Sequence record: PZ445456.1 | Direction: 5' to 3' (one strand) | Origin: a phage | DNA length: 39,315 bases | Part shown: in pieces, positions 1 to 39,315 of the stretch | Layout of the letters: each line of letters opens with the position of its first letter | How positions within the stretch are numbered: position 1 is the stretch's first letter | Made by a program: the position numbers and the translations under genes | The notes under the pieces: generated by a model | The model's database searches: none | Seen by the model: the letters and a program-made list of their open reading frames with translations, nothing else | What the model was told of the DNA's origin: nothing

Positions 1-1761
1 ATGTCACAATCCCAAGAAGCTAAGAACGCGCTAATCATTGCGCAACTTAAGGGTGACTTCGTGGCCTTCCTGTTCGTCTTATGGAAGGCTCTGAACTTAC
101 CTAAACCAACCAAGTGTCAGATTGATATGGCACGTACACTCGCTAACGGCGACCACAAGAAGTTTATCCTTCAGGCGTTCCGTGGTATCGGGAAGTCCTT
201 TATCACCTGTGCGTTCGTTGTGTGGGTGCTGTGGCGTGACCCTCAACTGAAGATACTCATCGTGTCTGCCTCCAAGGAACGTGCTGATGCTAACTCCATC
301 TTCATCAAGAACATCATCGACCTCCTTCCGTTCCTCTCTGAGTTGAAACCTCGACCGGGACAGCGAGACTCCGTGATTAGCTTCGATGTTGGCTTGGCTA
401 AACCAGACCACTCTCCCTCTGTGAAGTCTGTAGGTATCACTGGTCAGTTGACTGGTAGCCGTGCTGACATCATTATCGCAGATGACGTTGAGGTTCCCGG
501 TAATAGCTCTACGAGTTCTGCCCGTGAGAAGCTCTGGACGTTGGTAACTGAGTTTGCTGCATTACTTAAGCCGCTGCCTACCTCTCGTGTTATCTACCTT
601 GGCACACCTCAAACCGAGATGACGCTCTACAAGGAACTTGAGGATAACAAAGGTTACAGTACAGTAATCTGGCCAGCACAGTATCCTCGTAATGACGCTG
701 AGGCTCTCTACTATGGGGACCGCTTGGCTCCGATGCTTAAGGCTGAGTATGATGAGGGCTATGAGTTACTTCGTGGTCAACCTACTGACCCTGTTCGATT
801 CGACATGGATGACCTCCGTGAACGTGAACTCGAATATGGTAAAGCTGGCTACACTCTTCAGTTCATGCTTAACCCGAACCTTAGTGATGCCGAGAAGTAC
901 CCTCTACGACTCCGTGACGCTATCGTGTGCGCTGTGGACCCTGAACGTGCCCCATTGTCTTACCAGTGGCTTCCGAACCGTCAGAACCGCAATGAGGAAC
1001 TCCCTAACGTTGGTCTGAAGGGTGATGACATCCATGCGTTCCATACGTGCTCTTCTCGTACCGCTGAGTATCAGTCTAAGATTCTGGTCATTGACCCAAG
1101 TGGTCGTGGTAAGGATGAGACCGGGTATGCAGTCCTCTACTCACTGAACGGTTACATCTACCTGATGGAAGTCGGAGGGTTCCGTGGTGGCTACGATGAT
1201 GCTACCCTAGAGAAGCTCGCTAAGAAGGCCAAGCAGTGGAAGGTACAGACAGTCGTCCATGAGTCCAACTTCGGTGATGGTATGTTCGGTAAGATTTTCT
1301 CTCCGATTCTCCTGAAGCACCATAAGTGTGCCTTAGAGGAAATCCGTGCTAAGGGCATGAAGGAGATGCGAATCTGCGATACTATCGAGCCGTTGATGGG
1401 TGCACACAAGCTGGTCATTCGTGATGAGGTTATCCGTGAGGACTACCAGACTGCTCGTGACCTTGATGGGAAACACGATGTCCGCTACAGTGCGTTCTAT
1501 CAGATGACCCGTATGACTCGTGAGAAGGGCGCTGTGGCACACGATGACCGCATTGATGCTATCGCATTGGGTATCGAGTTCCTTCGTGAAGGGATGCTTG
1601 TGGACAGCCGTGTAGGTGAAGAAGAGATGACCCTTGAGTTCCTTGAACACCACATGGAGAAACAGACCATTGGTGGTGATGCTATCCATAGCTACGAGGC
1701 TGGTGGCGTAGACATCTACTACGAGGACGATGGAGACTCTAGCTGCTTCATTGAGTGGTAA
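1..1761 (+). CDS. 19: Terminase large subunit (DNA maturase B), 586 aa
   Basis: Near full-length match to T7 gp19 as recalled ([25 protein letters not shown]..., [38 protein letters not shown]); RBS AAGGAGG lies at the window end just upstream across the circular junction. Confidence 0.95.
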
Positions 1762-1781
1762 TAGATAATAGGAGGTATATA

Positions 1782-2228
1782 ATGAGAGTGGCAATTGATA
1801 GTATCACTGGTTGCCACATCTTCCAAGGGTGTAAGACTAAGGGTGGCTACGGTAGGATTCGTGTTAATGGTGTTCATTGGATGGCACATCGATACGCACT
1901 ATTCGTCCACCTGAAGCGTCCTTTAAGGGAAGGATGTGTGGTAATGCACTCCTGTGATAACCCTTCGTGTGTCAATCCAGCGCACTTATCTGAGGGAACA
2001 CAGAAAGAGAACATGGCTGACTGTAAGACAAAGGGCCGTATGGTTCGTGGAGGTTCTTCGGGTCCACGCAAAAGTCTTACAGAGAGGCTCCAAGAGTCAT
2101 TTGAGAAACGACTAAAGGCTGTGCTTGAGGCTAATGGCTCAGACGCTGAGGTTGCTAAGAGACTTGGTTTAAACATCCAGTGGGTCAAGAAGGCTCGATC
2201 TGGTAAACTAAATATGCACGTAAAGTGA
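1782..2228 (+). CDS. HNH homing-type endonuclease with C-terminal HTH-like region, 148 aa
   Basis: ATG at 1782 preceded by AGGAGG (1770-1775). HNH signature CHIF..C..GYGRIRVNGVHWMAHRYALFVH...HSCDNPSCVNPAHL; C-terminal EVAKRLGLNIQWVKKARSG resembles a helix-turn-helix. Confidence 0.8.
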   Translation: MRVAIDSITGCHIFQGCKTKGGYGRIRVNGVHWMAHRYALFVHLKRPLREGCVVMHSCDNPSCVNPAHLSEGTQKENMADCKTKGRMVRGGSSGPRKSLTERLQESFEKRLKAVLEANGSDAEVAKRLGLNIQWVKKARSGKLNMHVK

Positions 2229-2294
2229 CTTACTATGCACTATGGGCACCCTATTGAGTGAGGTATAAAAACCTAATGAAATCAAGGGTGTCCC

Positions 2295-2317
2295 TAATAC
2301 GACTCACTATTGGGAAG
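2295..2317 (+). promoter_or_regulatory. Phage RNAP promoter, right-end (phiOR-equivalent)
   Basis: TAATACGACTCACTATTGGGAAG; 22/23 match to this genome's own promoter consensus; position after gene 19 region as in T7. Confidence 0.7.
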
Positions 2318-2476
2318 GGCACCCTAAGACAACTTAAAGACACTTAAAGACTGCATATGCAAAGTGCATACTTAGTGACTAACTCTTAGAGAGACCCTTA
2401 CAGTGAGGGATGATGGTAATAGTAATTACATCCCTACTATCAGTGTAACCATCAAGTATAACAAGGAGGACGCTCT

Positions 2477-2632
2477 ATGCGCTTACTATCCGTGCTCAAG
2501 ACACTGGCAACGCATCGAGTGACTTACAAATTTCTCGTTGTACTTGCTGCTTCCATTGGTCTCGCATCTAGTGCTGAACACATCGGTGAACTGGAGACTC
2601 TGCTTTGTTCTCTACTCACTTGTGTTCCTTAG
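2477..2632 (+). CDS. Small hydrophobic protein, 51 aa (gene 19.5 position)
   Basis: ATG with strong RBS AAGGAGGA 8 nt upstream; MRLLSVLKTLATHRVTYKFLVVLAASIGLASSAEHIGELETLLCSLLTCVP; sits about 180 nt downstream of the right-end promoter as gene 19.5 does in T7. Confidence 0.45.
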   Translation: MRLLSVLKTLATHRVTYKFLVVLAASIGLASSAEHIGELETLLCSLLTCVP

Positions 2633-2639
2633 ACTGATC

Positions 2640-3215
2640 ATCGGCGCTTAGTGCGCTCTTAGTGATTATGGTCGATATACATCTTCCCTATAATCACTGT
2701 AAGAAGTCAACTCTAAGAGTAACCCTTATGTACCACTCTATGGTCTACAGGGTCTCTTAGGGTCTCTCACGTAGTCTCACCTTATGATAGAGCCTCTGTG
2801 GTTAACCTTATGAGACTTGATGTACCCCTTTAAGAATCCTACAGAAAAATCTGAGAGGGTATCTCATAGTTCATACAAAGTGTTTCCCCCCCTATGGCCT
2901 CCTTCAGTTACCCCAAAGAGTCGGCCCCTATGGTAACTTTATGTTTACTTAATGTCAATCCTTATGTGTGACATTGGGTGAATCACTTGGTGTTACCACT
3001 AGATGTAGTGCTTAGTGTGACCTTATGACCACTATATGTAGTCCTCTCTGTGTCCCTATCTGTAAGTGACCATTGAGTTACTCCTTATGTCATCACCTTA
3101 TGTCATCTCCTTATGTCATCACCTAGAGTCTCTCCTTATGGCTGGCTATCCTTATGTTAACCTTCAGTCGGTGCCTTCAGTCGATAGACCTTATGTTGTC
3201 ACTTAAAGACCATAC
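2640..3215. repeat. Genome-terminus region with arrays of short direct repeats (11 CCTTATG copies plus CCTATGG and CCTTCAGTCG variants)
   Basis: CCTTATG at 2724, 2780, 2806, 2960, 3021, 3083, 3096, 3109, 3134, 3150, 3189; triple tandem CCTTATGTCATC(A/T) at 3083-3122; CCTTCAGTCG twice at 3161-3183. Non-coding; positionally equivalent to the T7 terminal repeat with flanking short-repeat arrays. True ends and repeat length cannot be read from sequence alone. Confidence 0.6.
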
Positions 3216-3218
3216 AGC

Positions 3219-3241
3219 TAATACAACTCACTATTGAGGAT
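3219..3241 (+). promoter_or_regulatory. Phage RNAP promoter, left-end (phiOL-equivalent)
   Basis: TAATACAACTCACTATTGAGGA; shares the ACAACTC variant I recall for T7 phiOL; lies upstream of the sigma70 promoter cluster. Confidence 0.6.
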
Positions 3242-3317
3242 TGGTCTTATTAATATTCCCTTCCTTATAGGGCTAACTTAAAGACCACTTAAAGACAACT
3301 ATTTGTCACTTTAAGTA

Positions 3318-3346
3318 TTGACTCTAAGATTAACCTATGAGACTAT
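3318..3346 (+). promoter_or_regulatory. Host sigma70 early promoter (A1-like)
   Basis: TTGACT (3318-3323), 17-nt spacer, GACTAT (3341-3346); surrounding sequence TTGACTCTAAGATTAACCTATGAGACTATAG parallels T7 A1 as recalled. Confidence 0.5.
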
Positions 3347-3452
3347 AGCAACCGTTGAGAGACACAACGCTACCAACTACCAGACAAGACCTAGAGTTAT
3401 CTGGTAAGGCTGAAGGGTCTCAAGTAGTCATCAACCAGACATACGAAAGTGG

Positions 3453-3481
3453 TTGACTCAACGATAGAAACAACGTAGTAT
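3453..3481 (+). promoter_or_regulatory. Host sigma70 early promoter (A2-like)
   Basis: TTGACT (3453-3458), 17-nt spacer, TAGTAT (3476-3481). Confidence 0.45.
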
Positions 3482-3545
3482 AGCAGTCGTCAACAACTGG
3501 TCGCCCTCTGAAACAACATGAGGTGTCACGGTGGCAAACAATAGG

Positions 3546-3575
3546 TTGACAGGCAGCAACAACAAGATGTAAGAT
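3546..3575 (+). promoter_or_regulatory. Host sigma70 early promoter (A3-like)
   Basis: TTGACA (3546-3551), 18-nt spacer, TAAGAT (3570-3575). Confidence 0.5.
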
Positions 3576-3644
3576 GTACGACATAACGTTCTTGTGAAGT
3601 CCCACACTGAAAGGGACTCGGTGCTAACAAAACTGCACTTAAAG

Positions 3645-3735
3645 CTCTTTAACAATTTGGATAATAAGCACTCTTGAGATGATGACAACAGCGATTAACT
3701 CAAGGTGACTCGAAAGAGAAGCCTTTATGATAATC
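3645..3735 (+). promoter_or_regulatory. Putative RNase III processing site upstream of gene 0.3 (R0.3-like)
   Basis: CTCTTTAACAATTTGGATAATAAGCACTCTTGAGATGATGACAACAGCGATTAACTCAAGG...CCTTTATGATAATCACT closely parallels the T7 R0.3 leader as recalled; boundaries approximate. Confidence 0.4.
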
Positions 3736-3762
3736 ACTGCAACCACATGAGGTACACATCCC

Positions 3763-4218
3763 ATGATTCACACTAAAGAGCAAGCTAACGTTTTCTATGT
3801 ACTGGTAAGCGCATTCCGTTCTAACCTGCACCACTTGGATAACCTTAGCCGTCATCGTCGCTTAGTTAACAGCTTACGCAATGCACCTCTGGAATACGGT
3901 AGCGTTGAGTCCACAGACTTAACTGGCTGTTACCATGAGGCTGGCATGGAGTCACCTGCTGAAGAGCAAACCATCCGAGTACGCTGCACGACCAAGGCGC
4001 AAGCTATAAGTGTCGCACGGTTGGCCTGTAACGACTATGAGCAAGACTGTGTACTGGTCTATAAGTCACAGACTCACAGCGCTGCACTAATCTTTGCTGG
4101 TGGCTTAGATGGCTGGAAGACTGAGCGCATTGGGACGTTCCAGATGGTCGCACCCGAAGTTGAACTGATTGGCAACTACACGGTCGATGAGTTCGGACGT
4201 GGCTGGAAGGTAATCTAA
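3763..4218 (+). CDS. 0.3: S-adenosylmethionine hydrolase/lyase (T3-type gene 0.3 anti-restriction), 151 aa
   Basis: MIHTKEQANVFYVLVSAFRSN...YGSVESTDLTGCY...KAQAISVARLACN..EQDCVLVYKSQTH...IDEFGR matches T3 SAMase as recalled; not Ocr-like (not acidic, no DNA mimic character). Confidence 0.88.
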   Translation: MIHTKEQANVFYVLVSAFRSNLHHLDNLSRHRRLVNSLRNAPLEYGSVESTDLTGCYHEAGMESPAEEQTIRVRCTTKAQAISVARLACNDYEQDCVLVYKSQTHSAALIFAGGLDGWKTERIGTFQMVAPEVELIGNYTVDEFGRGWKVI

Positions 4219-4415
4219 TGGTCGCACTCTTCGTAATCACGATGTACGCTCTGATTGGGGCGTACTTCCTTCGAGACTTCCGCAAGGGTCTGAAGGTACA
4301 CAAGGCTAACTTCTCGCACCTGAAGTATGGCTTTCTACCACGATTCACAGTCCGTGAACGCAACGGGCGCTTTAAGGCTAACAAGGTTGGTATCTTCTAT
4401 GTTGCAACACACTGA
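4218..4415 (+). CDS. Small early membrane protein, 65 aa (gene 0.4-0.6 region)
   Basis: TAATG overlap with the 0.3 stop; N-terminal hydrophobic helix VALFVITMYALIGAYFL; no homology recognised. Confidence 0.4.
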   Translation: MVALFVITMYALIGAYFLRDFRKGLKVHKANFSHLKYGFLPRFTVRERNGRFKANKVGIFYVATH

Positions 4416-4563
4416 TAGTTTAACTAAGAAAGTTCTGTACGCACTGGCATATGGTGCTACCAACAAGACTCTAATGCGGGCATTGCACCTGAAGCGGCTG
4501 CCAGCCAGAAAGGTAGCAAAGGCACGTAAAGAAGCACGTTTAATCATCAATTCTCTTTCTTAA
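4399..4563 (+). CDS. Small basic early protein, about 54 aa
   Basis: In-frame ATG at 4399 inside ORF 4327..4563; overlaps the preceding ORF in another frame; basic C-terminus LKRLPARKVAKARKEARLI. Start uncertain. Confidence 0.3.
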   Translation: MLQHTDSLTKKVLYALAYGATNKTLMRALHLKRLPARKVAKARKEARLIINSLS

Positions 4564-4584
4564 ACTTAAATAGGACACAATCTA

Positions 4585-5508
4585 ATGAACTACACCGACA
4601 TTCAGGCACGTCTGGCAATCATCAAGTCACTCCCGATTAGCGAACTGGACAAGCGCCAGCCTCTTCTGGTTGCACTGGCTGCTGACATCGTGAACGGTGA
4701 GACAAGCGATGGCAACGATACAGATGGGTCGCAGGGTCTTGAGTATCAGGACTATTGGCACACATTGGGTGCACTGATGCGTGATGCTGGATTCAAGATG
4801 TTAGGCAATGGTCACTTCAGTGCGGCCTACTCGCACGAAATGTTACCGGGTCGAGTCATCAAGGTTGGCTTTAAGAAAGAGGATTCAGGCGCTGCGTACA
4901 CTGCGTTCTGTAGGATGCACCAAGGCCGAGCGGGTATCCCTAACGTCTATCACGTAGCACGACATGCAGGTTGCTATACGGTCGTACTGGACCGCTTAAA
5001 AAGCTGTGACCGCTACGCTAACGATGTGCACGCAAAGTATGCAAGTGCTGCGCAGGAGTTCATTGAGTGCACTGGAGGTGATGCTGATTGGTACGCACAA
5101 TATGTTAGCAAGGAGTTCATTGAGACGTGCAAGATGATTCGTGAGTTCTTCCACGGTATTGCATCTTTCGACATGCACAGCGGGAACATTATGTTCGATG
5201 ACAACGATGTCCCGTACATCACTGACCCGGTTAGCTTCTCACATGACCGTGAACGTGAGGACGGTTTCCCTCTGGACCCTGAAGCACTGCTGGCTGAGGT
5301 CGAGGCTGTAGCGAAAGAGCGCATGATTGAACGTTGCCGCAACCGCAAGGCCAAGTGTGACCCTAACGGAACCTTTCAGGTTAACCGCAAGGCCGCAATG
5401 AAACGCCGTAAGCGCAACCGCAAGTTACGCGCCAAACGTGATGCTGAGGCTGCAAAGCACTTTGTACAGCATAGACATGGACAAAGCAGGAACTACGGGA
5501 CGCTATGA
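4585..5508 (+). CDS. 0.7: Gene 0.7 protein kinase (N-terminal kinase portion), 307 aa
   Basis: [15 protein letters not shown]...[22 protein letters not shown]...GIPNVY...[10 protein letters not shown]...[13 protein letters not shown]...[11 protein letters not shown] matches T7 gp0.7 as recalled. Confidence 0.9.
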
Positions 5509-5690
5509 GGGCGCAAGATTGGATGGGTGCGCACAACTGGCACAACATGTGGTTGCACAACAACATTGCAGACGTAATCAAGATTGACCAAGTGAACGGC
5601 CTTAAGTGGCAACTAGGGGACCGCCTCGCAATACAAGCGGGTCTCCCTTTGAACATCGACAAGGCACTTGACGCTCAACTGATGGGCTGA
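5505..5690 (+). CDS. Gene 0.7 C-terminal (host shut-off) domain as a separate ORF, 61 aa
   Basis: Different frame, ATGA overlap with the kinase ORF stop; C-terminus [21 protein letters not shown] matches the T7 gp0.7 C-terminus (..LTLNIDKQLDAMLMG). Confidence 0.6.
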
Positions 5691-5763
5691 TAAGGTGTAT
5701 CTTCAAGGTCGGCACTGTCTGCTGGCCTTTATAGATAAACTTTCTTAACAACGTGAGGCAACA

Positions 5764-8415
5764 ATGACTAACGTAATCAACGCACCAAAGAACGACTTCT
5801 CTGACATCGCTAACGCAATCCAGCCGTACAACATTCTGGCTGACCACTACGGTGCACAGCTTGCAGCTACACAGCTTGAGTTAGAACACGAAGCGCACAC
5901 CGAAGGCGAGAAGCGTTTCCTTAAGGCAATGGAACGTCAAATCAAAGCGGGTGAGTTCGGCGATAACGCAGTAGCTAAACCTCTCCTGTCATCCCTCGCA
6001 CCGAAGTTTATCGAGGCGTGGAACACTTGGTTCGCTGAAGTGGAAGCGAAGCGTGGCAAGCGTCCAGTGGCCTACAATCTGGTACAGAAGGTTACACCTG
6101 AAGCTGCTGCATTCATCACACTGAAGGTCACGCTGGCTTGCTTGACCAAAGAGGAATACACGAACCTTCAATCGGTCGCCACTAAGATTGGTCGCAGTAT
6201 TGAAGACGAGCTACGTTTTGGTCGCATCCGTGACGAAGAAGCGAAGCACTTTAAGAACCATGTACAAGAAGCACTCAACAAGCGCGTTGGTATCGTCTAC
6301 AAGAAAGCATTCATGCAAGCGGTTGAAGGCAAGATGTTAGACGCTGGTCAACTACAGACCAAGTGGACCACATGGACACCTGAAGAAGCAATTCACGTTG
6401 GTGTACGCATGTTGGAACTACTCATTGGTTCTACTGGTCTCGTTGAGTTACACCGCCCGTTCGCTGGGAACATCGAGAAGGATGGCGAGTACATCCAGTT
6501 AACAGAACAGTATGTAGACCTGTTATCCAAACGTGCTGGCGCACTGGCTGCAATCGCTCCGATGTATCAGCCTTGCGTGGTCCCGCCTAAGCCTTGGACT
6601 TCTCCGGTCGGCGGTGGCTATTGGGCTGCTGGTCGCAAGCCTCTCTCTCTGGTTCGCACTGGTAGCAAGAAGGGACTGGAACGTTACAACGACGTGTACA
6701 TGCCTGAAGTTTACAAGGCGGTGAACATCGCACAGAATACTCCTTGGAAGATTAACAAGAAGGTTCTGGCAGTGGTCAACGAGATTGTGAACTGGAAGCA
6801 TTGCCCGGTTGAAGATGTACCCGCTCTGGAACGTGGAGAACTTCCGGTCAAACCTGATGACATCGACACCAACGAGGCATCACTCAAAGCATGGAAGAAA
6901 GCGGCCTCCGCAATCTACCGTAAAGAGAAGGCTCGCGTGTCTCGTCGCATGAGCATGGAGTTCATGTTGGGTCAAGCCAATAAGTTCGCACAGTTTAAAG
7001 CTATCTGGTTCCCGATGAATATGGACTGGCGCGGTCGTGTGTACGCGGTCCCGATGTTCAACCCGCAAGGCAACGACATGACCAAAGGCTTGCTGACGCT
7101 CGCTAAAGGTAAACCAATCGGTGTAGATGGGTACTACTGGCTGAAGATTCACGGTGCTAACACTGCTGGCGTGGACAAGGTGGACTTTGCAGAACGCATC
7201 AAGTTCATTGATGACAACCATGAGAACATCCTGAGCGTAGCGGCTGACCCAATTGCTAACACTTGGTGGGCCGAGCAAGACTCTCCGTTCTGCTTCCTCG
7301 CGTTCTGCTTCGAGTATGCAGGTGTGCAACACCACGGGATGAACTACAACTGCTCTCTTCCGCTGGCGTTCGATGGTAGCTGCTCCGGTATTCAGCACTT
7401 CTCCGCGATGCTCCGTGATGAGGTTGGCGGTCGTGCGGTTAACCTGCTGCCGAGCAAGGAAGTACAGGACATCTACCGCATCGTTGCGGAACGTGTGAAC
7501 GAAATCCTGAACCAAGATGTTATCAACGGGACCGACAACGAAGTAGAGACCGTGACCAACAAGGACACAGGGGAAATCACTGAGAAGCTCAAGCTGGGTA
7601 CTAAAGAACTAGCTGGTCAGTGGCTGGCCTATGGTGTGACTCGCAAGGTCACTAAGCGTTCAGTCATGACATTGGCTTACGGTTCCAAAGAGTACGGCTT
7701 CCGTGACCAAGTTCTTGAGGACACCATTCAGCCAGCTATCGACGATGGCAAGGGCTTGATGTTCACTCAACCGAACCAAGCGGCTGGCTATATGGCTAAA
7801 CTGATTTGGAACGCCGTAACGGTGACTGTGGTCGCTGCGGTTGAGGCAATGAACTGGCTGAAGTCTGCTGCTAAACTGCTGGCTGCTGAGGTCAAGGACA
7901 AGAAGACCAAAGAGGTTCTGCGCAAACGCTGTGCGGTACATTGGGTAACTCCTGATGGCTTCCCTGTGTGGCAGGAATACCGTAAGGCAGTACAGACCCG
8001 CTTGAACCTGATGTTCTTAGGTCAGATTCGTTTGCAGCCTACCGTGAACACCAACAAGGATAGCGGCATTGATGCACGTAAGCAGGAGTCAGGTATCGCA
8101 CCTAACTTTGTTCACTCAATGGATGGTAGCCACCTGCGCATGACTGTGGTCCGCTCCAATGAGGTCTACGGTGTGGAATCGTTCGCACTGATTCACGACT
8201 CCTTTGGCACTATCCCTGCTGATGCTGGCAACCTGTTTAAAGCAGTGCGTGAAACTATGGTCAACACTTACGAAGAGAACGATGTACTTGCAGACTTCTA
8301 TGAGCAATTTGCTGACCAGTTGCACGAATCACAGCTTGACAAGATGCCTGAGATGCCAGCTAAAGGTTCTCTGGACCTGCAAGAAATCCTTAAGTCAGAC
8401 TTTGCGTTTGCCTAA
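5764..8415 (+). CDS. 1: Single-subunit DNA-dependent RNA polymerase, 883 aa
   Basis: Collinear match to T7 RNAP over the full length; motif C IHDSFGT and specificity-loop residues R746/N748/R756/Q758 present (QTRLNLMFLGQIRLQPT). Confidence 0.98.
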   Translation: MTNVINAPKNDFSDIANAIQPYNILADHYGAQLAATQLELEHEAHTEGEKRFLKAMERQIKAGEFGDNAVAKPLLSSLAPKFIEAWNTWFAEVEAKRGKRPVAYNLVQKVTPEAAAFITLKVTLACLTKEEYTNLQSVATKIGRSIEDELRFGRIRDEEAKHFKNHVQEALNKRVGIVYKKAFMQAVEGKMLDAGQLQTKWTTWTPEEAIHVGVRMLELLIGSTGLVELHRPFAGNIEKDGEYIQLTEQYVDLLSKRAGALAAIAPMYQPCVVPPKPWTSPVGGGYWAAGRKPLSLVRTGSKKGLERYNDVYMPEVYKAVNIAQNTPWKINKKVLAVVNEIVNWKHCPVEDVPALERGELPVKPDDIDTNEASLKAWKKAASAIYRKEKARVSRRMSMEFMLGQANKFAQFKAIWFPMNMDWRGRVYAVPMFNPQGNDMTKGLLTLAKGKPIGVDGYYWLKIHGANTAGVDKVDFAERIKFIDDNHENILSVAADPIANTWWAEQDSPFCFLAFCFEYAGVQHHGMNYNCSLPLAFDGSCSGIQHFSAMLRDEVGGRAVNLLPSKEVQDIYRIVAERVNEILNQDVINGTDNEVETVTNKDTGEITEKLKLGTKELAGQWLAYGVTRKVTKRSVMTLAYGSKEYGFRDQVLEDTIQPAIDDGKGLMFTQPNQAAGYMAKLIWNAVTVTVVAAVEAMNWLKSAAKLLAAEVKDKKTKEVLRKRCAVHWVTPDGFPVWQEYRKAVQTRLNLMFLGQIRLQPTVNTNKDSGIDARKQESGIAPNFVHSMDGSHLRMTVVRSNEVYGVESFALIHDSFGTIPADAGNLFKAVRETMVNTYEENDVLADFYEQFADQLHESQLDKMPEMPAKGSLDLQEILKSDFAFA

Positions 8416-8422
8416 CGGAATC

Positions 8423-8445
8423 TAATACGACTCACTATTGGGAGA
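8423..8445 (+). promoter_or_regulatory. Phage RNAP promoter (phi1.1A-equivalent)
   Basis: TAATACGACTCACTATTGGGAGA, exact consensus; followed by a G9 run and an AT-rich CTTTAAG-repeat leader. Confidence 0.8.
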
Positions 8446-8512
8446 CCCTTGGGGGGGGGTTTCCCCTACTTTAAGATAACTTTAAGTTTTAACTTTAAGA
8501 GGAAACATAATC

Positions 8513-9070
8513 ATGTTTACTTTCATCACTTCAGTAGGCGCTCTCGTAGCAACCATTCTTGCAGCAACATACTACAACCGTTCAAAGGTATTTCTCACTA
8601 AGCTAATCAAAGAAGAGAAGAACTCTCACGCACTCAAAGAGAGACTTGAAGATGGGTGGCGAGAGAAGCAGGAACTGGCTGGTCGAATCCGTACCTTAGA
8701 GTTCGAACAACAATATGACATGTCGAACCAACGAGAACTCATTGAGCGTCTACGCGCTGAGGCAGTGGAGTACCGCAAGGAACTTAAAGAGGCAAAGAGT
8801 ATCATCCGTGAGTACACACACAGTGACATCACGTCTATCAAGTTTACTGCTCACATCCCGGATGCTGGATGGAAGCGCACTGAGTTCAAGCTAGGTATAG
8901 GGTCTTGCGGCAAAGAGGTTACGTGTTTGCACTGGAAAGAACAGTCGGACCGCTACCTGCTGACACAGACGTGCACTGATGGTGAGCGCAAAGAGTTCAC
9001 CTATTATAAGAAAGACGTAGCTGGTTGCATTGAGATTGCACGTAAGGTTGCAGACAATACGACTCACTAA
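8513..9070 (+). CDS. Membrane-anchored coiled-coil protein with Cys-containing C-terminal domain, 185 aa, function unknown
   Basis: RBS GAGGAAACATAATC-ATG; N-terminal TM helix FTFITSVGALVATILAATYY, predicted coiled coil (aa ~30-100, KE/RE-rich), C-terminal domain with 4 Cys; no T7 homologue recognised at this position. Confidence 0.7.
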   Translation: MFTFITSVGALVATILAATYYNRSKVFLTKLIKEEKNSHALKERLEDGWREKQELAGRIRTLEFEQQYDMSNQRELIERLRAEAVEYRKELKEAKSIIREYTHSDITSIKFTAHIPDAGWKRTEFKLGIGSCGKEVTCLHWKEQSDRYLLTQTCTDGERKEFTYYKKDVAGCIEIARKVADNTTH

Positions 9071-9077
9071 TGGGAAA
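9055..9077 (+). promoter_or_regulatory. Phage RNAP promoter (phi1.1B-equivalent), embedded in the 3' end of the preceding ORF
   Basis: CAATACGACTCACTAATGGGAAA; the promoter codons encode the C-terminal NTTH-stop of ORF 8513..9070. Confidence 0.6.
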
Positions 9078-9087
9078 CACTGAAAGT

Positions 9088-9129
9088 TAAACTCAAGGTC
9101 ATCTACATGGTGGCCTTCATGATTAACTG
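9088..9129 (+). promoter_or_regulatory. RNase III-type processing hairpin (R1.1-like), copy 1 of 3
   Basis: TAAACTCAAGGTCATCTACATGGTGGCCTTCATGATTAACTG; upper stem AAGGTCA/TGGCCTT, lower stem AGTTAA/TTAACT with internal loop; resembles T7 R1.1 as recalled. Confidence 0.55.
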
Positions 9130-9159
9130 TCAACGATACTACCAAGAGGAAATAACATT

Positions 9160-9309
9160 ATGCGTACCAACTTTGAACCAACCACTAAGCGCAACAACGT
9201 CATCAACGAACACGGTGCTGAATGGCAGGAACGTAAAGACCGCATGAAGAAACGCCACAAGACAAAGCGTGGTAACTCTGAGAAACGTAACTGGAAGGAG
9301 GCACTCTAA
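9160..9309 (+). CDS. 1.1: Gene 1.1 small basic protein, 49 aa
   Basis: MRTNFEPTTKRNN...RKDRMKKRHKTKRGNSEKRNWKEAL; basic like T7 gp1.1 (MRNFEKMTKRSNRN...); stop overlaps the gene 1.2 start (TAATG). Confidence 0.6.
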   Translation: MRTNFEPTTKRNNVINEHGAEWQERKDRMKKRHKTKRGNSEKRNWKEAL

Positions 9310-9581
9310 TGGGTCGCTTATATAGTGGTAACTTAATAGCATACAAAGACGCTATCGAACGCCTCAAAGAAGACCACGATGTGAGTGTGGTCGTTGAGAC
9401 TTTCCGCTATGAGAACTATGCGAGGATGCGCTGGGTATCCGGTGAGACTCTTCGAGTGGTCTTACGGAATGGCTTAGTGTTAACCTCTAAGTGTTTCGAA
9501 CAGGACGATGAAGACGTTCGCTGCAATGCACAGACTGAATGGCTTCGTAAGGTACACAGTGACCTGAAGCACTGGAAGTAA
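9309..9581 (+). CDS. 1.2: Gene 1.2 protein (host dGTPase inhibitor family), 90 aa
   Basis: MGRLYSGNLIAYKDA...DEDV..N..TEWL...DLKHWK matches T7 gp1.2 (MGRLYSGNLAAFKAA...QLKDWK). Confidence 0.85.
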   Translation: MGRLYSGNLIAYKDAIERLKEDHDVSVVVETFRYENYARMRWVSGETLRVVLRNGLVLTSKCFEQDDEDVRCNAQTEWLRKVHSDLKHWK

Positions 9582-9601
9582 TACGACTCACTATTGCGAG
9601 A
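9579..9601 (+). promoter_or_regulatory. Phage RNAP promoter (phi1.3-equivalent)
   Basis: TAATACGACTCACTATTGCGAGA; overlaps the gene 1.2 stop codon. Confidence 0.7.
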
Positions 9602-9603
9602 GG

Positions 9604-9647
9604 TAAACTAAAGGTCATCTTCACGGGTGGCCTTTGTGATTAACTTT
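9604..9647 (+). promoter_or_regulatory. RNase III-type processing hairpin (R1.3-like), copy 2 of 3
   Basis: TAAACTAAAGGTCATCTTCACGGGTGGCCTTTGTGATTAACTTT; near-identical to the 9088 and 16397 copies. Confidence 0.55.
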
Positions 9648-9686
9648 GCTTAAACATTAACCAATACACACTAAAGGAGTTCCATC

Positions 9687-10727
9687 ATGGAAATCACATT
9701 CAAGACTAACCCTTTTAAAGCTGTATCCTACGTTGAGTCTGCCATTAAGAAAGCACTCGACAAGGCTGGCTACCTGATTGCTGACACTAAGCATGATGGC
9801 GTACGTGGTAACATCGTGGTTGACAATACGGCTGACTGCCTGTGGCTGTCCCGTGTCTCCAAGACCATCCCCGCGCTTGAGCACCTTAACGGGTTCGACC
9901 AACGCTGGGCTAATGTTCTCAAAGATGACCGCTGGATTTTCCCTGATGGCTTTATGCTGGATGGCGAACTCATGGTCAAAGGCGTAGACTTCAACACAGG
10001 GTCTGGCCTACTGCGTACCAAGTGGCTCAAGAAGACAAACTGTGGATTTGATATTGGTGGAGTAGAACCTCTCAAGGGTAGTAAAGTAGACTTCTGCTTA
10101 GACCCTAAGAAACTCAAGGTTGTCTTGTATGCTGCTATGCCGTATCACGATATGGTAGAAGGCAAAGAGTACGGCGTTATGTCCCTCCTGATGCAAGAGC
10201 ATGTGCGTTCCCTCATTCCGGTTCTTAGTGAACACTTCCCGGAAATCACTTGGGAACTCTCTGAGGCCAAAGAAGTCTACGACATGGTAGAACTTCAGGA
10301 ACTCTACGAGAAAGCTCGCGCCGATGGTCATGAAGGTCTTGTTGTCAAAGACCCGCTGGAAGTCTACAAGCGTGGCAAGAAGTCTGGCTGGTGGAAGATG
10401 AAGCCTGAGAATGAGGCTGACGGAGAGGTCATTGGGTATTGCTGGGGTACTCCGGGCTTGGCGAACGAAGGTAAGATTATCGGATTCGAAGTGCTTCTTG
10501 AGAGTGGTCGTGTAGTTAACGCCACAAACATCTCTCGCGCTCTGATGACTGAGTTTACCGAAGCGTACACCAAGTGGGAGACCACTGAGGATGGCATGAA
10601 GCCAGCACCTTATATGAATTGGTCGTGCCAGATTAGCTACATGGAGGAAACTCCTGATGGTTCTCTGCGTCACCCATCGTTCGTCATGTTCCGTGGTGTC
10701 GAGTCAGACCCAACGGTCAAGATGTAA
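9687..10727 (+). CDS. 1.3: ATP-dependent DNA ligase, 346 aa
   Basis: TNPFKAVS.VESAIKKALD.AGYLIA..KHDGVRGNI (adenylation lysine motif), WLSRVSKTIPALEHLNGF, KSGWWKMKPENEADG, CQISYMEETPDGSLRHPSFVMFRG match T7 ligase. Confidence 0.95.
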   Translation: MEITFKTNPFKAVSYVESAIKKALDKAGYLIADTKHDGVRGNIVVDNTADCLWLSRVSKTIPALEHLNGFDQRWANVLKDDRWIFPDGFMLDGELMVKGVDFNTGSGLLRTKWLKKTNCGFDIGGVEPLKGSKVDFCLDPKKLKVVLYAAMPYHDMVEGKEYGVMSLLMQEHVRSLIPVLSEHFPEITWELSEAKEVYDMVELQELYEKARADGHEGLVVKDPLEVYKRGKKSGWWKMKPENEADGEVIGYCWGTPGLANEGKIIGFEVLLESGRVVNATNISRALMTEFTEAYTKWETTEDGMKPAPYMNWSCQISYMEETPDGSLRHPSFVMFRGVESDPTVKM

Positions 10728-10737
10728 ATAAATCAAT

Positions 10738-10771
10738 GGTCAGTCCTTAGCGGGGCTGGCCTTTTGCGTTT
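10738..10771 (+). terminator. Rho-independent terminator after the ligase gene (TE-like early terminator)
   Basis: GGUCAGUCC-UUAGCG-GGGCUGGCC (9-bp stem with 2 G-U pairs) followed by UUUUGCGUUU. Confidence 0.55.
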
Positions 10772-10794
10772 CTATACGACTCACTATGGAGGAA
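10772..10794 (+). promoter_or_regulatory. Variant phage promoter (phi1.5-like, degenerate)
   Basis: CTATACGACTCACTATGGAGGA; matches consensus -15..-2 but deviates at -17, -16 and -1; activity uncertain. Confidence 0.35.
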
Positions 10795-10801
10795 CACCCT
10801 C

Positions 10802-10882
10802 ATGTTATTTCTAATTGTCGCTGTCATTGTTGCCACATTTGCTCTCGTTGTCATTGACGACAATTGCTGGCCTGATTGCTAA
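10802..10882 (+). CDS. Micro-ORF, 26-aa hydrophobic peptide
   Basis: MLFLIVAVIVATFALVVIDDNCWPDC; stop overlaps the next promoter-like element; position of the T7 1.4/1.5 mini-genes. Could be non-coding. Confidence 0.2.
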   Translation: MLFLIVAVIVATFALVVIDDNCWPDC

Positions 10883-10902
10883 TACGACTCACATATGGAG
10901 GA
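10880..10902 (+). promoter_or_regulatory. Variant phage promoter (phi1.6-like)
   Basis: TAATACGACTCACATATGGAGGA; -17..-5 perfect, -4..-2 scrambled (ATA vs TAT). Confidence 0.35.
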
Positions 10903-10909
10903 CACAACT

Positions 10910-11173
10910 ATGTTAAGACTTCACTTCAATAAATCTAATGGCATCTTCTCTGCGCGTGGCTCTGACCGCTCGACCGTTCTGGCCTCTGAGAAACATGCAG
11001 TCATCCCTAAAGTGCTTGGCTCGACCATTGAGTTAGCACCTCGTGTTCACGCTGTAATCACCACTGGCTTATATAAAGAAGCGACCACTGGCTCCCGGCC
11101 TTTCATTCCGGTTCTCGTCACCCGTTTCCCTAAAGTCCGTCTGGTAATTGCTCGTATCAAGGAGGTGTTCTAA
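10910..11173 (+). CDS. Gene 1.6-like protein, 87 aa
   Basis: MLRLHFNKS...RSTVLASEK...PFIPVLVTRFPKVRLVIARIKEVF; resembles T7 gp1.6 as recalled (..VTRFPFVRLLLKRIKEVF); RBS GGAGGA upstream. Confidence 0.65.
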   Translation: MLRLHFNKSNGIFSARGSDRSTVLASEKHAVIPKVLGSTIELAPRVHAVITTGLYKEATTGSRPFIPVLVTRFPKVRLVIARIKEVF

Positions 11174-11616
11174 TGGCTGACCTTCCAAGAGATAAAATCA
11201 TTGAGATTCTTGTGGACAGTAATTCAGATAAGTCTGAGACAGCAACCTGTGTTTCAGGCTTGGAGTGTCCAGATATTAACTGTAAGCAATGTCCTCTGGA
11301 TAACACTGGTGTTACGATAGGGGATATACGAATGCTGGACACACGGGTCAAGCCGAATCCTTCGAAGCAACCACATGATATAGAGGGTGTTCGCAAGCCG
11401 AGCCACTATATGTTGTTTGACGACATTGAGGCTATCGAGGTGATTGCCCGTTCGATGACCCGTGAACAGTTCAAGGGTTACTGCTTAGGGAACATCCTTA
11501 AGTATCGCCTACGTGCTGGTAAGAAATCTGAACTGGCATTCTTAGAGAAGGACATGGCGAAAGCTGGGTTCTATGGTGAACTGTACGAAAAACATAAGGG
11601 CAAGTGCTATGCTTAA
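11173..11616 (+). CDS. Gene 1.7-like protein (DUF3310-type nucleotide kinase family), 147 aa
   Basis: C-terminal HYMLFDDIEAIEVIARSMT..FKGYCLGNILKYRLRAGKK recalls the gp1.7/DUF3310 family; N-terminal Cys cluster C-x7-C-x3-C-x2-C. Family assignment from memory only. Confidence 0.55.
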   Translation: MADLPRDKIIEILVDSNSDKSETATCVSGLECPDINCKQCPLDNTGVTIGDIRMLDTRVKPNPSKQPHDIEGVRKPSHYMLFDDIEAIEVIARSMTREQFKGYCLGNILKYRLRAGKKSELAFLEKDMAKAGFYGELYEKHKGKCYA

Positions 11617-11707
11617 ACCTAGTGAATGGTGTGAACGTATGTTCGAAAAGACGGGCAACGTTGACTACTTAGAGTTATATAATCAGTGGAAGGAGAGAGG
11701 TCAATGA
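11609..11707 (+). CDS. Gene 1.8-like micro-protein, 32 aa
   Basis: [32 protein letters not shown]; overlapping starts/stops couple it to flanking genes (ATGA with gene 2). Confidence 0.35.
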
Positions 11708-11895
11708 GCAACTTAAACAAAGGGTCACTTGTAAACGGTGACAAGAAGTTCTTCGCAACGGTCGAAGGCCAAGGCCAATCGTTCGAAGTACCTGTGTTCG
11801 CTGCGTCTCTTGAAGAGGCCAACGAGTTAGCTGAATGGCAGTATGTTCCGGCTGGCTTCGCAGTGACACGCATCCGTCCAGACCGAAAGGTTTAA
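11704..11895 (+). CDS. 2: Gene 2 protein, inhibitor of host RNA polymerase, 63 aa
   Basis: [57 protein letters not shown] matches T7 gp2 (MSNVNTGSL...[18 protein letters not shown]). Confidence 0.9.
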
Positions 11896-11915
11896 TAGGA
11901 CTCACTATTGGGAGA
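11893..11915 (+). promoter_or_regulatory. Phage RNAP promoter (phi2.5-equivalent)
   Basis: TAATAGGACTCACTATTGGGAGA; single mismatch at -12. Confidence 0.7.
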
Positions 11916-11964
11916 CACATCGTTTCCCGATTTTAACTTTCAGAAACTTTTAAGGAGAAACATC

Positions 11965-12678
11965 ATGGCTTTCAACAAACGTAAAGTATTCACTTCCGCT
12001 CGTGGCGTTGCTGAACCGTATTGCTATCTGGCTAAACCGGACTTCGGTAGCGGTGACTTCAAGAACGAACGTGGTGTCTACAAGGTGTCACTTACTGTAT
12101 CCAACGACGACCCTCGCTGTCAGAAAATGATTGACGAGATTGTCGAAGCCCATGAAGCGGACTATGCTGCTCGTCTCGAAGAGTACGAAGCGAACCCGCC
12201 GAAAGTTGTCAAGGGTAAGAAACCGCTGAAGCCGTATGTTGGCGACATGCCTTTCATGGATAACGAAGACGGAACCACTACGTTCAACTTCAAGTGCTAC
12301 GGTTCGTTCACTGACAAGAAGACTGGTGAGAATAAACCAATCGACTTGGCTATCGTGGACTCCAAGGGCAAGCGCATTCGTGGCGAACGTCCAGCTATCT
12401 CTGGTGGTTCTGAACTGAAAATCAAATACACCCTGTTCCCGTATGGCTGGTCTGCTGTGGCTGGTGCAAGCGTTAAGCTGCAACTGGATTCCGTGATGCT
12501 GATTAAGCTGGTCGAGTTCGGTGGTGGTGGTGGTGATGACGATTGGTCAGACGAAATCGAAGAAGACGGTTACGAAGCTGATGAAGCACAGACCCGTCAA
12601 CGTCCGCAGAACGACTCTGGCTGGGACGAAGAACCAGAAGAGGACGATGAAGATGAAGATGAAGACGGTGACTTCTAA
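11965..12678 (+). CDS. 2.5: Single-stranded DNA-binding protein with acidic C-terminal tail, 237 aa
   Basis: FTSARGVAEPYCYLAKPDFG, YKVSLTV..DDPRCQKMIDEIV, KKPLKPY.GDMPF.DNEDGTTTF.FKCY, AGASVKLQLDSVML, C-terminal DEDEDGDF match T7 gp2.5; internal ATG at 11965 with RBS AAGGAGA preferred over the upstream ORF start. Confidence 0.95.
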   Translation: MAFNKRKVFTSARGVAEPYCYLAKPDFGSGDFKNERGVYKVSLTVSNDDPRCQKMIDEIVEAHEADYAARLEEYEANPPKVVKGKKPLKPYVGDMPFMDNEDGTTTFNFKCYGSFTDKKTGENKPIDLAIVDSKGKRIRGERPAISGGSELKIKYTLFPYGWSAVAGASVKLQLDSVMLIKLVEFGGGGGDDDWSDEIEEDGYEADEAQTRQRPQNDSGWDEEPEEDDEDEDEDGDF

Positions 12679-13124
12679 TGGCTAAGGGTTATGCAGGTCG
12701 AGGCACTCGTGTGGGTGCCTTTCGCTCTGGCTTGGAGGATAAGGTAAGCAAGCAACTCGAAGGGAAGAACATTAAGTTCGACTACGAGCGCTGGCGTGTA
12801 CCATATGTTGTTCCTGCAAGCAACCATACATATTGCCCGGACTTCCTGTTACCTAATGGCATCTTTGTGGAAACAAAGGGTCTGTGGGATAGTGATGACC
12901 GCAAGAAACACTTACTGATTCGTGAACAGTATCCTGAACTTGATGTGCGCATCGTGTTCTCTTCAAGTCGCTCTAAGCTGTACAAAGGGTCTCCGACCAG
13001 TTACGGTGAGTGGTGCGAGAAGCATGGCATTCTGTTTGCTGATAAATTAATTCCAGTTGATTGGCTGAAAGAGCCTTCTAAGGATGTTCCATTCGATAAA
13101 TTTAAAGAGGTGAAGAAGAAATGA
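12678..13124 (+). CDS. 3: Endonuclease I (Holliday junction resolvase), 148 aa
   Basis: VGAFRSGLEDKVSKQLE.K.IKF.YE.W.VPYV.PASNHTY.PDFLLPNGIFVETKGLW.SDDRKKHLLIREQ.PELD.RIVFSSSR.KLYKGSPTSYGE.CEKHGI.FADKLIP match T7 gp3. Confidence 0.95.
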   Translation: MAKGYAGRGTRVGAFRSGLEDKVSKQLEGKNIKFDYERWRVPYVVPASNHTYCPDFLLPNGIFVETKGLWDSDDRKKHLLIREQYPELDVRIVFSSSRSKLYKGSPTSYGEWCEKHGILFADKLIPVDWLKEPSKDVPFDKFKEVKKK

Positions 13125-13576
13125 GTAAGGTACAATTCAAACCACGCGCTGTGACAGAAGCAATCTTTGTCCACTGTAGCGCAACCAAGGCGTCCATGAA
13201 TGTTGGACTGCGTGAAATCCGTCAGTGGCATAAAGAACAGGGCTGGCTTGATGTAGGCTACCACTTCATTATTCGCCGTGATGGTACAATCGAAGAAGGC
13301 CGTCCGGTCGATGTCGTTGGGTCTCATGTGAAAGACTGGAACAGTAAGTCAGTCGGCGTGTGCCTCGTTGGTGGTATCGACGATAAGGGCAGACACGAAG
13401 CTAACTTTACGCCAGCACAGATGCACTCTCTTAAAGAGAAACTGGCAGACCTGCTGGACATGTATCCAGATGCTGAAGTGAAAGCTCACCATGACGTTGC
13501 ACCTAAAGCGTGTCCGTCTTTCAACTTGAGTCGCTGGCTGAAAACTGGCGAATTAGTAACTAGTGATTGGGGTTAA
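13121..13576 (+). CDS. 3.5: Lysozyme (N-acetylmuramoyl-L-alanine amidase, RNAP-binding), 151 aa
   Basis: AIFVHCSATK...REIRQWHKEQGWLDVGYHFII.RDGT.E.GR...VGSH.K..N..S.GVCLVGGIDDKG...ANFTPAQM.SL...HH.VAPKACPSF.L.RW match T7 lysozyme. Confidence 0.95.
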   Translation: MSKVQFKPRAVTEAIFVHCSATKASMNVGLREIRQWHKEQGWLDVGYHFIIRRDGTIEEGRPVDVVGSHVKDWNSKSVGVCLVGGIDDKGRHEANFTPAQMHSLKEKLADLLDMYPDAEVKAHHDVAPKACPSFNLSRWLKTGELVTSDWG

Positions 13577-13580
13577 TACT

Positions 13581-13673
13581 ATGATGATTATTCACGAGAT
13601 GGGCCTGTACGATTTGATTTATCGCCTCGCGTTCATGCTGGCAATGGTCTACATTCTGACCCGCAAGGATTAA
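13581..13673 (+). CDS. Micro-ORF, 30-aa hydrophobic peptide
   Basis: MMIIHEMGLYDLIYRLAFMLAMVYILTRKD; stop overlaps a promoter-like element. Coding status uncertain. Confidence 0.25.
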   Translation: MMIIHEMGLYDLIYRLAFMLAMVYILTRKD

Positions 13674-13693
13674 TAGAACTCACTATGGGAGGA
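13671..13693 (+). promoter_or_regulatory. Variant phage promoter (phi3.8-like)
   Basis: TAATAGAACTCACTATGGGAGGA; deviates at -12, -11 and -1; followed by a GGGAGG..CTCCC leader hairpin. Confidence 0.4.
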
Positions 13694-13744
13694 CCGAAAG
13701 GTTTCTCCCTTTGTTCGCTTAAAATTGTATAAGGAGTAACCACT

Positions 13745-15552
<1,808 letters not shown>

Positions 15553-15617
15553 TAGCCATTGGGTAGACCAGTGGGAAGAACTGAACGAGCGCGAACAGGC
15601 GCTCTACAGAAAGCAAT

Positions 15618-15640
15618 CAATACAACTCACTAATGGGACA
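15618..15640 (+). promoter_or_regulatory. Phage RNAP promoter (phi4.3-like variant)
   Basis: CAATACAACTCACTAATGGGACA; lies in the overlap/gap before gene 4.3. Confidence 0.45.
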
Positions 15641-15683
15641 GACACTCTGTTCCCACTTATCAATCCACTTAAGGAGAATCACA

Positions 15684-15896
15684 ATGTTTAAATTCATCAA
15701 CACTCTTGGTAAGCTGGTAGTTAAAATGTACTTCCGTGAAGCTAAACGTCTGAACGACAAGGCACGTAAGGATGCAGAACAGGCTCAACGCTTGGCGAAA
15801 CATGCACGTCTACTGTCTGAAGATGCAAGTGCTGGCGTTACGTCTGCTGCTAAGATTGCAGCGAAAGCAACCGACCTGAACAAGTTCTTCCTGTGA
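15684..15896 (+). CDS. Gene 4.3-like protein, 70 aa
   Basis: MFKFINTLGKLVVKMYFREAKRLNDKARKDAEQ...; RBS AAGGAGAATCACA-ATG; resembles T7 gp4.3 as recalled (same length, EAKRLNDEARK). Confidence 0.65.
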   Translation: MFKFINTLGKLVVKMYFREAKRLNDKARKDAEQAQRLAKHARLLSEDASAGVTSAAKIAAKATDLNKFFL

Positions 15897-16075
15897 TGGT
15901 TACGATAACCCTTGTGCTCACTCTGATAACTGTGAGCGGACAAACAATAAGTCAAGTCCCTATCACGGCACCAAAGGCTGAGGCATACGAGATATGCGAA
16001 CAACAAGGGCGCTCGTGGTCTAAGGACTTGATGAAGAACGGCAGGGTTTTCACTGCCAACTACAACTGTATCTAA
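15893..16075 (+). CDS. Small protein with signal-peptide-like N-terminus, 60 aa
   Basis: ATGA overlap with the 4.3 stop; MMVTITLVLTLITVSGQTISQVPITAPKAEAYEICEQQGRSW...; no T7 counterpart recognised. Confidence 0.4.
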   Translation: MMVTITLVLTLITVSGQTISQVPITAPKAEAYEICEQQGRSWSKDLMKNGRVFTANYNCI

Positions 16076-16089
16076 TAGGAGTACACAAC

Positions 16090-16392
16090 ATGGCTATTAA
16101 ATTCCCCGGCAACACAATCCGTCTGTCCGACACCATCGACCAGTATGTTCGTCGAGTGCACATCAACGTTCGAAACGGCAAGGTCACTTTGGTCTACCGC
16201 TGGAAGGACAGTAAGTCCACCAAGGCGCACACACAGCGTGTGACTCTGGATGACACACAGGCAGGTCGTCTGCTGGCCTCCGTTGCCGTAGCCGCTACTG
16301 TGGCTGTAGGTGAAGACAATGTTCGTCAGGTTCTGCTGGGTAAGACCGTAGAGTCTGAGGGCAACATGCTTGCTGACAAGTGTGAAGAATAA
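16090..16392 (+). CDS. Hypothetical protein, 100 aa (gene 4.5 position)
   Basis: RBS AGGAGTACACAAC-ATG; between 4.3 and the R4.7-like hairpin, where T7 carries gene 4.5; no sequence homology confirmed. Confidence 0.55.
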   Translation: MAIKFPGNTIRLSDTIDQYVRRVHINVRNGKVTLVYRWKDSKSTKAHTQRVTLDDTQAGRLLASVAVAATVAVGEDNVRQVLLGKTVESEGNMLADKCEE

Positions 16393-16396
16393 GAGT

Positions 16397-16440
16397 TAAA
16401 CTAAAGGTCATCTACATGGTGGCCTTCGTGATTAACTTTT
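16397..16440 (+). promoter_or_regulatory. RNase III-type processing hairpin (R4.7-like), copy 3 of 3
   Basis: TAAACTAAAGGTCATCTACATGGTGGCCTTCGTGATTAACTTTT; near-identical to the copies at 9088 and 9604. Confidence 0.55.
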
Positions 16441-16449
16441 GTATGAAAT

Positions 16450-16472
16450 CTATTCAACTCACTAATGGGAGA
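16450..16472 (+). promoter_or_regulatory. Phage RNAP promoter (phi4.7-like variant)
   Basis: CTATTCAACTCACTAATGGGAGA; core -10..+6 conserved, upstream part divergent. Confidence 0.4.
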
Positions 16473-16480
16473 ACAACACT

Positions 16481-16897
16481 ATGCGTAATCGTAATGTAAT
16501 CGAAGCTGAAATCGCTAAACTGGAAGCTGAACTGGCAGACGTTAAAGAGTATGAATGTGCTCGTGACTCCGCTGTCCACATCCTGAAGAACTTAGGATGG
16601 ACCCGCAAGTATGGCAAGTGGGTCAAACCAGTAACCAATAGTGGTAGCGTTGGTATGCAGACTTTCGACGCAAACAAGATGACCCACATTAAGGCTGGGG
16701 ACTTCTGCACCTCCACCAGCAACGCAGACATTTGGTATGTCCGTAAGGTCGATGGGACAGACATTTGGTGCTCCCGTGTGACTCGCATTGATGCAATGGG
16801 TACAGTCGCTGGGATTCAGTATCACAAGATGAACCACAAGAACCTGCGTGTGGTTGACCCTAAGAACTTCATGGGCTACCGCAAATCTACATTTTAA
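16481..16897 (+). CDS. Gene 4.7-like protein, 138 aa
   Basis: Size and position (after the R4.7-like site, before gene 5) match T7 gp4.7 (135 aa); no catalytic motif recognised. Confidence 0.6.
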   Translation: MRNRNVIEAEIAKLEAELADVKEYECARDSAVHILKNLGWTRKYGKWVKPVTNSGSVGMQTFDANKMTHIKAGDFCTSTSNADIWYVRKVDGTDIWCSRVTRIDAMGTVAGIQYHKMNHKNLRVVDPKNFMGYRKSTF

Positions 16898-16909
16898 GGA
16901 GCAAACACA

Positions 16910-19024
16910 ATGTTACTATCCGACATCGAAACAAACGGGTTGCTGCACAACGTTAGTCAATTTCATTGTGCGGTGACTTACGACTACACAACTGACCAGT
17001 ACATCCGTTACCGACCTGATGACTTTGGGGCATACATTGATGCACTCGAAGCCGAGGTTGCTCGTGGTGGTCTCATTGTGTTCCACAACGGTCACAAGTA
17101 TGACGTTCCTGTTATCGAGAAGCTGGCGAAGCTGATTCTGAATCGTGACGTTAAGTTCCCGAAAGAGAACGTCTTGGACACATTGGTGATGTCCCGACTG
17201 ATTTACTCTAACATCAAAGACACTGATGCTGGTCTGCTGCGCTCTGGCAAGCTGCCGGGTAAACGCTTTGGCTCTCACGCTCTTGAGGCATGGGGCTACC
17301 GCTTAGGCGAAATGAAGGGTGAGTACAAGGACGACTTTAAGAAGTCACTGGAAGAGTCTGGTGATGAATACGAAGAGGGGATGGAGTGGCTGTTCTTCAA
17401 CGAAGACATGATGGAGTATAACGTTCAAGACGTTGTAGTTACTAAGGCACTCTTTGAGAAACTGTGTAGTAACACTTTCTATTTCCCGAACGAGACACCC
17501 GCTGGAAGCACAGAAGCAGAACGTTTCTGGAACGGTAGCCTTGAGGCTGTCAAGCTGGAACATGATGCTGCTTGGTTGTTAGCTAAGATGGAACGTAATG
17601 GTTTCCCTATTGACATCAAGTCCTTAGAGAATCTTTACGCTGAACTAGCTGGTCGCCGTGGTGAACTTCTGGTCGAACTGACCAACACTTTCGGTTCATG
17701 GTATCAGGCCAAGGGTGGCGTTGAGGCATTCCGTCATCCGAGAACTGGTAAGCCGCTCACTAAATATCCTCGTGTGAAGTATCCGAAACAGGGTGGCATC
17801 TTTAAGAAGCCAAAGAACAAGAAGCAACGTGAAGGTCTGGAACCTTGTGAACTGGACACTCGTGATTATGTAGAGGGCGCTCCGTATACGCCTGTAGAGC
17901 ACGTTGTGTTTAACCCTGCAAGTCGTGACCACATCACCCGTGTGCTTACCAAAGCTGGATGGGTTCCCGTTGAGTTCACTCCGAGTGGTGCACCAAAGGT
18001 AGACGATGAGGTATTGGAACACGTTAAGGTAGACGACCCGGATGCACAGCGTTGCATTGAGTTGATTAAAGAATACCTTATGATTCAGAAACGTATTGGT
18101 CAGGTTGCTGAAGGTGACAACGGCTGGCTCCGAATGATTGGAGACGATGGTCGTATTCACGGTAGCGTTAACCCGAACGGTGCGGTAACTGGACGTGCAA
18201 CTCATAGTTTCCCTAACGTGGCACAGGTGCCTTCAATCCGTGCTGCATATGGTGAACCTTGCCGTGCTGCTTTCGGTGCCGAGCACAACATGAAAGATGG
18301 TAAGCCAGACCCTTGGATTCAAGTTGGTGTGGATGCATCCGGCCTTGAGCTACGCTGCTTGGGTCACTTCATGTATCGCTATGATGAGGGAGAGTACGTT
18401 GAGACTATCCTCACTGGTGACATCCATACGAAGAACCAATTGGCTGCGGGTCTACCAACTCGTGACAACGCTAAGACGTTTATCTATGGGTTCCTCTATG
18501 GTGCTGGTGCTGCAAAGATTGGACAGATTGTTGGTGGTACTGCCGAAGATGGTAAGCGCCTCATCAAGAACTTCCTTGAGCAAACTCCGGCTATCGCTGC
18601 GTTGCGTGAAGCAATCACAGGTACACTCGTCAAGGACTCTAAGTGGGTTGGCGGTGAACAGAAAGTAACTTGGAAACGCCGTTGGGTTCGTGGCTTGGAT
18701 GGTCGTAAAGTACACGTCCGTAGTCCCCACGCTGCGTTGAACACCTTGTTGCAATCTGCTGGTGCTCTGATTTGTAAACTGTGGATTGTAGAGACTGAGC
18801 GTCTGTTACTGGAAGCTGGCCTGAAGCATGGCTGGGATGGTGACTTTGCGTACATGGCTTGGGTCCACGACGAAATTCAGGTAGCTGCTCGTACACAAGA
18901 GATTGCCGATAAGATTGTCGAGTTGGCACAACAAGCGATGCGTAATGTGGGAGACCACTTTAACTTTAGATGTCAGTTAGATACCGAAGGTAAGACTGGC
19001 GCAAACTGGAAAGATTGTCACTAA
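16910..19024 (+). CDS. 5: DNA polymerase (family A) with thioredoxin-binding insert, 704 aa
   Basis: Exo motif LSDIETNGL; LIVFHNGHKYDVP; thioredoxin-binding loop HPRTGKPLTKYPRVKYPKQGGIFKKPKNKKQREG; pol motifs NAKTFIYGFLYGAG, YMAWVHDEIQV match T7 gp5. Confidence 0.98.
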   Translation: MLLSDIETNGLLHNVSQFHCAVTYDYTTDQYIRYRPDDFGAYIDALEAEVARGGLIVFHNGHKYDVPVIEKLAKLILNRDVKFPKENVLDTLVMSRLIYSNIKDTDAGLLRSGKLPGKRFGSHALEAWGYRLGEMKGEYKDDFKKSLEESGDEYEEGMEWLFFNEDMMEYNVQDVVVTKALFEKLCSNTFYFPNETPAGSTEAERFWNGSLEAVKLEHDAAWLLAKMERNGFPIDIKSLENLYAELAGRRGELLVELTNTFGSWYQAKGGVEAFRHPRTGKPLTKYPRVKYPKQGGIFKKPKNKKQREGLEPCELDTRDYVEGAPYTPVEHVVFNPASRDHITRVLTKAGWVPVEFTPSGAPKVDDEVLEHVKVDDPDAQRCIELIKEYLMIQKRIGQVAEGDNGWLRMIGDDGRIHGSVNPNGAVTGRATHSFPNVAQVPSIRAAYGEPCRAAFGAEHNMKDGKPDPWIQVGVDASGLELRCLGHFMYRYDEGEYVETILTGDIHTKNQLAAGLPTRDNAKTFIYGFLYGAGAAKIGQIVGGTAEDGKRLIKNFLEQTPAIAALREAITGTLVKDSKWVGGEQKVTWKRRWVRGLDGRKVHVRSPHAALNTLLQSAGALICKLWIVETERLLLEAGLKHGWDGDFAYMAWVHDEIQVAARTQEIADKIVELAQQAMRNVGDHFNFRCQLDTEGKTGANWKDCH

Positions 19025-19039
19025 TACAGGAGGCCGCTT

Positions 19040-19267
19040 ATGGCATGGCGATACAGGATTCGGGAAGTCCGAATGACTACAGGTGAGACTTTATATTACC
19101 CGCAGTTCCGTCATGAGTGGTTCCCGTTCTGGTGCCACTTTAAGGACTACCCGGAAGAACGAAGGGTGTCATTCACTTACTACAGTGATGCGCTTGAGTT
19201 CGTCAATGAGTCTAAATCCACTGATGAACCTGAAGTAAAACAGGTTGTCAAGAATCATTATCTTTAA
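19040..19267 (+). CDS. Hypothetical aromatic-rich small protein, 75 aa (gene 5.3 position)
   Basis: RBS AGGAGG; MAWRYRIREVRMTTGETLYYPQFRHEWFPFWCHFKDYPEERR...; not HNH-like. Confidence 0.5.
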   Translation: MAWRYRIREVRMTTGETLYYPQFRHEWFPFWCHFKDYPEERRVSFTYYSDALEFVNESKSTDEPEVKQVVKNHYL

Positions 19268-19278
19268 GGAGAAACATC

Positions 19279-19572
19279 ATGGCTATTACTAAACGTTTTA
19301 AAGTATCGTTCGAAATTACAGTAAAGGTTGACTCTGAGACTGAAGTTATGATTCAGGAACGAATCCTAGACTTGGCTCGCAGTGTTCGTGATGGCGAGAA
19401 AGTTAGCGCACAGGACAAAGAGTTGCTTGTTCAGGCTCTGACTTACGGTGCAGATGGTGCTGTGGCCTTTGCTGTTAAGCAGGGTGTCCGTAATGAAATC
19501 CGTGAGATGGGCATTGAGCACCACGGAGAGGGCATTAAGTTTGCACCAGCAACTATCCGTGAGGTGAAGTAA
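19279..19572 (+). CDS. 5.5: Gene 5.5 protein (H-NS-binding family), 97 aa
   Basis: MAITKRFKVSFEITVKV...LVQALTYG...KFAPATIREV matches T7 gp5.5 (MAMTKKFKVSFDVTAKM...SPATVREVF). Confidence 0.85.
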   Translation: MAITKRFKVSFEITVKVDSETEVMIQERILDLARSVRDGEKVSAQDKELLVQALTYGADGAVAFAVKQGVRNEIREMGIEHHGEGIKFAPATIREVK

Positions 19573-19781
19573 TGGGTGAATATCTACGTGTACTGGCGGC
19601 TATCAAAAGCTGCCCTAAGACCTTTCAGTCGAACTATGTGCGCAACAATGCGTCACTGGTGGCTGAGGCTGCGAGCCGTGGTCATATCTCTTGCCTATCA
19701 GTCGATGGGCGTAATGCTGGCGCTTGGGAAGTAACAGGCGCTGGTGTCCGATTCCTGAAGAAGATGGGAGGTTGCGTATGA
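19572..19781 (+). CDS. 5.7: Gene 5.7 protein, 69 aa
   Basis: YLRVLAAIKSCPKTFQSNYVRNNASLVAEAASRGHISCL...RFLKKMGGCV is near-identical to T7 gp5.7 as recalled. Confidence 0.88.
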   Translation: MGEYLRVLAAIKSCPKTFQSNYVRNNASLVAEAASRGHISCLSVDGRNAGAWEVTGAGVRFLKKMGGCV

Positions 19782-19957
19782 GTCTGCACACAGACAACGT
19801 TACAGTTACCCGTGAGGCGTGGAATGACATGCAAGCATACATTCAGTCACTTGAGAAAGACCAAGAGTTCCTGAATGCTCTGAGAGCCTGTGGCGTGGAC
19901 AATTGGGATGGTTATTCAGATGCCATCGAGATGGTCTACGGGGAGGATGACTTATGA
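19778..19957 (+). CDS. 5.9: Gene 5.9-like protein (RecBCD inhibitor family), 59 aa
   Basis: MSLHTDNVTVTREAWNDMQAYIQSLEKDQEFLN... resembles T7 gp5.9 (..VWNDIQGYIDSLERENDSLKN); ATGA overlaps with 5.7 and gene 6. Confidence 0.7.
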   Translation: MSLHTDNVTVTREAWNDMQAYIQSLEKDQEFLNALRACGVDNWDGYSDAIEMVYGEDDL

Positions 19958-20868
19958 GCGCAATTACACTGAAGGAGTTCTACGAGTTACGCCAAGGGAA
20001 ATCCGATAAGGGTGTTCTCGTAATGGATGGCGACTGGCTGGTATTCCAAGCGATGGCAGCAAGTGAAGTCGAGACCGATTGGGGTGACGATGTGTGGACC
20101 TTAGAGTGTGACCACGGGAAAGCGTGGAACATTCTGGTTGACTCTATCAAGTCCTATTCGAGCCGCAAGAAGGCTTGGCGTGATGCACCTATCGTACTGG
20201 CCTTCACTGACGCTGTAAACTGGCGTAAGGAACTGGTGGACCCAACCTATAAGGAGAACCGCAAGGCATCCCGTAAGCCTGTAGGCTACCGTGCGTTCGT
20301 CGAGCGTGTCCAAGCCTTTGAGGACTGGACGTCTATCCTTGAGGACCGACTTGAGGGTGATGACGTAATGGGAATCATCGGGTCTGGTGCTAAACATTTT
20401 GGTTTCAAGAAGGCTGTTCTGGTCTCCTGTGATAAGGACTTTAAGACCATCCCTGATTGTGACTTCTTGTGGTGCACAACTGGTAACATCTTGACTCAAG
20501 ACCGGACCACTGCTGACTACTGGCATATCTATCAGACCATTAAAGGTGACTTGACAGATGGTTATGGTGGCATTCCGGGCTGGGGCGAGACTACCGCTGA
20601 GTGGCTTGAGAACCCGTATGCCTTTGAACAGGTTGAGAAAACCTTTAAGTCTGGTGCCCGTAAGGGTCAGACAGTTCTCGAATGGAAGAAGGTTGACATG
20701 GGTGAGCGGACCCTATGGGAAGCCATTGTGACACTTGGCGCGAAAGCTGGGATGACCGAAGAGGAAATCATTAAGCAGGGCCAGATGGCTCGCATCCTGC
20801 GTTTCGAAGAGTACAACTTTATCGACAAGGAGATTTACCTATGGTCGCCGGAACAGTTGCGTTCGTAA
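19954..20868 (+). CDS. 6: 5'-3' exonuclease, 304 aa
   Basis: KGVLVMDGDWLVFQAM, APIVLAFTD.VNWRKELVDP.YK.NRKA..KPVGY, GDDVMG, VLVSCDKDFKTIPDCDFLWCTTGNILTQ, KAGMTEEEIIKQGQMARILRFEEYNFIDKEIYLW match T7 gp6. Confidence 0.95.
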   Translation: MSAITLKEFYELRQGKSDKGVLVMDGDWLVFQAMAASEVETDWGDDVWTLECDHGKAWNILVDSIKSYSSRKKAWRDAPIVLAFTDAVNWRKELVDPTYKENRKASRKPVGYRAFVERVQAFEDWTSILEDRLEGDDVMGIIGSGAKHFGFKKAVLVSCDKDFKTIPDCDFLWCTTGNILTQDRTTADYWHIYQTIKGDLTDGYGGIPGWGETTAEWLENPYAFEQVEKTFKSGARKGQTVLEWKKVDMGERTLWEAIVTLGAKAGMTEEEIIKQGQMARILRFEEYNFIDKEIYLWSPEQLRS

Positions 20869-20955
20869 TGTTCGCAATCATAGCCTTCGCTATGGTGTGG
20901 GCTGCATTTATAGCTAAGAGTGTGTAACTCTAGGCATTCTTCTCGACAGTGAAAT

Positions 20956-20978
20956 TAATACGACTCACTATTGAGAGG
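20956..20978 (+). promoter_or_regulatory. Phage RNAP promoter (phi6.5-equivalent)
   Basis: TAATACGACTCACTATTGAGAGG; perfect -17..-1. Confidence 0.75.
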
Positions 20979-21030
20979 GGTGCCTATATGATACCTACTT
21001 TAAGTTCTAACTTTAAGGAGAACATTAATT

Positions 21031-21276
21031 ATGTTAACCCCTATCAAGAAGTATATGGAGAACCCACAAGATATTCCTAATGTTCCTCGGAGTGTTATGG
21101 AGTATCTACAGGTTCAATACAATGCTGGATATGCTATTCAGTCAGGTTTAATCAACCGATTGAAACAGGCTGGATGGTCTGAAAGCTACATTGCTGGGTT
21201 CCTCGCGGGTCTCAACTATGCGTCTCAAACTCTGGACGACATGGAGGCAATCCGTAAGGAACAGGCTGAGTCGTAA
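21031..21276 (+). CDS. Gene 6.5-position protein, 81 aa
   Basis: First ORF after phi6.5 and the standard TTTAAGGAGA leader; homology to T7 gp6.5 not verified. Confidence 0.6.
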   Translation: MLTPIKKYMENPQDIPNVPRSVMEYLQVQYNAGYAIQSGLINRLKQAGWSESYIAGFLAGLNYASQTLDDMEAIRKEQAES

Positions 21277-21285
21277 GGAGGTCTT

Positions 21286-21561
21286 ATGTGCTTTTCACCA
21301 AAGATTAAGACACCTAAAGTGAACACCGAGCAAATCCGAGCTATCGACCCAGCACCACTGACTGAGGAACCGAAAGGTATTCTCTTTGGTGGTGAAGAGG
21401 ACAACGATAGCGGAACCTCTTCTGAGGTGCCAACGGGTGGCAAGAAGTCCCTGAAGGTGAAACTGGATGACTCCGTTGAGAAGTCCAAGAAGGCAGACTC
21501 CGATGCTGCCAAGAAGAAGTCCAAGTCTGGTATCCGTACCAGTGTCTTTAAGAATAAATAA
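21286..21561 (+). CDS. 6.7: Gene 6.7 virion protein, 91 aa
   Basis: MCFSPKIKTPKVNTEQIRAIDPAPLT...LKVKLDDSVEKSK matches T7 gp6.7 (MCFSPKIKTPKMDTNQIRAVEPAPLT). Confidence 0.85.
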   Translation: MCFSPKIKTPKVNTEQIRAIDPAPLTEEPKGILFGGEEDNDSGTSSEVPTGGKKSLKVKLDDSVEKSKKADSDAAKKKSKSGIRTSVFKNK

Positions 21562-21575
21562 CTAGGAGGTATATC

Positions 21576-21917
21576 ATGGGTTGGGGTAAAAAGATTAAGA
21601 AGGCTGTCAAGAAAGTAACCAAGCCTGTAGAGAAAGCTGTTAAGCAGGTCGGTAAGGCTGGTGAAGACATCGTTAAAGGTGCTGCTGGTGTCGTTGGTGG
21701 TGTTCTGTCTGGTGGTAAACCAGATGTTCAAGTCGTTGAGACCCCTGCTGCTGTACAGGCTGCACCTCCGGCTGCACAGATTATCGAGCCACCGAGTAAA
21801 GACGATGTAGACTCCGATGATGATGCACAGACTGAATCCGGCAAGAAGAAAGCTCGTGCTGGTGGTAAGAAGTCTCTGAGTGTCGCTCGTAGTTCTGGCG
21901 GTGGTCTGAATATCTAA
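21576..21917 (+). CDS. 7.3: Gene 7.3 tail/adsorption protein, 113 aa
   Basis: MGWGKKIKKAVKKVTK...AQTESGKKKARAGGKKSLSVARSSGGGLNI matches the T7 gp7.3 C-terminus. Confidence 0.85.
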   Translation: MGWGKKIKKAVKKVTKPVEKAVKQVGKAGEDIVKGAAGVVGGVLSGGKPDVQVVETPAAVQAAPPAAQIIEPPSKDDVDSDDDAQTESGKKKARAGGKKSLSVARSSGGGLNI

Positions 21918-21930
21918 TTAAGGAGGCACT

Positions 21931-23538
21931 ATGGCAAGCTCACAGAAACGTGAAGGCTTCGCGGAGAATGGTGCCAAGGCGGTGTATGACGCATTGAAGA
22001 ACGACCGGAACTCCTATGAGACCCGTGCGGAAAACTGTGCGAAGTACACCATCCCTTCGTTGTTCCCCAAAGACTCCGACAACGCCTCTACTGACTACAC
22101 CACTCCGTGGCAAGCAGTTGGCGCTCGTGGCTTGAACAACTTGGCCTCTAAGCTCATGCTCGCTCTGTTCCCTATGCAGACGTGGATGAAGCTGACAATC
22201 TCTGAGTTCGAAGCGAAACAATTGGTTGCACAACCAGCCGAACTAGCGAAGGTCGAAGAAGGTCTCTCAATGGTCGAGCGAATCTTGATGAACTACATCG
22301 AGTCCAACTCGTACCGTGTGACACTCTTTGAGACCCTCAAGCAGTTGGTCGTTGCAGGTAACGCTCTGCTCTACATTCCTGAACCTGAAGGTGCTTACAA
22401 TCCCATGAAGCTATACCGCCTGTCTTCTTATGTTGTCCAACGAGACGCATTCGGCACGGTGCTACAGATTGTAACCTTAGATAAGACTGCCTATGCAGCA
22501 CTTCCAGAAGACGTGCGAAACGCTATGGACTCCGGTCAGGAACATAAAGGCGACGAAATGATTGATGTGTACACTCACATTTATCTTGACGAAGAAACAG
22601 GAGAATACCTCAAGTACGAAGAGATTGATGGTGTCGAAGTCGAAGGTACAGATGCTTCTTATCCGGTGGACGCTTGTCCTTATATCCCGGTTCGCATGGT
22701 ACGCATTGATGGAGAATCATATGGTCGCTCTTACTGTGAGGAATACTTAGGTGACTTACGGTCCCTTGAGAACCTCCAAGAAGCTATCGTTAAGATGTCA
22801 ATGATTAGTGCAAAAGTTATCGGCTTGGTTAACCCTGCTGGTATCACACAGGTTCGTCGTTTGACCAAAGCACAGACAGGTGACTTCGTGTCCGGTCGTC
22901 CAGAAGACATCTCGTTCCTTCAGCTTGAAAAGGCCGCAGACTTCTCTGTAGCGAAAGCTGTGAGTGAACAGATTGAGGGCCGACTGTCCTATGCCTTTAT
23001 GCTTAACTCCGCTGTTCAACGTACTGGTGAGCGTGTGACTGCCGAAGAGATTCGATATGTCGCATCTGAACTCGAAGATACCCTTGGTGGTGTCTATTCG
23101 ATTCTCTCACAGGAACTTCAGTTGCCAATGGTTCGTGTCCTGCTGAAGCAACTTCAAGCGACCAATCAGATTCCTGAGTTACCGAAAGAGGCCGTTGAGC
23201 CTACTATCAGTACCGGGATGGAAGCATTGGGTCGTGGTCAAGACCTCGATAAGCTGGAACGCTGTATTGCTGCGTGGTCTGCGCTGGCTCCTATGCAGGG
23301 AGACCCGGACATCAACATTGCGACCATTAAGTTGCGCATTGCGAACGCTATCGGCATCGACACTTCTGGTATCCTCAAGACACCTGAAGAGAAACAACAG
23401 GAGATGGCTGAGGCTGCTCAAGGTACTGCACTGGAGAACGCTGCTGCATCTGCTGGTGCTGGTGCTGGTGCACTTGCTACTGCAAGCCCTGAGAACATGC
23501 AAGCTGCTGCTGAACAGGCTGGAATGGTTCCAAATTAA
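21931..23538 (+). CDS. 8: Head-to-tail connector (portal) protein, 535 aa
   Basis: Full-length collinear match to T7 gp8 (YTIPSLFPKDSDNASTDYTTPWQAVGARGLNNLASKLMLALFPMQTWM, LGDLRSLENLQEAIVKMSMIS, TGERVTAEEIRYVASELEDTLGGVYSILSQELQLP). Confidence 0.97.
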   Translation: MASSQKREGFAENGAKAVYDALKNDRNSYETRAENCAKYTIPSLFPKDSDNASTDYTTPWQAVGARGLNNLASKLMLALFPMQTWMKLTISEFEAKQLVAQPAELAKVEEGLSMVERILMNYIESNSYRVTLFETLKQLVVAGNALLYIPEPEGAYNPMKLYRLSSYVVQRDAFGTVLQIVTLDKTAYAALPEDVRNAMDSGQEHKGDEMIDVYTHIYLDEETGEYLKYEEIDGVEVEGTDASYPVDACPYIPVRMVRIDGESYGRSYCEEYLGDLRSLENLQEAIVKMSMISAKVIGLVNPAGITQVRRLTKAQTGDFVSGRPEDISFLQLEKAADFSVAKAVSEQIEGRLSYAFMLNSAVQRTGERVTAEEIRYVASELEDTLGGVYSILSQELQLPMVRVLLKQLQATNQIPELPKEAVEPTISTGMEALGRGQDLDKLERCIAAWSALAPMQGDPDINIATIKLRIANAIGIDTSGILKTPEEKQQEMAEAAQGTALENAAASAGAGAGALATASPENMQAAAEQAGMVPN

Positions 23539-23558
23539 TACGACTCACTAATGGGAGA
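23536..23558 (+). promoter_or_regulatory. Phage RNAP promoter (phi9-equivalent)
   Basis: TAATACGACTCACTAATGGGAGA; overlaps the gene 8 stop codon. Confidence 0.75.
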
Positions 23559-23614
23559 GACAATACGTCCTCCCTTTGAGTTCAACTTTATGAAATCTAA
23601 AGGAGATAACAATT

Positions 23615-24526
23615 ATGGCTGGTGAATCTAACGCTGACGTATACGCATCTTTTGGTGTGAACTCTGCGGTTGTTGGTGGGTCTACTCCTACTGAACACGA
23701 ACAGGCTATGCTTGAACTCGATGTTTCTGCCCGTGACGGCGATGATGCAATCGAGCTAGTTAGCAACGATGACCCTTATGGCAATCCAGACCCATTCGGT
23801 GAAGAGGATGAGAGTCGTACTGAGATTCGCATCTCCACTGATGGTGAACCTGAAGTAACCGAAGAAGGTGAAATCGACTATGAAGGAACCGAAGATGAAG
23901 GCTCCGAAGAGTTTGAACCAGTTGGTGACGTTCCAGATGAACTGAACGAAGCCTCAAGTCAACTCGAAGAGCACGAAGCTGGTTTCGAAGAGATGGTCAA
24001 TCAGGCTGCTGAACGTGGTCTGTCAGAAGAAACCATCGTGCGCATCCAACAGGAATACGGAGAGGACGGTCTGTCTGAAGAGTCTTACGAAGAGTTAGCC
24101 AAAGCTGGTTACTCCAAGTCGTTTGTTGACTCCTACATCCGTGGTCAGGAAGCACTGGTAGAACAGTATGTTCAGTCCGTTATGGAGTACGCTGGCGGTG
24201 AAGCACAGTTCCAAGCAATCTACAATCATCTCGAAGTGTCCAACCCGGATGCTGCTGAGTCTCTGATTAGTGCATTGGAGAACCGTGACCTCGCAACAGT
24301 TAAAGCTATCGTGAATCTCGCTGGTGCAAGCCGTGCGAAGACTTTCGGTAAACCTGCTGCCCGTAGTATCTCTAAACGTGCTGTACCTGCTGCGCCTGTA
24401 CGTGCCAAACAGTCTGGCTTTGAGTCACAGGCTGAGATGATTGCTGCAATGTCTGACCCTCGCTATCGCCACGACAGTAAGTTCCGTGCGGAAGTTGAGC
24501 GTAAGATGATGTACAGTCAGTTCTAA
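23615..24526 (+). CDS. 9: Capsid assembly (scaffolding) protein, 303 aa
   Basis: ESNADVYASFGVNSAV, acidic Glu/Asp-rich centre, SYIRGQEALVEQYV, NRDLATVKAI.NLAG.SRAK, MSDPRYR match T7 gp9. Confidence 0.95.
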   Translation: MAGESNADVYASFGVNSAVVGGSTPTEHEQAMLELDVSARDGDDAIELVSNDDPYGNPDPFGEEDESRTEIRISTDGEPEVTEEGEIDYEGTEDEGSEEFEPVGDVPDELNEASSQLEEHEAGFEEMVNQAAERGLSEETIVRIQQEYGEDGLSEESYEELAKAGYSKSFVDSYIRGQEALVEQYVQSVMEYAGGEAQFQAIYNHLEVSNPDAAESLISALENRDLATVKAIVNLAGASRAKTFGKPAARSISKRAVPAAPVRAKQSGFESQAEMIAAMSDPRYRHDSKFRAEVERKMMYSQF

Positions 24527-24528
24527 AT

Positions 24529-24551
24529 TAATACGACTCACTATTGGGAGA
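24529..24551 (+). promoter_or_regulatory. Phage RNAP promoter (phi10-equivalent, major capsid promoter)
   Basis: TAATACGACTCACTATTGGGAGA, exact consensus; predicted start at G24546. Confidence 0.85.
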
Positions 24552-24604
24552 CACATCCAGATTGAGTGAGGTCTGGTCTGAAGGTTCGAGTCCTTCGTGT
24601 TTCC
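24548..24604 (+). other. tRNA-like structured element in the gene 10 mRNA leader (acceptor-like stem, one 5-bp hairpin, canonical T-arm; no D-arm)
   Basis: GAGACAC (24548-54) pairs with GTGTTTC (24597-603) as a 7-bp stem; CCAGA-ttgagtgagg-TCTGG (24557-76); GAAGG-TTCGAGT-CCTTC (24580-96), a canonical T-stem/T-loop. Not a standard tRNA. Confidence 0.4.
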
Positions 24605-24692
24605 TTTGAGTGATACACAATGAGAACCAACTCGTTTCAAGTAGTACCTCACATTTAAACTTTTATCATAAATCAACAGAAGGAGATTCAAC

Positions 24693-25736
24693 ATGGCTAA
24701 CATGAATGGTGGACAACAGATGGGTAAAGACCAAGGTAAAGGCATGAGCGCTGGTGATAAACTGGCTCTGTTCCTGAAGGTCTTCGGTGGTGAAGTTCTG
24801 ACTGCATTTACCCGTACCTCCGTAACTATGAACAAACACCTTGTGCGTTCTATTCAGTCCGGTAAGTCCGCGCAGTTCCCTGTGCTGGGTCGTACCAAAG
24901 CTGCTTACCTGCAACCGGGTGAGAACCTCGATGACAAACGTAAAGACATGAAGCACACTGAGAAGACCATTAACATTGATGGTTTGCTGACTGCTGACGT
25001 TCTGATTTACGACATCGAAGACGCAATGAACCACTATGACGTGCGTTCTGAGTACACTGCACAGTTGGGCGAGTCTCTGGCTCTGGCTGCTGATGGCGCA
25101 GTTCTGGCTGAAATGGCTAAGCTGTGTAACCTCCCGGCTAAAAACAACGAGAACATCGCTGGCTTGGGTACTGCAAGTGTTCTGGAAGTTGGTGAAGCAG
25201 CTACGCTTCAGGGCGACCAAGTGAAGCTGGGTCAGGCAATCATCGCACAGTTGACTCTGGCTCGTGCACGTCTGACTAAGAACTATGTTCCGTCTGCTGA
25301 CCGTACCTTCTACACGACTCCTGATAACTACTCCGCGATTCTGGCTGCTCTGATGCCTAACGCTGCAAACTATCAGGCACTGATTGACCCGGCAACTGGT
25401 TCTATCCGCAACGTAATGGGCTTTGAAGTTATCGAAGTTCCACACTTGACCGCTGGTGGTGCTGGTGAAGACCGTCCAGAAGAAGGCGCTAACCCGACTG
25501 ATCAGAAACATGCGTTCCCTGAGACAGCTAGTGGTGACACTAAGGTTGCTCTGGATACCGTTGTCGGCCTGTTCTGCCACCGCTCTGCCGTTGGTACTGT
25601 GAAGCTGAAAGACATGGCGCTGGAACGTGCTCGTCGTGCTAACTATCAGGCTGACCAGATTATCGCTAAGTACGCGATGGGTCACGGTGGTCTGCGCCCT
25701 GAAGCTGTAGGTGCGCTGGTTTTCAAAAAGGCTTAA
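24693..25736 (+). CDS. 10A: Major capsid protein 10A, 347 aa
   Basis: Full-length match to T7 gp10A (GGQQMG, GDKLALFLKVFGGEVLTAF.RTSVT, SGKSAQFPVLGRT, LTADVLIYDIEDAMNHYDVRSEYT.QLGESLA, AILAALMPNAANY.ALIDP..GSIRNVMGFEV.EVPHLTAGGAG, IIAKYAMGHGGLRPEA). Confidence 0.98.
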   Translation: MANMNGGQQMGKDQGKGMSAGDKLALFLKVFGGEVLTAFTRTSVTMNKHLVRSIQSGKSAQFPVLGRTKAAYLQPGENLDDKRKDMKHTEKTINIDGLLTADVLIYDIEDAMNHYDVRSEYTAQLGESLALAADGAVLAEMAKLCNLPAKNNENIAGLGTASVLEVGEAATLQGDQVKLGQAIIAQLTLARARLTKNYVPSADRTFYTTPDNYSAILAALMPNAANYQALIDPATGSIRNVMGFEVIEVPHLTAGGAGEDRPEEGANPTDQKHAFPETASGDTKVALDTVVGLFCHRSAVGTVKLKDMALERARRANYQADQIIAKYAMGHGGLRPEAVGALVFKKA

Positions 25737-25870
25737 CTTCTCGCAAACTCGTAGGGGACACTGAGTCCCTTACTGAAGTTGAGCAAGAGCTAACGCCACA
25801 ACAGAAAGCTGCCCGTACCCGTGCGGCAAACAAGGCTCGAAAGGAAGCTGAGTTAGCTGCTACTGAATGA
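25718..25870 (+). other. Putative -1 frameshift site and 46-codon extension producing minor capsid protein 10B
   Basis: G GTT TTC AAA AAG (25718-25730) 4 nt before the 10A stop; the -1 frame from 25730 is open for 46 codons (GLTSRKLVGDTESLTEVEQELTPQQKAARTRAANKARKEAELAATE) to TGA at 25868-25870. T7 makes 10B by frameshifting at this position. Confidence 0.55.
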
Positions 25871-25880
25871 TAACTATATG

Positions 25881-25922
25881 AAACCCCTTGGGTGCCTTCG
25901 CGGGTGCTTGAGGGGTTTTTTT
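25881..25922 (+). terminator. Tphi-like late terminator
   Basis: AAACCCCTTGGGTGCCTTCGCGGGTGCTTGAGGGGTTTTTTT; G/C-rich hairpin with G-U pairs plus a T-run, closely resembling T7 Tphi as recalled (AACCCCTTGGGGCCTCTAAACGGGTCTTGAGGGGTTTTTTG). Confidence 0.75.
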
Positions 25923-25945
25923 CTTAATGACTCACTAATGGGAGG
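25923..25945 (+). promoter_or_regulatory. Variant promoter-like element downstream of Tphi (phi11-like)
   Basis: CTTAATGACTCACTAATGGGAGG; -11..+5 conserved but the upstream half looks like the consensus with one base deleted; activity uncertain. Confidence 0.3.
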
Positions 25946-25953
25946 AAACCAAT

Positions 25954-26544
25954 ATGCGTTCCTATGAGACTACCCTAGAGACTGGAGAAGAGTTGACCGC
26001 AGTCAATGACATCTTGGCCTCTATCGGTGAACCGCCTGTGTCCACTCTGGAGGGCGATGCTAATGCTGACGTTGCTAACGCTCGTCGAATCCTCAATAAG
26101 ATTAACCGTCAGATTCAGTCCAAGGGCTGGACGTTCAACATCGAGGAAGGCCAACAGTTACTGCCAGACGTATTCAACGGCCTGATTCCCTACATGTCCG
26201 ACTACCTTGCTGTGTTCTCTGAAGGAGGTACTACCGCTTACGTCAACCGTGGCGGCTATGTGTATGACCGAGAGAACCGTACTGACATCTTCAAAGACCC
26301 CATCACAGTGACCATTATCAAACTGCGAGAGTTCTACGAGATGCCTGAATGCTTCCGCTACTGGATTGTCACCAAGGCTGCTCGACAGTTTAACAACCGC
26401 TTCTTTGGTGCGCCTGAGATTGATGCTGTCTTAGCTGAAGAGGAACAGGAAGCCAAAATGCAGTGCACCGAATACGAGTTAGACTTTGGTAACTTCAACA
26501 TGCTTGATGGTGATGCCTTCACGGGTGGTCTTCTGTCTCGCTAA
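25954..26544 (+). CDS. 11: Tail tubular protein A, 196 aa
   Basis: [85 protein letters not shown] match T7 gp11. Confidence 0.95.
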
Positions 26545-26566
26545 CAACAACTTAAGGAGGTCTCTA

Positions 26567-28945
26567 ATGGCTCTTATTTCACAATCCGTCAAGAACCTAA
26601 AAGGCGGTATCAGTCAACAGCCTAACATCTTAAGGTTCCCCGAACAGGGTTCCGAACAGATTAACGGCTGGTCATCCGAGACCGAGGGCTTACAGAAGCG
26701 TCCACCTTTTGTCTTCACTAAGACCATTGGAGACCAGAATGCCCTTGGTGTAGCGCCCCTCGTTCACTTAATCAACCGAGATAGCGTAGAACAGTATTAC
26801 GTTGTGTTCACGGGACAGGCAGTCCGGGTGTTCGACCTCAACGGCAAAGAGTATACCGTGAATGGTGACTTGAGCTACGTGAAGGTAGGGAACCCACGCG
26901 ATGACCTTCGAATGGTGACGGTTGCTGACTACACGTTTATCGTTAACCGCAACATGGTGGTTCGTGCCGATAAGACACCGCTCTATACTCTGAAAGAGAA
27001 CGGAGACTGTTTGATTAACGTTCGTGGCGGACAGTATGGGAGAACGCTTGCACTCACAATAAACAACGTCCGCATTGAGTACAAGATTGCACAAGGTGAT
27101 AAGCCTGAACATGTACAAGAGACTGATGCTCAATGGCTCGTTAAGAAACTGGCTGACCTTGCCCGTGCCCATGGTTCCTTCAAGGATTGGCAGTTCAACG
27201 AAGGGTCTGGCTTCATCCACGTAATCGCTCCGGGCAACAGTCAGATTGACCAGTTGTCCACTGAGGATGGCTATGCTAACCAGTTGATGAATGCTGTTAT
27301 GCATACAAGCCAGTCATTCAGTAAGTTGCCAATCGAGGCTCCTAATGGATACACTGTGAAGATTGTTGGTGACACCTCTAAGACTTCCGATATGTTCTAT
27401 GTCCAATATGACAACGTTAAGAAAGTCTGGAAGGAGGTTGCAGGTTGGGGCGTTGAGAAGGGACTTGATGGCAGCACTATGCCACACGCTTTGGTTCGCC
27501 AGTCAGACGGCTCATTCGTTATGCAGGTTCTACCGTGGGCGCAACGCGCTTGTGGTGACATGGACACTAACCCCACTCCCTCCATTGTGGACCAGAAGAT
27601 TAACGATGTGTTCTTCTTCCGTAACCGCTTAGGGTTCCTCGCTGGTGAGAACATTGTGATGTCCCGTACCTCCAAATATTTCTCACTGTTCCCTGCGTCA
27701 GTGGCTAACCTGTCAGATGATGACCCGATTGATGTGGCTGTATCCCACAACCGTATCTCAATCCTGAAGTATGCCGTACCGTTCTCCGAAGAGTTGCTGC
27801 TATGGTCTGACCAAGCACAGTTCGTTCTATCTGCCTCTGGTGTCCTCTCACCGAAGTCTGTAGAGTTGAACCTTACGACTGAGTTCGATGTATCAGACCG
27901 AGCGCGTCCTTTCGGTGTTGGGCGTGGTGTCTACTTTGCGTCACCTCGTGCTTCCTATACGTCACTCAACCGTTACTATGCGGTACAGGACGTTAGCTCT
28001 GTGAAGTCCGCTGAGGATATGAGTGCTCACGTTCCTAGCTACATCCCGAACGGTGTGTTCTCCATTCGTGGCTCCGGTACTGAGAACTTTATCTCCGTGC
28101 TGTCTGCTAACGCTCCTAGTAAAATCTTCCTCTACAAATTCCTGTACCTAAACGATGAGATTGCTCAACAGTCATGGTCCCATTGGGAACTTGGGAGTAA
28201 CGTAACAGTTCTGGCATGTGACTCCATCGGGTCCACTATGTACCTTGTGTTGCGCAACCAGACACACACTTGGATGTGCCGTGCTCACTTCACGAAGAAC
28301 AGTATTGACTTCCCTGATGAACCTTACCGTCTGTACATTGACAACAAAGTGAAGTACGTGATTCCTAAAGGTGCCTACAATGACGATACTTACACGACCA
28401 CTGTTAAGCCTGTGGACATCTACGGGATGAAATACTGGAAAGGTAAGATCTACATTGTGGCCTCTGATGGTTTAGTCTCGTGGTTCGAACCACCCCGTGG
28501 TGGCTGGCCTAACGGTACTCCTGTGTTGTCAATGAGTGGGAACCGAGAGGGTGAGACTATTTACGTTGGGTTGGCTATAGACTTCCGTTATGTGTTCTCT
28601 AAGTTCCTCATCAAGAAGACCGCCGATGATGGCTCAACAGCTACCGAGGACATTGGTCGCTTGCAGCTTCGCCGTGCGTGGGTGAACTATGAGGACTCTG
28701 GTGCATTCGTTGTCGAGGTAGAGAACACCTCTCGCCTATTCAGTTATGACATGGCGGGTGCCCGTTTGGGTTCCAATGCGTTACGTGCTGGTGGGCTTAA
28801 CGTTGGTACAGGTCAGTTCCGATTCCCGGTTGCTGGCAACGCACAGTTGAATGAGGTCCGTATTATCTCCGACCACACTACTCCGTTGAACGTTATCGGC
28901 TGTGGGTGGGAAGGTAACTACCTGCGTCGTTCTTCTGGTATCTAA
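26567..28945 (+). CDS. 12: Tail tubular protein B, 792 aa
   Basis: MALISQS.KNLKGGISQQP.ILR.P.QGS.Q.NGWSSETEGLQKRPP ... RLQLRRAWVNYE.SG...GNYLRRSSGI match T7 gp12; internal ATG 26567 with RBS AAGGAGG chosen over the longer upstream ORF. Confidence 0.95.
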   Translation: MALISQSVKNLKGGISQQPNILRFPEQGSEQINGWSSETEGLQKRPPFVFTKTIGDQNALGVAPLVHLINRDSVEQYYVVFTGQAVRVFDLNGKEYTVNGDLSYVKVGNPRDDLRMVTVADYTFIVNRNMVVRADKTPLYTLKENGDCLINVRGGQYGRTLALTINNVRIEYKIAQGDKPEHVQETDAQWLVKKLADLARAHGSFKDWQFNEGSGFIHVIAPGNSQIDQLSTEDGYANQLMNAVMHTSQSFSKLPIEAPNGYTVKIVGDTSKTSDMFYVQYDNVKKVWKEVAGWGVEKGLDGSTMPHALVRQSDGSFVMQVLPWAQRACGDMDTNPTPSIVDQKINDVFFFRNRLGFLAGENIVMSRTSKYFSLFPASVANLSDDDPIDVAVSHNRISILKYAVPFSEELLLWSDQAQFVLSASGVLSPKSVELNLTTEFDVSDRARPFGVGRGVYFASPRASYTSLNRYYAVQDVSSVKSAEDMSAHVPSYIPNGVFSIRGSGTENFISVLSANAPSKIFLYKFLYLNDEIAQQSWSHWELGSNVTVLACDSIGSTMYLVLRNQTHTWMCRAHFTKNSIDFPDEPYRLYIDNKVKYVIPKGAYNDDTYTTTVKPVDIYGMKYWKGKIYIVASDGLVSWFEPPRGGWPNGTPVLSMSGNREGETIYVGLAIDFRYVFSKFLIKKTADDGSTATEDIGRLQLRRAWVNYEDSGAFVVEVENTSRLFSYDMAGARLGSNALRAGGLNVGTGQFRFPVAGNAQLNEVRIISDHTTPLNVIGCGWEGNYLRRSSGI

Positions 28946-28973
28946 ATGAAAACACCCCGACTCAATAAGTGAA

Positions 28974-28996
28974 CAATACGACTCACTATTGGGAAG
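28974..28996 (+). promoter_or_regulatory. Phage RNAP promoter (phi13-equivalent)
   Basis: CAATACGACTCACTATTGGGAAG. Confidence 0.7.
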
Positions 28997-29023
28997 GGGT
29001 TTATACTTTAAAGGAGAAACTCT

Positions 29024-29437
29024 ATGTTAATAATCAGACCTACTAAAGAATCAGACTTCGATAGATTCACTCCGTCACCTGAAGACATCGCTGAGGCACA
29101 TGCCTACGGTATTGAACCATCATTTCCACCAGCCAATGAGTGCGTCACTATGTCACTTCATGGTATGCCAGTGGCTATCGGTGGCAACTGTGGGGACCAA
29201 GTGTGGTTCGTAACGTCCGCTCGTGTGTGGAAACTAAGTATGAAGACCCGAAGAGAGTTCCGAAAGCTCATTCTGGAATATCGTGATACCATGCTCAAAC
29301 AGTATCCGATTATCTGGAACTACGTTTGGGTCGGCAACAAGTCCCACATTAGGTTCTTGAAGTCTATCGGTGCGGTGTTCCATAATGAGTTTACTGGTGA
29401 CAGTAATCAATTCCAACTATTCACTATAGGAGGTTAA
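29024..29437 (+). CDS. 13: Internal virion protein A (gene 13-position), 137 aa
   Basis: Size and position match T7 gp13 (138 aa); RBS AAGGAGAAACTCT-ATG; sequence homology not verified from memory. Confidence 0.8.
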   Translation: MLIIRPTKESDFDRFTPSPEDIAEAHAYGIEPSFPPANECVTMSLHGMPVAIGGNCGDQVWFVTSARVWKLSMKTRREFRKLILEYRDTMLKQYPIIWNYVWVGNKSHIRFLKSIGAVFHNEFTGDSNQFQLFTIGG

Positions 29438-29439
29438 CT

Positions 29440-30045
29440 ATGTGCTGGATGGCTGCAATCCCAATCGCCATGCAAGGTGCGTCTATGGTAATGGGCGGTA
29501 TGCAGGGTGAACAGGCAAAGGCCGCACAGATTGACCAAGGTCGTCGTCAAAGCTGGCAGATGATTAAGGAGATGAACTACAATGATGCTAACCTTAAGTT
29601 AGAATCTCGTGACCTCATCGACTCTACTGTCCAAGAGATGACCCAAGCGAATATGAACCGTGTGAGAAACATGGGGACTATCCGTGCGGCAATCGGTGAA
29701 GGGATGCTTGAAGGTAACTCAATGGAACGTGTAGCTCGCGTTACTGAGGGTGACTTCCTTCGAGAGTCTCAAGGTCTCACCGAGAACTACCAACGTGACT
29801 ACAGTGTCATCTTAGGGAAGCGTTTAGCTAACCGCGAGAACACCGTAAGTCAAATCAATGAAATCAACAAGTCCGAACCGCGTCTGAAAGGCAAGCTGGA
29901 ACAAATCATTGACCCATTAGGCTTAGGCTTAACGAAGCTGGTCGATGTGGCAACTGCTGGTAGCCCTCTGACTAACAAGCTGGGTAAGAAGGCAGCTTCC
30001 AAGGTTAAGGCTTCAGATGCTAAGTCTACCGGACAAGGTAGGTAA
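29440..30045 (+). CDS. 14: Internal virion protein B, 201 aa
   Basis: MCWMAAIPIAM.GA, IRAAIGE.MLEG.SM.R..RVTEG.F.RE....TENY.RDY match T7 gp14. Confidence 0.9.
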   Translation: MCWMAAIPIAMQGASMVMGGMQGEQAKAAQIDQGRRQSWQMIKEMNYNDANLKLESRDLIDSTVQEMTQANMNRVRNMGTIRAAIGEGMLEGNSMERVARVTEGDFLRESQGLTENYQRDYSVILGKRLANRENTVSQINEINKSEPRLKGKLEQIIDPLGLGLTKLVDVATAGSPLTNKLGKKAASKVKASDAKSTGQGR

Positions 30046-30062
30046 ACACAGGAGGAAACTGT

Positions 30063-32342
30063 ATGAGTAAGTTAGCACAAGCATTAGGTAACATGGGTGC
30101 TCCTGCTGCAAGCCGACTCCGTGGCACTGGTCGTATGGATGTTAAGGCCGCGACTGTCTATGAAGACCCTAGCTATGCCAATAAGTCCGCACTGATTGGG
30201 ACTGTAGGTAAACTTGCTGAGATGGGCGCTGATGCGTACATGAAGTATGACCAGAAGCAGAAGGACAAGGCCGATGAGCGCTCCAACGAGATTATCCGCA
30301 AGTTGACTCCTGAGCAACGCCGTGAGGCCATTAAGAATGGAACACTTCTGTATCAGGATGACCCTTACGCGATGGAGGCCTTGAAGATTAAGACTGGTCG
30401 TAATGCGGCCTACTTGGTTGACGATGAGGTTGCACAGAAGGTTAAGAACGGTGAGTTCCGTACTCGTCAAGAGTTGGAAGAGTTCCGTCACAGCCGACTA
30501 CAAGAAGCCGCTAAGAACTATGCGGAACAGTTCGGTATCAATGAGTCCGATGAGTTTTATCAGAAGGGTTTCAACTCCGACATCACTGAACGTAACATCG
30601 CCCTCTATGGTGCTCATGATAACTTCCTGAGCGACCAAGCTAAGAAAGGTGCTGTCATCAACAGTCGTGTAGAACTGAACTCTGTACTCAACGACCCTGA
30701 GACCCTGCGTTCCCCTTATGCTGGTGAGTTCTTTGAGAACTACTTCACGGCTGGCTTGACCACTGGAAGTATCCCTAGTGATGACCAAGCGTTCACGATG
30801 ATTAGCCAAGGTCTATCTGACGTGGTTAACCGTGAGGGTGGCGGCCAGTTCCTGCAACAGATTGAGAACCGTAAGGTAACTCTTCATGGTAAGGAAACTA
30901 CCTTCAAGGAACTGATGGGTGCCGAACAGTGGAATAACCTGATGGTCAAGGCTCAACATAATGAGTTCCAGTTGAATGCTAAGAAGACCGAGGCGTTCCA
31001 GCTTAATGTGAACTCCGCGTTGAACCAAGAGAACGTCAACACTGGTTGGGAACAACTTCAATCCATCAAGGCAGAACTCGATACACTGCAACCGGGCGAA
31101 GAGATGACACCTGAACGTCAGGCTCTAATCAATGCACAGGCACAGATGCAGGACCGCATGAAGCGAGAGACAGCCGAGTTAGCCAAGCAGATGGACAAGC
31201 AACAGAAGTCTATGAACAAGATGAACGTCATTGACGCACAGTTCCAGAAGAGACTGAATGGCGAGTACGTGTCTACTGCTTATGGGGACATGCCAACCAA
31301 TGAGAACACTGGTGAGTTCACCCATAGTGATATGGTCAACTATGCTAACAAGAAGTTGGCTGACATCGACGCTATGGATATTCCTGATGCACAGAAGGAC
31401 CGCATGAAGCTCGACTACCTCAAGGCTGACTCCGAGAAGGGTGCTTTCCGTACTGCGGTAGGTGAACTGATTGGTGACGCTGAGAAGGAATGGACGTCCG
31501 CTGTGATTAACGGGAAGATGCCTGAAGATGGCGGTGTGGCTCTCAATGCTCTTCGTCGTGTTCGTAATGCTGACCCTGAGTTATTTGCTGCTCTGTATCC
31601 TGATAAAGCCGAGATGTTCCTCACTATGGACATGATGGACAACCAAGGGATTGACCCGCAGATTCTCTTAGATGCGGATAAGGCCCGACAGTCTCTGACC
31701 AAGGATATGCAGTATGAGGATGACAAGGCATGGGCTGCTCTCAAGAACAACTCACAGTCTCCTGAACTGTCCCGTATGCCAGCCACACTAGATGCAGGTG
31801 CCCGTAAGATTTACGACTCCGTTAAGTACCGCACAGGTAACGCTGATATGGCAATGCAACAGGTCGATAAGTATCTCAAAGAGAACACAACGACTCTCAC
31901 TGGTGATGATGTTGATGGTGATACCATTGGTGTCTTGACGAGAAACTCTCTGCGTGTGACCGATGACCCGGACTCTTGGAAACAAGGTAAGGACATCATC
32001 GACCAAGCCGCTAAGAAACTCGCTGAGACGAACCCTTGGGTGACTAACAAGCAACTCACTGTGTTCGAGCGTGGTGACTCTATCTACCTGATGGACACTA
32101 CCGGACAGGTTAACGTAAGGTATGACAAGCAGTTGCTCTCGAAGATGTACCAAGAGAATCAGGCCAAGTTGGATGCGGAAGCACGAGACAAGGCACTCAA
32201 AGATGCCAACAAGCGAACCCTGCATACACGAGCTATGAACCGTAAGCGTGAACGTGAAGCCAAGAAACCTAAGCGTTCTGGTAGCATGTACGATTCGGTG
32301 AGTGGTAAAGGTATTCTGGACACGCTGACTGGTAAAGACTAA
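30063..32342 (+). CDS. 15: Internal virion protein C (ejected core protein), 759 aa
   Basis: Size and position match T7 gp15 (747 aa); RBS CAGGAGGAAACTGT-ATG. Confidence 0.9.
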   Translation: MSKLAQALGNMGAPAASRLRGTGRMDVKAATVYEDPSYANKSALIGTVGKLAEMGADAYMKYDQKQKDKADERSNEIIRKLTPEQRREAIKNGTLLYQDDPYAMEALKIKTGRNAAYLVDDEVAQKVKNGEFRTRQELEEFRHSRLQEAAKNYAEQFGINESDEFYQKGFNSDITERNIALYGAHDNFLSDQAKKGAVINSRVELNSVLNDPETLRSPYAGEFFENYFTAGLTTGSIPSDDQAFTMISQGLSDVVNREGGGQFLQQIENRKVTLHGKETTFKELMGAEQWNNLMVKAQHNEFQLNAKKTEAFQLNVNSALNQENVNTGWEQLQSIKAELDTLQPGEEMTPERQALINAQAQMQDRMKRETAELAKQMDKQQKSMNKMNVIDAQFQKRLNGEYVSTAYGDMPTNENTGEFTHSDMVNYANKKLADIDAMDIPDAQKDRMKLDYLKADSEKGAFRTAVGELIGDAEKEWTSAVINGKMPEDGGVALNALRRVRNADPELFAALYPDKAEMFLTMDMMDNQGIDPQILLDADKARQSLTKDMQYEDDKAWAALKNNSQSPELSRMPATLDAGARKIYDSVKYRTGNADMAMQQVDKYLKENTTTLTGDDVDGDTIGVLTRNSLRVTDDPDSWKQGKDIIDQAAKKLAETNPWVTNKQLTVFERGDSIYLMDTTGQVNVRYDKQLLSKMYQENQAKLDAEARDKALKDANKRTLHTRAMNRKREREAKKPKRSGSMYDSVSGKGILDTLTGKD

Positions 32343-32365
32343 CAGACCACGATAGGAGGTTCCAA

Positions 32366-35300
32366 GTGGATAAGTATAACCCGAACGAACCGCATGAATA
32401 TGATGCGTTATTTCAACAAGCTGCTGACACACATGGAGTCTCCTATGGCCTTCTTCGGAAGGTCGGTTGGGTAGAGTCCCGATTCAAACCTACGGCCCAA
32501 TCTCCAACAGGGCCACGAGGTGTCATGCAGTTCACTAAGGCAACTGGTCAGGCTTATGGCCTACAGTCTGATGAGGACTTCAACGACCCGGCTAAGTCTA
32601 TTGATGCTGGCGCTCGTTACCTTGCAGACCTCGTTAAGAAATACAATGGGGATGAACTCAAAGCTGCCCTAGCGTACAACCAAGGCGAGGGGCGTAATGG
32701 TAAACCTCAATTGGAAGCCTACGACTCCGGTAACTTCGCTGGCATCGGTGATGAGGGGCGCAACTATCTCCGCTCACTTCTGGATGTCGCTAAGTCTCCT
32801 AAGAGTGGTGACATTGAGTCCTTCGGTGGTATCACCCCAAAGGGTAAAGGGATTCCGTTCGATGCTGCTATGAGTGGTATCGGGAAGAAAGGAAAGGTAA
32901 CTACAGAACTCCCTGAGTCTCACTCAATGTCCTTTCAAGGTAAAGAACAGGCCGCTCCCAATCAGCCGTTCGGAAAAGACTATTGGGAAGCAAAAGGAAC
33001 TACACTCGACGAAGCCAATGAGCGTTCAACCTTCTTCGGATTCGGTAACGCTGCTGAAGCAGAACTCTCCAACTCAACCTTGGGTGTGGCCTTCCGTGCT
33101 GGTAAGCGTGATAATGGTTTCGATGTTGTTACTGATGTACTTCAACCGACACGGTTTAACAGCCACATTTGGTCGCCTGAAGAACTCGAAAGGATTCGCA
33201 ACGAAGTGAAGAACCCGGCGTACATGAACGTAGTGCTTGGAGGTTCCTCTGAGAATCTGGATGAACTCATCAAGTTAGCCAACGAGAACTATGAGTTGGA
33301 CGCTAAGGCCGCTGATGCTGGACTTGGTGCGAAACTATCTGCTGGGATTATCGGTGCTGGTGTGGACCCTCTGACCTACGTTCCAATCGCTGGGACTGCG
33401 GCTAATGGATTCAAACTGGTGAACAAGGCGCTGATTGTTGGCGCACAGGCAGGTGCTCTTAACGTTGCCTCTGAAGGTCTGCGTACATCGGTGGCTGGTG
33501 GTGATGCTCACTACGCAGAAGCTGCCCTTGCTGGTATGCTGTTCGCTGGTGGACTGACAGCCATCGCTGACGGTGTTGCCGCAGGTCTCCGTAAGTCTGG
33601 CGCTGAACAGATTGAGAACCCGTTTGCTGCTGCACAGATGCGCTTTGAGGCTCGTGAGACTGCCCGTAACACTGGTGGACATGACGCAAGTCGAATGCCT
33701 CCTAGTGAAGACCGAGTGTTCTCACAGCACAACGGCGTTGAGTATTCACCTCTTGAGACCGAACCGGGTGCCGTAGTGTTGCGTGATGGTTCCATTATCA
33801 GTGACACCAACTTAGCTAACCCGATGACAGCCAAAGAGTTCGCCGAGGTGGACCCTGAACGTGCTGCGTGGGGATTGCCTATGCGTGGACTGAGTGAAAT
33901 CGGCTTGAGGACTTTACGTTCTGAACATGCTGAAATCCGTGGTCTCGCTAAGGACTTAGTGCGTTCACCTACAGGGATGGAGTCTGGCTCACATGGTAAG
34001 TTCGGTGCTACCGCATCTGACATCAAAGAGCGACTGCACAGTACCAACCAGCGAACCTACAATGACCTCTATGATGCAATGAAGGAAGCAATGGCTGACC
34101 CTGAGTGGTCCGTGGGTATGTTCAAGCGTGGTGCTCAAGGTGCCCGTCAGGAAATCTATCGTCGTGCTGCTATCGCTATTGAGCGTCCAGAACTTCAAGC
34201 CAACTTAACGAAGGCTGAACGTAAGGTGATGGACATCATGAAGGAACACTTCGACCTCAAGCGTGAGATGATGGAGAACCCGGCTATGTTCGGTAACAAG
34301 GCAACTTCCATCTTCCCTAACAGTCGTCACAAAGGGACTTACGTTCCTCATGTGTACTCACGGGAAGCCAAGCAGTTGTACTCACAGGCTCTTGGTGGCT
34401 CTGATGGTTTACAGGAAGCTATCGCTGCAAGCTGGATGACATCTTATCGTGCACGTCCAGAAGTTAAGGCTCGTGTTGATGAGCACTTAGCGGAGACTTT
34501 GGGTATCGACCCTAAATCTGTGACTGAAGAGATGGTGATGAAACATGCTAGAGACAAGGCTTATGGTATTGCGAAGACCGATGAGTTCAACTCTTCAAGT
34601 GTCATCGACGATAACATTGAGGGTCTCGTAGGGATTGAGAACAACTCGTTCCTTGAAGCCCGTAACCTGTTCGACTCTGACATGCCAGTCACCTTACCGA
34701 ATGGACAACAGTTCTCTGTGAATGACCTCCGTGACTTCGATATGAAGCATGTGATGCCAGCCTATGACCGCCGTGTTGATGGTGACATCGCTATCATGGG
34801 TGGTACAGGAAAGACTACTGCTGAACTCAAGGATTCCATTATGGCTCTCGATAAGAAGTCTGAAGGTAAAGGCACAATGAAAGGTGAAGTGGAGGCGCTC
34901 AAGGATACCGTTAAGATTCTCACAGGCCGTGCTCGACGCAATCAGGATACTATGGGTGACACTATGGTTCGCGCTCTGTCCGATATGTCCTTCTTCACGA
35001 AGAACGCATACATGGGCTTGCAGAACCTAACTGAAATCTCTGGTCTCTTGGCGAAGGGTAACACCCGTGCGATGCTTCATGGCATTCCTGCTCTGCGTGA
35101 CCTAGCGTTCCGTAACAAGCCAGTGTCCGGTAAGGAACTTAAGGAACTACACTCTATGGTGTTCGGTAAAGAGTTCGATGACTTAATCAGACCGACACGT
35201 CAGGACATCATTCAGCGACTCCGTGAATCTACGGATACACCTGATGTTGCCGCTAAGGTTGTTGGTACGGTTAAACACACCACTCAAGAGTTGGCTGCTC

Positions 35301-36313
35301 GCTCTCCGTTCACTAAGTTCCTAAATGGTACTTCCAACTACATTCTGGACATGGCCCGTCAAGGTGTCATGGGAGATGTGGTAACTCATGCCATTACAGG
35401 TAAGGGTGCCAACAAGTGGATTAAAGGAGACATGCTGAAATCTGCGAGTATCTCTAAGGAACAGTGGGAAGGCATTCAGAACCTCATCCGTGAGAACGTC
35501 ACTCAAGGTGCTGACGGCAAGTACACCTTCAAGGACAAGCGTAAGCTGGCTAATGACCCGCGAGCTATGGACCTGTGGCGACTGGCTGATAAGGTAGCTG
35601 ATGAAACAATGCTGAGACCACACAAGGTGTCCTTACAGGATTCCCATGCGTTTGGTGCTCCTGCTAAGTTGGTCCTTCAGTTCAAGTCTTTCGTAATCAA
35701 GTCGATGAACTCTAAGTTTATCCGCTCCGGTAACGAAGCCTTTAAGAACCATCGTGCTATGGACATGGCGCTGACCTATGCTATCTCTGGTGGCATTGCT
35801 GGCTCCTACTATGTTGCACAGGCTCACTTGAAAGCTGCTGGTCTTCCTAAAGAGCAACAGAAGGACTACTTGAAGAAAGCCCTTGACCCTAAGATGATTG
35901 CCTATGCTGCTGCGTCCCGAAGTTCACACCTTGGGTCGCCTCTGAGTATCGCAAACTTCGCTATGGGCGCTGCTGGTTATGACCAAGGTCTCATGGTCCG
36001 CTCTACGATTCTCCCGAAAGGTGAGGACAAGCGGGAACGGAACAAGGCGGTAACTTCTCGTGACATGAGTGACTCCATTATGGGTGCATTAGGTGAACAG
36101 ATTCCTGCTCTTGGATTCGCCGGGGCAACCTTTGCTGCTGGTCGAAATGCTTATGGTGTCCTTACGGCTCCTAACAAAGTGACCGAGCGTGAGATGATGA
36201 CTGGTCTGATGAACGCTCATCGTGAGATGGTTCCGAACGACCCAATCACTCAACAGATGCTCATTAAGTTCTATGAGGCTAACGGTGTTCACCTTAAGTC
36301 TGACAAGAAGTAA
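32366..36313 (+). CDS. 16: Internal virion protein D with N-terminal lytic transglycosylase domain, 1315 aa; GTG start
   Basis: N-terminus MDKYNPNEPHEYDALFQQAAD.HGVSYGLLRKVGWVESRF.PTA.S.TGP.GVMQFTKAT...ALAYNQGEG matches T7 gp16; GTG at 32366 preceded by RBS GGAGG. Confidence 0.93.
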   Translation: MDKYNPNEPHEYDALFQQAADTHGVSYGLLRKVGWVESRFKPTAQSPTGPRGVMQFTKATGQAYGLQSDEDFNDPAKSIDAGARYLADLVKKYNGDELKAALAYNQGEGRNGKPQLEAYDSGNFAGIGDEGRNYLRSLLDVAKSPKSGDIESFGGITPKGKGIPFDAAMSGIGKKGKVTTELPESHSMSFQGKEQAAPNQPFGKDYWEAKGTTLDEANERSTFFGFGNAAEAELSNSTLGVAFRAGKRDNGFDVVTDVLQPTRFNSHIWSPEELERIRNEVKNPAYMNVVLGGSSENLDELIKLANENYELDAKAADAGLGAKLSAGIIGAGVDPLTYVPIAGTAANGFKLVNKALIVGAQAGALNVASEGLRTSVAGGDAHYAEAALAGMLFAGGLTAIADGVAAGLRKSGAEQIENPFAAAQMRFEARETARNTGGHDASRMPPSEDRVFSQHNGVEYSPLETEPGAVVLRDGSIISDTNLANPMTAKEFAEVDPERAAWGLPMRGLSEIGLRTLRSEHAEIRGLAKDLVRSPTGMESGSHGKFGATASDIKERLHSTNQRTYNDLYDAMKEAMADPEWSVGMFKRGAQGARQEIYRRAAIAIERPELQANLTKAERKVMDIMKEHFDLKREMMENPAMFGNKATSIFPNSRHKGTYVPHVYSREAKQLYSQALGGSDGLQEAIAASWMTSYRARPEVKARVDEHLAETLGIDPKSVTEEMVMKHARDKAYGIAKTDEFNSSSVIDDNIEGLVGIENNSFLEARNLFDSDMPVTLPNGQQFSVNDLRDFDMKHVMPAYDRRVDGDIAIMGGTGKTTAELKDSIMALDKKSEGKGTMKGEVEALKDTVKILTGRARRNQDTMGDTMVRALSDMSFFTKNAYMGLQNLTEISGLLAKGNTRAMLHGIPALRDLAFRNKPVSGKELKELHSMVFGKEFDDLIRPTRQDIIQRLRESTDTPDVAAKVVGTVKHTTQELAARSPFTKFLNGTSNYILDMARQGVMGDVVTHAITGKGANKWIKGDMLKSASISKEQWEGIQNLIRENVTQGADGKYTFKDKRKLANDPRAMDLWRLADKVADETMLRPHKVSLQDSHAFGAPAKLVLQFKSFVIKSMNSKFIRSGNEAFKNHRAMDMALTYAISGGIAGSYYVAQAHLKAAGLPKEQQKDYLKKALDPKMIAYAAASRSSHLGSPLSIANFAMGAAGYDQGLMVRSTILPKGEDKRERNKAVTSRDMSDSIMGALGEQIPALGFAGATFAAGRNAYGVLTAPNKVTEREMMTGLMNAHREMVPNDPITQQMLIKFYEANGVHLKSDKK

Positions 36314-36314
36314 T

Positions 36315-36337
36315 CAATACGACTCACTATTGGGAAG
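36315..36337 (+). promoter_or_regulatory. Phage RNAP promoter (phi17-equivalent)
   Basis: CAATACGACTCACTATTGGGAAG followed by leader hairpin GGGAAGG..CTTCCC. Confidence 0.7.
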
Positions 36338-36383
36338 GCTCACACAGCTTCCCTTCTATTATACCCAACTAAGGAGGTACATT

Positions 36384-38258
36384 ATGGCTCTCAAGATTCG
36401 TACCGTAATGACTTATCCGCTAACAGGTGCTGTGGACTTTGCAATCACCTTTGAATACTTAGCGCGTAAGTTCGTGACGGTAACTCTAATTGGTAAAGAC
36501 CGTAAGGAACTGGTTCTCAATCAGGACTATCGGTTCACCACTAAGACACAAATCACTACAACACGCACGTGGACGGCGGCTGACGGATATGACTCTATTG
36601 AGATTCGTCGATACACCTCCGCGACTGACCGTCTGGTTGACTTTGCTGATGGCTCAATCCTTCGTGCATATGACCTAAACATCGCACAGATTCAAACGCT
36701 TCACGTTGCTGAAGAAGCACGAGACCTCACTGCGGATACCATTGGTGTCAACAACGAGGGTCACTTGGATGCGCGTGGTCGACGCATCGTCAATGTAGCT
36801 AACCCTATAGATGATGGCGATGCAGTCAACCTGCGCTCTATCAAGCAGTGGAACGACTCCGCTCTTAACTCTGCAAACAGGGCAAAGGCTTCCGAGGAAG
36901 AAGCAAAGCGACAGACTGATTGGGCCGGACGTATGCGCAATGAGTCAGAACAGTTCCGTAACGAGGCCAATCAACACCGAGCGGTGGCTGAGTCTGCCAA
37001 GGACCAAGCAATTACCGCTAAGAATCAAGCTGAATCGGCAAGAGACCTCGCTTCAGGTTCTCGGAGTGAAGCATCAAGGTTCGCTGAAGAGTCCAACCAG
37101 TATATGTCACGGTCTAAGCAATGGGCTGTCAACCCGGTAGATGTTGTAGTCACAGATGGTGAATACTCCGCGAAGCACTGGCAGCATCATTCTAAGGTTG
37201 AGGCCGACCGCTCGAAGAGAGAGGCTGACCGAGCAACCACTGAGGCTGACAAGCTGGGAAACATGAACGCACTTGCAGGTGCCATTGAGGAAGTAAGTCC
37301 AGACCACGTTGTTTCATGGTCGGCTACAGCTAAGTTTAAAGGTGAACTCATTGCCAACCGCTCAATGACTCTTCGTGCAGCGGATGAACAGGGTGCTATG
37401 GGACAGATGGTTCACGAATATGACGACACAGTCGGACGTCATGTCTCGAATACCTATTGGGCCATCAAGCACCCACATAGAGGAGAATGGCATGTTCCCT
37501 ATAAGATTCTAAACCTACCTAACGATTCTGCGGCGTGGGAGATGCACTTCGGGGACTTAATGCGTTGTTATAATGGATTGAAGGTCGAAGGGTTTAATAA
37601 ATCACTAGATGTAACCAATCAGGCGAATACTGCCGTTCGAACGGTGGCATATGGTCCGGGCGATTTGACCCAAGGGGCGTGGGTGTGTAACACTCGTTGG
37701 AACTTCTACGATTCAGGGTTAGAAATTGGATGGGTTCGAGGTGGTTCTACGAACGGCAACGGCCTAATCCGGTGGAAGCCGGAAGGAACTCAAGCGACAT
37801 ATCATGATATTTGGCTAAACCCGGGCGGTGTGGTGCAGTTCCCCGAGAAGATTCTCGTAGGGGCGGGTGGTGCCTCCGTTGGTGTTGATGGTAATATTGA
37901 TGGCTCACTTTGGGGTGGTAATCTATACGGCTGGCTGAACAACCGCTTAGGTGATCGACCAACGTTTGCTCAAGGAGACGGGCGCTATGTTCGAAAGAGT
38001 GCTGGTTGGGCTGAAGTATGGAGTGGTTCCGCTGGTGGTGGGGTATCCGTAGGTCTCAATCAGGATGTCCGCTGGAGAACTATCTGGATTCAAACTCAAG
38101 GCAGATGGAACCCTGTTCAGATTGGGGACGATGGGGCTTACTATATCTCGTCTATGGGTGGGTGGCTACAGTTCACAATCTCAGACAACGGGAGAACTTT
38201 CCGTAACGATGCAGACAGAAGCTCTGTTCCTACGAGAATCTTGGTTCAAACCCAATAA
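36384..38258 (+). CDS. 17: Tail fiber protein, 624 aa
   Basis: N-terminus (TV.TY.L.G...F.I.FEYLARKFV.VTLIG.DRK.L..N.DYRF...T...T..W..ADGY..IE.RR.TS.TDRLVDF.DGSILRAYDLN.AQIQT.HVAEEARDLT.DTIGVNN.GHLDARGRRIVN) and C-terminal tip (W..VWSGSAGGGVSV) match T7 gp17; central region divergent; internal ATG 36384 with RBS AAGGAGG. Confidence 0.93.
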   Translation: MALKIRTVMTYPLTGAVDFAITFEYLARKFVTVTLIGKDRKELVLNQDYRFTTKTQITTTRTWTAADGYDSIEIRRYTSATDRLVDFADGSILRAYDLNIAQIQTLHVAEEARDLTADTIGVNNEGHLDARGRRIVNVANPIDDGDAVNLRSIKQWNDSALNSANRAKASEEEAKRQTDWAGRMRNESEQFRNEANQHRAVAESAKDQAITAKNQAESARDLASGSRSEASRFAEESNQYMSRSKQWAVNPVDVVVTDGEYSAKHWQHHSKVEADRSKREADRATTEADKLGNMNALAGAIEEVSPDHVVSWSATAKFKGELIANRSMTLRAADEQGAMGQMVHEYDDTVGRHVSNTYWAIKHPHRGEWHVPYKILNLPNDSAAWEMHFGDLMRCYNGLKVEGFNKSLDVTNQANTAVRTVAYGPGDLTQGAWVCNTRWNFYDSGLEIGWVRGGSTNGNGLIRWKPEGTQATYHDIWLNPGGVVQFPEKILVGAGGASVGVDGNIDGSLWGGNLYGWLNNRLGDRPTFAQGDGRYVRKSAGWAEVWSGSAGGGVSVGLNQDVRWRTIWIQTQGRWNPVQIGDDGAYYISSMGGWLQFTISDNGRTFRNDADRSSVPTRILVQTQ

Positions 38259-38302
38259 TGGAATACAACGAGGCCAAGGATGGCTGACACTAGGAGGACA
38301 CA

Positions 38303-38509
38303 ATGCTGTCATTAGATTTTAATAACGAGGTAGTGAAGGCTGCACCGATTGTAGGGACAGGGGTAGCCGATGGCGCTGCCCGTCTGTTCTTCGGGCTGTC
38401 ACTTAACGAGTGGTTCTATGTAGCCGCAATTGCCTACACAGTGGCTCAAATTGGTGCCAAGGTAGTCGATGTGATTATCAAATGGAAGAAGGAGGGCAAA
38501 GATGTCTAA
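38303..38509 (+). CDS. 17.5: Holin (class II), 68 aa
   Basis: MLSLDFNNE..KAAPIVGTGVAD..ARLFFGLSLNEWFYVAAIAYTV.QIGAKVVD matches T7 gp17.5. Confidence 0.88.
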   Translation: MLSLDFNNEVVKAAPIVGTGVADGAARLFFGLSLNEWFYVAAIAYTVAQIGAKVVDVIIKWKKEGKDV

Positions 38510-38771
38510 CGATAAATCATTAATCCAATTCCTTGAGATGCTGGATACTGAGATGGCTCAACGTATGCTGAAAGACCTTCAGGATGACGATAAACGCACA
38601 CCTCAACTGTACAACGCAATCGGGAAACTGTTAGAGCGTCACAAGTTCCAAGTATCCAAGCTACAACCAGACCGTAACATCCTTGGTGGACTTGCTGATG
38701 GCCTTCAGGAGTATCAGAACCTAGTAGGTGACGATGGTCTCACTGAAGATGAGAAGTACACGCTGAACTGA
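38502..38771 (+). CDS. 18: Terminase small subunit (DNA maturase A), 89 aa
   Basis: DKSLI.FLEMLDT.MAQRML.DL.D...R.PQLYNAI.KLL.RHKFQ..KLQPD..ILGGLA..L.EY...VGD.GLT.D..YTL matches T7 gp18. Confidence 0.92.
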   Translation: MSNDKSLIQFLEMLDTEMAQRMLKDLQDDDKRTPQLYNAIGKLLERHKFQVSKLQPDRNILGGLADGLQEYQNLVGDDGLTEDEKYTLN

Positions 38772-38775
38772 TGGA

Positions 38776-38820
38776 ATAACTCAAGGCCACTACATCTAGT
38801 GGTCTTTATGATATTTCAAC
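38776..38820 (+). promoter_or_regulatory. RNase III-type hairpin upstream of gene 18.5 (R18.5-like)
   Basis: ATAACTCAAGGCCACTACATCTAGTGGTCTTTATGAT; stem AAGGCCACTA/TAGTGGTCTT with one G-U; same AACTCAAGG..CCTT architecture as the R1.1-type copies. Confidence 0.45.
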
Positions 38821-38869
38821 ACAACTCACGGTAACGCTACGTGAAATCTGAAAATACGGGAGGGTAGTT

Positions 38870-39315
38870 ATGCTCAAGAATTTAAAGAGCTACGCCATCG
38901 CTGTGGCCTTTGTCTTGGGGATGACCCTTGCGTACAACCACGGATATGACAAAGCTAACACTAAATGGGAACAGGAGGTGCACAATGAGTACGTTAAGAA
39001 AGTTAAGGCGACTGAGGATAAACAGGCTGCTATTAACGAAGTCTCACGACAATACCAAGAAGACCTTGCGGCGCTGGAAGGCAGCACTGATAGGGTCATT
39101 AATGATTTGCGTAACGATGGTAAGCGGCTGCGTGTCAAGCTGTCAAACACCTCACGAGAGCTCCAAGCTAACGGTGGATGCCTCGCTGATGGTCGAGCCG
39201 AACTTGACGAAGAGTTTAGTAAGCGTCTTATCGGAGTAACTCAAAGAGGGGATGCGTGGATTCGTGCGCTCCAAGATACAATAACTGAAATGCAAACTAA
39301 GAAGGAGGCTAAGTA
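38870..39315 (+). CDS. 18.5: Spanin inner-membrane subunit (Rz-like), 3' end at the window edge; stop completes across the circular junction
   Basis: RBS GGGAGGG; N-terminal TM anchor KSYAIAVAFVLGMTLAY then coiled coil; 148 codons open to the window end; final ta plus the first a of the window form TAA. Confidence 0.85.
   Translation, partial: MLKNLKSYAIAVAFVLGMTLAYNHGYDKANTKWEQEVHNEYVKKVKATEDKQAAINEVSRQYQEDLAALEGSTDRVINDLRNDGKRLRVKLSNTSRELQANGGCLADGRAELDEEFSKRLIGVTQRGDAWIRALQDTITEMQTKKEAK
38985..39239 (+). CDS. 18.7: Spanin outer-membrane lipoprotein subunit (Rz1-like), embedded in 18.5 in the +1 frame, 84 aa
   Basis: RBS CAGGAGGTG; MSTLRKLRRL...ALIGSLMICVTMVSGC (lipobox-like ..SGC); C-terminus LMVEPNLT matches T7 gp18.7 (..ISGCAS...LMVEPNLT). 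Confidence 0.8.
   Translation: MSTLRKLRRLRINRLLLTKSHDNTKKTLRRWKAALIGSLMICVTMVSGCVSSCQTPHESSKLTVDASLMVEPNLTKSLVSVLSE

Follow-up and report, generated by a model that had tools for sequence, protein, structure and literature searches.

A conserved RNA module with predicted tRNA-elbow features at the 5′ end of late transcripts in T7-like phages

The phage DNA analyzed here (record PZ445456.1; its whole stretch of 39,315 nucleotides is referred to as the window) very probably carries, at positions 24546-24605, one copy of a conserved and self-contained RNA module of the Studiervirinae, a judgement that applies to both the identity and the structure of the element. On comparison of its sequence with those of relatives, the module is predicted to be a partial tRNA mimic, which combines an acceptor/T-arm stack with a D-loop/T-loop elbow and has no anticodon arm. 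It is exchangeable among the phi2.5, phi9 and phi10 leaders and across genera, and it is present once per genome. The complete explanation that we prefer, in which an elbow-mimicking module serves in cis as a 5′ cap together with a reader of the elbow and was swapped into the phi10 leader by recombination, has in our estimation an even chance of being correct.

A three-way junction at the start of the phi10 transcript

The window phage is a T7-like Berlinvirus of the Studiervirinae. The region under study is 98.8% identical to that of the Salmonella phages vB_CECAV_058 and JSS1 and of E. coli phage P483. The stop codon of gene 9 (scaffold) is located at 24524-24526 and is followed by the phi10 late promoter (TAATACGACTCACTATTGGGAGA, 24529-24551, plus strand), which was recognized in the sequence and whose homologous position is annotated as phi10 or phi10A in Kvp1, Yepe2 and ETEP21B. 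By sequence inspection the promoter consists of TAATACGACTCACTATT followed by GGGAGA, with G24546 as +1, and 23-mers of the phi10-promoter class occur seven times in the window. The element heads gene 10, encoding the major capsid protein (24693-25736, plus strand), as given by the list of open reading frames and by the annotation of the 98.8%-identical relatives.

In the MFE fold, the 5′ strand of an outer, acceptor-like stem (GGGAGACAC, 24546-24554; this and all parts described below lie on the plus strand) pairs with the 3′ strand GUGUUUCC(U) at 24597-24605. This stem comprises eight Watson-Crick or GU pairs plus a possible terminal G.U pair (8-9 bp), and its pairing begins at G24546 or G24547, that is, at +1 or +2 of the promoter. 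After a junction of two nucleotides (AU, 24555-24556; 0-2 nucleotides across the family) comes hairpin 1 (24557-24576), the analogue of a D arm, defined by the fold and by compensatory changes, in which CCAGA (24557-24561) and UCUGG (24572-24576) enclose the loop UUGAGUGAGG. This loop has 10 nucleotides in the window, and its G24570 and G24571 are the analogues of G18 and G19 of tRNA. A UCU linker (24577-24579), which takes the position of the variable-loop region and has 2-3 nucleotides in all members, leads to the T arm at 24580-24596, recognized by its sequence and fold and aligned by Rfam to the T arm of tRNA-Sec. The T arm is formed by GAAGG (24580-24584), UUCGAGU (24585-24591) and CCUUC (24592-24596); it thus has a stem of 5 bp closed by G-C and a loop of 7 nucleotides with U at positions 1 and 2, a purine at position 4 and A at position 5, and C24587 is the analogue of C56. 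The 3′ strand of the outer stem abuts the T stem with no spacer and is not followed by CCA.

Both the MFE and the centroid fold of 24546-24610 are exactly this three-way junction (-24.5 kcal/mol, 59% of the ensemble), as the original prediction had proposed for the 5′ end of the capsid mRNA, canonical T arm included; covariation, described below, bears it out. The MFE fold also lengthens hairpin 1 by two U.G pairs; these were rejected because T7-type members are unable to form them. The junction fold had a z of -2.29, with 6 of 200 shuffles equally stable, the entire 165-nucleotide leader gave z = -0.01, and the window holds three copies of the T-arm-like motif GGTTCRANNCC where 0.6 are expected. 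Taken by itself, the sequence is just marginally beyond chance, and the case therefore rests on the comparison with relatives.

The element had initially been given the span 24546-24692. Its start and the leader hold, and the structure itself ends at 24605. Outside the module lies the remainder of the phi10 leader (24606-24692, plus strand), with a second hairpin at 24607-24651, a spacer rich in A/U and the Shine-Dalgarno sequence AAGGAG (24680-24685); this remainder does not differ in relatives whose leader has a short hairpin or another module. The second hairpin is invariant in Berlinvirus and for that reason gives no covariation. It was also considered as an RNase III site that detaches the module, an idea that was discarded given its weak fold (z = -1.26) and its absence from the phi9 and phi2.5 contexts.

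Covariation of the helices and conservation of the loops

In a MAFFT alignment of ten sequences, which is unbiased with respect to the structure, 97.2% of the cells were paired and seven pairs showed double changes; none of 500 shuffles attained its covariation score. MAFFT combined with RNAalifold, independently of any hand alignment, recovered both inner hairpins and seven covarying pairs. When 19 distinct sequences from six genera were aligned by hand, guided by the structure, 98.6% of the cells were paired and 15 of 20 pairs had compensatory changes. None of 500 shuffles reached any of the measures of this alignment, and at most 56% of the cells were paired when the structure was slid by 1-3 columns; since the aligned sequences are phylogenetically related, these shuffle tests overstate significance. 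By helix, changes on both sides were found in six of the nine pairs of the outer stem (98.7% of cells paired), in all five pairs of the hairpin 1 stem (100% of cells paired) and in three of the five pairs of the T stem. Compensatory changes in relatives, which the original prediction had named as its check, were thus clearly present in all three helices. Several pairs are G.U, such as G24550.U24601, and would be C.A mismatches on the opposite strand; the helices are therefore strand-specific, which points to RNA rather than DNA.

The loops behave differently from the stems. The loop 1 motif UUGA(R)(A)UGAG is invariant, the T loop reads U-U-N-G-A-G-U, and its closing GG/CC is found in every one of 23 distinct sequences; positions 1, 2, 4 and 5 of the T loop (U, U, G and A) are invariant save for a single U54C variant (L346). 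Across Teseptimavirus, Berlinvirus, Przondovirus, Ningirsuvirus, Foetvirus and Pektosvirus, the loops and the length of the linker are near-invariant while the stems change by compensation. The module is subject to clear purifying selection, which maintains an acceptor/T-arm stack and an elbow resembling those of tRNA.

These observations bear on the view that the element is a neutral or selfish structural expansion, in which any stable 5′ structure would serve and the likeness to tRNA would be incidental. Many relatives have short hairpins in its place at no obvious cost, and GGTTCRANNCC by itself is not rare. Against this stand the near-invariance of loop 1, of the linker length and of the T loop over six genera in which the stems compensate, as well as the covariation of a pair between the two loops. 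Loops under neutrality should drift and these do not, so that we consider such an expansion, once put forward as equally possible, to be very unlikely.

An elbow-like pair between the two loops

The last base of loop 1 (G24571 in the window, column 28) is always complementary to base 3 of the T loop (C24587, column 44). In 23 of 23 distinct sequences there was no mismatch: ten have G:C (among them the window, KP32, EG1, Citrof5 and pEp12), eleven have C:G (T7, T3, S523, TVB03, Tarrare and PP81/Jarilo) and two have U:A (SRT7/P1723). Among 1,891 column pairs, 28:44 is the sole pair outside the helices with three Watson-Crick types, and the base that precedes column 28 is an invariant G, the counterpart of G18 in tRNA. 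The split between G:C and C:G largely follows clades, and only two switches are certain to be independent, namely C:G within the class of loops with a single purine and U:A within the class with AA. One pseudo-covariation driven by clades, between columns 4 and 34, is present in this alignment as well.

In tRNA, C56, which is base 3 of the T loop, forms a pair with the D-loop base G19, and the G18 in front of G19 intercalates and makes contact with base 55 (PMC4810234). The geometry implied by the phage sequences would match this G18/G19:C56 elbow. The element had been described as lacking a D arm; however, because the loop of hairpin 1 supplies both the invariant G and the base that covaries with base 3 of the T loop, hairpin 1 is the D-arm analogue and the missing arm is the anticodon arm. 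Three points tell against reading the module as a tRNA mimic: the acceptor and T stems of the window type stack to 13-14 bp (12-13 bp in T7 and T3) compared with 12 in tRNA, CCA is lacking, and the tertiary covariation comes from at least two independent events only.

The module is not a tRNA, a tmRNA or a known RNA family

A search of the whole window with ARAGORN returned zero tRNAs and zero tmRNAs. With Rfam 15 and permissive E-values, no family was found at its gathering threshold in the leader of the window or in the leaders with alternative modules, and the remaining hits were snoRNA noise. The best Rfam match of the leader was tRNA-Sec, at 20.8 bits against a gathering threshold of 47 (E = 0.1) and with 35 positions of the model deleted. 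Every member of the family has two internal hairpins only, the third being absent throughout. The stem is followed by UUUGAG in the window, by CUCUUAG in Klebsiella phages and by UGUAG in T7, with no CCA or discriminator, and the RNA runs on into the mRNA. A tRNA gene was accordingly rejected, as there is no anticodon arm and no CCA, ARAGORN is negative and Rfam remains below threshold. The domain of a tmRNA was rejected as well, given that neither ARAGORN nor Rfam returned a tmRNA match, a wobble at the fifth instead of the third stem pair and the lack of CCA.

The 49-nucleotide core had no blastn match in 5,426 E. coli genomes, and when 185,579 species of bacteria and archaea were scanned with a pattern, there was one chance match, which had neither a T stem nor a tRNA. 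Without a match in E. coli genomes or bacterial species, the idea of a captured tRNA was dropped. That the element is a degenerate remnant of such a gene, or else a recombination or replication signal at the level of DNA, in either case with no function as RNA, seems to us scarcely credible. The weak tRNA-Sec match extends over the acceptor, the variable arm and the T arm, and blast matches limited to the T arm fall on tRNA genes of unrelated phages, which would both fit a remnant. The negative ARAGORN result, the distance from the Rfam threshold, the absence of an anticodon arm in all members and the lack of bacterial counterparts argue in the other direction, and the 5′ strand of the acceptor-like stem is the promoter's own GGGAGA from +1. 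For a signal in DNA, the G.U pairs would leave mismatches on the other strand.

Distribution of the module among phages

Searched by blastn, the element of 49-61 nucleotides gave about 275 phage records with 80-100% identity, of which about 250 belong to KP32-like Klebsiella phages of the genus Przondovirus. In Przondovirus, E. coli phage EG1 and Citrobacter phage Citrof5, the module is located in the interval from gene 8 to gene 9, where it opens the phi9 transcript, and it has this position also in Erwinia phage pEp_SNUABM_12, the Foetvirus phages SRT7/P1723, Klebsiella phage TVB03 and phage Tarrare. The covariance model R1, for which ten sequences were used, placed the module directly behind gene 8 both in T3-like phages, at 37 bits, and in T7, at 23 bits (E = 2e-4); the E-values of its phi9 matches in T7 and T3-like loci ranged from 1e-27 to 2e-3. 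The phi9 leader of T7 reads GGGAGACC-UCAUC-UUUGAAAUGAGC-GAUGA-CAA-GAGG-UUGGAGU-CCUC-GGUCUUCC, and thus has the same architecture as the window element in a diverged form. In the Pectobacterium phages PP81 and PP47 and in a Jarilo-like contig, the module precedes the homologue of the gene 2.5 SSB (phi2.5), in PP81 behind an annotated promoter.

The phi10 location is confined to the small lineage of the window. It had been taken as a peculiarity of the capsid leader that sets this phage apart from T7. The phi10 leader of T7 is indeed the simple hairpin GGGAGACCACAACGGUUUCCC, but the usual home of the module is phi9, where T7 itself carries a diverged homologue. Conversely, the window's own phi9 promoter and leader (23535-23614, plus strand) have only the short hairpin GGGAGAGACAAUACGUCCUCCC at the place where most relatives have the element, and R1 found one copy in the window and no other location. 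In none of the loci sampled was the module present at phi9 and phi10 together. Of the Przondovirus loci in the sample, about two-thirds have it at phi9, and the others have a short hairpin or a different module of about 75 nucleotides.

In all homologues that bear a promoter, the module starts at +1 or +2 of a promoter for the phage RNA polymerase. Two Yersinia phages, in which the promoter is deleted, still have hairpin 1 along with the T arm and the 3′ strand, so that in these phages the RNA of the module is made by read-through only. A structural regular expression run over all 295 loci added no family member, and a loose promoter-anchored pattern scan of IMG/VR gave chance matches and true tRNAs among the matches listed; the sampling of IMG/VR and GenBank consists mostly of Klebsiella and E. 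coli phages.

Exchange of the hairpin at the phi10 site

Close relatives of the window phage have identical flanks, with the promoter upstream and UUUGAGUGAUACACAAUGAGAACC... downstream, around a 5′ hairpin whose interior is wholly different. At phi10, Kvp1, Yepe2 and ETEP21B carry the short hairpin GGGAGAGACAUUACGUUCUCCC; the window phage, P483, JSS1 and CECAV_058 carry the tRNA-like module; and at least three further unrelated modules of 45-85 nucleotides occupy the same hairpin site in other close relatives. A metagenome scan with the conserved downstream leader retrieved just seven contigs, all of known types.

The original prediction had pictured about 42 nucleotides inserted into an existing outer stem. 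The letters of that stem are GGGAGACAC/GUGUUUCC in the lineage of the window and GGGAGAGAC/GUUCUCCC in the short version, and since they differ, the whole hairpin was exchanged, stem included. The window copy is letter-identical to the phi9 copy of KpV767 from +1 to the end of the stem, with the identity ending at both edges. In the small lineage of the window, the module has replaced the usual short hairpin of phi10, with boundaries exactly at +1 and at the end of the stem. The swap most plausibly occurred by microhomology recombination, with GGGAGA on the left and UUCC on the right, and a co-infecting Przondovirus-like phage would have been the partner.

Discussion

The module shares with canonical tRNA a T stem of 5 bp closed by G-C, a loop of 7 nucleotides of the form U-U-N-G-A-N-N with invariant equivalents of U54 and A58, a T stem that abuts the 3′ strand of the acceptor-like stem, and a second hairpin whose loop provides an invariant G and a base pairing with base 3 of the T loop. 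Unlike tRNA, it has no anticodon arm, no canonical D stem of 4 bp and no discriminator or CCA; its acceptor-like stem has 8-9 bp, and it forms the 5′ end of an mRNA that starts at promoter +1. The tRNA-like domain of tmRNA is likewise a partial mimic: it combines an acceptor stem with a T arm and an analogue of the D loop, has no anticodon arm and is joined to coding RNA. That domain, however, is built from the 5′ and 3′ ends of the molecule, bears CCA, is alanylated and binds SmpB, whereas the phage module is contiguous, 5′-terminal and not chargeable.

With the viral 3′ tRNA-like structures of TYMV, BMV and TMV and with mascRNA, the module has in common that the mimic is embedded in a transcript, keeps the elbow and departs from tRNA elsewhere. 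Those viral and lncRNA mimics recruit host tRNA-binding machinery or RNase P/Z (PMC4810234). They are 3′-terminal, eukaryotic, often pseudoknotted and aminoacylatable, in contrast to the phage module, which is 5′-terminal, belongs to enterobacterial dsDNA phages and is nested in a promoter-proximal hairpin. Viral tRNA mimicry is already known, and what is new is a 5′-terminal elbow mimic devoid of an anticodon arm in the promoter-proximal hairpin of a dsDNA phage. A further RNA with T-arm and acceptor mimicry, bacterial as well as phage-encoded, is the Y RNA-like YrlA, which differs in being a stand-alone ncRNA with a Ro-binding stem and for which Rfam gave no match in the leader of the window.

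By its position, the module is akin to the 5′ stabilizer hairpins of T7 phi10 and ompA, with which it shares a start at or within one base of the 5′ end and a place on highly expressed messages; it sits exactly where relatives, and the other promoters of the window, have the simple hairpin. Those simple hairpins have freely drifting tetra- to hexaloops, whereas the module is a three-way junction with invariant loops and a tertiary pair. It is well established that 5′-terminal hairpins protect E. coli and T7 mRNAs, the ompA and T7 gene 10 leaders being examples.

The function that we predict, with somewhat less than even confidence, is that of a cis-acting 5′ cap which stabilizes or boosts abundant late mRNAs through a reader of the tRNA elbow. 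The base-paired triphosphate 5′ end and the compact tRNA-like fold would shield the most abundant phage mRNAs, those for SSB, scaffold and capsid, from 5′-end-dependent decay by RppH and RNase E. The exposed elbow would in addition be bound by a tRNA-elbow factor, candidates being the ribosome, RNase P or Z, TruB, TrmA and a phage tRNA-binding protein such as gp5.5, and this contact would confer an advantage in expression beyond that of a plain hairpin. We favor this reading because the genes headed by the module (SSB, scaffold, capsid) are those needed in the largest amounts and because it occupies the known position of protective hairpins. Nevertheless, a short hairpin is all that many close relatives have at these promoters, and unrelated structured modules are found at the same site, from which it follows that the module is dispensable and perhaps conditionally useful, not a general stabilizer. 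Its single copy per genome, at varying promoters, would suit a role in trans equally well.

Processing of the transcript, in the manner of tRNA punctuation, is a possibility to which we give a low probability. Read-through RNA would here be cut as a substrate resembling pre-tRNA, by RNase P at the base of the acceptor-like stem and/or by RNase Z/BN or RNase E just 3′ of it, which would part the message of genes 9-10 (or 10, or 2.5) from the upstream RNA and possibly release a tRNA-like RNA of about 60 nucleotides. The acceptor/T-arm stack, the T loop and the elbow pair, which are the conserved features of the module, are also determinants for RNase P and RNase Z (PMC4810234). In every context the 5′ boundary of the module falls right at the base of the stem, and the promoter-less Yersinia copies, transcribed by read-through alone, are consistent with such a signal. 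We also know of no RNase III site in T7 between R6.5 and R13. Primary transcripts, however, already have their 5′ end at +1, so that no cleavage is called for there; RNase P would depend on the 5′ strand, which is lost as well in the Yersinia deletions; and the absence of CCA and discriminator, together with the 13-14 bp stack of the window type, fits poorly with a substrate of this kind.

A role in trans, as a decoy or sponge on abundant late transcripts, would have the module titrate a host tRNA-binding factor or engage a phage tRNA-binding protein. The targets proposed are a defense nuclease or toxin directed at tRNA, RNase P, or a modification enzyme. Near-identical phages differ in the presence of the module and in which module they have, with at least five alternative modules at the site, each found across genera, and such polymorphism is typical of accessory, host-dependent functions. 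The occurrence once per genome at varying promoters and the strict conservation of the loops agree with this reading too, and T7 gp5.5 is reported, in work by Zhu and colleagues from 2012, to bind tRNA together with H-NS. On the other hand, genes 2.5, 9 and 10, which the module heads, are all required in very large amounts, as suits a role in cis, and to our knowledge no defense system recognizes acceptor, T arm and elbow alone. On balance we find the decoy improbable. We are similarly doubtful about a broader proposal, namely that the tips of the 5′ hairpins on the strongest transcripts are a display site for swappable RNA modules, of which the elbow mimic would be the most widespread and would act in trans as a decoy or recruiter for a factor that reads the elbow, such as a tRNA-targeting defense nuclease or toxin, RNase P or a phage protein like gp5.5. 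If it were true, the module would be an RNA-level determinant of host takeover or counter-defense that is exchanged horizontally among phage genera.

In the full-text literature, older subscription papers being outside its scope, we found no account of T7-like phages that describes their phi2.5, phi9 or phi10 leader as tRNA-like. Anonymous candidate phage RNAs, 10,006 in all, were catalogued in 2023 (PMC10690425); the catalogue mentions some located upstream of a T7-type capsid gene, given without interpretation, and the module may be among its entries.

The T7 group is a reference system for phage gene expression and the standard source of expression vectors, and its phi9-type leader has apparently gone unrecognized as a tRNA mimic. 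An elbow mimic of about 60 nucleotides that sits at the 5′ end, is under clear selection and moves among the SSB, scaffold and capsid transcripts suggests that lytic phages have a so far unexplored level of post-transcriptional control or of interaction with the host. The module could serve as a natural, portable 5′ stabilizer or as a handle for RNA expression. Finally, the presence of several unrelated conserved modules at one nested site and their exchange across genera suggest a general system of leader cassettes in these phages.

A cassette site in the phi10 leader

The 5' hairpin of the phi10 transcript, at the start of the mRNA for the capsid gene 10, is a cassette site in Berlinvirus. 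We compared this site in the window (24546-24605) with phage loci L003-L006, L009, L011 and L020-L022, and found it to be occupied by a short hairpin, by the tRNA-like module, or by one of three unrelated modules, namely module B (P694 and pO103), module C (LPST144 and JSS2) and module D, a rod of about 85 nucleotides (S523, BSP161 and D226). All three also occur outside Berlinvirus: module B in Klebsiella MT09 and E. coli TH49, module C in K1F/Kayfunavirus and Yersinia AP10, and module D in BA14, Pectobacterium PP74 and Serratia Pila. A comparison of modules B, C and D with Rfam matched no family.

In module D, two helices carry compensatory changes between D226 (L009, 447-568) and S523 (L011, 5748-5868, minus strand). 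The first reads CCUGUU/AACAGG in D226 vs. CACAG/CUGUG in S523, and the second CCAUGA/UCAUGG vs. CCCACGA/UCGUGGG. Module D is probably a further conserved structured RNA. Module C in the LPST144 phi10 leader (L005, 442-535) contains a mini-ORF of 20 codons with an AUG start, MSDERIASHNRRAGTFSPFE, whose UGA stop lies within the conserved UUUGAGUGA; this mini-ORF may be due to chance.

Irrespective of the module that precedes it, the second hairpin of the phi10 leader (24607-24651) was invariant in sequence across all Berlinvirus examined. It is predicted to fold weakly (z = -1.26) and may act as a nuclease site or a translational element.

Alleles of the phi9 leader and variants of the tRNA-like module

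Three alleles of the phi9 leader, ahead of the scaffold gene 9, were found in Klebsiella Przondovirus (L336, L337, L340, L344 and L361, around 3611-3700). The tRNA-like module was present at phi9 in about 23 of the 35 sampled loci, the remaining alleles being a short hairpin, GGGAGACCGAUUGGUUUCCC, or a module of about 75 nucleotides, GGGAGACCGAACGUAAGACCACUCAAGCCGACC...AGUAAGUCUCC. Phi9 leaders of other genera carry more long inserts (L333, L354, L374 and L375).

Among the sequences examined, the sole deviation from the T-loop consensus was UCCGAGU (U54 to C), in the single Klebsiella-phage contig L346 (about 3611-3675). The Yersinia Teseptimavirus phages vB_Yep_9 (L037, about 385-470) and vB_Yep_15 (L377, about 140-205) have kept hairpin 1 together with the T arm and 3' strand of the module, and have neither its 5' strand nor the phi9 promoter; in one of the two, the gene 8 annotation extends into the remnant.

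Other leader hairpins of the window

Downstream of the promoter at 8422, a run of nine G (8445-8453) lies in the loop of a 5' hairpin (GGGAGACCCUUGGGGGGGGGUUUCCC). The leader of phi2.5, ahead of the SSB gene 2.5, forms a short hairpin (11892-11940), GGGAGACACAUCGUUUCCC, whose stem letters agree with those of the tRNA-like module's outer stem, GGGAGACACAU...GUGUUUCC. The phi2.5 hairpin and the tRNA-like module may be related by an event that deleted or inserted the inner hairpins.

Follow-up and report, generated by a model that had tools for sequence, protein, structure and literature searches.

Gene 10 of the phage represented by sequence record PZ445456.1 very probably undergoes the programmed −1 frameshift of the T7 type, by which a 10B-type capsid protein would be produced alongside the major capsid protein 10A. 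The phenomenon itself is already known, the programmed −1 ribosomal frameshift of T7 gene 10A/10B having reportedly been described by Condron, Atkins and Gesteland in 1991, and the present case is that frameshift in a Berlinvirus-type phage. A frameshift giving a 10B-type protein had been proposed in an earlier reading made from the letters alone, and it is now backed by the family of the capsid protein, the homology of the tail encoded in the −1 frame, the slippery heptamer, a downstream stem-loop and the related phage Kvp1. Both the sequence of the phage and the analogy with its relatives point to 10B being made.

In the proposed mechanism, most ribosomes would terminate at the TAA (25734-25736) to give 10A, while a minority, with GUU and UUC (25719-25724) in the P and A sites, would slip back by one nucleotide. 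The Val and Phe tRNAs would re-pair to GGU and UUU, and decoding would resume in the −1 frame at CAA, adding 48 residues to yield a minor capsid protein 10B of 392 amino acids that ends at the TGA (25868-25870). The slip would most likely be promoted by a two-helix stem-loop of 19 bp at the mRNA entrance, and the adjacent AAA_AAG may offer a small second chance of shifting into the same frame.

Gene 10 and its genomic setting

The window, that is, the whole stretch of 39,315 nt that was analysed, is a nearly complete T7-like phage genome of the Berlinvirus type, with the gene 10 region as its recoding cassette. No record of a phage collection was an exact match; over the first 25 kb, the best matches were the Escherichia phages Carena and nasanit (~94% identity across 87%), and the gene 10 region was closest to Salmonella phage JSS1 (96.9%), which is classified in Berlinvirus. 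The late region follows the T7 order: a phi10-like promoter precedes gene 10, after which come a terminator hairpin, another phage promoter and a homologue of gene 11. By Pfam, the capsid protein is Gp10A-like (PF21703, E=1.6e-104), and Gp10A-like was the sole Pfam domain found when 10A and the tail were submitted as one fused protein; among solved structures, T7-family capsid proteins come closest (PDB, E=4e-175 to 5e-159). The features of the cassette are summarised in Table 1.

Table 1. Features of the gene 10 region of PZ445456.1 (positions in the window)
Feature	Position	Strand	Details
phi10-like promoter	upstream of capsid gene		TAATACGACTCACTATTGGGAGA
Gene 10A, major capsid protein	24693..25736	+	347 aa, ~37.0 kDa; 0 frame; TAA 25734-25736
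Slippery heptamer G_GUU_UUC	25718..25724	+	0-frame codons GUU UUC; proposed −1 shift site
6-nt spacer AAAAAG	25725..25730	+	possible secondary Lys shift site (C_)AAA_AAG
10B-specific CDS, −1 frame	25724..25870	+	48 codons (QKGLTSRKLVGDTESLTEVEQELTPQQKAARTRAANKARKEAELAATE) and TGA
Two-helix stem-loop, candidate 3' stimulator	25731..25784	+	19 bp
Lower helix	25731-25740 paired with 25775-25784	+	
Internal loop, 5' side	25741-25750	+	10 nt
Apical helix	25751-25759 paired with 25765-25773	+	loop 25760-25764 (5 nt)
Conserved block of 10B tail	25790..25843	+	LTPQQKAARTRAANKARK
Tphi-like intrinsic terminator hairpin	25880..25919	+	18 pairs, then T-run (terminator scan)
Gene 11 homologue	start 25954		downstream of second phage promoter

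The −1 frame tail and its relatives

From 25703 to its TGA, the −1 frame runs for 55 codons without a stop. A shift on GGTTTTC leaves 48 of these and one on AAAAAG leaves 46, the latter being the stop-free count that had been given in the sequence-only reading; in the +1 frame, a stop is reached after 9 codons. The predicted 10B has a mass of ~41.9 kDa. The same reading had held that a random frame free of stops was unlikely in this context; however, with stop triplets at their frequency in the window (0.0506), chance alone gives an open stretch of 45 codons with a probability of ~0.10, and the open frame was accordingly set aside as stand-alone proof, being weak evidence when taken alone. What lifts the −1 ORF above chance is not the open frame itself, but its homology and the conservation of its codon positions.

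The tail (Q)KGLTSRKLVGDTESLTEVEQELTPQQKAARTRAANKARKEAELAATE was matched to the 10B tail of T7, whose 10B product is established by experiment, by BLASTP with E=1e-11 (19 of 26 positions identical over the conserved block), and the tail alone matched phrog_12582, annotated as 'head protein', with E=1.6e-19. Relatives carrying such tails share the pattern LTPxQKAARTRAANKAxK in the conserved block. Among 15 distinct sequences, this block required a minimum of 39 substitutions, 28 of them at third positions when read in the −1 frame (binomial p=1e-6), and the same DNA contained 12 stops in each of the two other registers. Judged by this comparison, the −1 frame is a real coding extension that appears to evolve as coding in that frame only. 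The linker half shows little conservation as protein, and for this reason pN/pS falls no lower than ~0.5 when the tail is taken in full. Selection on the 10B product is not absolute, since the natural relative L008 has a premature stop in its tail and 10B is dispensable in T7.

Two other routes into the tail were considered and rejected. Stop-codon readthrough is blocked by a second 0-frame stop (TAG) 5 codons beyond the TAA, and independent initiation finds no ATG, GTG or TTG anywhere in the −1 ORF; the tail is therefore not independently translatable.

The arrangement resembles that of T7 in the capsid family, the heptamer and its register, the homologous C-terminal block of the tail, and the termination of the −1 extension just before Tphi. 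It differs in that the T7 tail comprises 56 residues as opposed to 48 in PZ445456.1, with linker halves unrelated in sequence. The 10B extension underlies T7 phage display. The efficiency of the T7 frameshift has been put at ~10% (display-vector paper). A −1 frameshift at the end of the homologous capsid gene likewise gives a minor capsid protein in T3 and phiYeO3-12, but there the shift takes place on Lys codons (C_CCA_AAG), and the tail described here has no relation to the extension of ~86 aa, which was recognised as a Big_2 Ig-like domain (E=4.4e-10). PZ445456.1 has neither the C_CCA_AAG site nor the Big_2 Ig-like domain.

The closest parallel with protein data is Kluyvera phage Kvp1, a Berlinvirus whose capsid protein is 92.5% identical to that of PZ445456.1, whose heptamer and stem-loop are identical and whose tail differs by one residue; its spacer, by contrast, is AACAAG, and hence it has no A_AAG site. 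The presence of 10B in Kvp1 virions was demonstrated by SDS-PAGE and MALDI, a band of 43.6 kDa having yielded peptides that cover 10B residues 327-372 (Lingohr et al. 2008, PMC2579914).

RNA structures downstream of the heptamer

The RNA beyond the heptamer is predicted to fold into a stem-loop of two helices, the lower of which has the 10A stop codon in its 5' arm. Folding of the 66 nt that follow the heptamer gave a structure of −25.3 kcal/mol that accounted for 76% of the ensemble; relative to dinucleotide shuffles, its z was −4.05. Pairing starts at 25731, beyond the 6-nt spacer and 12 nt from where the P-site codon GUU begins, so that, by the standard geometry of −1 sites, a ribosome stationed on the slippery codons would meet the stem-loop at about its mRNA entrance.

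To assess covariation, 11 distinct cassettes belonging to three genera-level lineages (Berlinvirus, Helsettvirus and Unyawovirus) were aligned without gaps. Standard pairs occupied 99.0% of the cells, 9 of the 19 pairs were compensated and 17 further pair types were seen, and none of 500 shuffles scored as high as the observed alignment on any of five covariation measures. When the 3' partners were slid by 1-3 nt, pairing fell to 30-54% with at most 3 compensated pairs. The peptide encoded over the helices drifts (LVGDTESLTE, LGADSTLAPD, LGVTSMVASG) with the pairing kept, and the N-terminal, or linker, half of the tail thus appears to be constrained as an RNA helix rather than as protein. The case is a clean one, in which the constraint on the linker of a recoded extension comes from RNA structure and not from protein sequence.

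Beyond these lineages, L020, L084/L092, T7 and the T7-like L085 have other sequences; nevertheless, a stable compound stem-loop begins 4-6 nt past the heptamer in each, its 5' arm again holding the stop codon (z=-2.4 to -4.6), while that of L051 is weak (z -1.5). In all seven lineage representatives, the 70-nt window after the heptamer was among the most stable of gene 10, only 0-6 of 190 control windows being as stable. The sequence and the internal architecture of the T7 stem-loop are unlike those of the PZ445456.1 structure. A covariance model built on the latter's Berlin type found its own lineage only, with L084 marginal (E=0.21), and missed the T7-type structures. Since the model does not link them, the T7-type stem-loops are regarded as analogous, not homologous. 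An alignment of the T7 group alone displayed the same architecture with compatible changes that were one-sided, and no compensated pairs.

The position and covariation of the stem-loop suggest that it is likely to be the local stimulator of the slip, and it offers a testable candidate for this role in T7-like phages. A fuller proposal is regarded as rather doubtful: the stem-loop would be the local stimulator of the clade, its analogues in T7-type phages may explain part of the as yet unexplained stimulator of T7 gene 10, and, in phages whose spacer reads AAA_AAG, slippage at the Lys codons would also generate two 10B isoforms (Q or K at residue 345). A scan of positions 24400-26100 against Rfam at a permissive threshold returned no frameshift-element family; a chance-level tRNA-Sec match in the gene 10 leader was its only return. 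The papers examined, which included the 2016 review (PMC5009743), the Kvp1 study and a display-vector paper, give no account of the stem-loop. The Kvp1 study found 'no typical slippage site' and indicated a pseudoknot 144 bp downstream, and the stem-loop adjoining the heptamer is not described in it (PMC2579914). The Kvp1 record places that pseudoknot next to the terminator.

The Tphi-like hairpin noted in the sequence-only reading was recovered just after the TGA. The distance from the tail TGA to the terminator stem is 10 nt, and that from the shift site to the terminator is ~160 nt as against 'over 200' in T7 (PMC5009743). The documented T7 stimulator differs from the adjacent stem-loop in that it involves the distant T7 terminator (PMC5009743), whose CCCC takes part in gene 10 frameshifting in a manner described as still unexplained (2016 review, PMC5009743). 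PZ445456.1 shares with T7 a CCCC in the 5' arm of the terminator (25884-25887), and its terminator may, by analogy, act as a long-range stimulator. As a separate observation, a GGGG in or near the stem-loop, a candidate partner for the terminator CCCC, is found in PZ445456.1, L015 and T7, and is absent from other T7-type phages.

Choice of shift site and annotation of the cassette

The end of 10A reads GGTTTTC, AAAAAG, GCT, TAA. The coordinates given for GGTTTTC-AAAAAG in the sequence-only reading were exact, although the gap between this stretch and the stop is 3 nt, not four. In both PZ445456.1 and T7, 9 nt separate the end of the heptamer from the 10A stop, and the sequence and register of the heptamer are also equal, so the position is exactly equivalent to that of T7, as had been claimed. 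The spacers differ, being AAAGUG in T7 and AAAAAG in PZ445456.1, and the latter therefore presents a second potential shift site, on Lys codons, unlike T7.

The two candidate slippery runs that had been named fared differently when ~60 related loci from viral contigs were compared together with T7, T3 and annotated relatives. R-GUU-UUC was kept in ~30 distinct sequences, spanning Berlinvirus-, Helsettvirus- (fPS/L015), Unyawovirus- (Pectobacterium phages) and T7-type lineages and two further ones, and the only change was the GGTTTTA of BA14. The next 6 nt occurred in at least 11 versions, including AAAAAG, AACAAG, AAAACG, ACAGCG, AACGAG and AAAGTG, with AAGACG, GCGGCG, GCACAA, AAGGGG, AAAGCG and AGCTTG as further versions. 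AAAAAG is replaced by AACAAG in Kvp1, AAAACG in P483, ACAGCG in A7 and AACGAG in L078, and is absent from all T7-type phages with the tail still present. On this comparison, AAAAAG appears to behave as a variable spacer and not as a selected site, whereas G_GUU_UUC, conserved and correctly spaced, is likely to be the main shift site; in the 2016 review, the X_XX of T7 gene 10 is likewise named as G_GU (PMC5009743). A loose scan of viral contigs for GGTTTTC-N5-GGCTTAA gave mostly random matches and no new cassette variants. An SD-like GGUG 4 nt before the heptamer was also considered as a stimulator, and is explained by conserved Gly-Ala codons.

Since G_GUU_UUC is conserved and correctly spaced and AAAAAG is variable, the junction is probably ...VFQK/GLTSRK..., i.e. 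...ALVFQKGLTSRK..., in place of the VFKK/GLTSRK that had been put forward earlier. The published masses from Kvp1 bear on this choice. Those of 2244.123 and 2372.219 fit, respectively, the tail peptide LVGDTESLTEVEQELTPQQK, which is identical in Kvp1 and PZ445456.1 (computed [M+H]+ 2244.124), and that peptide extended by Lys at its N-terminus (2372.219). The third, 2692.310, fits the Kvp1 junction peptide YAMGHGGLRPEACGALVFQQGLTSR if its Cys is carbamidomethylated and its Met oxidised (2692.308), modifications that we infer, whereas a shift one codon later would give 2678.293. All three fits lie within 0.002 Da, and the Kvp1 junction mass fits VFQQ, i.e. a shift on G_GUU_UUC.

A shift occurring mainly at (C_)AAA_AAG (25724-25730), with VFKK/GLTSRK as the junction, or substantially at both sites in tandem, is considered unlikely. 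It would draw on A_AA.G, which, given a stimulator, is the most shift-prone tetramer in E. coli, ahead of U_UU.C; as in E. coli dnaX and the IS elements, a Lys tRNA could move back from AAG to AAA, and no A-site slip is more efficient in E. coli. On a cassette identical to that of PZ445456.1, the slippage site chosen by the BP12A annotators is AAAAAGG; BA14 is alone in having a perfect in-register A_AAA_AAG heptamer in this region, and L018 has G_GUA_AAG at the equivalent place. Against this, the A_AAG tetramer is the only part of the dnaX/IS-type X_XXA_AAG heptamer present in PZ445456.1, which has C_AAA_AAG rather than A_AAA_AAG; the P-site tRNA must re-pair on CAA, and the heptamer is imperfect because C_AA re-pairs poorly in the P site. 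Nor is the motif conserved: Kvp1, P483, A7, L078 and all T7-type phages lack it yet retain the tail, and Kvp1 makes 10B without AAAAAG, its junction mass fitting a shift on the U-run. A Lys site would, moreover, be expected to have a spacer of 5-9 nt, whereas here the helix starts directly after the AAG (spacer 0), and a ribosome on AAA/AAG would, by its geometry, have opened much of the lower helix.

Transcriptional slippage, whereby the phage RNA polymerase would add one U in U4 or one A in A5, is very improbable. An insertion in the U-run would encode the same VFQK, so that peptide masses cannot separate the two routes; however, the runs comprise only 4 U and 5 A, and efficient polymerase slippage needs runs of ~7-9 or more. 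The covarying stem-loop at 6 nt and the kept codon register, for which polymerase slippage has no use, are instead marks of a ribosomal event, which is how the T7 gene 10 shift is treated in the 2016 review (PMC5009743). That the tail ORF is an unexpressed relic, or a separate small gene translated alone, is scarcely credible: ETEP21B, the fPS phages and the Pectobacterium phages do annotate it as a free-standing CDS, and the tail of L008 is truncated, but the ORF has no start codon, the tail is under in-frame purifying selection, and the heptamer, spacer and stem-loop are intact, with 73 aligned nt identical to phages in which 10B is annotated.

Returning to the ribosomal shift on G_GUU_UUC, public annotation of the cassette is inconsistent, and two groups chose different 7-nt slippery stretches. 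The 73-nt cassette of heptamer, spacer and stem-loop is identical in PZ445456.1, BP12A, JSS1 and others, yet the BP12A record annotates a slippage site (AAAAAGG) and the JSS1 record gives 10A only, omitting 10B. TTTTCA is marked as the slippage site in the Kvp1 record, a slippery sequence is mentioned in that of BA14, and 10B is entered as a joined CDS in the records of Kvp1, FE44, T7 and T3. The main value of the present analysis is thus correct annotation, with G_GUU_UUC as the likely site, VFQK as the probable junction and exact masses for diagnostic peptides; it adds, modestly, a reasoned choice of shift site and covariation evidence for a local stem-loop. For PZ445456.1, the computed [M+H]+ values are 2101.101 for YAMGHGGLRPEAVGALVFQK, the peptide expected from a shift on G_GUU_UUC, and 661.399 for KGLTSR, that of the Lys-site junction.

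Extension modules behind a conserved heptamer

As judged by comparison of related capsid loci, the module forming the -1 extension is repeatedly swapped behind a conserved putative shift site. GGTTTTC or AGTTTTC is retained in L012, L025, L026, L218 (PcCB251), and L057, where it is followed by a different -1 extension of approximately 91-100 aa (e.g., ...TLYFKGIAVGETLVTVSFEGS...) with no match in Pfam; other loci (L035-L045) carry Big_2-like -1 extensions. Those of L032 (IMGVR_UViG_3300034349_000001) and L042 (3300034127_000003) run for >400 aa after the capsid stop, a lower bound because they continue beyond the end of the locus. Both begin with a Big_2 Ig-like domain (Pfam, E=5e-11), and the approximately 320 aa that follow it returned no Pfam match. 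By eye, this latter part was seen to contain GDSL-like (FEGDSLT) and DGTHSN motifs, which are suggestive of an SGNH-type esterase. The extension in these two loci could represent a capsid-displayed enzyme produced via frameshifting.

Variation within the shift cassette

The predicted shift site is itself exchangeable inside the T7-type tail class, as shown by the locus L018/L077 (IMGVR_UViG_3300013307_000032), in which the tail is present, the U-run is absent, and CTG GTA AAG, that is, the Lys-type site G_GUA_AAG, occupies the equivalent position. In Escherichia phage BA14 (L003), G_GUU_UUC is found without its C and an in-register dnaX-type A_AAA_AAG heptamer arises instead, with a G to T change at the closing base pair of the lower helix of the stem-loop; the shift site may have been switched in this lineage. 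In a naturally occurring variant, L008/L079 (IMGVR_UViG_2700988866_000001, 38616 nt), the predicted 10B is very short: a GAG to TAG change ends the -1 extension 16 codons past the codon overlapping the 10A stop and also disrupts one of the lower helix's pairs (U-G).

The segment UCUCGCAA in the internal loop of the stem-loop is nearly invariant in Berlinvirus, Helsettvirus, and Unyawovirus cassettes, even where a change would be synonymous in the -1 frame, despite being drawn unpaired. It may form a tertiary or long-range contact; no partner was found.

Features of the shift cassette and the gene 10 leader
Feature	Location	Sequence or context
Nearly invariant segment in stem-loop internal loop	window 25741-25748	UCUCGCAA
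BA14 shift region	locus 1414-1426	GGTTTTAAAAAAG
phi10-like promoter	window 24529-24551	immediately 5' of leader cassette
~37-nt cassette with two small hairpins	window 24557-24597	gene 10 leader

Public annotation and the gene 10 leader

Annotation of the shift-site cassette was found to disagree among public records, namely OP185508 (JSS1), KM366096 (BP12A), OR979722 (ETEP21B), LT961841/LT961836 (fPS-89/fPS-26), and the Pectobacterium phages MW001769 and PV433196. 10B is missing, the slippage site is placed on the A-run, or the tail is entered as a separate CDS, variously named 'minor capsid', 'hypothetical', and even 'major capsid'.

The hairpins of the leader cassette are CCAGAUU...GGUCUGG and GAAGG-UUCGAGU-CCUUC. 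The second resembles a tRNA T-arm, and a U-rich stretch lies 3' of it. A search against Rfam gave only a chance-level match to tRNA-Sec (E=0.44), and no tRNA was detected by ARAGORN. The cassette is present in JSS1 and absent from Kvp1, and its place is taken in BA14 by a longer, unrelated segment.

Follow-up and report, generated by a model that had tools for sequence, protein, structure and literature searches.

The lateral fibre of phage T7, gp17, is represented by solved structures of the tip with the pyramid (PDB 4A0T/4A0U) and of the anchor (7BOZ/7EY9/8DSP), and its specificity has been shown experimentally to map to the exterior loops of the C-terminal tip (Huss 2021, PMC8043750). That a fibre can be longer and diverge in its pyramid region while the tip stays conserved is already described for phage Sxt1 (PMC11680406). 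For the Berlinvirus ErnstBeyeler (Bas67), the receptor entered is rough LPS (PMC8594841 S5 Table), and the efficiency of plating (EOP, the plaque count relative to the wild-type host) was 0.0014-0.014 on an rfaC deletion and 0.07-0.2 on an rfaG deletion (Maffei 2021 S1 Data, PMC8594841). The corresponding values for T7 were at most 4e-6 and 4e-5 to 3.6e-4, and CarlSpitteler (Bas68) reached 0.0004-0.017 on the rfaG deletion (PMC8594841). Moreover, Bas67 forms zero plaques on O16-restored K-12 but plates on E. coli B (PMC8594841), and its plaquing is published to rise on O-antigen-deficient clinical and UTI89 mutants. Assignment of the 'Bas68' phenotypes to ErnstBeyeler was rejected, as the original tables use Bas67 and the two names are interchanged in the legend of one 2026 preprint.

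Here we analysed the fibre gene in a phage DNA of 39,315 nucleotides (PZ445456.1; this whole stretch is called the window, and coordinates refer to it). In our assessment, gene 17 of ErnstBeyeler most probably encodes a recombinant lateral fibre with an acquired middle and a T7-type tip that binds LPS and needs no chaperone.

Gene 17 and the segments of its product

Gene 17 runs from ATG to TAA at 36384..38258 (624 codons plus stop) on the plus strand, as do all features given below. Its product has the same sequence (100% identity) as the tail fibre annotated for Escherichia phage ErnstBeyeler (Bas67, MZ501064), and PHROG 4242 (tail fiber) matches it over the full length (E 8e-191). A sequence-only reading of this locus had set its proposal of domain exchange against uniform similarity to a single known fibre; such similarity was found only with ErnstBeyeler's own GenBank entry, beyond which the best full-length relative has 48% identity. 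Outside gene 17, the genome aligns at ~94% identity with the Berlinviruses CarlSpitteler, PhiV-1, Carena and JSS1.

The surroundings of the gene follow an order common to T7 and T3, in which gene 16 (an internal virion protein with transglycosylase, here ending at 36313) is followed by a promoter, gene 17 and holin gene 17.5. The promoter for the phage RNA polymerase at 36316..36335 is an exact match to AATACGACTCACTATTGGGA and the equivalent of T7 phi17, which occupies the same place; 12 sites of this type occur in the window, all on the plus strand, against 0 expected by chance. A Shine-Dalgarno sequence, AAGGAGG, was read off at 36371..36377, 6 nt 5' of the ATG, and the holin gene lies directly 3' of gene 17 at 38303..38509 (PF10746, E 3e-31). 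The fibre stop codon is separated from the start of the holin gene by 44 nt, which hold no tfa or Caudo_TAP ORF; the fibre genes of EmilieLinder and of P0006, whose fibre shares the middle but has another tip type, each have a Caudo_TAP/Tfa gene directly downstream. A scan for sigma-70 promoters and terminators around gene 17 gave nothing above shuffled expectation. Gene 17 is an ordinary T7-type tail-fibre gene, the sole oddity of which is a swapped middle third with the T7-like tip kept.

The N-terminal tail-attachment (anchor) domain, aa 1-150 (36384..36833), is recognised by PF03906, the T7 tail fibre N-terminal domain, on aa 1-154 (E 6e-50, 169 bits vs a cutoff of 25), and the cryo-EM chains 7boz, 7ey9 and 8dsp align with it. 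This domain is 73% identical to T7, 97% to Kvp1 and 100% to JSS1, and thus the first ~150 residues are T7-like as had been proposed. In a Pfam search with the whole protein the anchor was the only domain found, with a YadA_stalk match too weak to pass its cutoff. The anchor is followed by a coiled-coil proximal shaft of Kvp1/JSS1 type, aa 151-285 (36834..37238), assigned from the AF2 model and from identity (best 87%, to P0027; 27% to T7); the AF2 monomer has helices at 150-249 and 263-300, and at aa ~250-262 the shaft is broken by a short beta element. The hinge, aa 286-305 (37239..37298), begins with EADKLGNMNALAGAI (aa 286-300) and is nearly invariant across T7-like fibres: E287, A288, K290, L291 and N295 each reach a conservation of 90% or more among 120 fibres, and the hinge is 65-90% identical to each comparator, whatever the types of the flanking modules.

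The distal half starts with a beta-rich middle cassette, here called mid_b, aa 306-493 (37299..37862). It is followed, at aa 494-526 (37863..37961), by the end of a pyramid-like region and a short alpha-helical connector (WLNNRLGDRPTF), placed by alignment to T7 434-464; the AF2 helix spans 514-522, and the connector is of the short P0003 type, 14 aa less than in BA14 and CarlSpitteler. The tip, aa 527-624 (37962..38255), is an eight-strand beta-sandwich of T7 type according to HMMER, Foldseek and the AF2 model (pLDDT 93-97). It is 49% identical to T7, 91-92% to BA14 and P0039, and 89-92% to those of CarlSpitteler and BA14, Berlinviruses that likewise infect K-12. PF13884, the Peptidase_S74 intramolecular chaperone, has no match at its C-terminus, and was found in P0027.

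With 624 aa vs 553 aa, the fibre exceeds T7 gp17 by 71 aa, close to the ~70 aa of the earlier estimate. Against the solved T7 chains, HMMER aligns aa 1-323 to T7 1-297 (E 1e-73) and aa 494-623 to T7 434-552 (E 5e-27). In the first of these alignments the shaft is joined to the anchor, and the shaft's contribution to the score carries a compositional bias. Identity to T7 is 65% in the hinge and 34% in the pre-tip patch with the connector, and the 20% of the middle core comes from a forced alignment, i.e. is noise. Profile-profile comparison (hhalign) still aligns aa 480-520 to T7 422-461 with a probability of 94%. As far as such comparisons reach, the stretch with no detectable sequence relation to T7 is aa ~306-479 (T7 281-421). 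The unrelated middle had been placed at aa ~200-560, which is too wide, since a T7-like coiled-coil shaft, the hinge and the alignable 480-520 region fall within it.

Conservation at the C-terminus was likewise anticipated, but for the extreme motif; it extends over the whole tip domain plus the connector (~100-130 aa), within which the motif VWSGSAGGGVSV occupies aa 545-556 (38016-38051). The tip matches 4a0t/4a0u with E 2e-27 in phmmer and E 1e-14 in Foldseek, and the Foldseek alignment of the full-length AF2 model to 4A0U has 231 columns; a structural relation to the T7 pyramid beyond aa 480-520 is thus conceivable. The Pfam families for the tip (PF12604) and the pyramid (PF20744, T7 residues 371-464) match T7 gp17 and not the ErnstBeyeler fibre; for PF20744, E was 2e-40 with T7 and nothing was found at E up to 1 with ErnstBeyeler. 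Due to the lack of a PF12604 match, homology of the tip is argued from pairwise HMMER and Foldseek matches and from the AF2 model.

The middle cassette and its crossover zones

The domain-wise alignment against known fibres that the sequence-only reading had called for gave a mosaic of three fibre lineages, and the domain exchange it suggested is borne out by the segment identities and by sharp nucleotide breakpoints. The proteins with the best identities (up to 100% for the anchor, 87% for the shaft, 84% for the middle and 92% for the tip) fall into three sets without overlap. Judged from these alignments, gene 17 reads as a clean mosaic of a JSS1/Kvp1-type anchor and shaft, an EmilieLinder-type middle and a BA14-type tip.

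Identities in 30-nt windows place the 5' crossover zone at gene nt 841-900 (37224..37283), where identity to the P0003-type backbone (contig L008) drops from 0.8-0.9 to 0.3-0.5 and identity to the P0006-type donor (contig L007) climbs from 0.27-0.43 to 0.8-0.87. Similarity to JSS1 stops at gene nt 893, and that to EmilieLinder starts at gene nt 816. The 3' crossover zone, gene nt 1501-1560 (37884..37943), encodes the conserved patch DGNIDGSLWGGNLYGWL; here identity falls from 0.87 to 0.33 for L007 and increases from 0.17-0.57 to 0.93 for L008, and the two contigs have in common a 62-nt patch of 79% identity. At the protein level the 3' junction is directly after GWL, and similarity to EmilieLinder/Mu-type fibres stops at aa 518. 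Over longer spans, L008 has 90% identity as far as nt 906 and, from nt 1504 on, 87%, and L007 has 80% over nt 858-1559. JSS1 follows at 93.5% identity between gene 16 and gene nt 893, shows no relation after that point, and is back at 96% from 38273. The reading frame is unbroken across both junctions. Because no donor is closer than ~80-87% at the nucleotide level, either the exchange is old or the true parents are unsampled.

The cassette shares 78-84% identity with P0004-P0014 and 71% with EmilieLinder Gp59. It stands where T7 has residues ~281-433, which form the distal half-fibre's proximal part and take in most of the pyramid domain. A full-length protein search gave 26 other carriers of mid_b. 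Among the top matches, 25 of the 27 carriers have a chaperone-dependent (Tfa-dependent) tip, the distant P0064 has an untyped one, and the T7-type tip occurs in a single carrier, the ErnstBeyeler fibre; elsewhere in this sample mid_b is thus coupled to a Tfa-dependent tip. A second combination of mid_b with a T7-type tip was absent from the databases searched, with tip-only matches in IMG/VR and zero in JGI metagenome contigs. In an exhaustive phmmer search of 1.84 billion representatives, mid_b matched 2 clusters only. Both are T7-like fibres, hence an origin of mid_b in myovirus or prophage fibres is not supported.

Pfam has no match on mid_b. In the full-length AF2 model the cassette has about ten strands (pLDDT 55-86), and the matches of this model in the PDB and BFVD are all T7-like fibres. 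An AF2 monomer of aa 301-530, built with 27 homologues, had a mean pLDDT of 59 and gave nothing below E 0.5 in Foldseek against the PDB. Given the poor model and the missing Foldseek match, a mainly structural role of mid_b (spacer or geometry) is taken as the default reading rather than as a result.

Origin of the mosaic and recognition of the host

In the proposed model, aa 1-150 would dock the fibre on the tail, and the coiled-coil shaft (151-285) would lead into the conserved hinge (286-305), after which the distal half would consist of the beta-rich middle (306-493), the short helical connector and the T7-type beta-sandwich tip (527-624). The fibre would be a homotrimer by analogy with T7, the tip is presumably its LPS-binding part, and it would bind the rough LPS core of E. 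coli with no separate chaperone. The recipient would have been a Berlinvirus fibre with a P0003-like backbone, in which an anchor and shaft of Kvp1/JSS1 type were combined with a tip of T7/BA14 type. Into this fibre, a middle cassette of ~600 nt would have come from the lineage represented by EmilieLinder and P0004-P0026, by double crossover, once in the hinge and once in the DGNI..WGG..GWL patch, both of which are short and conserved. We infer both the direction and the mechanism of this exchange.

The published EOPs, which already supply the kind of LPS-core-mutant check that the sequence-only reading had asked for, indicate that Bas67 belongs to the receptor class of T7, a rough LPS core shielded by O-antigen, with a much weaker need for an intact core. 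Specificity had been expected to differ from T7; this holds for the degree of core dependence and not for the class. The same reading had taken the pattern as host-range switching by exchange, of which the exchange is present, but the exchanged piece is internal and the tip, which determines specificity in T7, was kept. That receptor-binding regions were exchanged so that the fibre was re-targeted to a non-T7 receptor is very unlikely, and largely contradicted already by the published plating data: large parts of the fibre are indeed unrelated to T7, and plating on LPS-core mutants differs ~1000-fold, but a homologue of the T7 receptor-binding tip is kept with an identical BC loop, and Bas67, like T7, needs a rough core, is blocked by O-antigen and infects both K-12 and B. 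As for an assembly chimera or a laboratory recombinant in place of a natural gene, the module combination is a singleton in all collections searched, but we find this explanation almost inconceivable, since the frame is intact at junctions that lie in conserved patches, a co-cultured or co-sequenced phage would give donor segments of ~100% rather than 80-87%, and the genome came from a plaque-purified isolate sequenced at 271x, of a phage that several laboratories have propagated and used.

The remaining alternative concerns the cassette itself. If mid_b were a second receptor-binding (glycan-binding) module, the cassette swap and not the tip loops would explain the weak dependence on the LPS outer core. 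The slot from hinge to pre-tip takes unrelated modules (mid_a, mid_b, mid_c and others), as host-interaction surfaces usually do, and mid_b is found elsewhere in fibres of the O16-dependent EmilieLinder. Moreover, Bas67 plates 10-20 times better than CarlSpitteler on the rfaG deletion despite tips that are 89% identical, with different middles, which makes a role of the middle conceivable. However, the two tips differ at three specificity-relevant exterior-loop positions (equivalents of T7 475, 520 and 542) that could alone account for this gap, and EOP also reflects steps beyond fibre binding. The cassette has neither a lectin, CBM or enzyme signature nor a structural match by Pfam, Foldseek or phmmer, and Bas67 carries it yet never plates on O16-restored K-12. 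We therefore regard a second binding module as unlikely, and retain the recombinant fibre with its LPS-binding T7-type tip as the preferred explanation.

For biology at large the recombinant fibre changes little, as the gene was already annotated and the receptor class already published. Phage engineering gains, in the two crossover patches (aa ~281-300 and ~501-520), splice points already validated in nature at which middles or tips of T7-like fibres can be swapped. Bas67 and Bas68, with near-identical tips, different middles and a 10-20-fold gap on the rfaG deletion, are a ready system for studying whether the fibre outside the tip takes part in host recognition. It is possible, though on balance doubtful, that the distal half of T7-like fibres is a three-slot combinatorial system (shaft, middle and tip) exchanged via the two conserved linker patches. 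If so, ErnstBeyeler would be natural proof that mid_b folds and works with a self-folding T7-type tip and no chaperone gene; in the boldest version, mid_b may be an accessory glycan-binding site behind the tolerance of Bas67 to truncation of the LPS core.

Comparison with known fibres

T7 gp17 resembles the ErnstBeyeler fibre in its PF03906 anchor, coiled-coil shaft, hinge, helical connector and eight-strand tip, and sits in the same genomic slot between gene 16 with the phi17 promoter and holin gene 17.5. In the tip, the BC loop SGSAGGG is identical, whereas the DE loop of ErnstBeyeler is one residue shorter and has an Arg, the HI loop is ADRSSV instead of ADSRSV, and position 520 is Met instead of Asp. 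Both phages depend on rough LPS, but ErnstBeyeler tolerates the rfaG and rfaC deletions far better.

The gp17 of BA14, CarlSpitteler and the Sxt1 type share the genus backbone, the K-12 rough-LPS phenotype, a tip of 89-92% and an anchor of 85-86% identity, and differ in having another shaft type (33%), the unrelated middle mid_c and 14 aa more in the connector. Kvp1, JSS1 and JSS2 are closest in the proximal half (anchor 97-100%, shaft 77-79%), with nucleotide similarity that is unbroken from gene 16 to the hinge and is back again after the stop codon. Their distal halves differ entirely: that of Kvp1 has a T7-like middle and a chaperone-dependent tip, and JSS1-like gp17 ends in a Peptidase_S74 intramolecular chaperone domain.

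The middle is shared with EmilieLinder (Bas103) Gp59 and the metagenomic P0002 and P0004-P0026, in which mid_b is 66-84% identical (~75-80% at the nucleotide level) and flanked by the same hinge and DGNI..WGG patch. These fibres end in a Mu-like tip of ~65 aa (NTVNHIAMGG...QRFNIY), followed by a Caudo_TAP/Tfa gene; this tip is absent from ErnstBeyeler, whose tip segment is 15-16% identical to EmilieLinder/Mu-type tips. Furthermore, EmilieLinder needs the O16 O-antigen by which Bas67 is blocked. The best model of the recipient backbone is P0003, a metagenomic Berlinvirus (Logan SRR8771451 contig, L008), which has an anchor of 97%, a shaft of 71% and a tip of 82% identity, the short connector and no tfa gene, with 87-90% nucleotide identity on either side of the cassette, and differs in carrying a T7/Kvp1-like, mid_a-related middle where Bas67 has mid_b.

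The fibre gene and its neighbours

The fibre gene (gene 17, window 36384..38258, + strand) encodes 624 aa from an ATG located 6 bases after AAGGAGG, and a phage-RNA-polymerase promoter, AATACGACTCACTATTGGGA (36316-36335, + strand), lies directly upstream of it, just past the gene 16 stop. When the window was scanned for this T7-like promoter core with <=3 mismatches allowed, 12 copies were found, 12/12 on the + strand against 0 expected by chance, with further sites at 2296, 8424, 24530 and 28975, among others. Downstream, a T7-family holin gene (PF10746; 38303-38509, + strand) is followed by the small terminase subunit gene, and T7 and T3 have the same gene order around the fibre gene.

The fibre protein is 100% identical to the database entry 'tail fiber protein [Escherichia phage ErnstBeyeler]', and outside the fibre the genome has ~94% identity to the Berlinviruses CarlSpitteler, PhiV-1, Carena and JSS1. 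The gene is already annotated and its receptor class already published: the original BASEL tables list ErnstBeyeler as Bas67 (MZ501064) with receptor 'rough LPS', and CarlSpitteler as Bas68 (PMC8594841), the prefix carried by the CarlSpitteler GenBank locus tags (bas68_). A 2026 bioRxiv figure legend (10.64898/2026.06.25.734514) exchanges the two names, an inconsistency in the literature; phenotypes published under 'Bas68' should not be attributed to the window. Among related contigs, L008, which carries the metagenomic fibre P0003, has an Endonuclease_7 gene (PF02945; L008 4965-5336) between genes 18 and 18.5, absent from the window (~38819-38840) and probably a homing-endonuclease insertion. 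Another T7-like fibre, P0100, is on a 39.7-kb contig labelled 'Staphylococcus hyicus' at NCBI, most likely because coliphage DNA contaminated the assembly.

Comparison with T7 gp17 and predicted structure

The sequence-only reading described a fibre longer than T7 gp17 and conserved at both ends. The excess is 71 aa, and in searches of solved structures aa 1-323 aligned with T7 gp17 1-297 (E 1e-73) and aa 494-623 with T7 434-552, the crystallised region (4A0T/4A0U; E 5e-27), so that both ends hold. Identity to T7 is 73% in the anchor (aa 1-150), 27% in the shaft (aa 151-285), 65% in the hinge (aa 286-305), 20% in the middle core (aa 306-479), where the alignment is forced and the value is noise, 34% in the pre-tip patch and connector (aa 480-526) and 49% in the tip (aa 527-624). 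When the middle regions of the two fibres were compared profile to profile, the one correspondence detected was that of aa 480-520 to T7 422-461. By these two measures the T7-unrelated region, previously placed at aa 200-560, shrinks to aa ~306-479, and what is conserved at the C-terminus is the whole tip domain rather than a single motif.

The sole Pfam domain is the T7 tail-fibre N-terminal domain (aa 1-154, E 6e-50); the pyramid (PF20744) and tip (PF12604) models do not match the ErnstBeyeler fibre, although both match T7 gp17. Because PF12604 gives no match, tip homology rests on pairwise HMMER, the AF2 model and Foldseek, which aligned this model to 4A0U with E 1e-14. The full-length AF2 monomer (mean pLDDT 72) begins with the anchor, continues with a helix at 150-249, a small beta element (aa ~250-262), a second helix at 263-300, a beta-rich stretch at 301-510 (pLDDT 55-86) and a helix at 514-522, and ends in an eight-strand tip (pLDDT 93-97). 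The beta element, AVNPVDVVVTDGEYSAKHW (window 37131-37187, aa ~250-268), sits within the predicted coiled-coil shaft and is shared by Kvp1/JSS1-type shafts, whereas T7 and BA14-type shafts lack it. Modelled alone, aa 301-530 gave a poor pLDDT of 59, and no structural neighbour was found for this model. Poor monomer models are to be expected for interdigitated trimeric folds. For the related Sxt1 fibre, its authors reported the same difficulty (PMC11680406). The distal half of the fibre gene (37450-38200) has a G-over-C strand skew of 0.20-0.27, compared with <=~0.1 in the flanks, which probably reflects Gly/Trp-rich coding content.

Mosaic structure and breakpoints

In the phage collection searched, from which the ErnstBeyeler record MZ501064 is apparently missing, no DNA-level match covered 80% of the fibre gene, and among 5.8 billion protein clusters the best full-length match besides the fibre itself had 48% identity. 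Segment by segment, the best matches come from three different fibre sets: JSS1 (100%) and JSS1-like metagenomic fibres (98.7%) for the anchor, with the JSS1-like P0027 (87%) for the shaft; the metagenomic fibres P0004-P0014 (556-558 aa; 78-84%) for the middle, which also has 71% identity to EmilieLinder Gp59; and P0039 and BA14 (91-92%) for the tip.

At the DNA level, JSS1 matches at 93.5% from gene 16 to gene nt 893 (counted from the ATG), is then unrelated, and matches at 96% again from window 38273. The Berlinvirus contig L008 matches at 90% to gene nt 906 and at 87% from nt 1504 on, and the match of L007, the contig with fibre P0006, is limited to nt 858-1559 (80%). Identity switches reciprocally, in 30-nt windows, at gene nt 841-900 (37224-37283) and nt 1501-1560 (37884-37943), and both zones are codons of conserved patches: the hinge EADKLGNMNALAGAI, nearly invariant among 120 fibres, and DGNIDGSLWGGNLYGWL, which the two putative parents have in common as a 62-nt stretch of 79% identity. 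The simplest history would be a double crossover by which a P0003-like Berlinvirus fibre gene gained a middle cassette of ~600 nt, and we infer this direction of exchange. Since the closest sampled donor reaches only ~80-87%, either some time has passed since the exchange or sampling has missed the parents. Along the connector and tip (37884-38255), the best DNA match is L008 at gene nt 1546-1680 and nasanit at 1681-1860; this alternation hints at a finer patchwork, but the identity differences are small (80-90%; 0.8-0.95 per 45-nt window) and too weak for calling a further crossover.

When the 121 best fibres were typed against reference modules, 27 carried the same middle type (mid_b, aa 306-493 here). 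A ~65-aa Mu-like tip (NTVNHIAMGG...QRFNIY) follows it in 25 of them and an untyped tip in the distant P0064, and only ErnstBeyeler joins it to a T7-type tip. No second such junction was found in IMG/VR or JGI metagenome contigs. In EmilieLinder and L007 the Mu-like-tip fibre is followed by a Caudo_TAP/Tfa chaperone gene; no such gene lies downstream of the fibre in ErnstBeyeler or P0003, where the holin comes directly next. With the cassette as query, exhaustive phmmer over 1.84 billion cluster representatives returned 2 clusters, both T7-like fibres; the cassette is thus a fibre-specific module of narrow distribution.

Tip loops, receptor class and known fibres

Deep mutational scanning placed T7 host specificity in the exterior tip loops BC, DE, FG and HI, and gain of function on truncated LPS came mostly from added positive charge, e.g. 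G521R/H, A539R, S541K and N501H (PMC8043750). The BC loop SGSAGGG is identical in T7 and ErnstBeyeler, while the DE loop is QGR instead of ANNS, thus one residue shorter and with an Arg, and Met and Arg occupy the positions of T7 D520 and S541. Between the CarlSpitteler and ErnstBeyeler tips, three loop positions differ, those equivalent to T7 475, 520 and 542.

In the published plating data (PMC8594841), EOP on the rfaC and rfaG deletions was 0.0014-0.014 and 0.07-0.2 for Bas67, 0.0016-0.004 and 0.0004-0.017 for CarlSpitteler, and <=4e-6 and 4e-5 to 3.6e-4 for T7. Bas67 gave zero plaques on O16-restored K-12, plated fully on the wecB deletion, and grew on E. coli B, not on UTI89, CFT073, 55989 or Salmonella (PMC8594841); in independent work it plaqued better on UTI89 and clinical mutants without O-antigen. 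The receptor class is therefore that of T7, with much less need for an intact core, and the extra basic residues in the Bas67 tip loops are consistent with this reduced need. Either the three loop differences or the unlike middle modules could account for the 10-20-fold gap between Bas67 and CarlSpitteler on the rfaG deletion.

Thus, of the host-range switching by domain exchange proposed from sequence, the exchange is supported by the mosaic and the switching is not, as the known specificity determinant was spared and the receptor class is unchanged. That gp17 fibres are modular and recombine is well known. The published account of Sxt1 (PMC11680406) already describes a Berlinvirus-type fibre that is longer than that of T7, diverges in the pyramid region and has a conserved tip. 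To this the ErnstBeyeler fibre adds the exact anatomy of a swapped internal cassette, its junctions mapped, and the sole sampled case of a mid_b cassette joined to a chaperone-independent tip.
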